Part shown: piece by piece, positions 1-64,000 of the stretch
How the letters are laid out: each line of letters opens with the position of its first letter
Position numbering within the stretch: position 1 is the stretch's first letter
Assembly: GCF_032191835.1 (NCBI RefSeq)
Contig: NC_083232.1
Location: forward strand, 54,622,001-54,686,000
Length of the DNA: 64,000 bases
From: Heteronotia binoei
Taxonomy: Eukaryota
Reading direction: 5' to 3'
The notes under the pieces: generated by a model
The model's database searches: none
What the model was told of the DNA's origin: nothing
The model's input: the letters and a program-made list of their open reading frames with translations, nothing else
Position numbers and translations under genes: made by a program

Positions 1-699
1 AGTGATATCCTCATTTTAAAGTCACAACTCCACTATGGAGGACTTAATCCTAACCTTAAATGTAATCTATCAACATATTAAGGTACCAATAACTACAGAT
101 CTTATTGAACTCCTTTAGATTGTCTACGGTGTTGTGTCTGGTACAGGCATTACAATTAAATACTGTGCAGTACAGTAATGATGCCTACTCTTATTTTTTT
201 GCCCTTTTTACTTCACAAACAGGGGGGAAAGCATAGTCAACAAGCCAGCCTGTCCTCCCTGGAAGGATAAAACCAGTACCGTAACAGTTGTGCTACTTTT
301 ATCCTGCCGAAATTTTTATTCCACTTTTCTTTCCAGGTGCTCAAGTTGGCATACAAGGTTGTGTTCTTTCATTTTAATCCTCACAATAACCCTGTGAGGT
401 AAGTTAAAAGAAAGGCTGACTCCAAGGTCACACAATGGGATTCACAACTGAGTTGGGATTTGAATCTAGATATCCTTGATCCTAGCTGAACATTCTTTTT
501 TAAAATATATATATTTAAATTTTGTTAGGATTTTCTCCCCCCCCCTTTTTTAAACAAACAAGAACATACAAAAATTCTTTCCCATGAACAATAATTATTT
601 TTAAGTAGCTTATCAGCACAGCACAAAATCTAGATATTTCTTTGGTATCAAGCATACAGTACAGGATTTTTTATTTATGTGTTCAAAGAAAACATACTA

Positions 700-817
700 T
701 TTCTCCCTCAGAGGTTGTCGGACATCTCTGTGGGTTATTCCTACTGTTCCTTCAGGGAGGCAGGAACACTTTTTTCACCTTCCTGTTGGCGCCTTCGGAA
801 TAACCCCGCCCTCAGTT
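700..817 (+). repeat. DIRS left inverted terminal repeat
   Basis: 720-817 is the exact reverse complement of 5857-5954; 701-734 is the exact reverse complement of ICR 5587-5620. Confidence 0.93.
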
Positions 818-993
818 TTGTTCCTGCCTCTACAGGGAGCAGCAGCACAAGGCTAGGCTCAGCCTTTTTTCTCTGTTTCTTCTTCTTATTTTCCCTTCCA
901 TATCTTCTCTTTTCCATATCTAATTTATCCCTCCCTTCCTTCTGCCTTTTGCTGGCCGAAGAAAACTGAGGGAACTTGTCTGGGTCGTTCAGA

Positions 994-2631
994 ATGGCCT
1001 GTAGTAGGGACCGTTTCCTATCGGACGAGGAGGGAGGGTCGCGCGCCGCGCTTCTAGCAGCGCCGACTCACGTCGAAGGAGCCGACCTGCCTTCGCGGCT
1101 TGTTCGCGCCCTTCCCGACGCGGCCGCAGACGATTCAGCTGCCAGCGCCAAGAAACGGCGCGTAATGGAGGCCCAAGCTACGTTCCTCGGGGTGGCAGCA
1201 AACGGCGGCGGCCATTTTGGAAGTGCGGAGCGTAGCTCTCAGACCTTCCAACCCCCAAGAGCAGGCACTCCGGAGACTCGGAACTACCTGCAACCGCACA
1301 TCGAAGGCTTCCAGGACGGGGGTAATGTACAAATGGGCAACCCTCTGAACCCAGAGGCTATGCTTTTTATTAGAAGAGCTATGCAGGAGGAAATGGGCTC
1401 CTTTTGCGCCCGTATGGGGCTTCTCCCTCAAGGACCAACCTTTCCTTCAGATCCTCCCCGCCCTTTCTCCTGGCCCACCAAGGCAGCGCAAAAGGCCCCA
1501 GTGCAGTCTTTCCAGTCCTTATCCTTTGAGCCTGAGTCTATAGCATCTGGCTCTGACCAGGAAGACAGGGAAGAGGGGGAATGTTTCTCTGAGGAGGAAC
1601 AGGAGGAGGTTAAAATTCCTGAGCAGGCTAGTCGTTTCTTCCGTCAGGAAGATTACCAGTTTCTCCTAGCCAAAATGCTTTCAGCATTAGAAATTGAGGA
1701 GGGGCCTATTGATGAGGAAGCCAAGGTAGCTAAATCTAAGAAGTTTAAGTCAAGAACCAGCGGAAATTCTGAGTTCTTGCCCAGGGGGGAAACTTCTGAA
1801 CAAGTCTTCCCTTTTCCAGAATACTTTGAAAAGCAGGTTAGAGCAGAATGGGAAAAGCCAGCTTCCCTTAAGCAGTTTCCTCACTTAGTAAAGAAGTTAT
1901 ATGCACTGCCTGCCTATACCAATGAGTTGTTACAAGCTCCAACTGTGGACGGCCCAATAGCAGCTCTACAGTCGTCGGGACTGGTTTCAGAGGACGGCCA
2001 GGGTTCTCTTAGAGATCCCCTGGACAAAAAAGCTGAGGCGACCTTGAAAAGATTGTACGAATCCGTGGCCATGATAGTCAAGGCGTCCTCTGCGGCCTCC
2101 CTGGTCTCCAGGGCGTCCATTGTTTGGGTACGTAAGTTACTCCAGATGTTACCAGAGGACAACAGACGTATGTTAGAGGGCGCCTCACGCATCCTTAAGG
2201 CAGCGTCATTCACAGCTGACGCAACCTTAGATATACTGACCTTTGCCTCCAAGACAATGGCTTCCACTACTGTGGCCAGACGCCTTCTGTGGCTTAGGGC
2301 TTGGCAAGCTGACTTTCTCTCTAAGTCTACAATGGCAGCTTACCCTTTTCAGGGGGATCGTCTCTTCGGGGACGCTTTGGACAAGATCCTAGTAGAGACT
2401 AGGGATAAAAAGAAAGCCATGCCCAAATCCATTAGGAGGAATGAAAAGAGGGGCCCCCAGTCCTTTCGGACCCAACATTCCTTGGCCAGATATCGTTCTG
2501 AATCAAAAAAGTTTAATTGGGAAACGCCAAAGAATTCCTTCAAAAGAGGTTCATTCGGCTCCAAATTCAATCGTAATAACTTCTCCAAAATGGACAAGTC
2601 TGACAGAGAGGCCAAGTCCAAGCAGGCATGA
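994..2631 (+). CDS. DIRS ORF1, gag-like protein (first ATG 994; the ORF track opens at TTG 976)
   Basis: Uninterrupted ORF of about 545 aa upstream of and overlapping RT, with a basic C-terminus. Its position and motifs (FPFPEY, WEKP, LYALP, RRLLWLRAW, YPFQGDRLFGDALD) resemble vertebrate DIRS gag. Confidence 0.85.
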   Translation: MACSRDRFLSDEEGGSRAALLAAPTHVEGADLPSRLVRALPDAAADDSAASAKKRRVMEAQATFLGVAANGGGHFGSAERSSQTFQPPRAGTPETRNYLQPHIEGFQDGGNVQMGNPLNPEAMLFIRRAMQEEMGSFCARMGLLPQGPTFPSDPPRPFSWPTKAAQKAPVQSFQSLSFEPESIASGSDQEDREEGECFSEEEQEEVKIPEQASRFFRQEDYQFLLAKMLSALEIEEGPIDEEAKVAKSKKFKSRTSGNSEFLPRGETSEQVFPFPEYFEKQVRAEWEKPASLKQFPHLVKKLYALPAYTNELLQAPTVDGPIAALQSSGLVSEDGQGSLRDPLDKKAEATLKRLYESVAMIVKASSAASLVSRASIVWVRKLLQMLPEDNRRMLEGASRILKAASFTADATLDILTFASKTMASTTVARRLLWLRAWQADFLSKSTMAAYPFQGDRLFGDALDKILVETRDKKKAMPKSIRRNEKRGPQSFRTQHSLARYRSESKKFNWETPKNSFKRGSFGSKFNRNNFSKMDKSDREAKSKQA

Positions 2632-4528
2632 CTACAATCACTTACCGGTGGGAGCTCGGCTACTCCACTTTACAGAAACCTGGGAGGCCTCTCAGGCAGA
2701 CCAATGGTCTTTAGAAATTGTACAAGAGGGGTATTCAATAGAGTTCCACCGCATTCCACCAGACAGATTTGTCAGATCACCTACCCCCAAGCAGGAGCAC
2801 AAGCTTCTCATCACCACAAAAGCAATACAGCATCTTATCGACATTCGAGCAGTCGAACCGGTCCCAGGGTTGGAGAGGGGGAAAGGTGTGTATTCCATCC
2901 TTTTCACCATACCCAAGAAGAATGGCGACTGGAGGGCCATCTTGGATCTCAAGTTTCTAAATCGCTACGTCAAAGTACGTCACTTCAGAATGGAAACTTT
3001 GAGATTCATTATGGACTCTCTCTTGACAGGGGAGTACCTCACTTCCATACACCTAACCGAAGCTTATCTTCACATACCTATCCACCCTTCTCACCGTCGA
3101 TTTCTAAGGTTCGTGGTACTGAATCAACACTACCAATACAGGGCCTTACCTTTCGGCCTGTCAACAGCGCCCAGAGTTTTTTCCAAGATGTTAATACATC
3201 CGATAGCCCAGCTGAGGAAGCAGGGAATTCACATTCACCCCTATCTGGACGACCTCTTGGTCAGATCCAACAGCAAAGAGAAATCCCTTCGGGGTACAAC
3301 TCTGGCTATTCAGTGTCTTCAGTCACACGGATTCCTGGTGAACACAGAAAAGAGTTCACTTCAGCCGAGCCAGAGGTTGGAACATCTAGGTGCAATGATC
3401 GACTCCACCTGCAATTCGCTATTTCTACCTCTGTCCAAGGCCAGGGCCATCAAGGATTTGGCTACCAGGGTCATCCAGAGCAAATCATCACCACTGATGT
3501 TGCTTGCCAAACTAATGGGACTTTTGATATCGACCATAGACATGGTTCAATGGGCCAGATTCCATTCCAGACCTCTTCAATTGTTCCTACGACCATTTCA
3601 ACTTCAGATAATGGAGAGAAAGGTCATAAATCTGATAATTCCGCTAACAGTCAAGAGGAGTTTGCAATGGTGGACGGACTTGTCTCATCTTCACCAGGGC
3701 AAATTATTCCATCCTCCCTCATCCCTAGAGCTGTTCACAGATGCCAGCCTGGGGGGCTGGGGGGCCTCTCTTCAGGACAAACCAGTCCAAGGCAGGTGGT
3801 CACAACACGAGAGTCTGCTTCCCATCAATCTTCTGGAAATCAGAGCTATACGTCTAGCTCTGGTTGCCTTCAGGACCCAATTGCTCCAGAAGCATGTGCT
3901 CGTCAGAACGGACAACATTACAGCCAAGGCGTATCTGAACAACCAGGGGGGCTCCAGATCTTCGCAGTTGCACAGGGAAGCATCAAGGATTCTGACATGG
4001 GCAGAAAAGAATCTGGCCTCTCTAAGGGCGAAACACATCAGAGGCCAGGACAACATACAGGCAGACTGGTTAAGCAGACAGGAAATCTGCGAGGGCGAGT
4101 GGGCCCTCAGCTCAGACATATTCAATCTCATATGCCAGCGCTGGGGTCAACCAGAGGTGGATCTTTTCGCTTCAGACACAAACTCACAGCTACCAAGGTA
4201 CTTCACAAGGTTCTTCCATCCAGAAGCCGAACAGACAGATGCCTTGACAGCCATATGGCCTCCAGGTCTCTTGTATGCGTTTCCTCCGGTCCCTCTGGTT
4301 TCTCGAGTTCTGCGGAGGGTGAGAGTTCTACAGGCGGAAATCATCATGGTAGCTCCCTATTGGCCACGGCGTCCGTGGTTCTCAATGTTGACAGAGCTAT
4401 CAATAGACCTTCCGATGTCGCTGCCAGTTTCTCCCGACATGCTCCATCAGGGTCCGGTGTGGCACCCCAACCCGGAGTGGTTTCATCTGACCGCGTGGAG
4501 ATTGAGCGGGAGACATTCAGAAGTCTAG
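2441..4528 (+). CDS. DIRS ORF: reverse transcriptase, RNase H and DNA adenine-methyltransferase-like domain (open frame, but RT motif A Asp replaced by His)
   Basis: 695 aa. RT: WRAILDLK, ALPFGLSTAPRVF, HPYLDDLLV. RNase H: LFTDASLGGWG, INLLEIRA, RTDN. MT-like: VDLFAS...YAFPP...APYWPRRPWF. Motif A reads SIHL (CAC at 3050-3052) instead of the usual S-x-D-L. Confidence 0.93.
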   Translation: MKRGAPSPFGPNIPWPDIVLNQKSLIGKRQRIPSKEVHSAPNSIVITSPKWTSLTERPSPSRHDYNHLPVGARLLHFTETWEASQADQWSLEIVQEGYSIEFHRIPPDRFVRSPTPKQEHKLLITTKAIQHLIDIRAVEPVPGLERGKGVYSILFTIPKKNGDWRAILDLKFLNRYVKVRHFRMETLRFIMDSLLTGEYLTSIHLTEAYLHIPIHPSHRRFLRFVVLNQHYQYRALPFGLSTAPRVFSKMLIHPIAQLRKQGIHIHPYLDDLLVRSNSKEKSLRGTTLAIQCLQSHGFLVNTEKSSLQPSQRLEHLGAMIDSTCNSLFLPLSKARAIKDLATRVIQSKSSPLMLLAKLMGLLISTIDMVQWARFHSRPLQLFLRPFQLQIMERKVINLIIPLTVKRSLQWWTDLSHLHQGKLFHPPSSLELFTDASLGGWGASLQDKPVQGRWSQHESLLPINLLEIRAIRLALVAFRTQLLQKHVLVRTDNITAKAYLNNQGGSRSSQLHREASRILTWAEKNLASLRAKHIRGQDNIQADWLSRQEICEGEWALSSDIFNLICQRWGQPEVDLFASDTNSQLPRYFTRFFHPEAEQTDALTAIWPPGLLYAFPPVPLVSRVLRRVRVLQAEIIMVAPYWPRRPWFSMLTELSIDLPMSLPVSPDMLHQGPVWHPNPEWFHLTAWRLSGRHSEV

Positions 4529-5566
4529 GTTACTCCCTGGAGGTGACAGACACTATGCTAGCGTCAAGAAGACCCTCCACAGTTCGCATATACAACACTA
4601 CCTGGAAGGCTTTTGTCCGATGGTGTCGTAGAAAAAAGGTTTTTCCGCTTAATCCCTCTGTGGCGGAGATACTAGCGTTCCTGCAGGAAGGCCTAGAGTC
4701 CAAGTTACAACCAGCTACGTTAAGAAGACAGATAGCTGCCCTGTCCACTGTCTTACCGGTCGTGGGAGGGTTCAGGCTGTCTCAACATCCACACATCCAG
4801 TTGTTTTTGCAGGGGGCAAACTCGAAGTCTCCTACGACAGTCCATCGTTTTCCGTCTTGGTGGCTCCATACCGTTTTATCAGCGCTTACTAAGAAACCAT
4901 TTGAGCCTCTTCGAGAGGTGGACTTAAAATGGGTGCGAATGAAAGCTCTCTTTTTAGTAGCCATCACATCTGCACGTTGAGTTTCGGAACTGGGGGCCTT
5001 ATCAGTGAAGGCGGGTCTTTGTGTGTTCCACAAAGAAAAGGTGGTTCTGCGCACGGATCCCTCCTTCCTTCCTAAGGCTGCTTCTAGGTTCCACCACTCA
5101 CAAGAAATCTACTTACCCACTTTTTGTCCAGAACCCAAACACCCCAAGGAGGTAGTCTGGCATACGTTAGATGTGCGCAGAGCCTTGAAGATTTTCATTC
5201 TAAGATCAGAGTCAATTAGAAAAACTGACTACATGACTACATGTTCATCAACGTCTCTCCTCCAAGAGCTGGAGACAAGATGTCTAATTCATCAATTAGT
5301 GCAGTTCTGAAGGCCTGTATCAGTGAAGCATATAGGGCATCAGGGTTACAGGTACCTGTAGGAATTACTGCACATTCACTTAGGAGTGCCTCCACAAACG
5401 CGGCACTGCTGAATAGGGCTTCAGTCGAAGAGGTGTGTAGAGCTGCTACTTGGTCCTCTCCGTCTACATTCATAAGGCATTATAAGATCCATTCCATGGC
5501 ATCGACAGATGCAGCATTTGGGAGCATGTTCTGGGGGAGGTCAGCGATGAAGACCCACCCGATTAA
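2704..5566 (+). pseudogene. DIRS tyrosine recombinase ORF with a long N-terminal extension overlapping RT; disrupted
   Basis: Core-binding-like region (STVRIYNTTWKAF, PATLRRQIAALS), then AITSAR-stop-VSEL (TGA 4978-4980). An 8-bp tandem duplication TGACTACA (5226-5241) shifts the frame. AHSLRS (His 5373-5375, Arg 5382-5384), ATWSS and Tyr 5481-5483 follow. A probable 1-bp deletion lies near 5525. Confidence 0.9.
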
Positions 5567-5586
5567 AGGGGACTGCTCTGGTAGGT

Positions 5587-5677
5587 CCCACAGAGATGTC
5601 CGACAACCTCTGAGGGAGAACGGCCCATTGGACTTACCGTGAGGGGTCCTTCTCCTCAGAGGTTCGGAGGACATCTC
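5587..5677 (+). repeat. DIRS internal complementary region (ICR)
   Basis: 5587-5620 is the reverse complement of the left end (701-734). 5619-5677 is the reverse complement of the right end (5946-6004) with one mismatch (5639). The two halves join at AA, reproducing the circle junction. Confidence 0.93.
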
Positions 5678-5856
5678 GCCACTCCCAGATTCATTTTCAT
5701 CGCTTAGGTTTCTTTCTACAGCCTATCTCCCTTGTACTGTGTTACTTTCAGTATTATCGGAGTTCAAGTTTACAGTTTGCATTTTAATACGAGTTGTTAG
5801 TTCTGTTTATAGTCCTTCTAGTTAGAGGGAAGACGATACTGCTTTCGGAGTCCCAC

Positions 5857-6005
5857 AACTGAGGGCGGGGTTATTCCGAAGGCGCCAACAGGAAGGTGAA
5901 AAAAGTGTTCCTGCCTCCCTGAAGGAACAGTAGGAATAACCCACAGAGATGTCCTCCGAACCTCTGAGGAGAAGGACCCCTCATGGTAAGTCCAATGGGC
6001 CGTTT
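5857..6005 (+). repeat. DIRS right inverted terminal repeat plus right-end extension
   Basis: Reverse complement of the left ITR over 98 nt, followed by about 50 nt complementary to the ICR. Confidence 0.93.
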
Positions 6006-6563
6006 TCAACAAATGTACCGGTTAACGATGGACTGACTGTCTGGACAAACTGCACTGCAATTTTGTCCTGAACCACTATGTCCCAAATTTTGTTAAACCA
6101 CTGCCTTAATGTAGGGATTCTGTAAGTTTTCCAATACTTTGCCAATACTATTTTTGTCACCAGAAGTAATATTGAAATTAGTTCTTTTTAGAATTTTTTT
6201 GTGTTTGATTGCTTTGACCAATAATACATTAAAAGCAATTCCAGGGTATTTGGTAGCGGGCATTCCACAATAGCTTCTATTATTATTAATTTCCAAAAAG
6301 CATTCATTTTAGGGCAGGTCCACCAACAATTCAAAAAAATTGTCAATTCGACCACATTCCTTCCAATAGTCTCTAGCTGTACATTCTAATCACAATACAC
6401 AAGTTTTTGTATGTTTCCTTGGCCACAGAACACTGCAAACTGTGCATATTATGCCTAATCATCACAAAATCAAGTAATGAAACACTAAGATAGCTTCTGT
6501 TATGACATAAGCCTGGAGATTTAAATACACTTCTGTAGAACCTTGGTTACATTGACTACATAC

Positions 6564-6723
6564 TCTGCTACCAGTATGCCTTCTCCTGTTGGACATTGGT
6601 GAATGACTGCGGCTCCTTCTACGACGATACTCTGGGGTATAGGATCTGCTTCGTGATCTCCTTCTGTGAGAATGGGATCGAGAGCGAGTATACCGCCTGT
6701 GAGAATGCCTTCTTGATCTAGAC
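6564..6723 (-). CDS. TRA2A: Transformer-2 alpha, coding exon 3 (RS1 domain)
   Basis: 160 nt with AG acceptor and GT donor. Encodes (R)[53 protein letters not shown], recognisable as TRA2A. Phase is consistent (36+134+160=330). Downstream RRM exons are not in the window. Confidence 0.96.
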
Positions 6724-7139
6724 CTTCAAATGATAAATTGTGAGTTATAAGCAAATACCTATATTTATCAACATATTTGCATATTAATGAAGTAAAATTC
6801 ATGTATTCATCACCTACTTCTACAGTGAATACATGATCACAAGATTATATAAGAATAAACTACATGAATAGCCAAGTATTTCCAACATCCATTTACAGAA
6901 AGTCTCTCATTCATATGTGCATGCATCCCTAGGCCTCAGTTGCCTACTCATGCAAGTAACAACTGTCAGCATAATAGCTGGATCGAATATGGTACATGGA
7001 GTTCAAAATGCACTAATCACCAGAAAAATCTGAAAATAGGACCATAGCAATTTTCCTCCAAGCCAGTTTTGCCAGGGATCCCTGAAGCTTTTATTTTTAT
7101 TAGTTTTTATTATTATATATAGGCCATCTTCTGGCCATA

Positions 7140-7250
7140 GAGAAGGTGTAATTGGGGTGGTGCGGGGACGTATTTGTGGATTTCCAGCATTCTGCAGGAG
7201 GTTGGACTAGATGATCCTGGAAGTCCCTTTCACTTGGATTCTATACACAC
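7140..7250 (+). mobile_element. CR1 LINE 3' tail fragment
   Basis: TTCCAGCATTCTGCAGGAGGTTGGACTAGATGATCCTGGAAGTCCCTT matches the conserved CR1 3' end. Confidence 0.7.
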
Positions 7251-7466
7251 TATTCAGACCATTATGTTGACCATTCTAGAAAAAGGACTCCTGTATGGAA
7301 CATGCACAACAATATTTAAGGCGGGGGGGCTTAGAATTTCTCTGTGATTGGAGGAGGGGACAGTACAGAGATTCCCTGACATGTTAGGATATTTGCCATA
7401 TATGGTGGTGAATTTACAAGCATCCAAGTGCTATCCAGTGAATCTTAACAGCACAAAAATACATAC

Positions 7467-7600
7467 CTGGATTTTGATCTTGATCGAGATCGTGATTCAG
7501 AATGCTTAGAAGCTCTTGATGGGCTACGAGATCCTGACCTGCTCTCAGATTTTACACGAGCAGGGCTCCCAGCTGGAGATTTTGACTGGGAGCGCGACTC
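7467..7600 (-). CDS. TRA2A: Transformer-2 alpha, coding exon 2
   Basis: 134 nt, ttttgttag acceptor and GTATGT donor. Encodes ESRSQSKSPAGSPARVKSESRSGSRSPSRASKHSESRSRSRSKS(R). Confidence 0.96.
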
Positions 7601-7777
7601 CTAACAAAAAAAACAGTATTACAAATGGTACTGGTTGCATAAATGCCTACCTTCTTATATTAAAAGTAACTATATTTTATTGATTGTGCCTGAAAGATAA
7701 ATGGTTAGGCAATACCCTCCAGAACAAATTTGTTTAACCCACAGTTAACATTGTGTGATTTCCTCAAATAATTTCCT

Positions 7778-8215
7778 NNNNNNNNNNNNNNNNNNNNNNN
7801 NNNNNNNNNNNNNNNNNNNNNNNNNNNNNNNNNNNNNNNNNNNNNNNNNNNNNNNNNNNNNNNNNNNNNNNNNNNNNNNNNNNNNNNNNNNNNNNNNNNN
7901 NNNNNNNNNNNNNNNNNNNNNNNNNNNNNNNNNNNNNNNNNCTTCATTTTTTCATTTTTCATACTTCGTGTATTCTTCCCCAATTCACACAATTCNNNNN
8001 NNNNNNNNNNNNNNNNNNNNNNNNNNNNNNNNNNNNNNNNNNNNNNNNNNNNNNNNNNNNNNNNNNNNNNNNNNNNNNNNNNNNNNNNNNNNNNNNNNNN
8101 NNNNNNNNNNNNNNNNNNNNNNNNNNNNNNNNNNNNNNNNNNNNNNNNNNNNNNNNNNNNNNNNNNNNNNNNNNNNNNNNNNNNNNNNNNNNNNNNNNNN
8201 NNNNNNNNNNNNNNN
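7778..8215 (-). other. TRA2A: N-runs (7778-7941, 164 nt; 7996-8215, 220 nt) around a 54-nt GAA-rich island: probable location of the TRA2A poison exon
   Basis: The island reads GAATTGTGTGAATTGGGGAAGAATACACGAAGTATGAAAAATGAAAAAATGAAG on the minus strand. It lies in intron 1 a few hundred nt upstream of exon 2, where the conserved AGAA-rich poison exon lies in other vertebrates. The splice sites are hidden by Ns. Confidence 0.65.
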
Positions 8216-10884
8216 AAAACTCTGCTGGGAGTTTCAGAATTTTATCTACCAAAATGGAATAACCAGCAGGTAAAGTGCAAATAATTAGTTTATAAAAGCA
8301 AGTTTTAGAAAGTATTTTAACTAGTGTAATCATATAGGCTCTAATAATGAGTCCACTGATTTCGTTTTGCATTTCTCAAATGTTCTATATCTATTCTGCT
8401 CCCTAACCTTTTAACTCTTTTCAGTTCTTTAAGATACACACACACACACTTAAATGTTGACTCAAGTACTAGTATTGCCTGAATGCATCAAAAAGTATAT
8501 ACCAGGATCCACAAAAGTACTTTAGGTCCAGCGGAATACCCACCTTTTTAAATATTTACGAGACTGCATGAGGAAGTTCAAGACAGTTCAAGGCAGTTCA
8601 AGACAAACAAGTCTAAATTCTCAGCTTGAACTTGAGAAACAGTGCAGTTCTTTGGATCCAGGCTAAAGATACATTTGGTCTTAATATTCTGGCATGCAAA
8701 TTTATTTCTAAACATTACCATTCAATCCAAAGACTATTTGTGCAATACAATATTTAAAACGCCAAGTTAGGGCTCTTGTTCTACAACAGAAATTACATCA
8801 ATTGTGGTACATGTTTAAAGCAGGGCAGTAGACTGTTATTATGTATGCATTGGCACACCTAAATAAGGCAGTCAGAGCACAAGTAAAAGAATAGAATTTC
8901 CCTCAAAATAATCTTACCCAAAAGTTTAGGTGTCAGTGTACTTGAATCTTCACTACATGTACATTAGGAAGAATATGAATTAAGGTACATAGAAACAGCA
9001 TTCTTCCTTCAATATTCACATTAATTTTATCTATGAAAAGCGCTAATGTAACTTTTTACAAATGCTATTTCTTCTAACAATTACAACACTGTTTCAGAGC
9101 CAATTTCTGATTGCAACACTAGTGTGGTCACTTGACAGCCTTTTTCATTACAGTTTGCTAAGTTTCATATTGTTTGTGTCTGCAAAGGATAAAGCTGTGA
9201 AGCTTTCAATGAATGAACTTTATTGTAATTCTCAGTTCTTTTGGTTGCCTTTTCATACTCAAGTTCAACAAGCATAACCTATGCTTTCCTCACTTTACTA
9301 AAATACCACAAAGTGAAGACCTGAATTTTCAAATAATGCTAGATATAATATGCGTTGCCTCACATTAATTGCCTGATCATCCCAAGAAAGCCCACTTAAC
9401 TGGGAACCTCTTGACTCAGCCTGCACACTGGAAAGCAATAGTTTATGGTGTTAGTGCTAGGTTGTGGAAATTCTGAATGCTATTCTGCAACAGGTAACAC
9501 TACTAACCAAACAGGCTGCAGATATGAGTCATAGGAGGCACATAAATATAATAATCAGTCCCTTTCAGCCAATCAGCATCTCCTCTATTGAATACTCTGT
9601 TTTTGATGCCTACAACTATCTGAATTCATAATGTGGTAGTGTGCAAACAGGATATATTTTTTCTGAGCAAAACCAAACGCATTAACATATGTTCCCAAGA
9701 ACCAAAGTTCTGTAGCATCTTACAACCTTAAACAAACTATTGCTCAGAAGGGGAGGCTCTGGCTTGTTACAAGGTAGAACTCTGGCACTGGAAAGAATTA
9801 TTGGTCAGACCCTGGTAAAACCAAGATCCTAGTAAAAAATGCTACACAGCCATAAGATTTTTCTGTTGATCAGAGCATTTCACTGTCCAACCTAAAACCC
9901 TGCCATTATTGATTACATTTGAGTTGCTCAGAGATTGAATAAGACAGAACATTAATGCAGATTTATTCTACTACTGAAATAGTAATTTTACCACCTAGCA
10001 TTTTTTTTTTAAAAAACCCCAATTAACCTAGCTGATATATTATATAACATCAAATACAATAGGTGGTTCTGAGAGCAGTTCTGAAATAAGTGTACACATG
10101 AGTACAAAATCCTTGCAACAATACCCACTGGACAAGGCAAATTAGGTACTGCAATTCAATAAATACAGTTCTAAGGATTGCTTGGCCGTACAGAGACTAG
10201 TCAACCAAGCAACAATTGTGCACCCAAGAAATGTTAGACTTGAACTTCTTGAATAGCAGTATCTCATCTACCTCATCCAGTAGGGATAATGTTGGAAGGA
10301 TTTTGTACTCACATGCATATTTCAGTGCTGCTTTCACCTTTTTTTCTTATATTATGAAAATGTGAATAGAATAGTACCTGCAGCTTTGTATTTTTAATTA
10401 GGAAATGCTCATACACAAGTTCACATTTAAAATAATGAGCATGGTATCAATGTGTAAACATAGTTGAAATTCCAAAGCTACAGTAGGTAAAACTTTAAAT
10501 TAAAAATCAGTAGTAAATCTTATGTCAGTTTTTAAGAACAGCTCACTTGCTAAATAACCAAATAGCAAGTAGAAATAAGGTCATTTATGAATGAAGTGCT
10601 GTGCTCCCTCCCTCCCTTTTCACCCTCTCTTCTTCTCTGAGAAGGAAGGAAACAGAATCAGAAAGGGCAGCAAAAGTATACTGCTTTTGAGATGCGCAGA
10701 AAAGCCTTGGCTGAAAATGAAAGTAGAAGTGAGCTTTAAGTCTTGAGCTTAAGCCCTTAAAGGAGAAGTGCAGCAATTTTCTTTACTTTAAAAGCACTTG
10801 CCAGCCTAAGAAACATATACCACTGGCAAGTGCTTTTGTGGAACACTGTTAATACAGATCTACAGATAACTTCAAATCCTATCC

Positions 10885-10960
10885 AGGGGTGGCCAACGGT
10901 AGCTTTCCTGATGTTTTTTGCCTACAACTCCCATCAGCCCAGCCAGCATGGCCAATGGGA
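10885..10960. mobile_element. Partial palindromic hAT-type MITE (CAGGGGTGGCCAAC family)
   Basis: Near-identical to the left half of the copies at 32331-32468 and 44246-44383. Confidence 0.75.
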
Positions 10961-11574
10961 TACGTTCAATAACCAGCCACATGGAATGTCCCTATCATGT
11001 GAAGAACTATTTAGGATCAACTATATATTTTTAAACTTACAATGCTGCCAATCAGATTTACTGGAAAATGCACTGCTTGGCCATTAAGCTTCAGAAAAGC
11101 ACTACTTGGGAGTGAATTCATGTATTTGTAGATGTGAAATGTTCCCTCTAGCTGTGGGATCTTGGGAGCAAAATTTCTACTTTGTTAGCTACTGACATTA
11201 AAGTTGTGAGCTACTGCATAAATTAGTTTGCTCTAGGACCACTTTTCCTGAGCCAAGAAAAAAACTGTGTGAGCTGGAGGCTAAAAAACTGTGAGCTAGC
11301 TCACGCTAACTCAGCTCAGACAGGCTTCAACAGTTCTGGAAATTTTCTTTCTCGAGTATCAACTATCATAGACTCCATAGACTGCCTGTGGTAAGAATGG
11401 TCTCCAAGAAACCAAGTATGTTTACAGAAATGAGCTTATTTTATAGGCCACATATAATGAACAAAAGTATATGAGCTAATAAATGTTGGGTGTGTTTACA
11501 AGCCCATGCAAGATACTCTCATGTTTATATTATAAAAGATAAATACTGTGTTATCCTGAATTGGGTGGCCCAGC

Positions 11575-11730
11575 CTAGCCAGATCTTATAAATTTTCAGA
11601 AGCTAAGCAGAGTCGACCCTGATAAGTATTTGGATAGGAGACAATCAAACAGGGTCACTACACAGAGGCAGGCAATAGGTAAAACCGCCTTTTAAAGTCT
11701 CTTGCCTTCAGAACCCTTAAGTTGGCAGCA
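11575..11730 (+). mobile_element. Decayed SINE with a 5S rRNA-derived head
   Basis: CCAGATCTT...CAGAAGCTAAGCAGAGTCGACCCTGATAAGTATTTGGATAGGAGAC resembles the 5S internal control region (A and C boxes). It is followed by a GAGGCAGGCAAT...AAACC tail like that of other SINEs in the window. Confidence 0.65.
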
Positions 11731-12919
11731 ATCTGAAGGCACTTTCAACCACCACTAACAAATACAGTGTTAGGTAGAAGAACACTATCTGATGAAAAAC
11801 AGGTAGATCAAACCTATTGTTAAAAAATCTTACCAATATTGACTTTCAACGTAATGAACTAATCGGACATTGGTATACTTGCTACTGCCATAAAAATTAC
11901 CCATACATACACAATCCTACTCTTAATGTTTTCCATTTTCTATTTGAATGACTCAGTGATGTTTATTACTTCTACTACTTCTACCGCCCTGAGCCACTTG
12001 TGGGAAGGGCGGGATATAAATTCTAAATAAATAAATAAATAATACACTTAGAATTAACTTTTCCGTTTATAGCATCAGAATGCCACTTATAGCCAATGTA
12101 TTGTAACTGTCAGCCAAGTTCAGCTCTCCATTCTGCTCACTTAGGTGACTTTAAGACAGTTATACAGCTTATAAACCTACCTCCTAGAACAGTTATTGGG
12201 AGGATAAAATGTATACTGTTCTGAGCACACTCACAGAATGGCAGAATACAAATAAAATATAACTTCACAAAATATTCTGCAGCCTACCAATAACAGCCAC
12301 AATTCATGGTCACAACTCATCACAACTGCCAAATGGCATGTGTATAACCAGGATTGCTAGAAAAGGATTCCCAGTTACCACTATTTGATAAAGATTTTCT
12401 ATTGCACTTCTTATATTGGTTGGGAAAGTTACACATTGTGAATTACACCAAACACAAGTGTTTTGAAAATAAATATTACATTCTTTCACAACTCTTTTTG
12501 TTTGGTTAAAAAACTGCTTATGCTGCTTTACCCACACACACAAAATTATAAATACCTTAAATAATGGTCTAACGAATTACACTCCAGACATTTTCTCAAG
12601 AGAGCAATCCCAGCACTATTTATAACATAATGCCCCAGAATCACTACAGCAAGGGTTCTAATCTTCCTTTGCTGAAAGGACAACTTGGGAATTTTCTGTA
12701 AGTTTTTTTTTTTAAACCTCACAATGAAAAAAAGAGATAGCACAGGACAGTGCAGATAAGGGGTAATTGATGGGAACTGTATACATGTGAAATACATGCC
12801 TCTTTTCCATTGTTACTAGCCATAAACATACATATAGAAAAATGTCTGCTGTTCTCATACCTTACTTAATGCCTGGCACAGAACAAAAAACTGATTCAGG
12901 CATCTGATGGGCAACCAAC

Positions 12920-14110
12920 AAATCATGCCGAAAGTCCGAGGAGCCTGTGTAGAGAAAACTCCTCTATCCTGCAGACCCCAGAGGTGAGATCATGACCCTT
13001 TGCCCTCATAGCAGCACAGCATCAGACTCTTTCCTCCACAAGCAGAGCGCTTCATCGTCCTGTTGCCCGATATATAATGACCGCTCGCCATCCCACCCTC
13101 ACCAACCCGACATATACACTCCCGTCGACTAGTACGAGGCTTGGGAAGACGCTGGAGGGCGGATGAAAGAATAAAGGGCAGCGAAAATAGGACAGCGATG
13201 AAACCTTGACTTAAGCAGCGGGCGACTGGTAGCCGTCCAGGCACGAGATCATGGCAGGGCTTACCACGATTTGGGGCGGGGCGACGACCGGAAAGCTAAG
13301 AACAAGGGCGAAGAGCAGTGTAGGCTGCAGAATCCAAGCACAAGAGGGGGCTGCCAGAGGACAATAACAAGGGGGTCCCAGAACAGAGGCTGCAAATCTA
13401 AGGCTGTGATCACACACACTAAATAATGCCCTATCAATGCACTTTCTGACTGGATTTTGCCATTCACACAGTTAAACCCCGTTGGAAAATGCATTGAAAA
13501 TGGATTAAAAGTGCATTATTTAGTGTGTGTGACTGCAGCCCAAGGCTCTCTAGCACGTACTCACAATAAGGGAACAGCCCGTCAAGAGACTGCGCTGCCT
13601 CACCTCGGGCGAAAGAATCATTTAGGCGAGAACCGACACCTTCCCGGATGCCCTCCTTCCCGTTCAGCGCCCTGCGAGGATACAGATTTTGGCTCTTTAC
13701 CCACTTAACGCCCTCAGGATCACAGGCCAGGCCTCCGACACCGCGGCCCGGACGGAGCCGCTCACTACTCACCCTCCCCTCAAAGTTGTTCTCCTCCACG
13801 TCGCTCATGTCGGCGCGTTTCTAACACCGGCGGGACAACCAGCAGGAATCCGGCCGAGGGAGAGCAGCAAGACCAGTCCTTCTGGCAAAACACGTCCAAA
13901 CCACCAACCGTCCTCCAGTGGCGGCAGCGCAAAATGGCGCCTCAGTCTGTAAGATCTGCGCCCGACACTACTCGAGGGGCGGAGCCAAGTGCATGCCCCA
14001 CCCTTTTGTCACAATGGAAACGCTGCCGCCACAAAGAATGAAGTGGCGGGTTAGAGATTCGCGCAAGCGCAGTGACGGCGGATCAGGATTTCGGTTCTGA
14101 TTTGAACTGC
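12920..14110 (-). promoter_or_regulatory. TRA2A: CpG island covering the TRA2A promoter, exon 1 and 5' intron 1
   Basis: High GC and CpG density. YY1-type CAAAATGGCG at 13930-13939; NRF1-like GCGCAAGCGC near 14061-14070. Confidence 0.8.
13773..13808 (-). CDS. TRA2A: Transformer-2 alpha, coding exon 1 (start codon)
   Basis: ATG at 13808-13806, MSDVEENNFEGR, then a GTGAGT donor. Confidence 0.97.
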
Positions 14111-14261
14111 CGGTAGCTAACTGGGGAAACCGTGCTTCTCTTAAGATGTATTAATTGCTCCGATTTTTAAAAGTTGTGCAGCTCGTTTCTGTATTTGTAG
14201 TTATGGGTACTGCTGAAATCTTGCAGTTGTTTTACGTATTAATATATATCTATCTTATCTT

Positions 14262-14340
14262 TTAAACCGACAAAGTTTAATTCTGGGTCTTTGTTGGTCT
14301 GAAAGGTGCCACTGGACTCAAAACATCGTTCTGTTGCTTT
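14262..14340. mobile_element. Penelope-like element terminal remnant
   Basis: TTGTTGGTCTGAAAGGTGCCACTGGACTCAAAAC...GTTCTGTTGCT matches the recalled reptile Penelope terminus; related fragments at about 16165-16265, 33925-34040 and 63250-63790. Confidence 0.55.
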
Positions 14341-14759
14341 ATGCCCACCTGAAACTACCTGCATCTACGTTTCATAACAATAGCGGGGTGGGGCAGTATT
14401 GCAATTCTTTAAACGTTTGATTAGGCTGATTTCAATTGAAGTAGTTTCAGTTTTGGAATATATATTGGCTTGGTTATTTTAATAGATAAACCTCGTTACA
14501 GCATAAAAATATTATATATACAAAAGGGAACTTTCGCTTTTGTAAACATTGCATTTTATGCTGGAATGAGGCTACAATTGGCCCCTATTTTTAACCATTA
14601 GAGAATAAATACACGTATTTTGATAATATTTAGTTTTCATATATTGTTTTTAGTAATTGGCCCTATATTGGTTTGCAGCTAACCTTTCTCAGTTCTTGAT
14701 TCAGTTCTTTTGGATTAGGTTTTTTCCTGTCTCTCCCCCCACTTTTTTTTTACTTTGAT

Positions 14760-15960
14760 AGCTAGACTCAGAATGGAAGGGACTTCTAGGGTAATCTAGT
14801 TCAGCCCCCTGCACAATGCTCAAAATTAGCAAGTACCTCCCCCCAACACACCCCAGTGACCCCTATTCCATGCTCAGAAGATGGCAAAAAACCCCCACAA
14901 CCATTTAGCCTCTATTTAAAAACCTCCAAAGAAGGAGAGCCCATCACCTCCTGAGGAAGCCTGTTCCACTGAGGAACTGCGCTAACTGTTCCTAAAGTTT
15001 AGCTGGAAAATCTTTTGTTTTAATTTCAACCTGTTGGTTCTGGTCTAACCTCTGGGGCAACAGAAAACAGCTCTGCACCATCCTCTATATGACAGCTGTT
15101 CAAGTGCTTGGAAGATGGTAATCATATCACCTCTCAGTCATCTTCTCTTCCCAGCTCCTTTGACCTTTCCTCATAGGACTTGGTTTCCAGACCCCTCACC
15201 ATCTTCAGTACCCTCCTCTGAACATGTTCCAGCTTGTCTATGTGCTTCTTAAATTGTGGTGCTCAAAACTGAGCACAACACAACACTCTACGTGAGGTCT
15301 AAACAGAGCAAGTGATACCATCACTTCACGACCTCGACACTATGCTAGTGTTGATACAGCCCAAAATTTGCCTTTTTAGCTACCACATTACACTGCTGAC
15401 TCATGTTCAGTCCACTAAGACCCACTAGATCCTTTTCACACATACTGTTGGCCTCTCATCCTATAATTATACATTTGATTTTTCCTACCTAAATGCAGAA
15501 CTTCACATAACTCTCCCTGTTAAAATTCATGTTATTTGTTGTAGCTCAGTTTTCCAGCCTGTCAAGATTATCCTGTATCCTAATTCTGTCTTCTACCATA
15601 TTTGCTACCCATCCCAACTTAGTATCATCTGCAAATGTAATAAGCATTCCCTGTATTCCTTCATCCAACTAATTTATAAAGATGTTGAACAAACAGGTCC
15701 CAGGCAGTATTCCCTCTAAACTGAGTTACTGTGAGCTCAGTTTTTTAGCCTCCAGCTCACACATTTATGTGTTACCTCAGGAAAAATGGCCTCAGAGCAA
15801 GCTAATCTATGAAGTAGCTCACAACTTTAATGCCAATAGTTCACAAAGCAGAATTTTTGCTCACAAGACTCCACAGCTTAGAGGGAGTATTGCTCTCAGG
15901 ACAGATCCCTGAGGCACTCATCACTCCTCTCCAAGCAGATGAGGAACCATTAACCATTAG
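14760..15960 (-). mobile_element. CR1 LINE 3' fragment (RT C-terminus and tail), interrupted at about 15706-15892 by a MITE
   Basis: CR1 hallmarks on the minus strand (GAATGGAAGGGAC...TCTAGTTCAGCCCCCTGC, CTGTTCCACTG, CAAAACTGAGCACAA, TCATCTGCAAA). The insert has CAGTATTCCCTCTAA / TTAGAGGGAGTATTG inverted ends; a related copy lies at about 11140-11320. Confidence 0.8.
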
Positions 15961-17129
15961 ATGGTCTATACTAAACATAAGATGCAGTGTGACTGTTGAT
16001 TTCCTAAACCTCTCAGTGGCTCTCTTAAGAAGCCACTGGTCCTGCTGGGAATACAGCTTTGTAGTGCTTCTGCTCCTCTATAGCAAACTGTTTCCAAGCA
16101 GCTAGGAGAGGTTCATTCAGTATACTGATAGGTGTGCTGTCAGCCTAATGGATGTACATGTACAAAAGCTTCCAGAATAAAATGTTATTAGTCTTTCAGG
16201 TGTCACTATCTGTACTCCTGTTTTAGTTTGCTGCTACAGGCTAAAACATCTACACATCTAGAATTAAAATGGATGACATGTTTGCTAGTTCATGATATTA
16301 CTTCATCGCAATGTTTTTATTAGCTCCTTTAATAGCCTGAATGCTATCCTAGATTGGTAATGGCATCCAGGAAAACTTAGTATCTTGCAAAGATAACTGT
16401 CTAACACTTCAATTTTAAACAGAATTGTACAGTTTTAAACCCATTGATTACAGTGGACTTAGAAGGGTGTAATTCTGTTTATGATGGCAGTGTTAAGGTC
16501 TGAATGTTGATTTTGATATATGAGACTTACATTTTTAATGTGACTAAATATGTGGATATCTAAAGCCAGAGGCTGGAGCAATGGACAAACAACATGGATA
16601 CCTGTACAAAAGTCCCCTGGTTTGCACGAAAACCTGAAATGAAAATCTCCAAAATGTCTCCAGTAGCTTTAAGAAACAAATACCCTCAGCGGCTGTTGCT
16701 TGGCAATCACAACAGCATTGCAAGCCTTGAGTTCTTATCAGTAAAAGGCAGGGGGAGGGACAAAGTCTTTTCTGGCGTTGTTTTGGCTGCTGAGAGGGGT
16801 CTTATTAGATCCAGGCTTGCCAGTAATCAGGCTTGGCGGTAACTGTTCCAATACCAGTCACCCCATGAAAGCCAGTGTGGTGTGGCTTCGTTGAATGGCA
16901 GAGAGAAAAGGAAGCCTGGAAAGATGAGGAAGGGGTAATATTGTGGGAAAGGTGATGAAATGGAACATAAGGTGCCCCTTGGAAATTCGTTTGGGTACCC
17001 CACCATGCAACTGGACCCAGTCTAGTGGCTGGAAAGCTCTTGGGTCCCACCCAACAGGCAGCACCACATAACTGGACCGAAGTTTTCCCCAGTAGAGGCT
17101 ACTAGGGGGAGAGAAAGAATGGTGGAAAA

Positions 17130-17620
17130 TATGTAGATTTCAAAGCGACTGATTTTTCGCGCATGAAATATTACATCACAAGGCATATGTCTCGGGCCGT
17201 AACTTAATTACTCCTGCCCGCATATGGCTGTTTCTCCGCCATTTTTTTCGCTCTACCCAGAAGCCGGAAATGATCCGTTTTTCTTCTGTCTTTCGTCTAT
17301 GCGCCGCGCAGTAATAAGGCGCAGGCGGGAGAGGAGGGGAAGTTGGTTGGGAGGCTTTTGTTGTGCGTGCTGACAGCCTGGGAGAGCGTGTGCGGTTGCA
17401 TGGTAACCCTGTTTGTGATTGGACGGCGTGATCGGGGGCCGGAAGGTGCCCGGGGCCCGGAAAGACAAGGAAAAATGCTCTTTGGGTATCGGCAATGGCT
17501 TAGGGCGCGTTGCAGGGTATTTGAGGACGAGAGATGCTGATGGATAGCGAATGGCCTCGTTCGAGTCCTATGATTCCAAGTACCTGTGTTCTCAAGGTAT
17601 GATGTATTGTGTGTAACAGT
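17130..17620 (+). promoter_or_regulatory. CCDC126: CpG island: probable CCDC126 promoter and 5' non-coding exon(s)
   Basis: CpG-rich. E2F-like TTTCGCGC 17155-17162, YY1-type CCGCCATTTT 17236-17245, ETS CCGGAAAT 17264-17271. Candidate donors ATG|GTAACC (17403) and AAG|GTATGA (17597). Confidence 0.7.
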
Positions 17621-18111
17621 TTTCCGCTTTTTTCCCCTTTTATAAAATCAGGTATTATACCGGCTGAACAGCATAATATTTCTTTCGTCAGTGTAAATTT
17701 ATTTAATTCTAAAACACGCTATGATGGTCTTCCTTTCGAGCCTCTTAATTCTTGTATTCAGCGATCAACTCCTCCCTCAATTACTTGTTTTGCATGCTGC
17801 AAACAAACTAGTGCTTTTAGATACGTGTTTCTGGTTTCAAGTGTGCTTTTCGAGTGAAATGTACCCCGTTCATTTAGGCAGTAACTTGCTAAGAAGTCTT
17901 TGGGGAAAGTCTGTATCTTTTATTGTAGCAGGGTATATGCGTTACACTGTAACTCGCAGTAATATGTACATCTGTTGTTGAGACATAGTATGTTTTGTTT
18001 TTAGAGCATTACTTGTGTTTGAAGGAACAGGTTAATATTTGTCTTACTTTTTATCTAGATGAAGTCCCTTGGTATATGATTTCAATTTACTGTTTAATCT
18101 GATTAAGTAAG

Positions 18112-18190
18112 AACATAAGAGAAGCCATGTTGGATCAGGCCAATTGCCCATCCAGTCCAACACTCTGTGTCACACAGTGGCAAAAAAAAT

Positions 18191-18223
<33 letters not shown>

Positions 18224-18316
18224 TGTGGCTAATAGCCACTGATGGACTTATGCTCCATATTTTTATCTAACCCCCTCTTGAAGCTGGCTATGCTTGTAGC
18301 TGCTACCACCTCCTGT
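18112..18316 (-). mobile_element. CR1 3' end fragment containing a (TA)n(CA)n microsatellite
   Basis: AAGAACATAAGAGAAGCCATGTTGGATCAGGCCAA...CCATCCAGTCCAACACTCTG is the CR1 tail read on the minus strand. Confidence 0.7.
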
Positions 18317-18689
18317 AAAATTTTAAGCTAGAGTAATCATTAATGTTCCTGAAGCCATGGGTGACTTGAAACTTGTGTCTAATTCTAATTTTTCAGAAGG
18401 TGACCCCATAAAAGTTAATGTTCTGTCGTATTTTACTGCACACTTAATGGAAGACGGAATTATTAAACACAATTGGAAGATGGTTCCTGCTGGGTTTTTT
18501 TAATTGGAGGGGGTTTTTTTATTGGAAACTTGGTTTAACTACTTCTTGGACTTAAATTTGTATTCCATTTTACCTTATGTAATCTATATATTTTTATTCT
18601 AAATGGGTGATGGCCTAAATATACTTCGACTTTCACATCCTTGATTTTTCTTCCTCCAGACGTTTTGTTGATGTGTTAGCCTCTGACTC

Positions 18690-19080
18690 ATGGTGACCTG
18701 ATGAATCAATGTCCTCCAAAACATTCTATCAGCAGCAGCCTTGCTTGGGTCTTGCAAGCTGATGGTCATGATGGAGTAAATTCATCTCAAGTTGGGTTTT
18801 CCTCTTTTTTTCTGCATTCACTGTTTCTTAGTGTTATTGTCTTTTCCAGTGAATCTTGTCTTCTCATAATGTTACCAAAATATGATAGCCTCAGATTAGA
18901 CATTTTAGCTTCTAGGGAGAGTTCAGGCTTGATTTGATGTAGAACCCACTTTTTTTTTTTGGCCATCTATGGTATCTATAAAACTCCCCTCCAATACCAC
19001 AGTTCACATGAATCAATTTTCTTCCTCTCATCTTTCTTCATAGTGCAACTTTCATGCCCATATGTAAGGGCAATATGATG
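18690..19080 (-). mobile_element. RTE-clade (BovB-like) LINE 3' fragment
   Basis: Minus-strand translation gives decayed ELW.WR...IKPELSLEAKMSNLRLSYFGNIMRRQDSLEKTI, the RTE RT C-terminal region. Confidence 0.8.
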
Positions 19081-22059
19081 GCTAACCCTTTTATACCTCC
19101 TTCATGATTGTCCTTCTTGGTTTCCTGATTTCTTGGTTGCAACCTCCCTTTTTTGTCGATGACTTACCATAGGTGTTATGAGGTAAGAGATGGTCAGAAA
19201 TGGTTTACCATTGCTTTCCTCTGTGCTGTACTAACCAGGGTTAGCTGAAGTGGCACTTCTGCTGTCTATGAAAGATCCTCTACCAGTGTCACCTTCCACT
19301 ACTGCTGCTGCCCAATAGCTACCCTTCAAGGATTCTTCTACTCCCATCACCATTAGAACTATTCATTCTCTTCTGAAGGGGGCAGATGCATCTTAGTCTG
19401 GTGTCTCAGCTGTGATGACCATTCTGCCTTGAGTAACTCTGCTAGGAGTTTAGCCACTTGACAGAGTTTCAACTCTTTATGGTATTCTTTATGGTACTGC
19501 TTCAATGATGCACACAAACTCTCACACCAAATTAAGGTGTGTCTCCAAGAGGGGGCCAGAAGTATTACCATCTCCTAAATGGCTGTAATTTCCATGGAGG
19601 ATTGTGTTACTTGCTTTGAAAACTACAAAGGAATGTGCCTGCTGCTCAGATTTAGGACCACTTTAGCACAACAGAGGCTATTTGTTGAACTCAGGTGCAA
19701 CCAGAGATGGAGAAGAGCAGAGAAAACCTGCCCTTGGCCTCTTAATGTATTTCAGAGTAAGGATCCCTGCCAATCATACTTTCAAAAAACGTTCAGTTAT
19801 AAAACTAGAATGCAAGAACATTTTGGTCATCAAAAAGTAAAAATTTCCTTTGATATTATATTGAAAATCAATTGACTATGTTTAATATTATACTTAGGTT
19901 TCCAAATTCCTTAAATGGGTGCCAGTTCTGATTCCCACCCCCTGTAAGTTAATTTAAAATAGACACTTTGGAAGCATACAAGATTTTATTAATCCAGTTA
20001 TTTACTGATATTATTATAGGGTTTGGAAGAATAATTTTGATGTCAGTATTAAGCTTTATGTATGCGTGGATTTAGAGATTTTTTAAAATTAGCTTTGTAT
20101 TGGACTTTTGAATCCTTTCACCAGTTATGACAGTAATCAGTAATCTATCCTTTGCGAGAATTGTAGGTTTATAGTCCAGAATATGTTGGAGAGATTTTAG
20201 TATATTGCATTTCTTAGAGACAGATCCAGTTTATTGATGGATGCTAAAACTGGTGAGCTAGGTATTTCAAACAAAGGCTTTACTGTCCTAGGGCTTAACA
20301 GAACTTGTGCCTTGGTCAAAGGTTAAGCTGAAAGCAGAGGACTGGCAACATCTCATATTAGATACTAACATTCCTATCGTATCTGGGCTTTCTGTCTTTA
20401 TCACCTTTTAGCGCTAATAGTATTCATATTTTCAAACAGTCCCTTTGTACCATCACCTTTTCCCTCTTGGCTTAACATCAACTGCTGACCTATTTGACAG
20501 ATTTCCTAATATCCCATGGGATCGAATGGTTTGTCCCTGTGGGCTCCAAGTGCCCTGGACTTTAACATACATTCTTTTCTTGTGTAAACTTTATCACAGA
20601 TTGAGATTGTTTCCAATTATTCCTTTCCTTTATAGGCCTATGAGGCCCAGGTTCGAGAAGTCCCACTGCTTGGAAGCTTGCTAGGTGACCCTGGGCCAGT
20701 CGCACACACTCAGCCTAACCTGCCTCACAAGGTTGTGAGGCTAAGTTATGGAAGTCCTTTTTGGTCTCCACTGGGGAGAAAGGGAGCATATAAATTAAGT
20801 AAATAAACATACCCTGCCATTTCCTATGACAATCATTTATGCTGTTTGGAAACAACAGATGTGCTACTTGGCTGTTGCAAAATTTATTCCAAAGCATTTG
20901 AAATCCATGCAGTTGTTCCTCAGATTTATGGCAATTATCAGTCAGGTCAGATATCTCTTTGATTAACAGTGGTTTATGGTTTCTCCTTTCTGATGGTAAT
21001 CCAGTTAGTTACCCTTAAGTTTGTATGATTGTTACACTCTTAATGATGTAATTTTAATCTATGATTGTTTTGACTGTTTTAAGTCTTTTATTTTCTTTTA
21101 TGTGCCTAAAAAGGCTTTTTCAAATAAAGATGGATAGATCTAGATTATGTTTATTATTATAGGAACTAGCAGTAAAGCCCATTGTAGGAAGAAATACAAT
21201 GGGTCCTGGAGGGGGGTGATGAATGTGTAGGAGGTAGGAAGATAGACAAATAAAATGACAGAAAGAGACAGAGAAAGAATGGTAGGAAAAAGATGGAGAG
21301 GAAAGAGTGAGAGAAAGACCCTTTCTCCATTCAGTTTGCTCCAGATCTACTGAGCACTGAATCTGCCTGCTGCAAACTCACATAATTCAAAATGCTTCTA
21401 CATTTAAAAATTTGCTTCTCACTTTTTGCGGAGTCTTACTTCTATATTTGAGAAGGAAACCCCAGGCAAGGATCCCTACCCCTTGCACAGTGATGCACAC
21501 ATTGCTGCCACATGCCACCCAGGCAGGTGAAGGGTGCGGCAGGGCGCCTGTTGGCCACTTGGAGGCTGCCTTCCTTTGCCACTGCCTCTTTCACCTGCCC
21601 AGGACCAAGGCAGGCCCAATGCTAGGGCCTCGGACACCTCATGATTTGGGGGGGTGGGGCTCCGACTGAGCTGGGCCTGTAAAGTGCAGTCCACGCTGTA
21701 AAAATTCCACTACATGTAACTCTAGGGATTCTCTAGTCTGAAGAATACATACCTGATGAGTAATAGAGACAGAATTTAACTGGTGATCTTAGGAGCTTGT
21801 CATAACGGTGCCCAGGCTACTCTTGTTGTTTAGCAGATCTTGCTTTGATATGGATAAAGACTGTTTGTATTTTGCAAAGGCATTTTGAGTGAGAACACTT
21901 TTTTTTGTTTAAATTTCAGGAATCAAGCATGTCCACTGGAAAACGAATAGACGAAACTGTCTTTCCAGAAGAGTAACTGTTCTGTGAAGAATTTTTTAAA
22001 AAACTACAATGAGAACACTGTGACTTCAGTTTACTTTGACATCTTTGGCCTGCTCAGAA

Positions 22060-22297
22060 ATGTTTTTCACATTTTCAAGAAAAAACATATCCCAGAAAAT
22101 AAGTTTATTGCTGCTGGTTTTTGGTTTTATCTGGGGTATAATGTTACTGCGCTACACCTTTCAACATCCAAGGCAACAGAACAGTGCTGAGCTGCGAGAA
22201 CAAATCCTGGACTTAAGTAAAAGATATGTCAGAGCACTGGCAGAAGAAAACAAGAATATAATTAATGGTGGTAACGGAGCTGCAATGGCAGGCTATG
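22060..22297 (+). CDS. CCDC126: Coiled-coil domain-containing protein 126, coding exon 1
   Basis: 238 nt, [65 protein letters not shown]...AAMAGY, with G|GT donor. Exon acceptor at 21918-21919. Confidence 0.96.
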
Positions 22298-22380
22298 GTA
22301 AAATTATATACATTTTCTATGCACTGTTGTGTGTCAATATTTAATTTCTCTTAATATACATATATAGTAATATAATTATA

Positions 22381-22559
22381 GGAGCCCTGTGGCTCAGAGT
22401 GGTAAGCTGCAGTACTGCAGTCCAAGCTCTGGTCACGACCTGAGTTCAATCCCATAAGAAGCTGGGTTCAAGTAGCTGTCTTAAGGTTGACACAGTCTTC
22501 CAGACTTCTGAGATCAGTAAAATGAGTACCCAGCTTGCTGGGCGTAAAGTGTAGATGAC
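22381..22559 (+). mobile_element. tRNA-headed SINE, 3'-truncated, flanked by a 17-bp direct repeat
   Basis: A box TGGCTCAGAGTGG and B box GAGTTCAATCCC; colinear with the full copy at 42238-42531. TATATAGTAATATAATT at 22361-22377 and 22561-22577. Confidence 0.85.
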
Positions 22560-23258
22560 CTATATAGTAATATAATTCTATAATACTGCCACACAAAATT
22601 CTTCTTTCTATATTTGAAGCAATAGCTTGTAAACAAGGAAATTCACAATCATTAATAGAAGATGTATTAATTATCTGTGTTGGTCCTGAAAACATTTGCT
22701 TCATTGATATTAAGGAATGCATGCTGTTTGAGAGAGCTAATCAGAATATTAAAAGCTTATTATGTTTTGTTTTTAAAATCGCATTGCCAAACTCCATTAT
22801 TCCACGCCTTTCAAAAAAAATCACAAGAATTCTAAGCATGTTCATATTTTAAGTAAAAATAATATCTTTAGTTGTATTTTCTGTATCCTCTATAAAGTTT
22901 ATATCTCCCCTGGCATTACATTTTATGATACACATGGTCTGGCCACACAAAGTCCCATTAATATCAGATCTAGCCCTCATAACAAATGAGTTCGACACCC
23001 CTGTTTTAGAGTATATATAATTGTGTATGCCACACTGATTAGAAATATATGGATGAGCTCTTTTTAACCCCTATTAGCAAATGTGAAATAAACAAGTTTG
23101 ACTAGGAAGGACCCATTCTTCCCCTAGTAACTTTTTTTTTGTTTCCTTAGAATGCTGTGAGATTCTCACCTCTTGAATGTACATATATGTTGGTTTTACT
23201 CTGATATTTAACTTTTGAATGTAAAAAAGGATTCCTTTCTGTATTTTGTGTTTTTTAG

Positions 23259-23434
23259 CTGATCTCAAAAGAACAATTGCAGTTCTTCTAGATGACATCT
23301 TGCAGCGCTTAGTAAAACTGGAAAACAAGGTTGACTATATTGTTGTAAATGGTTCGACAACAAATACCACAAATGGAAACTTGATGCCAGCAACTACAAG
23401 CAAACGGGTAAATGTGGCAAGCAACGTAAGATAG
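23259..23434 (+). CDS. CCDC126: CCDC126 coding exon 2 (to stop)
   Basis: 176 nt, (A)[60 protein letters not shown]. 238+176=414 nt, 137 aa. Candidate AATAAA at 24978-24983. Confidence 0.96.
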
Positions 23435-26400
23435 CATACAAAATCACTGTGTGCCATTGGTTTAATCCTGTTCAAAATTCATTTTGTGCAGCTGTATTGG
23501 CCATAGATTTAGTTCTGTCTAAAATCACTGTGTCCAGCTGTATTTGCCATTGATTTAGTTCTACTACAGTTGGGAAAAGAAACACTTGGCTCATGAAAGT
23601 CTCCATCCTGTTTCAACAGGGAATACTAAATTCAATTCTAATTTTTTTTAAAGCTCTAGAAACCTTCCTGTTAGGTAAGATAAAAGTCATAAAGTAATGC
23701 TGTATAATGTCTTATTTAAAGAATTGCTGGAAACATAGCTAGCGTAGAAAGATAAATGGATAATGTGTAAACGGAGATTTTATGGAATGATTATGGAGAA
23801 GGATGTAGATTTAATATTTAAATATAAATCTAACATATCTTTTGACTAAGTGATAAAATAGGCTTAATTTTTTGTGGTTTGGTTATTAATGCATACTGAT
23901 GAAGGATAATGTCTCTGTTAAGATGAATGCTGGGAAGAAACTGTACCTAAGATACTTTTAACATCATAATTGGCTGATTGTAAAAAATCAAGGTAACATC
24001 GTGGATGACATCTTAAAATGGCTATCCAAAGAATTATTTGCACTATTGTGAAATAGAGAGAGAATGTATCAAAATACTGTTTATATTTATGCAAGTAGCA
24101 ACATGCTAAAGTACATAGTTACTAAAGGATAGAGCAGTTAGATAAAACTTAATCTGTGATGGTACATAGCTGTCTAAAAATATTTAAATCTGTTTAGTAA
24201 CTGAAGATAAAATAAGTGATAGAAGTCACATCAGATATTGAACACAGCTAGCTTCTTATTCATTGATGTTTTTTGTGACTATATAAGTACTTTGCAGCCT
24301 ATAATATACATCACACACCTCTAAAGCTATTTTAAGAGGAAGAGGTGGACTGAGATGAAGGGAAGCATGGCATCTTGATGATTACTAAAGAGGTGTACTA
24401 AAAGGGTGTGATCTGGCAGGCAGTGCTGCTGTGCCATTGTCCAGTGGACTTGTACCCAAGCATTTCATGATGGACTTGAAAACAAATAGGAGTAAAGGGG
24501 AATGCTGCCTTATATCCATGTTAGCCTTACAGCAGCAAATTGCAGTGAGGGTGCACTATATTCCATAGTGTGCTTTCTGTATCATATTCTGAAAAGTGCC
24601 AGTCTGAGTTTTTGCATTATTTTATTATGGAATGATTTCTAAATGGTTTATTCCAGTATTTTTGCTTAAAATATGCTGTGTAGTTTTCGAAGAACTGATT
24701 CAAAGGAAGAACAAGTTGTGTGGTGCTAGATGATATATTGTCCCAAATGCCTATCCCTGCAGATGACTATAAAAGGTGGATTTAATTAATTAAAAATAAA
24801 GTAAAATATAAGGTCAAATCTTTGAGTGCCTGGTCTGTTTTTCTTATGCATATATGATATCCTGTAAAAAAAAAAGTAAATGTAAAATTGCTTTCTAAAA
24901 AAATTTCAGTCTTTTCCCTGCCCAGTTATTTTAACTTAAATGTTTTTCATCTTAATAGCTGCAAGCTAGACTTGATAAATAAAACTGTAAGGCTACATAT
25001 CTAAGGATGTATATTTTGAAATCTGAATATGCTTTATCAAACTACAGTATATCAGAAGACTTATAGGCCACATTCCTGAATCTGCTTTGGCAAGATGTGC
25101 TGCAAATTTATTGTCTAAAACATGTTTGTATTCCCATGTCTGGTACAGCCCTTACAAATGGGGTTCCCATTTGCTATGCAATGGTTGTACCCTTGTATCT
25201 GCCTTCAATGAAAATGCATGATATAGAGTTCCTGTTTCTGTTGAAGTCCTTTTACTGACGATGGTTACCCTATCAAGTGAAGCTGCTACAGAGTAAAAAT
25301 ATTCTGGCTCTGCACGTTGTTCTTTTGTGTGGCTTTTCTGAGTAATGGACATTTGCGAAATAGGTGAGCGCAAAGGGTGAGACTGTAAGGAGGACAATAA
25401 AGAAAAATAACAGAGCAACAACTCCTGTTGAAAGTCATAAAGATGTAAATAATTTGCCAGCTGTGTTTTAAAATACTTCTTCTGGATAGATACAGTGTAA
25501 ACTGGTTTTGAGGATGTGTATAGCTTCATGTTCAAGAATACAGCAGTTTTGCAAAATATGAACTTTGAGCCCTGCCCCATAAACAAATGTGCACATTGTT
25601 ATGCAACAATTAAAGTTTGGTGAGGATTTGCATTCCTCTTCCCTCTCTTGTGCCAGCAGTGGTGACAAGGCAAAGTTGCAGTGCCTCTTTGTCAACTAAT
25701 TAATAAAAAGGCAACTGCTTTCTTACTGAGTGCTGTGTAGTGGGGGTACAGACAGTGTGTGTTCCAATGGGCTCTGCTAGATATTTGAAAGCTATGAAAT
25801 CACTAACAGGCAAGGGTTCCAAGTTCAGATTGTATTTCTAAAGAGTACTGCACCTGCAGTACCCATTATGTTGTATTGGGTAAGGGAGACAAAAGACTTT
25901 TAAGTAACAACCACTTCCTTACCAGTAGAAAAAGTAGGAAAAGAATGCCATATGTGAAGGTTCCTTGCTAGAAAATTATATCATTTTGTTACGTTAAGGC
26001 AAGATTCTGTATCTTGTGGAGGGCTGTAGTGCTCCTAGACAGATTCCTGCTGGACCTTACACTAATTTAACTCAGTCAGCATACAAAAGCCAGCAAAATA
26101 GCTTGCCCTCCTTCAAGGGCACTGCAGGTCCTGGACTCATCTACTAAAAGGCTGTCTTGGGTAATTTCAATAACTGTGAATTAACAGAACCATCTGTAAC
26201 TAATAAATTTAATTTGTTATTGTTGATCTTATGCATGGCATTGATTTGTCTGCAATTCAGACCCTTGCCCTTAAAAAAATTTAAAGGGGCTGCCATTTTA
26301 ATTTATAGGAAAGTGGGGATTAGTTATAAAATAGGACAATAAGCAGGACTAAGGCTTGTTCTGAACCATGCAAGAGAGATATCAGAATAGCGAGAGGGCA

Positions 26401-26639
26401 AAGTGCATCGTATCACTTTAAACTGCAGGAAAAAATTAAGTTTGTAACGTTTTCCCCAAGCGGAAGCCCCTTCAAATTAAAAACCATGGACTGTTTAAAA
26501 AAAAAAAAAAGGCAACGTTCTCACCCAGCTCCAGGGAATGCTTAATGTTGGGAACGTCTAAAAATCGTTCTAAGTGGTACTTTTCATTAGTTCTGCCACT
26601 ACAGCACTCTGTCCTGTTACAAAGGCCGACCTCGGGCAC

Positions 26640-26960
26640 TTCCCGCTTTCCTTCAGCAAAACTAACATTAGCTTTCAGAGGCGCGTTACAACCGTCTCCT
26701 CCCAGCAACGGCTGAGCTCCAACGGGCGCCGTAGCAACGCTGCACTCCTTGTGGCCAGGAAGGCGCGCCAGAGAGGCTGGGCGAGCGGCCTGTCCCTCAG
26801 CCTGTCGATGCGACTCCTGCTTTCGTGAGACACCTTGTCGCTTTGCCAGCCGGGAAGCAGGGCAGCGGGGACCCTTACTTCACTTCGTCATGGAGCGGCT
26901 GACGTTACAACCGGGAGCCGCCGCAGCCATAGACGAATACCTGGAGTACAGAAGGTGAGG
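26640..26960 (+). promoter_or_regulatory. FAM221A: CpG island: FAM221A promoter with an RFX X-box-like motif
   Basis: CpG-rich; GGCGCCGTAGCAAC at 26725-26738 and a second AGCAAC half-site at 26704-26709. Confidence 0.65.
26890..26954 (+). CDS. FAM221A: FAM221A exon 1
   Basis: 65 nt, MERLTLQPGAAAAIDEYLEYR(R), AAG|GTGAGG donor. Confidence 0.95.
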
Positions 26961-28686
26961 ACAGGAAGGCTCGCCTTGTTCCGGAACAAGTAAATAGCGG
27001 GATAGGCGCGCTTTTGTGGGAGGGAAATGGGACCTGGAGAGGCTGCTGTGCGATTTCATTTTCAGCCTCGGAGCTGTTTAGGGCTACAAAATTTGAAACT
27101 AGGTCCCACTTGCGGAGGGAGCCTCTTCGTGAAAAGCCCCCCCCCCTTTCCTATACGAACTATTGTCAGCCCGCCCGCCCCCTTGCCGCCGGTTGCATGG
27201 TCCCCGTGCCTTTTGTTGCGCCTCGTATTATTACAACAATTTAAGGGAAAAGCTGGGGGTTGGGGGTGTAGTAGTGCAGATAGAGAAATGCGAAAAGTTA
27301 CGCCTGTTCATGAGGGGCACCCCTGTGTTTCTCCTTCATTTCCCTCTTGAGAGTTCCGGCACCTCTTTTTCCAGAAGAAAACCCTGGCGTAGTGTGGAGA
27401 GAAGTTATCAGGCCAGAAGAAAGATTCCTCTGAGAGTAGCTATCTACATATCAAAGGGATAGTATCAACAGTTGAAGGGAAGGATGGTCAAGGTCCTGGT
27501 CTGTCTGTCTCTCTGACTTTCTAAAGTCCTCTTCTCAAGTTTGAGGCTAAGAGCAGGACCCGATCGACATGTTTTCTGAGGGGGGGGGGAACTAAAAAAT
27601 GGCACCCCCCTTATGGGCCATTTTATCTTATGGTCCCATAGAATACAATGGACTCCATACTCAATTGGGCGCTACTCTTCCGTCCGTGCCCGGGGAAAGC
27701 ACCCCCACCTAAATCCAGCCCTGGCTAAGAGACATCACAAAGCCCTTCGCTTCCAACAAAAACAATGGAAAGTAGAAAACACCAGGGCGAGTCGCACCTT
27801 GAACAGTTCCTCTGACTCTTGATGCAGGAAAGCCAAAGATGGTGTGAAAAGCTACCAGTACATATGAGAGTGCTGCTGGGTCAGCCACATGCCCAATATC
27901 CTGTTTCCCAAGGTAATCAGACAGATAGACAACATATACCAGAAGGCCACAAAGCAATGAGAGGGGTCCAAACTTCCCAGTTTTGTTGCTACCCTCACAA
28001 CTTGAATTCGGAGATCTGCTGAGAATGGAAGTTCTAGTTACCCATAATGGGTGATAGCCATTGATGGAGTTGTCCAAACTCCTCTCAAAGCCAAGCCACT
28101 ATGCATCTTTGCAGATTGTGCATGCAAAAATAGGTAAAGTGATGTCTTTCATGGGACCAACTTCTGCTGGTGTGAGCTAAACAAGATGCTCATGAAGCAG
28201 AACAGAAAATTAACTAATTATAACTTTTATGCAAAATAAAGTGGTTACAGAGTTTAGTCTTTTCTTATAAAATGCATGATTAGTAATGCAGCCTTTAAAA
28301 TATTTACATTGTTTTAAGTGCTTTGAAATCAGTGGGTTTAGAAGATTGTAGCTCTATTTAGGATTGTTCTGTCAGTCTCATAGTGAAAGCCTAAGAGACT
28401 TGGACATATGTATATATATTTTACAATGTAGATTTTAAAATTGAGTTCTCAGACTATTCCCTCAGAGTAAGCTATTGTTAAGTATAAATATTCTATTACA
28501 TTTATAACTTAATGATAATAGAGTTTCTAATACTGCACCACAAGAAGACTAAGAAACTCCTAAATTTTTCTGATTTGAAACTACCCAATATTTTTCACAA
28601 GATATTACAGCCTTATATGTGTTTGGTGCATTATTAAAATGTATTTGAGTGTATTAAAATACAATGGAATTAATACTTGTTTACAG

Positions 28687-28860
28687 AATTGTAGGTGAAG
28701 ATGATGGAGGAAAACTCTTCACCCCTGAAGAATATGAAGAATATAAGAAGAAAGTGTTACCAATACGGTTGCAAAACAGATTATATGTGAGCTGGAGATC
28801 ACCAACGGGGATGGACTGTAAACTTGTGGGCCCAGAGACTCTGTGTTTTTGTACTCATAG
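28687..28860 (+). CDS. FAM221A: FAM221A exon 2
   Basis: 174 nt, IVGEDDGGKLFTPEEYEEYKKKVLPIRLQNRLYVSWRSPTGMDCKLVGPETLCFCTH(R). Confidence 0.96.
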
Positions 28861-28939
28861 GTGAGGATTTGAGTGCATCCATTCTGTATATCACATGCCC
28901 CTTTTAAAGAAACATTCTGAATTTTCACTTCAAATTCCA

Positions 28940-29175
28940 AAGCCAGTGTGGCATAATGGTTAATAGTGTTGGACGAGTAATTGGTAAACTTGGGTTTGAA
29001 TCCCCACTTATGCCATGGAAGCTCACTGGATACACTTGAGCCAGTCATACTCTCTCAGCCTAACCTACCTCACAGGGTTGTTTTGAGGATAAAATAGAGG
29101 AGAGGAGAATGATGTAAGCCGCTTTGGGTCCTCAATGGGAAGAAAGGCTGGGTACAAATTAAGTAAATAAATAAA
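28940..29175 (+). mobile_element. MIR-like tRNA SINE with L2-type tail
   Basis: AAAGCCAGTGTGG head, GGGTTTGAATCCC B box, CTCAGCCTAACCTACCTCACAGGGTTGTT core and (TAAA)n tail. Further copies or fragments at about 330-500, 20650-20807, 35600-35700, 40790-41395, 43820-44000, 47980-48100 and 62572-62790. Confidence 0.8.
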
Positions 29176-29878
29176 TTTCTGGAAGAGTTCAGTGTTGTGT
29201 ATGGTATTATATTTCTGTTTGAATAGAGTTGAGAATAGATTAAAAATGGAGTCTTCAGTGTGGTGAAAGTGTCAGCTTGACACTCAGTTCTTATTAAGTT
29301 CCAATCCAGAAGTAGATCTTTGCTGTTATATTGAGGGTTTAAGGTTTTGACTTTTTATATTTTATATATTTATTAAATATTTTAATACAGTAATATAATA
29401 TAGGCTCCTATGTTAATACCATTCCCTTTTTGGTTCAGACTGACCACATGCTCAATGTTAAAATGTACATTGCAGATTGTTCCACATAGCAAAAAACCTG
29501 CTTCTATCCCCCAGGTTCTCTTATGTTGCATGGAAGGGGAGGATGGAGGAGAAAGAGTCTTGCTTTATGCCAAGGGCAGGATACTGGATTCATCTGTTTC
29601 CTGAGGTTTTGAAACTTAGTTTACTAAGAGACAAAGAGAACTTGTAAGAGGGCTCAGTTTTACTTTGTGCTGGATTTTGGAGATATTCAGAAGCAGCAAG
29701 AACCTCCCAGTGACACTGGGACAAAGTAAAAGATCAATCCAGTCCTTTTTCCACATCTTAAACATATCAGAAGGTTTCTGGGTGGAACAATCCCAAATAA
29801 TGGCTGTTTAATGAGACCTGTTAGTAAAATATTTGAATGCTATTGCTTTGAATAAATTATTTTTTACACTTTTTCCAG

Positions 29879-30069
29879 GTATAAACAACATAAGACAGAC
29901 TTTAAAGTGATTCCAAAAGAACGTCCTATTTGTATACCTTGTAGGGTGAACCAATGCCCATGCAGATCTTATCACTTTGTCCCTCTTAATGGTACACAAC
30001 CTATTCGTTGTAGATGTAAGCACTTTGCTGATCAACATAGTGCAGTACCTGGCTTTCCATGTAATTCAT
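29879..30069 (+). CDS. FAM221A: FAM221A exon 3 (Cys/His-rich)
   Basis: 191 nt, YKQHKTDFKVIPKERPICIPCRVNQCPCRSYHFVPLNGTQPIRCRCKHFADQHSAVPGFPCNS(C); T|GTAAGT donor. Confidence 0.95.
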
Positions 30070-30918
30070 GTAAGTGAGAATGGATAAATACTCATGTATT
30101 GTATTAAGAACATAGCAGCCTTATCTTTTAAAACTATGCCTTTTTAGACTTCGTGTAATTATAACCATGTGCACTTATATGTAGATACTATGTTCTCTGC
30201 CTAAAATGTTTTGCAACTAGAACATTCATGTTCATAATTCACTATAAACATTTGCAGAATGCTACATATTTTTTAATATGGTCTGCATCCAAAACTGGGA
30301 GTTTGAATACTGACTTTATGAAATATGCCCAAGATATACTTGATACTCCACACAGAGATTTTACTCTGGTTTCATGTTTAAGCAGGGGCAATTTTTTTTG
30401 TATCATCTGCACAGTGTCTTCCCCTAATTGTCTGCTTTCTTTGTTTGCCCCCACTTTTGCTGCAGTTGTTTCCAAAACTGGTTTGGTAGTCTTTTGGGAA
30501 ATATTGCAGTCAGAGTACTTTTGCATGCTCTTTGGTGCACATTTTTGGAGGTCCCACCCACATTAACATTATTTTCCTTGGCTCATTCCTCTGTAGCTGC
30601 CTCCCCCTAATTCCACTGTTTTGTCAGTTGCTGATTTTAGGCTTTCATAATATGTCAGTTAACAATATTTTGCCAATTACTGATCTTTTAAAAGAGCCTG
30701 AAAAAAACCCTTCAGTGGTAGGGTATAGTGGCTATAGAGGGGCTGGGACAAAGAAAGTGTGGAGAAAACTTCTAAGTGAATACTACTGTTGGTGCAGATG
30801 CCTCTGCATTCACAGTAGTAACAGAAGGATCGCCAAGTGGAAATGCTGCTCAGAAGGAAGACAGTTGAAGATGTCACTCCACTCGACTCCCTTCTGAAAT
30901 ATATATATTTTCCATTAG

Positions 30919-31125
30919 GTTCCAAATGTTCAGGTTTTCACAGCTGCTTTACTTGTGGATGTGGTCAACCAACGTATACTCATGAAACAGTGGTGGAAAC
31001 TAAAGAGGAGCGCTTAGCCCAAGGAAAACCTGTGGGGCAAGATGTCCCTTTTGCTGCAATGGGAGGACTAACTGGCTTTAGTTCCCTAGCAGAAGGCTAT
31101 ATGAGACTTGATGACAGTGGGATAG
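30919..31125 (+). CDS. FAM221A: FAM221A exon 4
   Basis: 207 nt, SKCSGFHSCFTCGCGQPTYTHETVVETKEERLAQGKPVGQDVPFAAMGGLTGFSSLAEGYMRLDDSGI(G). Confidence 0.96.
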
Positions 31126-32029
31126 GTAAGTACAGACGACTACTTTTTTTTGTATGTTGATAGATCCAAAGTATTTTGGAGAAATTTATCAGATTACTAC
31201 TTCCACATGATTTTTAAGTAATATACTTACAGAAATGTCACTGGGATAACCCTGTTTGATTGTTGCATAATACAGCACTATGGTATGCATTCTTTTTTAT
31301 TTTTTATGTGTTATATGCTGTCACTAATTGTCAACTTTTGTAATTCTATTTTCTGTAAATCATGTCTTTTTTTTTTGCATTGTTTCTGATTTGTAGATCT
31401 AGTGCTGTTGTATAGCTTCTCAGATGTCCCATGCTATTGGGTTGTATTAATTTATACCATGTAATTCACCTTGACTCTCAGTGAGAAAAGTGGGTCATAA
31501 ATAACATAAATAAAGAAATGTTTCTTACAATAACATCTGATTAGGATGCTTCTTCAGCTCCAATGGGTAATAACCTATGGTGTCCTTCATGCTCAGTGTG
31601 ATTTTTAACATCTCTCTGAAGGCATTGGGAGACATAATCTTGAGTTTTGGAGTTGAGTGTCATTGATATTCAAATTACACCTGTGGGGAAATACCTTGCA
31701 AGCCCCACTTCTGCCCACATGAGAGCAGGCTCTCTTCCCGGAATAGCCAGCTTCTCTTTGGGTAAATTTCTGCTGCCACCTAACATTAAAGAGTTATTCC
31801 TGCTAAAGGGTTAGCACTCTTAGTAGTGTTGGCATTTAAGGGTTTTGCCTTTATTTTGCATCTCCTGCTTCACTCACATCATCTAATACAGGGACAAAAT
31901 AAAGCACTCACACACTTTGGTAATGAAGAGATCAGCTGTTGTCTACCACCCCCCTCCCCTGTGCTTCTCCTTGAGGATATGACATCAGGTGGTAATGGCC
32001 ATTGGGGGCCCGTATTCTGTCACCATTGA

Positions 32030-32275
32030 CCTTCACCAGCTGTAATGAACAGGTGTAAGAGGCATGTGGTCGGTCTGACAACGTCCAGGATCCTGTTAAC
32101 ATTGATCCAAGAAAGCTGGCTGAAGTTGTCCAGTGCCAAGTCCAAAGTTGGCCAAGGGGCCTTACTTGTATCAACAACGGCGGGCAGGTTGTGGCAGAGT
32201 GACAGGACTTTATGTGCAAAAAAGCTCGCAAATGCTTTATGGCTGAATTTCTAGTATTTTGGCCTCTTCCTGAAA
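32030..32275 (-). mobile_element. Decayed L2 LINE ORF2 fragment
   Basis: Minus-strand translation FASFFAHKV...LDNFSQLSWINVNRILDVVRPTTCLL resembles the L2 ORF2 segment preceding RT (F-x-FF-x-DK...RPTTC-x-LDP). Confidence 0.55.
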
Positions 32276-32330
32276 GGCAGGTTAAAGACATTTAATTACC
32301 TTAAATAATTGTGCCAGGCAAGAGCTAGCA

Positions 32331-32468
32331 CAGGGGTGGACAACGGTAGCTCTCCAGATGTTTTTTGCCTACAACTCCCATCAGCCTCAGCCAGCATGGC
32401 CAATGGTTGGGGCTGGTGGGAGTTGTAGGCAAAAAAAACACCTGGAGAGCTACCATTGACCACCCTTG
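32331..32468. mobile_element. Palindromic hAT-type MITE
   Basis: Nearly fully self-complementary; 8-bp TSD AGCTAGCA / ACCTAGCA (1 mismatch). Confidence 0.85.
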
Positions 32469-32552
32469 ACCTAGCAGATGGCAATGGAAGCTGTAAAGAA
32501 ATCTTTTTGCAGCTTCCACTGCATCTCATAGGTTTTCATAAATGACCTATGG

Positions 32553-33056
32553 CAGTGCCTCCCAATCTTTTTGACACCAGACCCAGTTTTGTGGAAAACA
32601 ATTTTTCTATGGACCAGTGGTGGTGGGGGGGTGGCACTGGGGTTTTGCCACTCCAGGCTGCCCCCCCTGCCTGCACCCTGTTTCTGCCCCACATGGGGAT
32701 CTTTAAATGGGGGGGGGGAGACTGGGGCTGCTTCTGCTGCCTCCCCGCTAGGCGACTAGGTGGCAGAAGTGGCCAATCTGCCTCCCCCTCACATTTAAAG
32801 ACCCCCCAATCAGCTGATCAGTGGGGGTCTATAAATGAAGGGTAGGTGAAGGTCACAGCAGTGCTGCACCTTCTGCCCGCCCAGGATTCAGGCATACAAA
32901 AGAGGTGGTACAACCTCGCTCCAAGGAGTGGAGCTGTGCTGTCTCTTTTGTCCGTTAGGGTCCTTGATGGGCAGCAGGGCTGCTCTGCCTTGTGGCCCAG
33001 TTGCTAACAGGCCACGGACTGGTACCAGTCCATGGTCCAGGGGTTGGGGACCCCTT
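32553..33056. mobile_element. Non-autonomous hAT element with MER1/Charlie3-like ends
   Basis: Left end ...CCCAATCTTTTTGACACCAGACCCAGTTTTGTGGAAAACAATTTTTCTATGGACC; right end CTAACAGGCCACGGACTGGTACCAGTCCATGGTCCAGGGGTTGGGGACCCC. Flanks ACCTATGG / ACGTATAG (6/8). Confidence 0.75.
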
Positions 33057-33784
33057 ACGTATAGGATATTTCAGATTCATCATGAGTCTGTTGCCACACT
33101 TGCTCTAGTCTTGTAATTATACATAAGTAAGTTCCTAAAAACAAAGCTCCTAAGATCATTATACAGTATATAAAAATTAAGAAGCAGGCTCATCCATTGA
33201 TGTACAATTTAAAATAATGTTCTAAAAGGGCAGCAGCCATATAGTTGGCTAGCTTTTGGAGGCTGATTTTACGGGAGAATGATGTTTGTGGAATTTGTTG
33301 CTGTGTTTTGTTCCAATGAAATAAAATATAAAACTATAGTTAACCAAACCAATTAATTAAATTCAGCCTTACCATGTACATATTTAAATATAGCATATTG
33401 ACATATCTGTTAAATCACAATGTAGACAGATGTTCTGTCCTTGAGCTATTTCTTTGCTAACTTCACTCGAAGATAGAATGACATCTATCTGTTTATATTT
33501 CAAGCTGTTTTTATTCTTCAGTATTCTTTATGGACCTATTTGCTATAGCACGGGTGTAAACATTAGCAGTTCTTAAAATTCCCCTTTTTTCTTGAGCTCT
33601 ATAACTGATCTTGAAATCAGGCCATTAAAGATGTGTAAAATCAGCTTATTTCTTCAGACAGTCTTAATTTTTGCTTAATAAACATCCGGTATTTAAAATT
33701 TTGGCCTTAATTTTCTCCAGTAACTATAACATTTAAAAAACTGTCGTGGTAACCAGTTTGTGCTTTCTTCTCATTTAATTCAAG

Positions 33785-33892
33785 GGTCACCTTCAGCTCA
33801 GTTTCTAGAATCTCCTGTTACCAGCACAGACCATCCTTTTTTAAGAGCATTCCAAGGACCTTCCATACAAACAAACTTCCAATTAACAGATG
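33785..33892 (+). CDS. FAM221A: FAM221A exon 5
   Basis: 108 nt, phase 1-1, SPSAQFLESPVTSTDHPFLRAFQGPSIQTNFQLTD(G); AAG acceptor, G|GTAATG donor. Confidence 0.88.
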
Positions 33893-34897
33893 GTAATGAG
33901 ATTACTGTGTGCATGTTTAAAATAGATTCAGGTGGTTAGGTGTGTTTATCTGAAGCAGCAGAACAAAGTTTGAGTCCAGTGTCACTTTTAAGACAACCAA
34001 GTTTTATTCTGGGTATATGTTTTTTGTATGGCTTAACTGACTGCATCACTAAGCTCTTTAAGAAGTTTATTTTGGAAGAAATGTTGCCTTTATTCTGAAG
34101 ACATAGGTGGCCAGATTTTAGTTTAGCACATGTTTAAAATGTGTTTATGTATCAATTTATGAAATAAACTAGGGGGGGCAATCCTAAACACGCCTATTCA
34201 GAATCCTTTTCAGGTATGTACAGTGGGCTTACAAAGGGGTTCTTAGGTCTGCACTGCAGGAGACTGGAATGCTTAGCTAAAGTACCTTGTACTGATTAGC
34301 AGCATTTACATACACATTGAACAGGTAAAGCATTCAGGGGATTAATGTCTATCAAGTACAGGAATTGCAGGACAGAAAAATGCACAATATTGAAAATGGA
34401 TTCTGCAGTCCTTGATATTCTCTTGAAACTAGCTGTTTTCCAGTGTATCTAGCTTCCAGTAGGCTGGTGGGAAGTAGGGAAAGAGGATGATTTGTGAGAA
34501 AATCCAGTGTACTCTGTACAAGGAATACTACTTTTTCTCACTTGCAATTTGTCTAGGACATGACTTACCAGTTGGAGTTGAATGTTTGTATGTTTTTGGC
34601 CTGAAGTATTAGGAATGAATAGTGGCAAATGAAGAGTTCGATTTTGAAATATTCCCATTACTACCAAACATCCAGTTTCATAGCAATAATGTTTTCATCT
34701 TACTCAGCAAACATGCTGGCTATAGAACACTAGTGACTCTAACAGTGTTTGTTTATGAATAAGTTTCTTTGATTTCAAAGAAACTTTCTTCTAAGGAAGT
34801 TTGCTTAGTATTTCAAATGAAACAAACAAATCAACCCACCCTCCCAAAACTAATAAAATTTAAAATACCTTTTAAAACATTTTTTTTAATTATTAAG

Positions 34898-34986
34898 GAG
34901 GTGCTAGTTCAGCAATGCAAGTTTCCAGTTTAAAAAGGCCTGAAGAAGATGACATGGCTTACTTTGAAAGGCAATATCAGGAACGG
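34898..34986 (+). CDS. FAM221A: FAM221A exon 6
   Basis: 89 nt (86 nt if the second AG is used), GASSAMQVSSLKRPEEDDMAYFERQYQER; CGG|GTATGT donor. Confidence 0.9.
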
Positions 34987-35758
34987 GTATGTGATTTCAT
35001 ACATAATTTAAAACATTTTTTTACCATTGAAAATAATTTCTTGAATGGCACACTTCAAACATTTTTTCTTTCCTCTTAATCATAGTTAAATATATATAAG
35101 AAAATTAGTATAGCAGAATGAAACAGCAAAGCAAAGAAGGGAGCTGTAAATCTGCTTTGACTTATAAAAGAGGAATTCCAGTTTTGATTGAAAAAACAGT
35201 GTTTTATTTGGCTTTTTAAAAAATTATATTCAAAATTATATGCTCCTTTAGATGATTTAATTCTGTTATGATACAGGAAGCAAAAACAATACCACTATAT
35301 TTATGACAGTGAAAAATGGTAGTTAGTAAAAACAACAAAAACAAAACCAACAAACTTTATACTAGTAGGCCAGACTAAATGATGTTAAAGAAAATGCATA
35401 AGAACTTTTGATTTAGGACTACCAACCAACTAAATTTCACCTGGACTTAAATGGAAAACTGACCAAAAAATACTACTGCTGGTTTTTGGAAGGAGTGTCC
35501 ATTGTTAGTATTTTCATGATATAAATACATGACGGGACAAAGAACTTAAAAATACAGCAATACTGCTCTCAGTCTCAGCCTTAACAAATCAAAATTTGCC
35601 CTGCTTCTTAATCAGCTAATTCAAGCTCAGGGCACTTTACACAATTCTCCTTCATTTTATCATCACAACCACTCTGTGAGGCTGGCTAGGTGGAGTGCCC
35701 ATTGTTGAAGTAATATTTGATTTTGTAGTTCCTTTCTTTCCCATTCTCTTCATTACAG

Positions 35759-35815
35759 ATGAAAAAAGAGAAGGCTGCAAAGAAGGGGAAAGGATCAGTA
35801 CCATCAAAGAATTAA
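35759..35815 (+). CDS. FAM221A: FAM221A exon 7 (to stop)
   Basis: MKKEKAAKKGKGSVPSKN-TAA after a strong polypyrimidine acceptor. Total CDS 891 nt (296 aa). AATAAA at 35938-35943. Confidence 0.9.
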   Translation: MKKEKAAKKGKGSVPSKN

Positions 35816-37837
35816 TGACAATAAATGCAACAAAGGAATTCATTATATTGTCTTTATAAGCATTTTATGTGTTTTCCTTAATGATTACACTATGTTTGTA
35901 TTTCTGTAATGGATTCTGCTGTACCCAAATACAATTAAATAAAACTGATAGTATCTGTCACTGTGTCTGTTTGTTCTCAGGAAATAATGTGAAATGTTAT
36001 CCAGTTAATTTGACATAGCCCCTTATACATACATCTTCAATCACACTCAACCAAAATCATCTCAAAAAGACTGCTAATTTTAATTACTTTTATTTAACTA
36101 AAAAACATAACCACAGTAGTTTAGTAACAATGTATTTTGTCATATTCAGCCAAAGCGGAAGATGGGTGATAAATAGGAGGCTGGTTTGATCAGTGTATGT
36201 ATTTATTGCATACAATCCTGTTGAGCCTGTGGCCACTTCTTGGACTGAGATGCGGGAGATAGTGCAGTCACAAAACGGTTCCTGTGGGGACTGAGCCCAA
36301 TCACAAAAATGGCTGCCAAAGGGTATAACACAATATGCTGGGAAACTGCAAGCTAAGTACCATCATATGATGAAGTCCACTGTCTTTAAATGAATGTCTT
36401 TAGGCACAAAGGTGATTGTTCCTGGGTTCTTCTGAAACACCCCGTACTACAATAAGGCACACGAATGTCAGCATTGGCTATTTGCTTTTGGCCAATTGGC
36501 ACCAGGAAACCATTACTGGGTGCAACACTGGGAATTGTTGAAATACAGGTTCATCGAGTACTTCCATTAAAGATTATAAATAAATAAATTCTAACGAGAT
36601 GTACAAAATAAATGCTGTGCAGCCTGATCCTGTAACATAACAATCTCAATACAATTCCACTTTATTCAGTGGGATTTATTGGAGTAATTACAGTCAGCAG
36701 AATTTATCTGTATTTGCTTATATTGCAGTACCACACAACACCCATTTATTGGTGCACTGATTGGGAGAAGAAAATGGCTTTTGTGCATGCATGTAGAGTT
36801 GCCAGTAGGCCTGAAGAAAAATATCCTGCCTCTTTAATAGAGGCTTAATGTGTGGAAATGAAGCTCTTAGCATGGAGATCAATAACATCACTGGGTAAAT
36901 AAGCTATTTAAGAGGGTAGGACATTTTTTTACAGGTAGTTGGCATTGCTATGCTACATACACACTGGTGAAGTATTCCACATAAACGTTATAAGTAAAAA
37001 CTTACAGTCTCACAAAATTATATGGGCAATGAGATTTTCTTCATTCGTCACTATTAGCCATATAGTCAGTAGGTACTAATAGCCTGTGGTACCTGTAAAA
37101 CCATATTTCATCCAGAACTCTTAAAATGTAATAAATATGTTAGCATAGATGAAGAGGATCAAATTTTCCTGGTGACAAAATATCATTTGAATGCTGGGGA
37201 AATGCAATATCCCCATTAACACAAGTGTTCTTGGGGAAAGACTGCATCCCAAGGAACAACTTGTTAAGCCTGTGGGCACTTCTTGGATAAGAAGCAGGAG
37301 ATAGTGTAGTCACAAAACGGTTCCTGTGGGGACTGGGCCCAATAAAATAAAACATGACTGGAAAGAACAATGCTGCAGTCTATATACTAACAGCAGCCTT
37401 GTGGACACAAACATTTTAAATATTTGAACAACTGGCAATCTAGTTTTGCAGAAAAGATCTTGATTAAGGATCTTGATTTTTTTTAAAAACATCCTTAATA
37501 ACCCTGTGAAAATTAATTCAATAGAAAACAATGCATATGCATTATGTATGACTGGGCAGCTGAAGCTTTTCATGACAGCATTAAGTAAATGACATCTCAT
37601 TAAGCCTATATTAATGGAGCAGGTCACTTTCTCCAAGTAGTTAGCAACCCTAAGTGCACCAGGATCTCACCTTTTGTAGGGCAATACAAAGCAGTTGCTA
37701 TGACAGACCAAGGAATCTAAAAGGCAAATTAAGAGGTCAAATATCAATGCAGTGCATTTGAACCTGGCCTTTCTAAAAGGAGTTGAGGGTAGTGTACACA
37801 GTTCCCCATTTTATCCTCAGAACAATATTGTTTAGTA

Positions 37838-38451
37838 CAGGGGTGTTGAATTAATTTGGTTACAAGGGCCAGATCTGACAAAAATTGAGACCTTGTCAGG
37901 CTGGACCATGTGCATCATAAAATGTAATGCCAGATAGCAGATATATAAACTTTATAAAGGACAAACAAAGATTTTTTTAAAATATGCTTAAAAGATAAAA
38001 CACTCTTGCAATATTTTGTTTATTTAACAGTCTCTGATAACTGACACCTCTTGCTCTGAATTATTGCATCAAAATCTGGAAACAATGTCTGTGCTGTAGC
38101 AATCTTGAGTATGCTGTTCAGCTGCTGTTCAGGTGTGTGTGTGTAAGTTGCAAACCTACTTTTTATTTATTGACATTAATTACAGAAATCTCATGGTTAA
38201 TGCTTTGAGCCTAAGAACCCAGGGAAACACATGAAATGGCTGGACATTGAGTTTTTGTGCATAAGTTGCTTCATGTGCTGGTCAGCCAATGGAGAAAATA
38301 AAGGCTTTGCTTTGTAGCTCCTGTGCAATTGAACAAGCCTGGCAAAGCTAGCTGTGATGCAGAAGGAAGCAAGAGAGAGAGAAGGAAGCAGATGACAGTG
38401 AGGTGCTCATGTGCCTGATTTGGCCCTTGGGCCGCATGTTTAACACCCTTG
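37838..38451. mobile_element. Non-autonomous hAT element (CAGGGGTGTC family), about 610 bp
   Basis: Inverted ends CAGGGGTGTT / AACACCCTTG; colinear with the copy at 59603-60233. Flanks GTTTAGTA / GGCTAGTA. Confidence 0.8.
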
Positions 38452-39229
38452 GGCTAGTAGATTGGGCTGAGAGCAACCCAGGTCCCTCAGCAAATTTCAG
38501 GTCACAAAGATTTAACCTGGTCTCTGAAGACACTAGTCTGACACATTAACCAATAGACCACATTGTCATTAATGGAGTACACTCATTTTACTAATTAGAA
38601 GCTTTTAAAAATAAGCATGAAGTGATATTTCAGCAGTACTTAGTATTTGCTTTTGTGTGCTTGTTGAGATATAAAGGCCCAGTTTGAATGCAATGCAGAT
38701 GTACTGTCTACACACATTTCTTTGGGTGTAAGTCCCATTTAACTGAGAAGGTTCTGAGGAAACATGCAAATAGCAGTTATAGCTGCAATTGCATTCACCG
38801 AGGTAAGAGTGAGAACCTGAAAGACCATCTTCAACCATCCATCCATTCTGGTCATTCTTGGAGGCCCTGCTTCAATTGCTCCTACCATCTGAGGCTAGAC
38901 AGTTGGCAACCTGAGGAAGGGCCTCCTCCTAGGTCTTTGCAGGAAAACGTGGGAACTCCCTCAGGGGGAAGATTGGTTGTCTTCTACCCGCGGATGAAGA
39001 CTTCTTTTGTTTGACAGGTCCCCTTCATTAGCTTCTATTAGCCCTCCTCCCTGTCTGTGTTTTACATGTTTTGTTTTAAGTATCGTGCGCATAGTTTAAA
39101 TGCTTTTTAGTATTGAAATATTTGTTGCTTTGGGGTCTGGGGACCCCTGAACCGGGTAAAAAGGTGGCAGGAAATGTTTTGGCTAAATAAACCTTTACGG
39201 AAGACCCTGCAGAATTCAGTGGACGCTCC

Positions 39230-40070
39230 TCAGAAAAGTAACATACAAAAATGGCGCCACATTATTGAACGAGCTAAGCAGGGATCGAAAGCCATTAGGC
39301 AGTGTCTTTGAATTTACCGAGGATCTTTCTGTCCGCTCTAGTCGGTGCTTCGGCACAGCGGACCATTCTTTAGTGTCTTTAATCCCTCAATACATATGCG
39401 GGACTTTGTTGGTCGCCTGTCGCTTTTCATTGCCTGTGCGCTGCAGAGCGAGGCTGCTTTTCAGCCAGCTGCGTTCCGCCTCCTTCTTTCTTCTTTCGGT
39501 TTGTGGAGCCTAGTTACATAGATGACAGAGGGACAAGTTAGGCAAAGGATAGCTAAAATGCCGGCGGCCGAGTGTCAAGGAAATGTTATCTTAGACGGCA
39601 ACCCAATCTATTTGGAAGTCGAAGGAGAACGTATTTAACAGGATTTTCTGTAGCTTAACTCGCCAGTCTGCCTTCCAAAGCTATAACCCCATGTAAGCAA
39701 GCGCCACGGCTAAGGGGAGGGAGGGGCAATAGCAACGTCGAAAGGGAGTTTGCGCGCGACACCGCCTCTTTCTTTCGCGTTTAGCCGGGGCCGAGGCTCG
39801 CGGGCCTCGAGGAGCGGAAAAGAGGCATGTGCTGGTTTCGTCGGCAGGTCTCCTGTGGCGATTGGGGTTTTTAGCCGTTGCAGGCAGTGACCGTCTTCTC
39901 GATATTTGTAGGGGAAAGTGCATTTGTCTTCCTTTTACCATCGGGAGGAGGAGGTTTATCTTGTTGCGACAGAACAGTGTGGCTATCAAAACTGGGGAGT
40001 AAAAGACGAACCTAGGGAAGGTCACGTTCTCCTTCCCGCAGCCATTTTTTTTCTTTGTGCACAGGTGTGC
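39230..40070 (+). promoter_or_regulatory. STK31: CpG island: probable STK31 promoter and first exon
   Basis: The only clearly CpG-rich region between the FAM221A 3' end and the first STK31 coding exon. YY1-type AAAATGGCG at 39248-39256; candidate donors at 39631 and 39693. Confidence 0.6.
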
Positions 40071-40911
40071 TTTTGAACTGTTGTAACTTAATGTGTCCTT
40101 CAGCAATTTGAATTTCACGGAGGAGTTGTTTGGTTCCCCCGGCTACCTCCCTCACAATTTTTGTGTGAATTGCACTTTTAAAGTTTGAGGGAAACAGCGA
40201 GATTGTCTGAGGGCAGGATCTTGCTAATATATGGAATAGGTGGTCGAGTTGAGTGGAACTTTAAATTGTGCAAAGTATTTCATAGCTCAGCGTTCCTGTA
40301 TGACAAGGGAAAGGCTCAGGCCTAAGAATGACTTGCATCAGGCTGTCTAGTCAAAATTTTAGTTGAGGTGAGATTTAGGCCTGGCTGCTTACGCGCTTAC
40401 ACTCTATTTACCATGAAAATTGGGTTTGTCTTCGCTTTCTTACAGCATGTTCTACTGCAGAGCGTTTTTTACTGATTGTGTTGTATGCACCTGTCTTCCT
40501 CTGGGACATCTCCCCCTCTCCAGATACAGTGATTATCTTGGCATTTAGTAAAACAAGTGGGGTGAGGAACCCACAAGGACAGGGGTGGGGGGGGGGGGTT
40601 ACATCATTGTTCTCTCCCCAACTATTTTCATCCTTCCCTGAAAGCCCTATAGAACCTTTTCCTGTTTCCTTTTCTTCTTCCCACCCATCAGCCAGCTCAC
40701 CATTTGTCTTCCCCATCTTTAGTTGTATTTATTATTTATTTACCTCATTTACTCCCCCTTTCTTTGTAATGGTGATCCAAAGCAGTTTACATAATTTTCT
40801 TCCATTTTATCCTCATAACAACCCCATGAGGTAGGTTAGGCTTTGTGTGTGTGAATGGCCCAAGGTCACGCAGTGAGCTTCCAGGGCAGAATGAGGATTC
40901 AGGCCTGAGTC

Positions 40912-41346
40912 TAGGGCTGCCAATCCCCGGGTGGGGGCAGAGGTCCTCCCCCTGCTTCAGGGTCATCAAAAAATGTCTTCTGGGCACTCCATTATTCCTT
41001 ATGGAGACCAATTCTCATAAGATATAATGGATAATTGATCCATGGGGCGCTGGGGGGACATTTTTTGAGGTAGGTGCACCAAATTTGCAGCATAGCATCT
41101 GATGCCTCTCCTCAAGACACCCTCAAAATTTCAAAAGGATTGGACCAGGGCATCCGATTCTATGAGCCCCCAAAGAAGGTGCCCCTTCATTATTTCCAGT
41201 GGAGGAAAGGCATTTAAAAGATATACAGTCCCTTTAAATGTGATGGCCAGAACTCCCTTTGGAGTTCAATTATGCTTGTCACAACCCTGCTCCTGGCTTC
41301 ACCGCCAAATCCTCAGATATTTCTTGAATTGGACTTGGCAGCCCTA
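40912..41346. mobile_element. Non-autonomous hAT element (435 bp) nested in a SINE
   Basis: Perfect 12-bp TIR TAGGGCTGCCAA / TTGGCAGCCCTA and perfect 8-bp TSD CCTGAGTC (40904-40911, 41347-41354). SINE sequence continues on both sides. Confidence 0.93.
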
Positions 41347-41539
41347 CCTGAGTCTCCCAGATGCTAGCCCGAAATGCTAAGCACTACACTGGCTGCTGGT
41401 GACCAGTAGGAAGTGGCCAGGTGTGGGTGAGTCATGCAGGTCATGTATCGAAGGCCTAAAAGAGCACTGCTCTCCTTTTTTGCTGACGAAATGTGGTTAC
41501 CTAGCAGTGTCCTCTGAGAGCATTTGTTTTTATAATGAC

Positions 41540-42000
41540 ATTTATTTATTTATTTATTTAGGCAATTTATATTCCACCCTTTCCCAAAAACAGGCCCAGG
41601 GTGGATAACAGCATTCTAAAAACAGTATAAAACAACAGTTAAAACTAGATTGATATGACCAATACAATTTGACAGATCATAAGTTAAACTGGTGGCTCAA
41701 TTGGGCACATTTTATATATGCTCAGGGTCTAGAACAGTGAATAATGTAAAATTAATCTTACAGCAGCGGTTGTATTCACAGCATAGGGTCGACCAGTGGA
41801 ATAGGGTCGACCAGCCTGAATCAAAGACCTGGTGGAATAGCTGTGTTTTGCAGGCCCTGTGGAAAGGTAGCAATTCCGTAAGGGCCTAGATCTCTAGGGG
41901 GAGCAGATTCCACCAGGCTGGGGCCAAGGCTGAAAAGGCCCTGGCCCTGGCCGAGGCAAGTGGGACGTCCTTTAGGTCAGGGATGGTCAGCAGTTGTTGT
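41540..42000 (-). mobile_element. L2 LINE 3' end fragment
   Basis: (TTTA)n tail followed by ATTTATATTCCACCCT...CCCAGGGTGG and ATTCCACCAGGCTGGGGCC...GAAAAGGCCCTG, typical of the squamate L2 3' end on the minus strand. Confidence 0.65.
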
Positions 42001-42237
42001 GTCTCGGATTGTGCCCCTGAGTGATGGTTTCTCCCCAAGAAAAATTGTATAGGGCTTTGTCAGTATTTCAAGAACTTCATTTTTGGGTACTCTGTATGGA
42101 AACCCACCCTATAAGCTGGCACACACACATATTGCAGAGATGTGTTTGAATTTGCTTATATCCTGTTTTTCTCCCTGGTTGGGACTCAACGTGACTTAGA
42201 ACATTGTTTTTCCCTCCTCTGTTCTCTCACAAGATTA

Positions 42238-42531
42238 AAAAGGTAAAGGTAGTCAACTGTGCAAGCACCAGTCGTTTTCGACTCTGGGGTGACGTTGCTT
42301 TCACAACGTTTTCACGGCAGACTTTTTACGGGGTGGTTTGCCATTCCCTCCTCAATCATCTACACTTTCTCCCCAGCAAGCTGGGTACTCATTTTACCGA
42401 CCTTGGAAGGTTGAAAGGCTGAGTCAACCTGGAGCTGGCTACTTGAACCAGCTTTCGCTGGGATTGAACTCAGGTCGGGAGTAGAGGGCTCCGACTGCAG
42501 TACTGCAGATTTACCACTCTGCGCCGTGGGA
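42238..42531 (-). mobile_element. Full-length tRNA-headed SINE with BovB-type (ACCTTT)n tail (Sauria/Squam-like)
   Basis: Minus strand: A and B boxes, central GGTTGACTCAGCCTTTCAACCTTCCAAGGTCGGTAAAATGAGTACCCAGC, and a CAGAGTCG...ACCTTTACCTTT tail. Confidence 0.88.
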
Positions 42532-43149
42532 TCTGCTGTAACATTAATTTCAGCCAGGCTGAAAGTTTGTGTCAGGCCGATTGAGCTTCCACAGTAGAAG
42601 TGGGGATTTGAACCCAGGTTTTCCAGGATCCTAGTCAGACACTGTTATCCATTGTGCCATACTGGCTCTTGTGAGTTAGAATTAGGCTGAATCTGTTTAT
42701 GGTGAAGAGAGATCTGCAGGTGAAGTAGAAATAATATTAATAAACTAGTTTAGTGTGTACCCTATTTGCTGGTACGGTAGGAGTCTGATTTTTAGAACCT
42801 TTTCCTCCCCCCCCCCCATTGAGTTAATACCTATTACTGGAATTTGGCTTTGAAGTGAAAAATTGAGGGATCATTGCCTCTGCATGTTGTTTGTTCTAAA
42901 ACCTGCCCCTTCATTTTTTCTGTGACCGAAGCAGATTTGGATTTCTGCAAAAGCTTCTGTTAGCATTGCATCCAGTCTGCCCCTGAAAGTGGAATCTGCA
43001 GTTCATACCTCTAGCAGCCACATTGCACAGAAATGCACAAAAATTAAAATGCATACATATTAGATGGGGGATACACTTCTGAGTAGCAGTGTGTGAAGCA
43101 AAATCCTTGAGTATGAGTGGACTATAAGCTAAATCTGAGCAGTTAGTGT

Positions 43150-43720
43150 GATGCAATGGCAAAAAGAGCTAATGTGACCTTGGGGTGTATCAGCAGAGGT
43201 ATAACATCCAAATCATGAGATGTCATAGACCTGCTGTATACTGCATTGCTCAGTCCATATCTGGAATTCTGTGTGCAGTTCTGGAAGTCTCACTTTAAAA
43301 AGGAAGTGGACAGAATGGAGCAGGTGCAGTAGAGTGTGATGAGAATGATCAGGGGCCAGAAGATGAAGCCCTGTGAAGAAAGCTGAGGGACTTGGGGTTG
43401 TTCATTCTGGAGAAGTGGGGAGGGGCATGACTGCTTTCTAAATATTTGCAAGACTGTCACTTAGAGGAGGGCAGGGAACTGTGTCTGTTGGCAGCAGAGG
43501 ATAGCACTCACAATAAGGGTTTAAATTATGGGCAGAAAAGTACCAACTAGATATTAGGAGGTCCCCCCCCCCCATAAGAGTAGTTACATCAGTGGGACTG
43601 GCTGCCTAGGAAGGTGGTGAGTTCCCCCTCACTAATAGTCTTCAGGCAGTGGCTGGATGAACACTTGTTAGGAAGTTGATCCTGCATTGAGCAGGAAGTG
43701 GGACCAGACAGCCTGTATGG
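43150..43720 (+). mobile_element. CR1 LINE 3' fragment
   Basis: Decayed CR1 RT C-terminal region (TTCTGTGTGCAGTTCTGG...CACTTTAAAAAGGA...GGAGCAGGTGCAG) and a tail ending in (AATTCT)n-like repeats. Confidence 0.8.
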
Positions 43721-44245
43721 ATTCTTCTAATAATTCTAATTCTAATAATTCACTTTACCAGCAACTCATTGGTGATGTTGTAAATTGATCCCCATTTTGA
43801 AGAAAGATTGTTTAGATACCTTATTTCTACCCTGCTTTTTTCCACAGAAGGGACTCAAAGTGGCTTGCACCATCATTCTGTCCTCCTTAATTTTATCCCC
43901 ACAACAACCCTTTGAGGTAATTCAGAGAGAAAGAGTGAGGAACTCTGAGGGAAAGCGCATGGATATTTAGTGAGGTTCCGTAACAGAATAGGGATTCAAA
44001 CTTGAGTCTGCAATTCATATATGGAATTCACTGATTTAAAATGTAGTGGACATCTTGAGAGGGAATTAAATTACTTGGTAGGCTTATCATTGGCCATGAT
44101 TTTCAAGTGAATCCACTTTTTAATTAAATATTGAATACCAATTGTTTAGGAAAGCTAGGGGAGGCAGTTGCCTTCATGCCCTTCTTGTAGGCTTCTTGGA
44201 AGCATTTGGCTGTTCCCTCTGTGGAAATGGGATAATGGCCTAGAT

Positions 44246-44383
44246 CAGGGGTGGCCAGCGGTAGCTCTCCAGATGTTTTTTGCCTACAACTCTCATCAGC
44301 CCCAGCCATTGGCCATGCTGGCTGGGGCTGATGGGAGTTGTAGGCAAAAAAAACATCTGGAGAGCCACCGTTGGCCACCCCTG
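44246..44383. mobile_element. Palindromic hAT-type MITE
   Basis: Self-complementary 138 bp; TSD GCCTAGAT / GGCTAGAT (1 mismatch). Confidence 0.88.
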
Positions 44384-46128
44384 GGCTAGATGACCCTCTG
44401 GTTTGATCCAGCAGAGCTGTTGTGCTAATTCTAATGTAGTTTTCCTTTGTAAACCATACCTTATTGAGGGATATATTAGAGTACAAAATACAGGTGTATT
44501 TTCCAGGAAGCACCTATGAAGACTGAGTATGCAGGAACGTGGTCTACACAGAGATCTTTCTTATATATTGTGGCATAGATTTTGGATTCTAATGTAATAT
44601 GAATTTTTACTATTGGGGAAAAAGTATTGTGTTGGAATTGGCCCAATAACTTTTACTAGGAGTGACCAGATGTCACAAAATAGAACGCAAGCTTCAGGTT
44701 TCACAGAACACTTCAGTAGGTTGAATATTTAGTAACCCCCCCCCCCAAAAAAAAACAAAAAACAAAAAAGAGTAGTGGGAAGAGAATATAACAATATGGA
44801 ACATGTTGGGGTGGTCCCCATGTCCACAGCCTAGAATCCAGGATGTGTTGCAGAGCTGGTTGGATTGTGTGTGTGTATGTGTGTTTTAAGTGTCATCAGG
44901 CTGCTTTCAACTTACACACACAAAAAAATTCACTGTAATATGCTTAAATAATAAACAGTTGTTTAAAGCAGTAATGGTCTAAGCATGCAGTTATTGAAAA
45001 TGTGAACAAAACAATCTGGTACTGAAAGGTTTGAATTCATTCCATTATAAAGCTGTTAAATGGTGCCCAAGTTTGCTATTTTCTGTTAAGTCTGTCATCT
45101 GTCTTTAATTAGAAAACTAATCTGCTATACAGATATTTTGTCTTGTAAATTCCGAGGCTGGTTAATATCACTGAGGAAGATATATCAAAGTGAGTTATTA
45201 TCCTTGGGAACCTTGTGTGAAGATTTTGAATCCTGCTTCAGATGAAATTGAATATTATCTGTATTCCTTTCCTGATGTATTTGAACTGTTACTTTCTTTT
45301 GGATATATGAAAAGATTTGTACTATGCTGCTGGTGATTGAAATTATTTTTTGAATTATTATTTAATAGTGATTTTTGTATTCTTGCATAGTAATTGCTTA
45401 GGCCATTATAGCTTTAAATAATATTTAAGGGCATTATATTAAAGTGACTTTTTGGGGGGGGCATTTGTCTTACAACTGTAACTTTTCTGCTTCTGACTTA
45501 CAGCATCTCTATGAATTAATGTCCTCCAAAATGTCCTATTAATAACAGCCTTGCTGCGGTCTTGCAAACTTGATTGGATTACTTGGTTTTATATGCAAAC
45601 AGGTCTTGGTCACCACCAAGACTAATGGGGCAAAGAGAAAATGCTCACATTCCTTTTGGAAATGAAATGCTGAGCAATAAATCATACCATAAAATTCAGT
45701 TCTTCATTGAAATAAGATAAAAGGTATTGCTGTTACAAGACAATAGAAAATTAGTACCAAATTCCAGTATCTTGACAAACTTGTGTGAAAAAATCTTTCT
45801 GTAGTTGATTTTGTTGCTAATGCATCTGTTCTACCTTGATATACATATTATGAGCATCTGTAGAAACCAGTTTGTCTCTGTTAACCATATGTAGCTTCAC
45901 ATTTGTCTTTGCTGACAAACACAGATCTTAACATCTTGTAATTTCTGGGTTATAGAAGCTGGAGCTGCTGATTCCTTATTTATTTTCAAAACTGACGTAT
46001 CATTAAATATGTGTTAGGGTTGGCAAGTGAAGGCTGATGTTTTTAATCAGCATTCTATATATGGGCACTACATTTTAATAAGAATATATCTGACTGTAAA
46101 TGGTTTCCATGTTTCAGGCTCTGTCAGT

Positions 46129-46156
46129 ATGGAGGAGGATTCACTATTTGATAAAG
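46129..46156 (+). CDS. STK31: STK31 (TDRD8) first traced coding exon; exon acceptor at 46116-46117, ATG in strong Kozak context
   Basis: AGT-ATG-G; MEEDSLFDK(V) corresponds to the mammalian MDEDTHYDKV segment. AAG|GTATAC donor. The true start may lie upstream. Confidence 0.8.
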
Positions 46157-46234
46157 GTATACATATGAAGATTATTTAATTCCCTCCCCTCAATTCTGAA
46201 AGCAGGGTTTGACTTGAATTCTTTTTCTCCACAG

Positions 46235-46287
46235 TTGAAAAAGTAATTGGCTGCCATGTGGAAGATGCAGTAACATTTTGGGCACAG
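46235..46287 (+). CDS. STK31: STK31 coding exon
   Basis: 53 nt, (V)EKVIGCHVEDAVTFWAQ; CAG|GTAAAT donor. Confidence 0.93.
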
Positions 46288-46540
46288 GTAAATTCAGGCA
46301 TGTGGGATGCAGGAGAGTGACTTGATAGGCAGGGCGGGGGGAGAATTCAAGGCCATTCTTACCCAACAGGAATGATTGTAGTATCCATAGGTAATTATTA
46401 GACTTGGGGAAAGCACCTCTTAGTCCCATGTTTTATAGATGTTAAATTTGCAGAGCTTGTTTGTTAGTAGTATTTTTTCAAGTAAAATAACTGCCTTTCA
46501 TTTGAGAGAGCTGACATTGTTTTAAATTTATGCTATTTAG

Positions 46541-46639
46541 AACATTAATAGACATCATGACATCTTGAAGACTAGCTGTGCTCTAGCTGAAATTTGTCCT
46601 CAAGCCAGATCAGTTTTTGGTAATCCTGATCTTGCTAAG
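46541..46639 (+). CDS. STK31: STK31 coding exon
   Basis: 99 nt, NINRHHDILKTSCALAEICPQARSVFGNPDLAK; AAG|GTAGGT donor. Confidence 0.92.
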
Positions 46640-48516
46640 GTAGGTTGTTTATATGGTTTCTTTATTTACCAAAATATAAAAAGATCAGTAGATATTATTT
46701 CAAACTGCACCCCTAAGCAGACTAATAATCCTATCCAAGGAAGCAGCACTGGCAATAGGGTGCCAGCACTGGGCTTCTGCCCCAGGCAAGCTGCCTCCCC
46801 CACTCCCAACTTCCTGCACGCCCTCCCCCCTCCCCACCCAAGCATGGCAGCAGGCCCCATTTGGTGCCCTGGTGCACATATGTCACCACCCCTACTGGCT
46901 ATCAGGTGCATCATCACTGGCCTCGAGGTGGGAAGAGAAGGGAAGAGGTGGAGTGATGGTGGGAAGGAGCCAAGAGCTTCCTTCCTGCCTCACTGTCTTT
47001 TGCCTTGCTGCCAGCTGCTTTTATTTGTTGGCAGCTCGGCCTCCCTTGCAGGCTGCTTGGGCTGCCTGTGGGGAGAGGGTGGGGTGGGAGGGGGTGCCTG
47101 GCACCCCTGTAGACCAGGTGGTGCTCGTAGGCAGCCACCTAACTGGCCTACTTGGACGCACTGGGCCTGCAAGGAAGAATTACATTCTTGTAAGCCTATT
47201 GAAGTCAGTGGGCTTAGAAGGGAAAATTGCACTTAGAAATGCAGTATGAAACTTGGCTAGCATATGGTGAAGAATGACTTAACAGTCCTTTGAAGTGGTA
47301 GAATGGACAGCACTGCTTCTAACTGAGTGATTACAGGTTTGAATATTCCTTGCATAAAAAAACCTCCATGCAGATATAGAATGAGCAAAGTGGGGTATGG
47401 GACTCCTTATAATGGGCCACATGAGTGAATTGCTGGCACTCCAGTTCTTCTCTCTGCACCTTCCATGTTAAATATTACCTTGTGTGATTTTTTTAGGGAT
47501 GTTAGCTGGGCTCTCAGTGTTGGCTGGTGTATAGAGGTGTTAACATGGTGTATAGAGGAGAATGTAGAATGTCTGGAGCTTTGTCTGATCCTATACTGGT
47601 GTGAGCACTTGAGGCTTTTATGTTGTATGTTTGCTTGTTATAATCTCAGTGGAGCCAATGTTTAAATTAATGTTTTAAAAAGTAATGGGATAAAATTTTA
47701 ATTTCAATAATCAGATATGAGCTGATGCTACGTTAACTGATACTACCAGCCTATATGTGGTTTATGACTTGTTGCTAATGATGTGGATCATGGTTTCTGT
47801 TAATTATGTAATTATGATATTATCTAGTCTGGATGTGGTTTGTTTAATGTTTCTGTAAGGTTTTTAAAGTTGTAAGCTGCCCAGAGCCCGCTTGCAGGAT
47901 AGGGTGGGGTATAAATAAAAAAATTAAATTATTCAGTAATTTCACTCAAGATGGTGTGATTTATCATGCTTATTTTCTGACTTCATTTATATATTGCCTT
48001 GGTTCCCAGTGGGGACCAAAACAGCTCACATTGTTCTTTTCTGTTCCATTTTATTCTTACAACAACCTTGTCAATTGGGTTAGGCTGAGAGTATGTGATT
48101 CGCATGAAGTCTGGGACTACTCCTGTCACAAAAAAATGAGTATATATAGCATTTGAGTAGTTACAAATACTTGCAGTACATTATTCCCGAATTTGTTTTT
48201 GAAAATGTTGTTTCTTTTCACATTAAAAACCCCTTAAAACCCCCTCAAGTTTTTAGTATGAAAAGGAAGAATACAAACAAGGACATCTACTATGAATTAA
48301 AATGTTGAGGGAAAAGGGTTGAATACTGGGCTCCATCCCACTTTTGGAGGGGGGGAGCATTATCTAAAGCTGTAATCTTTCAATCTACTTCATGTAGTTT
48401 TTACATGAAGTAGATGGAAAGATTGCTTGGAAATTCCCCATGTTTCTTATAGCTGGGACCCAAAAGTCTCGCTAAAAGTATTCTGACAATGCCTCTTGTG
48501 ATTTTTGAAACAGTCA

Positions 48517-49460
48517 TTCTATCTTTGAGGCAGAGGACATCTTGGTGGGGTGATTCCCACTGTCCTATCAGGGAGGGAAGAACTAGATTTTTCCTCTTCC
48601 TGTCTGCCATGGGAGTCACTCACCTCTTCAGTCTTGTTTCTGCCTCAACAGGGAGAGCATTTCTTTAGTAGGCTTAGCCTTCTATCGTCTTCTTTAGACC
48701 CTATTATTCAGTTTTCTTCCTTACCTACGACTACTATCACTTACTGTCTACTTATCTATTTTCTATTTCTGTCTTATTGTCTGAGTCTGCTGCCTTATCC
48801 TTAATTTTTGAAGAAGCCTTATTCAGTGTGTGAAACTCAGTGAACCTCAGCAACCATTTTGGGTCTAACACAAATGGCTGCAGCTTCAATCCTCCCAATG
48901 ACATCAAAGGAGCCCTCAGATAGATTCCTCCTCAAAGGGGAGTCAGTTGCGGTGCTCACAGCCATTGCTGTAAAGCAGGAGACATCAGGAGCTGGGATGC
49001 CTGATATTTGGCTTGCGCAAACTACTTCCAATGAACTGACCGCTGTGTTGGTTCAATAGTGTGTGAAAAAGTGCTGCCTTCTGAAACCCACCTAGAATCA
49101 ACAGCCCAGTGCAGCCCAGCAGCTTTGAGCAGTGGCCATTTTGAAAGCTCCAAATCGACAGGTGGAGATACTATCCAGGCTCCTAGCACCCAATCCAAGC
49201 CTAGAGATGCTGATGCCAACACCCAATTTAAGCCTAGAGATGCTGAAGAAACAGATGCAGATTTGCCTCCTTTGGGGCAAATCTCAGCAGCACAGATGGG
49301 TAATGTGCCCAGATCCAGGACCTTGAATGTAGAGTTTATGAATATGATAAAGCAAACCATACAGGAGGAGATATGTAATTTCTGCCACCAGGAAGACTTA
49401 AGTTCCAACAGAGCTCCCACAGACTCCTCTTCACCCCTCTGCTTCCAGGCAGGAGGTTAA
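48517..49460 (+). mobile_element. 5' fragment of a second, divergent DIRS element (left terminus and decayed gag start)
   Basis: 48628-48655 matches 812-839 of the full-length element at 25/28 nt. ORF 49059-49460 contains TLNVEFMNMIKQTIQEEICNF, similar to PLNPEAMLFIRRAMQEEMGSF in the first gag. Confidence 0.7.
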
Positions 49461-50010
49461 CATTAGGGGTGGGCACAAACTGAAAAAATAGAGGTCTGTG
49501 GAGGGTCATTGTTTGTGGGGTTTATAAACCATGAACCTTGACGGACTTTCCTGTTTAACTTTCCTGGTTATGGTTTGTTGGGTTTGTGAAGGGAAGGCAT
49601 TCAAAATGCCCTCCCTTCACTCACTGAGGCATGCTTCCAACAGTGAAGGGAAGGCACATTGCAGTTTGTCTTCCCTTCTCATGCCACTGCTGCTATGTGA
49701 CTGGGAAAGGGAAGTGGAAGTGTTTAAACATGCCCCCCCTTCACTCTCCAGAGTTGTGCTGCAGTGGCAGAATGCTTCCACATAAGAAATTTTCTCATTA
49801 CCTAGTATTGACAATGTATAGTTTTATACAGTTAAGTCTGTTTGCTGCTGTTAGAAGCAGCTGCCTAAGCAATGTAAATCAACTAAATAGCATGCCACTG
49901 AATTATTGAATTAGAAACTTGTGGGCAAAATGATGTATGTTAAAGGGTCACAAATTCTGTTTTCCGTTATGTGCAGTTCCACTAATGATTGATTTTGTTT
50001 TGAAATGCAG

Positions 50011-50085
50011 GTTTATGGTGGGTGCTTTTCTGAAGATAAATGCTGGTATAGGTGTAAAGTACAAAGGGTTATCAGTGATGAAAAG
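50011..50085 (+). CDS. STK31: STK31 coding exon (Tudor domain)
   Basis: 75 nt, VYGGCFSEDKCWYRCKVQRVISDEK (Tudor D-x-x-WYR motif). Confidence 0.95.
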
Positions 50086-50377
50086 GTAAGGAGTTTCTGA
50101 CTAGCCACACAACTTGATTTTTTAAATAATGTTACAAGTTTGTTAGTAGAATAAAGTGCAGCTGAAAAGTTGTGGAGCTTTTAAATTCAAACTCTGAATG
50201 ATGCCATACCCACTTTCCAGAAACACATTATGGGCACCAAGAAAGATGGACCCACTCTGTGTTTTAGTGGGCACCAAAAAACACATGGGGAATCCCAATT
50301 TAGATATGCCTATGTATGATTAATATTGTGGATTATAACTTCAGTAACTAATAGGTTTTTCTTTTTAATTGCTGCAG

Positions 50378-50536
50378 TGTCAGGTATTATATATTGATTA
50401 TGGAAACTCTGAGATTCTTAACCGGTCAGAAATAGTTGAAATTCCTTCAGACTTGCAGTTTCCTAGTGTGGCCGAAAAATATAGACTGTGGGGATTTCAG
50501 ATTGCAGTTAATCAAGATTTGAATCGGTTTGACCAG
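50378..50536 (+). CDS. STK31: STK31 coding exon (Tudor domain)
   Basis: 159 nt, CQVLYIDYGNSEILNRSEIVEIPSDLQFPSVAEKYRLWGFQIAVNQDLNRFDQ (Tudor YIDYGN motif). Confidence 0.96.
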
Positions 50537-51539
50537 GTGAGCTAGTCTTTTTGTTTTCCATGTGCATATAAACTATTCAGTGGTCAAGCCACTTTGGAAA
50601 CCAGGAAGCAAAAGAGCAGCTTAATTTCTTTTGCTTTATAGTAGTTACCGTAAATATTTCACTTTGTAGCATTTGTGTGTCCTTTTAACAATATGATAAA
50701 CTGACAGTTATTTTTACCCTACATTTTAGAGGTTAAGTGTAAATCATTCCCTTTTTATTTTGAAGATGTGTAGTTCTATGGAGAGTTTGTATTTCCAACA
50801 AGAATGGTTAATCAATAGAGATGAAATATAAAAAATGCCAACAGACCCAAGATCTTTATCAAAATCCTTTTAAACAACTTTGTTTATTGCATATTTTACT
50901 TTTTGTACAACTGGTTGTTGATGTTGTTGCTTCTGTTAACTGCATATTAGGAACTAATGGCCAAATGAGATGTGATGGCATCCCTGGGGATGCACCACCA
51001 TTTTGAAGCTCTAGGGAGCTCCTCTCACCAGTGCTGTGGTGTGATTGTGGTTGGGACCATTGCAGGAGACAGACCATTACAGGGGACCCTTCCTCCCTGC
51101 TGCCACAGTGGTTCTGGTTAGAGTCAGGGCCCCATGGCACTCTGGAAAGGAGTTTTTCAGTGGGAACTCACTGCTTCAAAAAGTCAATACAAACCAAGGG
51201 AGACTTGGGGATGCTGTCACATCTCATTTGGCCTAAAGCCATGCAAATTGATGGAAGCCTTACCTGATGATCATGTGATTATCAGAAGACTCTCTCAGCT
51301 TTAGCTTTGGAGGCTTCATTGAGCCACTGCTCAGAACATTTGAAGCTTCTCAGTAGCTTTATGAGTTAAGGCTTGTTTTTAAAAACCAAAAATCAGTTTG
51401 TTGATTGTTTGTCCTGACAAATGTACTATATATAACATCATTGCAAACCTGTTGCATGTGAGAGTACTCATGCAGTTGAGGCAAGCGTCTATAGTGTGAA
51501 CTATTCTATAACTTTTTTTAAAAAAAACTTGTTTTGCAG

Positions 51540-51892
51540 GGAAGGAAGTTCCTGAATAGCTTGATTTTTGAAAAAGAAGTGAAAATAACATGCAAGGGCA
51601 CATGTCTTGATGGAACCATTCTTGCCCTTGCAGAGTGTGGTGTGCTGAGTATTGGGGAAGAAATGGTAAAGAAAGGATTTGCTGAAAGGTCCAAGTGTCC
51701 TGTAAGCAATAATAACTGTGATACCCAGACAGATTCTTCTAAATCCCAATCAAGGAATGCAAAACCAACAACTTCAGTGTGGTCAAACAGAGCTAACTCT
51801 GCAGCGAGCAACAGAGTTAGAGGCTTTGGGGATCATATGCCTCAGAATGGTTGGAATGAGAACAATACTGCAAATCATGTGCCGTTTATCAA
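51540..51892 (+). CDS. STK31: STK31 coding exon
   Basis: 353 nt, GRKFLNSLIFEKEVKITCKG...GEEMVKKGFAER...NHVPFI(K); AA|GTAAGC donor, phase 2. Confidence 0.92.
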
Positions 51893-54478
51893 GTAAGCTA
51901 TGCTGAGAAACTGAAAGTACTTTCAGACTGTTTTATGTAATAAATGCTTATGAAGCATTTGAGGCTCAAGCCCTTTCTGGTCGCTAATGTATGAGGACTG
52001 ATCGTAGCTGGCAAGGAAGAGTGCCTGTGTATTTATTTATTTATTAAATGTATATTCTGCCCTTCCCAAAGCAGGCTGTGTGCAAGTAATACCAAGTTAT
52101 ATAAACGTTAAAAACCAGTTAGTACATAATCATTAAAACAAATGAAACAAATAGACAATTAAAAGAAAGATAGATATAGCAGTTCAGAATCCCCCCATAC
52201 ACTGGAGAGGTGGTAATGGAGTCACACCAGCTCATATCATATTAGGACTCTGCAGAGGACAAATGGTCAGAGCAGCTTCTATGCAGGAAAACCAGCTAAT
52301 TGGTATCCAAAGGGACTTAATAATGTTGTAGTGCACAACCCTTGGAAATGTTCAGGAATAAAGATTTGATGTTCCCTGACTCAGAGAAAGTACTGTTGTT
52401 TAGCCCTTTCTAAATTTTGTTAGCCCTCCCACATAAGCTAACAAGTTAACAATAACTGCAATCTCTTTTGGGGGTTTAGCCTGCCTTCTGGTGATGCTTC
52501 CTTCATCAAGCGTAGAGCTAATGAACTATATGTATTGTCCCCCGCAGATTCTTGCTACTTTCAGTTGTTTATATCACCAAGGGAAGTTGGGGGGGTCAAT
52601 TCCCCTTATCCCCCCCACCACAGGCCACAGACTGAAGGGAACAAAGTGGTAGGACACTTAATTCTCTAGCCATAGTACCAACCAGCTGAACGAAAGCTTG
52701 TACTCCTTGTATCTTAAAGGTTGATGAGGTTAGACTTGGGGTACTACTTGGGTGTTCTGGAAACTGATATTGCAGTAGAGTTTCCAGTGCATTGGCTAAT
52801 ATTTTGTCTGATATGACATTGTGTGACACCATATCTGTCCCTTACTGTTTCTCCTACTGGCCCAAATGCAAGGGCATGTGGGAGGGTTGGACCACTGAAG
52901 TGGACAGATGGCATGTGTAGGTTGGAAAGAAGCATTGGAGGAACTGTGTCCAAACTACTTCTGAACTCCTGCTTTAGGTGGTAGTTGTTTGAATGATTCC
53001 TCACAAAAAAGCCTCCCTCAGCATAGAAAAGTAATGTGGGGATAAATTGATCTGCACAGAAATTTTCTCTCTGACATGCTACTATTCTATGAGAAGGTTG
53101 GGTTTGAGAGAAGGATAAAGAGAAGTATTCAGAATTTTAGTTCCCCACCTTTTATTTAAAATAGTGCAAGGCAAGAAAAATTTTGCTTACATGATTCTGA
53201 TGAAACTATAGAGGTGCTATGGCTCAGTGATAGGACATCAGTTTTGCATTCAGAAAGTCCCAGGTGTTATGTGAAAGACCTCTTACTAGCAGCAGATTGG
53301 GATTGGGAATTGGCAAGAACCGGGGGGAAATGGTGGTTCGTTTTATTTCATTTGATTTCTGACCTGGTTCATGGCTCATTTGGTTTGAAAGTTGTTAAAC
53401 TCACTGGGAGTTTCAGCAGGCTCTGTTCTGTCCACCCTTCAAGTTTAGTGAAGATTGGATTTAGAATGTCTTAAGTTATAGCCCCCCCCCCCAAAGCAGG
53501 TGTCCCCAGGAAAGCTCATCTTCAGCTCTCACTGTCAACTCCTTGTTCTGCAGAATGGGAGTTCTGTGATTGGCTCATGGAGCTGCCAATCAAGCTATGG
53601 ACAACTGCTATGGGTATTTCTAGGGCTCCTGGAAGTCCACCCCCCAGTGTTGCCTAGCAATTGATTGAATCACTACCAGGCTGTCTGGAGAAGACGAACT
53701 GTAAAGACAAATGAAGCACTATGGTCAGAATCGTTCAAAACAGTTCACAAATCAGTACGATTCATGCACAAATGACAATTTGTGGTTTGGTTTGTTCCCA
53801 TGCCTAGTCCAAATAGAGTAGACTATATTGACCTTTATTTTGGGGCTCTGGCCAGGAGCTTCAGGGTTCACAGAAATCCCAAGGAAATGATATGCAAGAC
53901 CCAGGTTTGCTTACAAAGAGATTTTAATAAGCAGTGATCAAGCCTACAGAAATAGTAGGCTGAGCTCCCATCTGCTGGGTCTCAAATGCACACATGCACA
54001 GTGAAACTTAGCCAGATCTTGAGATGAGATACAAAGCTAAAACTAAGAATCTTATACGCCAGTTGCTGTCAACAAGTTGGGGAATCATTAAACTGTCCCA
54101 AACACTGAAATAAGCCGTCTCTCACCTGGTGTCTAGTGGGGAGAGAAAACAAGTCAGGCTTCCTAGATAAGAACTGCTAACAAGCATGAAAAAGAAGAAT
54201 ATCTTCTTGGGAGTGTCCTGACAGCTGTCCCCTTGCACAGTTCAGAGCAACTAAAGGTTAAGCACCAGCCTGTAACAAAGGTAGAGTTATGGAAACTGTA
54301 CTCTTTGACAGACAGTCTTAACTACATGTATAGACTAGCCCTTATTCTACTTACATGAATGAAAGTCTTGTTAAATTCCAGGAAATATGGAAAGGTAGTT
54401 TGTCAGAGGCCTTGGATGGGCAATCATAAAGTATGCTTCTGAAATCCAGTGATGAAATTGGTCTCTGTTTTTCAACAG

Positions 54479-54674
54479 GGAAAAAATGATAGCTTGTGAT
54501 TTGAGCAGGGCATCAAATATTAGCCTGGCAAAAATCAAACAAGAGCAAAAACTTATAGAGGAGAATTTAAAGCTAAAAGAAGAGAAAATGGCTTTCAAGG
54601 AAGAGAACCAGAATCTTCTCCATCTGTGTGAAGAACTTAAATCAAAGGTTGAGAAGCTTGATTGTGAACTGGAG
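54479..54674 (+). CDS. STK31: STK31 coding exon (coiled coil)
   Basis: 196 nt, EKMIACDLSRASNISLAKIKQEQKLIEENLKLKEEK...KVEKLDCELE; GAG|GTATGG donor. Confidence 0.9.
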
Positions 54675-55865
54675 GTATGGTGGAAAGAAGGGTTTTGAAT
54701 CATATGCCTTTGCAGCCTTTTAAGCAAAAGTTATTGAACTGGTCACTCTTGCTGGTGTAGTCTTTTGTTGAAGACTTCTTCTTTGCTTAGTGAAAAATTT
54801 AGTACTTTGATAAATGGTCAAAATGCCACCCCTGCTGTGATTATCATTGTCTACCACCAAACTGTTGACAATAGAGTGCAGAGCTGGTCCAACCCAGTAG
54901 CAGCATTGCTTCATGTGGCAAAAGTACAGGGGTTCCACGCTGCTCGGAAACCACTTTGGGCAAACATAATCTACCTCCTAGGCTTTTGGGAATAGAGTGA
55001 ACAAAGTTACAGGGACAGTTTGATCAAAAGTTACAATCAGAGTTATAGGGATAGTTCTCTGTTATGCCATTTTCCAGATTTCAGGCCATTTTCCCATATG
55101 TGTGTGCCAGACCACACCACAATTAAAGCAAACATTTTTGCAGCACAGAAAATAGTACAGTTACTTCTCATTTTTTTTTAAAAAAAGAGGAAAGTAGTTT
55201 TACAGCCCTACCCGTAGATAGCTTTTCAGCCACAAGATGCTGCATAGCAGTTCCATACATATAATTTTCACTGGTTGACTGGGATGTGAGAAACCTTACT
55301 TCAAATCTCCTGTGTATTGTAAAGACTTGAATGCCTTTGGGCTATAGTCACACACTTTGCCTGATAATACTTAACAGGGTTGTTGTCTGTCTCTTCTTCA
55401 TTTCATCCTCTTTGGGGGTGGAATGGGTTATTGGGGTCATTGGCTGTTTTAGATATGTAAGCTGCCTTGAATCTAAAAGGGAAGGAAGGGTATAAATATT
55501 TCAATAATTAGATAAGCTGCTTTGAACTCCCTAGATGAATATATGGATAAAATGTATACTAGGTACATTAACTATATGCAAATACAAGGTTTACTTGTTT
55601 GTTTTGGAGGGAGGCACATATTGGAAGGACAAGCAGTTGGGAAATTTCCCCTGCCCTTAGTGAAGAAGCATGTGATTGTGAAACTCTTGTTGAGGTTCTT
55701 TTAAGAAAGTGCTGGGTATGAATGAATTAAAGAGAAGAACCTGCAACTCTGGCTGACTGAGAGAGACAACCTGCGTAGATCATAGTGTATGAATCGGGTC
55801 TTAGGGTTCATCTGAGGGCTGTCAGCGGATGGATTGATTTTGCTGTTTTTATGATTAGTATGGAC

Positions 55866-56088
55866 TAGGGATGGGTGCAAACTCATGGACCTAAATTTAT
55901 GACACATTGCCTTTAGTGGTTTTTGCAAGCAGTGCACAAATGACATCCAAGCAACAAGGAATGTGTTCCGGTTAAATGGCATTTGCAAGCGCACCACATC
56001 AAGAACCATGAACCAGTTCATTAAATGGGAAAGTTCATGGAGGTTTGTGAACCATGAACCTCCATTTTCCCAGTTCATGTCCATCCTA
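55866..56088. mobile_element. hAT-type MITE (223 bp, TAGGGATG family)
   Basis: Inverted ends TAGGGATGGGTGCAAAC / GTTCATGTCCATCCTA; perfect 8-bp TSD GTATGGAC (55858-55865, 56089-56096). Confidence 0.85.
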
Positions 56089-56277
56089 GTATGGACTTCT
56101 CACTTAAGCTTGCATTGGTGTATCATACAGTTCTACTTAAAATACCCAGTCTGCTGAAGCCTTCTTTTCTTGGTTTCATATTTGTATGCAAATATTTTGA
56201 AGTTGATTTGTAAGTTTTCATGTTCATACTGTAGAAATGTTGTAGTACTGCCTATAATTTTATTTTTATCAATTCAG

Positions 56278-56372
56278 GCAAAAGAGAAAGCTCATAAGGA
56301 GACTCTGTCTACATATGTTGGAACTACTGTGAGAAATTTGGCTGTGAAGTTTGAGAAGCTGAAAGACATTAG
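56278..56372 (+). CDS. STK31: STK31 coding exon
   Basis: 95 nt, AKEKAHKETLSTYVGTTVRNLAVKFEKLKDI(R); phases 0 to 2 fit both neighbouring exons. Confidence 0.88.
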
Positions 56373-58329
56373 GTACAATCTACGTTGGTATCCCAAGCCT
56401 TTTTGAGCCTGAGGGTACATTTGGAATTTTGAATCAGGGTGGCAGATACCACTACAAAATGGCTGCCACAAGATATGGAGATAAGTAGACATAAACAAGA
56501 GGAAGGGGGATGTAAGCGCACCCACCCACCCACCCATGCACCCACACACACACACATCCCAGAAGCCCAGGGAGTGATAACACACATTCAGTAGATGACA
56601 ACCAGTGGGGAAAGGGTGGATAAAATGCTCACAGAGAAGAAAACTAGGGAGGGGAGAAGGGTGCTGCTGAGAGATAATCTAGTATTTATTTTTTAAATTA
56701 GAATTATGTCATGCCTCTCTCCCACAATGCGGGGCTTGAGGTGGCTTGCAACATTTTTTTTTTAATACAAGTGTCCTCAATCTAAGCAAGGACCTTTTTG
56801 GTCTTGACAGCATGTTGGTGGAAACTGCCTAATGATATCCATGCCCTGTGGGACCTAATGCAGTTCTGTAGGGCCTGAAGACAGATGTTCTGCCAGGCCT
56901 ATGGCTGAGAATAGCAACTGCTCACCATCAAGCCTGGCCTCCCATCTTCTCTCCCCTGCCCCCCCGGAAGGAGATAGAATGTTAATACCATATGATTACT
57001 TCAATTATTGCTGTGGTTACTATTTTAAGTTGTGTATATATTTATGTATTTATTAGAATTGTATTTATAAGTTATTGTTCACCACCCTGAGCTCCATTTG
57101 CGGGGAGGGCAGTATATAACTCAAATAATAAATAAAAACGGATTAAGATAGTTAAAATCTTAGCCATTTCCCAGTATCTGGAAATATTCTAGAGATAAAC
57201 CAATAGTTGCTGAAAATAAAATGGTTAGCCAAAGGCCTGCTGAAATAATTCCATTTTACATTCCCTGAGGAAGCTTTCCAACAGGATGAGGCTATGATGG
57301 AAAAAGCGCTCACCCCAGTGGAAGCAAGATGGAGTTCTTGAGAACTAGGCACCTATATACTCATCTTATGGAGCTTGCTGTATTGCATTCTTCCCCTCTA
57401 TTTTTGTTACGTTGATATTTGCTTAAATAAAACATTTTTAATTAAAAAAAAAAGAAATTATGCAGTGATACCATGGGGGACTGTGACTGGAAATGAGTGG
57501 CTTGTTTTGAGGCAAAAGTGAGAATTGAATTGGGAACATTTCTGGTTCTCAGAACATTCTCTTCCTATAACATCTCCTTCCAAAGACAAGAAAAGTGTTG
57601 AGTCTTGGTTTATTAGTTGCTTTCTTATGCAGCTTTCTGCTGAAAAATGTAAAGTCTTTATTGAACTAGTTGAAGTGAGTCTCAATACTGTGAATTTTGA
57701 GCAGGAGCTGTGCCTGGAGGGATGATCAGTGCACAGTCATGACTGTGGCATACATACCGATCACACAGATAGCAGATGATAAATGGTGTACAAGGTAGCA
57801 GGGTTTGCTCATGTTTTATGGACCACATCAGTTATCTTCAGTCTTAACCATGTGGAGTAGGAAGCTGGTGGACTAGTGATTTTTGTCTCATTATAGGTTC
57901 AGTACTTCTTATTTAAGGAAGCTGATTATAATGGTAGTATGCCTTTGTCATTTAATTTACACAAAGAATTATGTAGCCAAATAGCAGATTTTAAAAATAA
58001 ATGGTGACAGTATCCTGTGATGGGCTAAATATATATATAATATGGAAATCACATGTTTCTTCTAGACCTGGATGCACAAGTATAAATTTGGATTGTCAGG
58101 GATAATAATTGAATAGCCTAATCATTACCATTAGTATTTGGTTGTTTTTTATGCTTATTACAAACATTTTTCCTTTGTGTCATCTCACTCTTTTCAGTAT
58201 CCTGTAGAATAGAATGTATTACGTATGAAATGTAGAGCTATTTCTATGGCAGTTTTAAGCCTTGAACAATTTTCTTACATATTGAACATGTATTTTTCCT
58301 AAATTATTTCAATTCTCTTTTTCACCCAG

Positions 58330-58489
58330 GCATACCTCTTTGAATGATTGCTTTGGGGAAGACCTTTCAGAAGCTGTAAAAGCAGTAACAGAAGAATGTC
58401 TTGCTGCTCCTCCCTCTTTGGAAAAGCTGGAGAAGATTTGGGCTGAATATAACATTGCTCAAGAGGAAATAAGCTCATGCAAATACATG
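58330..58489 (+). CDS. STK31: STK31 coding exon
   Basis: 160 nt, HTSLNDCFGEDLSEAVKAVTEECLAAPPSLEKLEKIWAEYNIAQEEISSCKYM. Confidence 0.93.
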
Positions 58490-58666
58490 GTGTGTGATGG
58501 TTTGCATTTTTTCATGATATTCATGTCTTAGGATGGTCTACTTTTTGCCTCAGGTTGAAAAAAATCTATCTTGAATTTTTCAAAAATTTAATGTTCAGTA
58601 ATGTGTTATTAAATTATGTTGTATCTGTAACAATGTGAGGTGCTATATTTCCAAAAGGATAAGATA

Positions 58667-58877
58667 GGGGAGGGACGGTGGCTCAGTGGTAGAGAATCTG
58701 CTTAGGAAGCAGAAGGTCCCAGGTTCAATCCCCGGCATCTCCAAAAAAAGGGTCCAGGCAAATAGGTGTGAAAAACCTCAGCTTGAGACCCTGGAGAGCC
58801 GCTGCCAGTCTGAGAAGACAATACTGACTTTGATGGACCAAGGGTCTGATTCAGTATAAGGCAGCTTCATATGTTCA
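58667..58877 (+). mobile_element. Full-length tRNA-headed SINE with CR1-related tail
   Basis: A box TGGCTCAGTGG and B box GGTTCAATCCC; 3' end GATGGACCAAGGGTCTGATTCAGTATAAGGCAGCTTCATATGTTCA resembles a CR1 tail. Confidence 0.85.
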
Positions 58878-59602
58878 TTGTGAGAACTTATTTCATTTTC
58901 CCCTCAGCCTAACTGGTGCTCAGTGGGGGCTCCTGATTACGGAACTGAAGAGAGATCTGCTTTGTGAAAACAGGTAGAGGCTAAGGGTATGGGGTGCATG
59001 CACTTTCTTTGTCTATGACATCCCAAACTAAGGATGTGGATGAGAAGGATGCAGAGGTTTGTGTTTGTAGAAAAAGTTAGGAAAGCGAGGGGATGGGGCT
59101 AATTTTTTTTTTAAAGAATGTCTGAAATAAACTACACATTTCTCAAAGGGAAACTTTTACTTGCAACCTCCAAGAACTTAAAATACTGCAGTAAGAATTC
59201 AAAAGGAATGCCTTAACTCAGGGGTCTCCAGCCTTTTTGAGTCTGTGGACATCTTAGGAATCTGTTGCAGGACACCAAGCCAGCCATGGAATGTTAGGGA
59301 GTAAGCATAACTCTTATAGTAACTTCAGCATTTCAAAATTAACATATTATTTAAACATTTTCTTGCATAAACACATAGCATATCTTCAGTCATGAACTGA
59401 AAATCCTTTTGTTGTGGTGGCAGCTGCTGTCAAAGCACTTGGAAAAAATCTGCACAGCCATTCAACAGAAACCCTGCCTGGCCTCACCCACTTTCTAAAG
59501 CACTTGTGTGCCAGGAGAGGGATCTTCATGATGCCATGAATGCCATATTGAAGATACTTGCCTTAGCTTCTTACAAGTGATGCAAGCTGTACACATGACA
59601 AT

Positions 59603-60233
59603 TAGGGGTGTCAAACTCATTTGTTATGAGGGCCGGATCTGACCTCAATGAGACCTTGTTGGGCCAGGCCATGCATATCATAAAATGCAATGCCAGGTAG
59701 CAGAGATATAAACTTAATAAAGAATTCAGACAAATGTAATTTTTTAAAAAAGAAAATATGCTTAAAAGATTAGCATTTTTGCAATAGTTTGTTATTTAAC
59801 AGTTTCTGATAACTGACACCTCTTGCTCTGAATTCATCAAGATCTGGAGACAATGTCTGTGCTGTAGCAATCTTGAGTATGCTGTTCACATGTTGTTCAG
59901 GTGTGTGTAAGTTGCAAACCTACTTTTGATTTATTGACAATTACAGAAATCTCATGGTTAGTGCTTTGAGCCTAAGACCCAGGGGAAAATATGAAATGGC
60001 TGGGCATTGCGAGTTTTTGTACATAAGTTGCTTCATGTGCTGGTTAGCCAATGGACAAAATAAAGGCTTTGCTCTGTAGCTCCTGTGTGATTCAGCAAGC
60101 CTGGCAAAGCAAGCTGTGGTGCAGAAGGAAGTGAGAGAGAGAAGGAAGCAGATGACAGTGAGGTGCTTGCGGGCCTGATAGGAGCCCTCCCAGGGCCTGA
60201 TCCGGCCCTTAGGCCGCACATTTGACATCCCTG
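59603..60233. mobile_element. Non-autonomous hAT element, second copy of the 37838-38451 family
   Basis: TAGGGGTGTCAAA / TTTGACATCCCTG ends; colinear internal sequence. A short end fragment of the family also lies at about 22950-23005. Confidence 0.82.
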
Positions 60234-61606
60234 ATCTAACCTGAATCAGCTTCCTTCTGGCATGATGTTATGTTTTAAGGCTACAGCTATTTTATGTTTT
60301 AAGTTGCAGTGGCACCAGTAACCTGATCTCTTGGATTTATGGCAATAGGATGCCTACAGACATATGTCCAAATCTGGGCACTCTACATTTTTTCTCTTGC
60401 AATACCCTTTACAGATATTAATTAAACACAGATTCTGTTTTAATCTTCCCAAGCTTCAGGCGGTATTACCTTTTATTTTATTTTACTTCTCCATTTTTGT
60501 TTTCACTTTCTTTTTTACCAAGCATGGTCAGTCTTTAAAATACTGGAAAATTGTTTGGCTGCACTGTGCACAGCCAGCTTCTGTATAGAACTGGTTCATC
60601 CTGAATTTGAATTAGTCGTCTAAACAAAGAGCAGTGAGTGTGCTTACATAGCAGACATGCCTTTCAAATTATATGAATTGTCACAAATCTAGATTGCTTG
60701 CTCTCTTTCCTGCACAAGTGTAGGGTGTTGAGAGATCCAAATTTACTCTAAAAATAAAACTATAAAAATATACTTAATTTTTTATTTGACCCGTGGAGTA
60801 GTCGTAAAAAAATTAGTTCTAATTAAGGATTAATTAATATGTTTCATTTCCCATCAGTTGGGAACAAACCTTGTGCTTATTTGAGTTGCTTCATAGTTAG
60901 CAAAACCCACAGTTTACATCTGAATAAGTGAACCCTGGTTCAGCTGGAACTGGAAACCAGTTTCGGGCCTGAGCTTTGCCATGTTCTTCTGTTGTCTGAT
61001 GCAGAGGCATTTGGAGGAGCAGCAGAGCATCCACATGGTACTTTTCCCTTCACTTGCCGCAGCTGCTCCCTCCACATGCCAACAGAGGGCTTTTAAAAAA
61101 ATTGGTGACTGATGTATTATTATAGCATTAAGCTATAGTGATATGTCAATTACTAATTTTCCCCCAAAGCCCTCTAGTGGCCTGGGAGGGGGAATTGGTG
61201 GGTCAAAGCAAATGGCATTAATATTGGCAGGACCTGCTGTTTCTTATTCATACACTGTACAAAGGCATTTTGAGTCTATACTTTCACAAAAGATCATACC
61301 AAACTAGTTTTGGGGAAGATTGCAGCAAAGCAGCAGAGAACACAAAGTGACCAATTAGTGGATGATGTTATGTTGACACCCCCCCCCCCCCCCAGGCCTA
61401 TGTTCTTGTTTAGATAAGAAACTGGAGCAAAACCTCTGTGTGGAAGCAGTGCTGGTTTGGACAGCAAGTAGAGGCCATAGTCTGTCTCAGTGTTACATGG
61501 GGTTGTGCTCAGTAGGAAGTAACCTAAGGTCTGTCATATGTGAACATGTTGCATGGAGGAAAAGTTTCAGAAGAACCTACACAGACTTTCTTTTCTTTCT
61601 GTACAG

Positions 61607-61729
61607 GATGAAGTTCAAAACTTGATTCCTACAAGGAATGAAATGCAGCAGAAATTATACTGTGCGGTAGATGAATTCATTATGGAAGTGGATAAGTTGC
61701 CCATTTCTGAGCGTCTAGCAACTTTGCAG
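61607..61729 (+). CDS. STK31: STK31 coding exon (last one in the window; the gene continues)
   Basis: 123 nt, DEVQNLIPTRNEMQQKLYCAVDEFIMEVDKLPISERLATLQ. Cumulative CDS from 46129 is 1341 nt with no stop. Confidence 0.93.
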
Positions 61730-63273
61730 GTTGGGAACAGAAACACTTACACCGTTATCCTTTTGGTTGTATAAGTCACACATATGTCAAAACACATAAT
61801 CACAAAGGACATACTTGTCATGCTGATTTGTCACTTCTAACAGGAAGTGTTGATGTCACATTCTGCCATATTTAATGGGTGCGTCTGGTGGTTCCCTGAA
61901 AAGTGGCAGGAGAATGTTGTGCGGCCCTGAGCCGCCTCGGTGGGGAGGGCGGGATATAAATCGAATAAAATGAAAATGAAATGAAATTTCCAGTCAAGAA
62001 GATTATATAAATACATAGGATAATGCATGTACATGGAAATGTTATACAGTATTATGATCATCTTTCTAAGCCCTCAGCAGAGTCAGAGCATTCATATAGA
62101 TATTTATGATGAATTGGGCAATTCCACAGTGTGTCTATAGTACAACAAAATTGTAGTGGTGTTTATTGCTGTTACTTAAATCCAGAGACAAGAGCAAAGA
62201 ACAGACTTGGCAAGTCATTCTACAAATGTGAAAGAAGTCTCAGGTTTGCAGAAAAATCTGACATCAAAGAATACATTGGGGAATTAAAAAAACCCCCAAA
62301 TAGTAGAAGCAGCATCTGTAGCTTTAAGAAATGAATGCCCACAGTGACCATTGTTGGATAAACATAATAATACTGCTGGGCATCAAGCTTTACTGACAGA
62401 AACGAAAAACCCGAGGAGGCAGGGCCCTTTCCATGGCTGTTCTGGCCTTTGAGGGAAGATTCATCAGGGCCAGACCTGTCAGAAATCACTGGGCAACTTA
62501 CTACTACTTGACTTGCATGACTTACCCAAGGCAGGTTGCTTGCTACTCTTCAGTAGCAGTCACCCCACAAAAGCCAGTGTGGGGTCATTAGAATTTTAGC
62601 CTAGAATCAGAAAAACCCAAGTTCAAATTACCACTCTGCCATGGAAGCTTACTGGGTGACCTGGGCCATTTATATATTCTCATCCTAATCTTCTTCATAG
62701 GGTTGTTGTGAGGACAAAATAAAGCAGAGGAGATTGATGCAAGCTGCTTTGGATTCTCACTGTGGTGAAAGATGGGGTATAAATGAAATATAGTTGAAGA
62801 TGGGGGCTACAGAAAATGTGGGTGGGTGGGAAGGATAGAAGGAAGCAGGGAAAAGTAAGCACTTGGGGGTTTTGAGGAGGAGGGAAGCAGGAAATAGTGT
62901 GGGCAATTGGATGTAGAAGAAAAAGAAGTGCTATCTGCAGGTCCCTACGGGTTCACCAGTATGCAACTGTGTGTGGTTTGGTGGCTGGCACTGTGCAATC
63001 GGCATATTTTTCCTGAATAGAAGAGTGCTGAAAGAGGGAAAGAAAGAGGGTGAAGTGGGGGTGGGGGCGCAGCAGATAAAAGTAGGTTGGCTGGTGAGTG
63101 GGAAGGAGAGAAGGAAGCAGGAAAAGGGGACAGGCCATGGGGGCTTTCAGGAAAGGGAAAGAGGAAATACCAAGGGAGGGGGAATGAAATGCCCTGCACA
63201 AGTCCCTATGATCCCCTGCTTGCCTTTCCCAATGCAATGTAATTCTGGTGGGATAGCTGTGTTCGTCTGTTGT

Positions 63274-63659
63274 ACAAGAACAGTGGAAGCACAATATATG
63301 AAATACAAAAATACAAGATATTGTGCACAAACAAACACTCTTAACTGGTGTATATAAAGTTCTATTATAATGAAATGAACAGCCCACAACAGTGGGCATA
63401 CATTCTACCACAAATTATGCAGTCGAGTTTCCCGCATTTGGGGGAAACTTCGCAGGAGGTTTTCCCAGGGTGAGGCTCATCCATTGCACTCCGGGTGTGC
63501 TGACCCCTGCGATTTCCCCAAATGCGGGAAACTCGACTGCATAATTTGTGGTAGAATGTATGCCCACTGTTGTGGGCTGTTCATTTCATTATAATAGAAC
63601 TTTATATACACCAGTTAAGAGTGTTTGTTTGTGCACAATATCTTGTATTTTTGTATTTT
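63274..63659. mobile_element. 386-bp fold-back insertion of a U1-headed chimeric sequence with a 16-bp TSD
   Basis: TGTGTTCGTCTGTTGT at 63258-63273 and 63660-63675. Arms 63301-63443 and 63516-63658 are perfect reverse complements (143 bp) with a 72-bp spacer. Confidence 0.9.
63451..63554 (+). pseudogene. RNU1: U1 snRNA fragment (about nt 33/40-136), lacking the 5' end and stem-loop 4
   Basis: GGTTTTCCCAGGGTGAGGCTCATCCATTGCACTCCGGGTGTGCTGACCCCTGCGATTTCCCCAAATGCGGGAAACTCGACTGCATAATTTGTGGTAG matches vertebrate U1 SL2, SL3 and the Sm site. A shorter inverted copy lies at 63405-63456. Confidence 0.95.
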
Positions 63660-63675
63660 TGTGTTCGTCTGTTGT

Positions 63676-63790
63676 GGCATTACAAAATAGAAGTCCAGTA
63701 GACCATAATGCGATTATATCTGAAGAAGTGATCTCTGCCTTATGAAAGCTTATACTGGAATAAATGCTGTTAGTCTTTAAGATGCCACTG
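63676..63790 (+). mobile_element. Penelope-like terminal remnant with a degenerate hammerhead-ribozyme core
   Basis: CTGAAGA (63720-63726) ... GAAA (63744-63747) GCTTATAC...TGTTAGTCTTTAAGATGCCACTGGA. Its left part GGGATAGCTGTGTTCGTCTG continues across the U1 insertion. Stem II is decayed. Confidence 0.55.
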
Positions 63791-64000
63791 GATATATTTT
63801 CTAATGCCATATAGCCAGTGTTGTGTTGGCTGGTGCCCACAAGATGGCAGCCATGAAGCAGTTTGACTTAACATTTTACTGTCACAGAATGAGCAGGTTT
63901 CTTACTAGTTCCAAAAGAGCACTACTTACCTGCAGTTGCTCATGTTTTTGGGCTGCCTGTAGGCTTCCTACACGTTTAGCAAAAACAAGTTGATGCTCAT

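Follow-up and report, generated by a model that had tools for sequence, protein, structure and literature searches.

A U1-derived mirror-image insertion in the genome of the gecko Heteronotia binoei resembles the insertions of Penelope-like elements in its anatomy

The window analysed here, a 64-kb stretch of NC_083232.1 from Heteronotia binoei, contains a 386-nt U1-derived insertion that is laid out as a mirror image and lies between exact 16-nt direct repeats. The insert and its target-site duplication (TSD) are together one real insertion event. We lean towards the view that this single event worked like the retrotransposition of Penelope-like elements (PLEs). The involvement of a PLE is something that we infer solely from the anatomy of the insert, and we do not file the insert itself as a member of a PLE family.

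Exactly two copies of the 16-mer TGTGTTCGTCTGTTGT lie in the window, one at each border of the insert (Table 1), where chance would be expected to yield 0.02 matches even with up to two mismatches allowed. Between these repeats lie two inverted copies of one unit, in which U1 snRNA-like sequence is followed by an AT-rich tail. The inverted-repeat listing of the window pairs 63301-63446 with 63513-63658, and the exact core of these arms is identical at 143 of 143 positions. At the outer ends, 27 unmatched bases separate the left arm from the left repeat, and a single T separates the right arm from the right repeat. At the inner ends, a gapped alignment of the arms shows the left arm tracking the mirror of the right copy for approximately 13 nt beyond the core, with insertions of G, CT and A, and the two arms stop at different U1 positions. 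The insert contains no poly(A). A sequence-only reading of this DNA had reported the 16-bp TSD, the inverted arms with their 143/143 identity, the lack of poly(A), the 27 additional tail bases of the left arm and a central joint made by microhomology with a small indel. All of these were confirmed, the joint in the form of the heptamer TCGCAGG accompanied by small insertions in the arm alignment. Its view that both ends of a single, TSD-bracketed insertion are 3′ ends of the copied RNA is also supported.

Table 1. Positions and strands of the parts of the insertion and of its flanking repeats.
Feature	Coordinates	Strand	Basis
Left copy of the 16-nt TSD	63258-63273	.	Exact direct repeat, two copies in the window
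One-sided 27-nt 'tail' extension: 3′ end of the inverted copy, missing from the forward copy	63274-63300	-	No mirror at the right end
Inverted (left) arm: AT-rich tail (63301 to ~63404) and U1-like 3′ part	63301-63443	-	143/143 complementary to 63516-63658
Central joint: inverted copy runs with small insertions into the 7-nt TCGCAGG, which can be assigned to either copy (microhomology)	63444-63456	.	Gapped arm alignment; sequence
Single-copy middle, 66 nt: U1-like part unique to the forward copy, ~U1 nt 33-86 (numbering of the sequence-only reading)	63447-63512	+	Gap between the arms; within the Rfam U1 match
Forward (right) arm: U1-like 3′ part including the Sm site, SL4-like hairpin (63562-63577) and AT-rich tail to the first start site	63516-63658	+	Inverted repeat; Rfam; folding
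Single extra T at the boundary of forward arm and TSD	63659	+	Unmirrored in the left arm; outside the empty-site sequence
Right copy of the 16-nt TSD	63660-63675	.	Exact direct repeat

The same reading had called the event very recent. Zero differences between the 143-nt arms set an upper age limit of approximately 5-10 My, assuming 1-2e-9 per site per year. The claim stands to that extent, as a bound on the age, and the true age could be greater if the arms have converted each other. Within the 64-kb window the flanks of the insertion are unique, there is no paralogous empty site, and neither the tail nor the flanks have another copy. Just upstream of the insertion, a purine-rich 33-nt motif is present at 62821-62853 and again at 63093-63125 (91% identity, 272 nt apart). 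The wider match around it extends over 78 nt at 78% identity and looks like an old local duplication.

The Rfam U1 model (RF00003) matches the plus strand at 63445-63585 with 84.5 bits (E 1.7e-19), which exceeds the gathering score (69.5). Over approximately model positions 46-137 the alignment is strong, and it is near-perfect at the U1A-binding loop, in stem-loop 3 and at the Sm site. The 5′ third is absent from the alignment or forced into it, and another hairpin, aligned with low posterior probability, takes the place of stem-loop 4. Judged by this alignment, the insert has neither the 5′ splice-site-binding end nor the stem-loop 4 of a complete U1 snRNA gene, and a copy without the U1 5′ end therefore cannot act as U1. 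The junction between U1 and tail is identical in both arms; as both cDNAs carry it, the junction predates the insertion and was already present in the template RNA. Sequence words of the insert were found in public reads in small shares (0.09-0.15) from many organisms, with no run containing the locus, and we read these shares as probably due to conserved U1 words.

After the Sm site, the tail extends for approximately 104 nt in the right copy and 131 nt in the left copy, with a GC content of 31%. No Rfam family matches it. Hammerhead ribozymes were absent from the window at the gathering score, and searches of the tail and of the remaining window with E-value thresholds of up to 1 and 10 also found none. 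There is no PLE ORF in the insert, and no PLE or LINE copy that shares the tail was found in the 64-kb window. A 42-aa translation of the tail had no meaningful relatives among 1.84 billion representatives, its sole match (E 9e-4) being a repetitive, hairpin-derived junk protein, and on this ground we rejected the idea that a PLE ORF starts in the tail. Moreover, the open frame of the tail is uninformative, because two of the three sense frames are open. A comparison by eye with the ORF start and the tail of Poseidon_Ac, which are GC-richer, revealed no likeness to the tail of the insert. Folded alone, the tail is predicted to form the hairpin at 63562-63577 and a 9-bp stem around the first (inner) start site, such that this site sits in the loop of the stem; the 5′ strand of the stem is AC-rich. 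The outer ~15 nt of the 27-nt extension, read in sense, resemble the TSD at 12 of 15 positions, a likeness equalled by approximately 1% of shuffles or random 16-mers. The TSD thereby makes an imperfect inverted repeat with the outer part of the extension (63258-63300).

Several other features were noted in the window. In a retroelement at 976-6007, an ORF of 551 aa with a match to Pfam LAP2alpha (E 8e-21) precedes an ORF that carries RVT_1 and RT_RNaseH, and the element contains an inverted pair (5616-5677 and 5946-6007) that is 97% complementary. We take the LAP2alpha domain to be related to DIRS-type gag, in which case the retroelement may be DIRS-like and not the TMPO gene. An ORF at 30837-31160 (+) matches Pfam FAM221 (E 5.8e-31) and is probably an exon of FAM221A/B. 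Two related short hairpin elements (32324-32475 and 44240-44389), with inverted arms of 42-43 nt and a 66-nt loop, look like MITE copies; both score below gathering against the models mir-5408 and mir-727, on either strand. A tRNA-derived SINE at 58670-58870 (+), which scores 42 bits against Rfam tRNA and has both an A-run and a tail, resembles the squamate Sauria SINE type. Lastly, an Rfam S4-Flavobacteria leader match at 8971-9017 (-) is barely above gathering (35.6 versus 35.2 bits), adjoins runs of N at 7778-7941 and 7996-8215, and is most likely due to chance.

The plus strand reads U1 and tail in sense in the right half of the insert and in antisense in the left half. From this arrangement, the minus strand of the right half, including the single-copy middle, would be a cDNA primed from the bottom-strand nick, whilst the left half would be a cDNA primed from the top-strand nick and started 27 nt further 3′ in the template. 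We propose that staggered nicks 16 bp apart would leave two 3′-OH ends. The top-strand end would prime a cDNA at the outer start site and give rise to the left arm, reaching approximately U1 nt 87. The bottom-strand end would prime a second cDNA at the inner start site, 27 nt upstream, and give rise to the right arm, reaching approximately U1 nt 33. The 3′ ends of the two cDNAs would then pair at TCGCAGG/CCTGCGA, and each would be completed with the other as template. Two target-primed cDNAs joined in this manner account for all parts of the insert, with an enzymology that we infer from its structure. The sequence-only reading had offered two origins, namely priming of reverse transcription by both nicked target strands or the folding back of one cDNA. 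The former is the best-fitting model. The latter is disfavoured because no snap-back copy can exceed its template in length, and a simple snap-back of one cDNA was rejected since the left arm, with its 27 tail bases missing from the right arm, would be longer than its template by that number.

The template would have been a pre-existing RNA that was U1 snRNA-like up to the Sm site and continued into a different hairpin and approximately 100 nt of AT-rich sequence, with no recognisable PLE. Such an RNA could come from a variant or pseudo-U1 locus that is read through, or from a non-autonomous U1-headed element, copied in trans.

Insertions of PLEs have been described as head-to-head inverted, 5′-truncated copies with an extension of approximately 30 nt (30-40 nt) at one end only and no poly(A) (PMC8557442, PMC3846280). 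Arkhipova et al. (2013) report that an inverted pLTR completes the PLE insert and that a TSD flanks it (PMC3846280). The insertion in H. binoei shares with PLE insertions (Evgen'ev & Arkhipova 2005; PMC3846280; PMC8557442; PMC11167929) the overlapping head-to-head arms with an inverted 5′-truncated copy, an extension confined to one end (27 nt here versus the published 30-40 nt), the lack of poly(A), a TSD around the whole unit and the apparent use of two start sites on two target strands. Moreover, Frangieh et al. (2024) found that the protein of an Anolis PLE (PAc) cleaves and extends both strands in vitro (PMC11167929). Reverse transcription of PAc begins from two adjacent internal sites in an AC-rich stem-loop; its 'tail' is the stretch between these start sites, which are not homologous to the target (PMC11167929). 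In parallel to this arrangement, the inner start site here is predicted to lie in a loop, the one closed by the 9-bp stem with its AC-rich 5′ strand. The sequence-only reading, measuring the insertion against L1 twin priming, had considered it an unusual integration product. On this point we differ, as the layout is the published standard anatomy of PLE insertions. By comparison with these, the mirror-image layout is ordinary for the PLE class rather than a new mode of integration, and only the U1 cargo is unusual.

There are also differences from known PLE insertions. Neither a hammerhead nor a PLE ORF is present in the insert, no PLE sequence was detected in it by the Rfam and protein searches or the comparison with Poseidon_Ac, and its cargo is U1 snRNA-like. 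The TSD is 16 bp long, whereas 8-10 bp is quoted for rotifer PLEs. Targets of PLE endonucleases are AT-rich, with 5′-ATT-3′ for PAc, and are microsatellites for some clades. Here, the TG-rich 16-mer (44% GC) would have been nicked between GC and TG and between GT and GG, neither of which is an ATT site; the 5′-ATT-3′ preference is that of PAc and may not be that of gecko PLEs. The Penelope endonuclease is reported to need tail sequence for recognition, as in the account of the system in PMC11167929, and the likeness of the target to the end of the tail would fit such recognition, in a weak and post hoc manner. The Anolis PLE requires the RNA of its own ORF start in vitro (PMC11167929), and because of this the copying of an unrelated RNA in trans is unproven. 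The literature that we searched yielded no link between PLEs and snRNA cargo.

Parallels to the unit itself exist among snRNA-derived retroposons. SINEU, the U1/U2-headed SINEs of crocodilians (Kojima 2015, PMC4494074), likewise join a U1-derived head to an unrelated 3′ part, are retrotransposed and are not expected to have an internal promoter. However, they have a poly(A) end, are linked to the Tx1-Mar LINE, have been found in crocodilians only and occur as single or tandem copies that are not head-to-head (PMC4494074). Membership in SINEU was therefore rejected for an insert that lacks poly(A) and has no second copy in the 64-kb window. The snRNA retropseudogenes and snRNA-L1 template-switch chimeras (Van Arsdell 1981; Buzdin 2002; Garcia-Perez 2007), in the passages of PMC4494074 that summarise them, are also U1-derived, copied from RNA and flanked by a TSD of approximately 16 bp. 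As described in those passages, they differ in being single-armed and 3′-truncated or polyadenylated, or in being followed by L1/Alu. In the insert, by contrast, the U1 part is 5′-truncated, continues into a tail of non-U1 sequence and is present as two mirror-image copies. We consider it rather unlikely that the unit represents an undescribed family of non-autonomous gecko retroposons with a U1-derived head and a PLE-recognised tail, which would be a PLE-driven counterpart of the crocodilian SINEU.

Amongst the alternatives to PLE-type retrotransposition, the one that survives best, and that we still regard as unlikely, is an accident of LINE (non-PLE) machinery. It would resemble twin priming, except that the second target strand would prime at the 3′ terminus of another RNA molecule, or of the same one used again, rather than internally, and the inverted copies would overlap. 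L1 twin priming (Ostertag & Kazazian 2001) reportedly uses an internal site of one RNA and yields an inverted and a direct segment that do not overlap, with poly(A) at just one of the ends. It has in common with the insertion as reconstructed here that both 3′-OH ends of the target prime and that microhomology links the two cDNAs within a single TSD. Furthermore, a 16-bp TSD is typical of AP-endonuclease LINEs, and a tail end that resembles the target is what would be expected if the RNA of a stringent-type LINE paired with the nicked target. In the insert, however, the same 143 nt are present in both arms where classical twin priming gives segments that do not overlap, both outer ends are 3′ ends, and there is neither poly(A) nor a 3′ microsatellite. 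No LINE in the window shares the tail. The LINE explanation also needs one ad hoc step for the one-sided extension of ~30 nt and another for the overlapping head-to-head arms, both of which the PLE mode would explain directly.

Less probable still is an origin of the palindrome at the DNA level. Either palindromic DNA or RNA that already existed at a source locus would have been inserted whole, or a simple insertion would have been palindromised later by fold-back repair or replication template switching. Self-annealing of resected ends is known to make inverted duplications beside retro-insertions in L1 experiments (bioRxiv 10.1101/2024.12.14.628481), and arm-to-arm gene conversion would also keep the arms perfectly identical. 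However, those published fold-backs duplicate flanking genomic DNA and not the insert alone (bioRxiv 10.1101/2024.12.14.628481), whereas the TSD brackets the whole structure exactly, such that a later fold-back would have had to stop precisely at the borders of the insert. A palindrome that was ready-made at its source merely shifts the question elsewhere.

An assembly artefact, in the form of a fold-back chimeric read or a mis-join, is very improbable. Inverted structures of the PLE type are known to trouble assemblies, but fold-back artefacts do not create a 402-bp local insert that is flanked by an exact 16-nt repeat, whose arms end unequally and meet at a joint made by microhomology, and on both sides of which normal unique sequence continues. 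Least credible of all is the reading as a DNA transposon or a MITE bounded by terminal inverted repeats. Whilst long inverted repeats with flanking direct repeats are superficially MITE-like and the window holds a pair of elements that look like MITEs (32324-32475 and 44240-44389), the inverted repeat here is non-terminal on the left, where the 27 unmatched bases intervene, the 16-bp TSD is to our knowledge outside the range of the known cut-and-paste superfamilies, and the arms consist of a U1 pseudogene and a tail with no second copy in 64 kb.

If the PLE reading is true, one young and cleanly bounded insert records a whole PLE integration on a foreign template. The priming of both strands, the start sites 27 nt apart and the microhomology joint would then lend genomic support to the behaviour of the Anolis PLE in vitro. 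The insert would be a hint, too, that RNAs foreign to PLEs, such as the transcript of a U1 variant, can be copied by them, as U6 and other snRNAs are by L1. For annotation, the same reading would carry the warning that perfect, TSD-flanked palindromes in squamate genomes are usually PLE products and not assembly errors, MITEs or exotic L1 events. Moreover, should a U1-headed, PLE-recognised family exist in geckos, PLE machinery would be able to mobilise snRNA-derived RNAs without a hammerhead ribozyme.

Follow-up and report, generated by a model that had tools for sequence, protein, structure and literature searches.

A 386-bp unit at positions 63274-63659 of the window, by which we mean the whole 64,000-nucleotide stretch of Heteronotia binoei DNA that was analysed (NCBI RefSeq assembly GCF_032191835.1, contig NC_083232.1, positions 54,622,001 to 54,686,000 of the forward strand), is best read as one recent retro-insertion, without function, that the machinery of a young Penelope-like element (PLE) produced. 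Its template was a chimera in which U1 snRNA sequence (from nt ≤36 to nt 136) lay directly 5′ of the terminal ~105 nt of the PLE 3′ UTR. We place the probability of this reading at roughly 0.82. No function is expected of the product, because the promoter, the U1 5′ end and stem-loop 4 (SL4) are all absent. The unit is a real but ordinary kind of object, one dead chimeric retro-insertion.

Results

Anatomy of the insertion

The 386-bp unit is bracketed by a perfect 16-bp target-site duplication, TGTGTTCGTCTGTTGT, and its components are given in Table 1. Two arms, 63301-63446 and 63513-63658, are 99% complementary and are separated by a spacer of 66 nt. The stretch 63451-63659, which a previous sequence-only reading had singled out as a U1 head fused to a tail, consists of the spacer and the right arm, and is half of a palindrome. 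The unit ends in TTGTATTT, and an A-run is absent. The shorter arm (left, U1 ~87-136) carries a 27-nt extension at its outer end, which is the stretch between two reverse-transcription start sites, whereas the longer arm (right, U1 36-136) has no extension. When either DNA strand is read from the flank, an antisense PLE tail is followed by antisense U1 and then by a sense copy of the other arm. This layout is as expected of two target-primed cDNAs, one from each nicked strand, whose 3′ ends annealed and were mutually filled in.

Table 1. Components of the insertion and their positions in the window
Feature	Positions	Strand	Basis or remark
Target-site duplication, left copy, TGTGTTCGTCTGTTGT	63258..63273	.	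Perfect direct repeat with 63660-63675
27-nt PLE tail extension, only at this end	63274..63300	-	Matches the family extension CATATATTGTGC..CTGTTCTT; counterpart of the published 30-40 bp PLE tail (PMC8557442, PMC11167929)
Left arm, terminal 104 nt of PLE 3′ UTR, antisense on + strand	63301..63404	-	100% identity to other copies (L002-L005) and to the right arm
Left arm, antisense U1 from nt 136 back to ~85-87	63405..63456	-	Alignment to U1 gene
Arm-to-arm joint, imperfect microhomology CG[C/A]AGG(AGG)	63451..63460	.	U1 alignment
Right arm, U1 nt 36-136 (SL1 3′ strand, SL2, SL3, Sm site and 3 more nt), sense	63454..63554	+	101/101 identity to C21 U1 genes
Right arm, terminal 104-105 nt of PLE 3′ UTR, sense	63555..63659	+	Ends at the inner start site without extension
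Hairpin GCCCAC-TGTT-GTGGGC	63562..63577	+	In all family copies and in the predicted fold; mirror copy at 63382-63397
Target-site duplication, right copy	63660..63675	.	16 bp

The bases at which the two arms meet (CG[C/A]AGG at 63451-63456) can be read twice, as antisense U1 87-93 and as sense U1 33-38; over 63451-63460 the two readings are antisense U1 85-93 and sense U1 33-42. In the alignment, the U1 part of the left arm shows three small insertions (+C, +AG and +T on the U1 sense strand) close to its inner tip. Another U1 variant as the source of the left arm was considered and rejected, since a search of the assembly gave no second occurrence of the variant string, which is unique to this locus. 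Such insertions are compatible with two syntheses that ended separately and were prone to error at their ends.

Positions 63120-63222 belong to an older interspersed repeat (718 first-look candidates, 78-87% identity). The sequence immediately at the target site is unique, and the left-flank repeat, which ends ~50 nt before the insertion, offered no comparison with a paralogous empty site.

The U1 portion

The Rfam U1 model (RF00003) matched 63445-63585 with a score of 84.5 bits (E = 1e-20; gathering score 69.5), in an alignment that was forced over the first model positions and over "SL4". When 63451-63554 was aligned with the U1 genes of the same genome on C21, 103 of the 104 positions were identical, the sole mismatch being the junction base at 63453. 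The alignment confirmed the earlier observation that U1 identity stops 3 nt past the Sm site, AATTTGTGG, at G136 (63554). The U1 head that had been proposed is real as far as nt 36-136 are concerned, but it is not a complete head: the unit lacks nt 1-35, and with them the 5′ splice-site recognition sequence and most of SL1. SL4 is absent as well. The Sm site is intact, and a 6-bp G+C-rich hairpin lies 7 nt further on. The hairpin is present as it had been described; it belongs, however, to the invariant sequence of the PLE 3′ UTR and does not stand in for SL4.

The U1 genes of C21 are full length (164 nt) and form two clusters, C21:53274894-53295057 and C21:54646137-54666123 (L036-L044). They have in common a conserved upstream flank, ...GGGCGAAGGAAAGC, a downstream 3′-box-like sequence, GGTGCGAAAAATAGA, and a normal SL4. 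These genes are apparently functional, and the clusters are the likely source of the captured U1. Elsewhere, U1-like copies with ~95% identity to the U1 part follow one another in tandem at C11:80790846-80824890; there are at least six, and they could represent a variant-U1 array or a duplicated pseudogene. Two U1 retropseudogenes, L046 (C13:56451349-56451449) and L045 (C11:20680763-20680862), are cut just past the Sm site, the former ending at U1 nt ~139 and the latter at nt 133. The 5′ end of L046 is complete, and a duplicated target site of ~10-13 bp (GGGTTTCAGCCTC) flanks it. It seems, therefore, that reverse transcription in the H. binoei genome has repeatedly used U1 RNAs ending close to the Sm site as templates.

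The tail and its parent element

The tail at 63555-63659, which had previously been regarded as unknown sequence, is the 3′ terminus of a young, high-copy PLE and corresponds to the terminal ~105 nt of its 3′ UTR. The sequence-only reading had taken a match of the tail to a LINE 3′ UTR or an mRNA as the sign of a chimera; the retroelement 3′ end that was found belongs to a PLE. The non-U1 tail had also been put at 130 nt or more. It is real, but its length is 104-105 nt (63555-63658/9), as it is cut by the duplication at 63660-63675, and the figure of 130 nt is reached only if the 27-nt extension of the mirror arm (63274-63300) is added.

The 105-nt tail yielded at least 679 first-look candidates in the 2.63-Gb assembly, and all 40 of the 40 candidates scored showed 98-100% identity. 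Many of the copies occur in inverted pairs, 0.2-2.2 kb apart. At 30 other loci, similarity to the unit was limited to its tail parts and the U1 part was found in none; the other tail copies run upstream into shared PLE sequence, ...TTATTTATACTGTATG|AATGTATGCCCAC. In long copies, a frame of 722-757 aa precedes the tail, with its stop codon ~480-580 nt upstream. This frame contains a Pfam reverse transcriptase domain (RVT_1, E = 4e-9, above the Pfam cut-off) and, at its C-terminal end, a GIY-YIG-like domain that scores below threshold (E = 0.017, 15.9 bits) and has the motif GVIYAL...YIG...R..EH. Homologues with E values of 1e-204 to 1e-100, from Anolis, geckos (Paroedura), lacertids (Podarcis) and amphibians, carry PF00078, and some of them (E ≤ 1e-159) have a precomputed PF01541 or are named GIY-YIG endonuclease. 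The parent protein shares only ~40-45% identity with the closest PLE proteins in the database. A reverse transcriptase followed by a GIY-YIG domain is the defining architecture of PLEs, and we assign the parent element to the PLEs because both are encoded in one ORF. An intact 757-aa frame was found in at least 18 copies (6151 first-look candidates). Because of these many intact frames, we consider the family to be young and probably still active.

In tandem PLE copies, the extension continues directly into the 5′ UTR of the next unit, and the start sites are positioned ~45-80 nt upstream of the first ATG. The full-length copies, among them L050:3400-4236 (- strand), show the extension, then the 5′ UTR, and then an ATG-initiated N-terminal ORF. 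The product of this ORF is lysine-/glutamate-rich and coiled-coil-like; the ORF ends with a TAG stop and is out of frame with the 757-aa reverse transcriptase-endonuclease frame, which starts with ...DLVINLSSHHLSHDERRVLNLGLSF. The frame shift looks like a feature of the family, because the 757-aa length recurs in at least 18 copies, and it would correspond to two ORFs, a programmed frameshift or a small intron.

When folded, the PLE 3′ end was no better than shuffled sequences (z = -1.5). The predicted structure includes a 9-bp stem, GCACAATAT/ATATTGTGC, in whose loop the inner start site would be located. A hammerhead motif is usual in the terminal repeats (pseudo-LTRs) of canonical PLE clades, and some clades are without it. 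No Rfam match to a hammerhead ribozyme at E ≤ 1-5 was obtained in L031, L032, L050 and L052, where minimal PLE hammerheads may escape the models, and the CUGANGA core was not found in L031 or L052.

Some copies of the element appear at regular or repeated positions. Four identical PLE arms on one strand of C15 (41189928, 41226600, 41263108 and 41299603) are spaced by ~36.5 kb, which suggests a four-unit tandem segmental duplication carrying a PLE insertion, and duplicate copies 279 kb apart are located at C1:151520801/151521474 and C1:151799870/151800543. Sub-threshold Rfam matches to microRNAs were seen within the unit (mir-8927, 63413-63547) and in other PLE loci (mir-885 and mir-4520/4433; L032:4556-4628, L052:3477-3588). 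The assignments to mir-8927, mir-885 and mir-4520 were rejected, since the scores are below gathering and all lie on palindromic arm junctions. In the H. binoei genome, the PLE palindromes are likely to give rise to false calls of microRNA precursors.

The insertion pattern of the family

Approximately 20 paired loci were inspected for the anatomy of the insertion, and ~50 insertions of the exact subfamily were surveyed for chimeras. The family inserts as two 5′-truncated copies of the 3′ UTR arranged head to head, so that the outer ends are the 3′ ends of the element. The two arms have unequal truncation points and are joined with an overlap of 0-6 nt, and the target-site duplications measure 10-16 bp. 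One end of an insertion stops at ...TTGTATTT, and the other extends 27-35 nt further (CATATATTGTGC...CTGTTCTTTTGCA). The unit at 63274-63659 has the standard insertion anatomy of this PLE family.

In all 16 of the 16 independent insertions whose two ends could be read (L067-L086, L031 and the unit in the window), one end and only one carried the extension. If the two ends chose their start sites independently, the probability of this outcome would be 0.5^16 = 1.5e-5. The sole apparent case of an extension at both ends, L077, is a tandem junction that enters the 5′ UTR of the next unit. Within the family, it was the shorter arm that carried the extension in 11 cases and the longer arm in 6. The finding of one extension per insertion points to two priming events that are obligately asymmetric, a stricter rule than the "often" of the literature, and it suggests that the two cDNAs begin at two neighbouring start sites of one template complex.

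A DNA transposon with long terminal inverted repeats was also considered for the family. This reading was rejected on the grounds that the long copies encode reverse transcriptase and GIY-YIG, and it is countered as well by the variable 5′ truncation of the arms and by the 10-16 bp duplications.

Uniqueness of the U1/PLE junction

A 27-mer that spans the joint, searched with up to 3 mismatches, occurred twice in the 2.63-Gb assembly, and both occurrences are the arms of the unit. A gapped junction pattern again returned only the two arms, and when patterns were made to exclude the canonical PLE base ahead of the tail, this locus alone was returned from the whole assembly. The same PLE position was examined in 74 canonical arms and 1 arm with a SNP; none of these 75 other arms breaks there. 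A breakpoint hot spot, at which two independent jumps could have been identical, was rejected given that 0/75 other arms break at this position. Splicing at the joint was rejected as well, since neither side shows GT or AG signals. The rarity of the chimera is a rough estimate that derives from ~50 insertions of the family. Public sequencing runs were screened for the locus and none contained it; the best share was 0.18, made up of conserved U1 words only. Among the origins that the sequence-only reading had listed, the one-off template-switch chimera is supported by these searches, in that the junction exists only in the two arms of the unit.

A model for the origin of the chimera

The most likely series of events is the following. 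The PLE endonuclease would nick the two target strands 16 bp apart, and each 3′-OH would then prime a cDNA on PLE RNA, one at the inner and the other at the outer start site. Priming at two different, adjacent start sites is the mechanism that would explain why an extension is found at exactly one end. After ~105 nt, the reverse transcriptase would leave the PLE RNA for a U1 RNA with its 3′ end at G136. The microhomology at this PLE-to-U1 jump is only 1 nt (G). The cDNAs would stop at U1 nt ~36 and ~87, and their 3′ ends would then anneal at CGnAGG and be filled in. Fold-back (self-primed) copying of one cDNA was rejected here, as it is the shorter arm, and not the longer one, that carries the extension.

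Both cDNAs must have been copied from the same chimeric template, because the junction is common to both arms and the PLE position is not a truncation hot spot. This template was either one chimeric RNA or a PLE RNA fragment and a U1 molecule held by the first cDNA; in the latter case, the first cDNA would keep the PLE RNA and the U1 RNA together for the second pass. With respect to the joint itself, we think it fairly likely that it originated by a template jump during insertion.

The Sm ring would halt 3′ trimming of U1 at G136, leaving Sm-protected 3′ ends. Because the landing point at G136 is where the ring would halt trimming, the position of the jump suggests that the acceptor was a 3′-trimmed U1 ending at G136. 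The ends of the two U1 retropseudogenes described above, L045 at nt 133 and L046 at nt ~139, may be placed beside this landing point.

Three observations speak against the main reading. The jump enters mature U1 at nt 136 and not at the 3′ end (nt 164), so that the reading needs a putative 3′-trimmed U1 or an internal entry. In addition, a simple switch by one cDNA fits poorly with the finding that two cDNAs, each primed separately, have the same junction; either the same pair of templates must have served twice or a chimeric RNA must already have existed. The third point is that the searches of the family gave no hammerhead ribozyme, a motif usual in PLE terminal repeats.

Discussion

The anatomy of the unit resembles that of insertions of the Penelope/Poseidon type. 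Published PLE insertions consist of inverted, 5′-truncated copies, one end of the insertion bearing a tail of 30-40 bp (PMC8557442), and the PLE of Anolis carolinensis, PAc, cleaves and extends both target strands and begins reverse transcription at two neighbouring internal sites, between which the tail lies (PMC11167929). The features shared with these elements (PMC11167929, PMC8557442) are the head-to-head arrangement of inverted 5′-truncated copies, the extension of 27-35 nt at one end only, the target-site duplications of variable length (10-16 bp) without poly(A), and the location of the start sites inside a longer tandem transcript. The unit differs in that the inner part of both arms is U1 snRNA and not PLE. 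At the level of the family, the hammerhead ribozyme motif was not detected, and the start sites, which are inside the ORF in PAc, lie ~45-80 nt upstream of the first ATG.

Chimeras between retroelements and foreign sequence are known from other systems. In Adineta vaga, PLE terminal repeats frame captured unrelated sequence together with target-site duplications (PMC3846280). The likeness to our unit is that foreign sequence lies between PLE termini within a duplication and was mobilised in trans by PLE enzymes. In the A. vaga cases, however, what lies between the pLTRs, direct or inverted, is non-coding DNA or host genes, whereas here a 100-nt snRNA fragment is joined sharply to only 105 nt of the 3′ end, and in both arms. 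For the snRNA chimeras of LINE-1 (U6/L1), the accepted account is a template switch of the reverse transcriptase during target-primed synthesis (PMC4476161, PMC11838501). As in our unit, an snRNA is fused in the same orientation to a 5′-truncated retroelement 3′ end within one target-site duplication. Unlike the U6/L1 chimeras, the unit was driven by a PLE and not by L1, is without poly(A) and a TT/AAAA-type target, contains U1 entered at nt 136 rather than at the mature 3′ end, and is an inverted duplicate in which the junction is present twice. We would, therefore, view the A. vaga capture as the closest analogue among PLEs and the U6/L1 chimeras made by L1 as the closest in mechanism. A search of the full-text literature, judged by titles, found no report of an snRNA/PLE chimera among the 15 titles listed.

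An alternative to the main reading is that the unit is the 5′-truncated offspring of a chimeric master transcript. According to this hypothesis, a PLE tail was inserted in a U1 gene or pseudogene after nt 136, and the resulting RNA, perhaps transcribed from the U1 promoter and containing the PLE start sites, was retroposed in trans. A pre-existing chimeric RNA is the simplest account of the identical junction in two primed arms. Moreover, PLEs mobilise foreign sequence that is framed by their own terminal repeats (PMC3846280), and there are non-autonomous PLE derivatives that have only the 3′ end in common (PMC8557442). Nevertheless, the 2.63-Gb assembly contains no second locus with the junction, even with 3 mismatches, the U1 clusters on C21 are assembled and have a normal SL4 and 3′ box, and only a single offspring copy exists. 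We think that a master transcript is unlikely. A related possibility, which we rate slightly lower, is that the master locus (a U1 copy driven by the U1 promoter, with a PLE tail after nt 136) is missing from the assembly or is polymorphic; the unit would then be the earliest descendant of an snRNA-headed retroposon that is just arising and is moved by a PLE. As for an artefact of the assembly (a long read that is chimeric or folded back) or a DNA-level palindromic duplication that a simple insertion underwent later, long-read libraries can generate palindromes, but a perfect 16-bp target-site duplication encloses the entire palindrome, and the asymmetric 27-nt extension together with the unequal arms is the exact pattern seen at other loci of the family. 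This makes either event very improbable.

The two remaining hypotheses are those that the sequence-only reading had put forward beside the one-off chimera, and we regard both as refuted, with almost no chance of being correct. One is a squamate family of snRNA-headed SINEs, hitherto undescribed, which would be the counterpart of SINEU in crocodilians, where families of ~1,000-7,700 copies have heads from U1 or U2 genes and heads were added recurrently (PMC4494074). The unit does have U1-derived sequence 5′ of a tail from an autonomous retroelement, as in SINEU (PMC4494074), and a target-site duplication. SINEU families, on the other hand, are multicopy and have a head with the snRNA 5′ end and a LINE-derived tail, whereas the junction described here is single-copy, the U1 5′ end is missing and the tail is that of a PLE; every other copy of the tail continues into the PLE 3′ UTR, and the tail occurs elsewhere only without U1, an outcome that the sequence-only reading had itself named as a refutation. 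The other hypothesis is a 3′-extended variant U1 gene in which a new hairpin replaced SL4 and the RNA could still bind Sm proteins. The intact Sm site and the G+C-rich 6-bp hairpin 7 nt beyond it, which Rfam aligns as SL4, would be compatible with such a gene. However, this hairpin belongs to the PLE 3′ UTR in all copies of the family, and U1 nt 1-35 are lacking. Upstream of the U1 sequence is the mirror arm, not PSE/DSE or the conserved flank of the real genes (GGGCGAAGGAAAGC), and downstream is the PLE tail, with no 3′ box of the GGTGCGAAAAATAGA type. Furthermore, one target-site duplication encloses the whole unit.

The value of the retro-insertion is that of a natural experiment on PLE integration, a process that is still unsettled in the literature. 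The foreign U1 segment serves as a barcode, since one and the same U1/PLE joint is found in both arms. The shared joint, the 27-nt extension that only the shorter arm has and the single extension in 16/16 insertions argue against a simple fold-back of one cDNA. Taken together, the barcode and the extension rule favour two target-primed cDNAs that start at two adjacent sites on one template, and this picture agrees with the in vitro behaviour of the Anolis PLE (PMC11167929). The insertion also means that the reverse transcriptase of a PLE can recruit an abundant nuclear RNA, as that of L1 does with U6, and RNA recruited in this way is raw material from which snRNA-headed SINEs could arise. If the unit were in fact the offspring of a master locus, it would be the first step toward a U1-headed SINE mobilised by a PLE, a kind that is not yet described.
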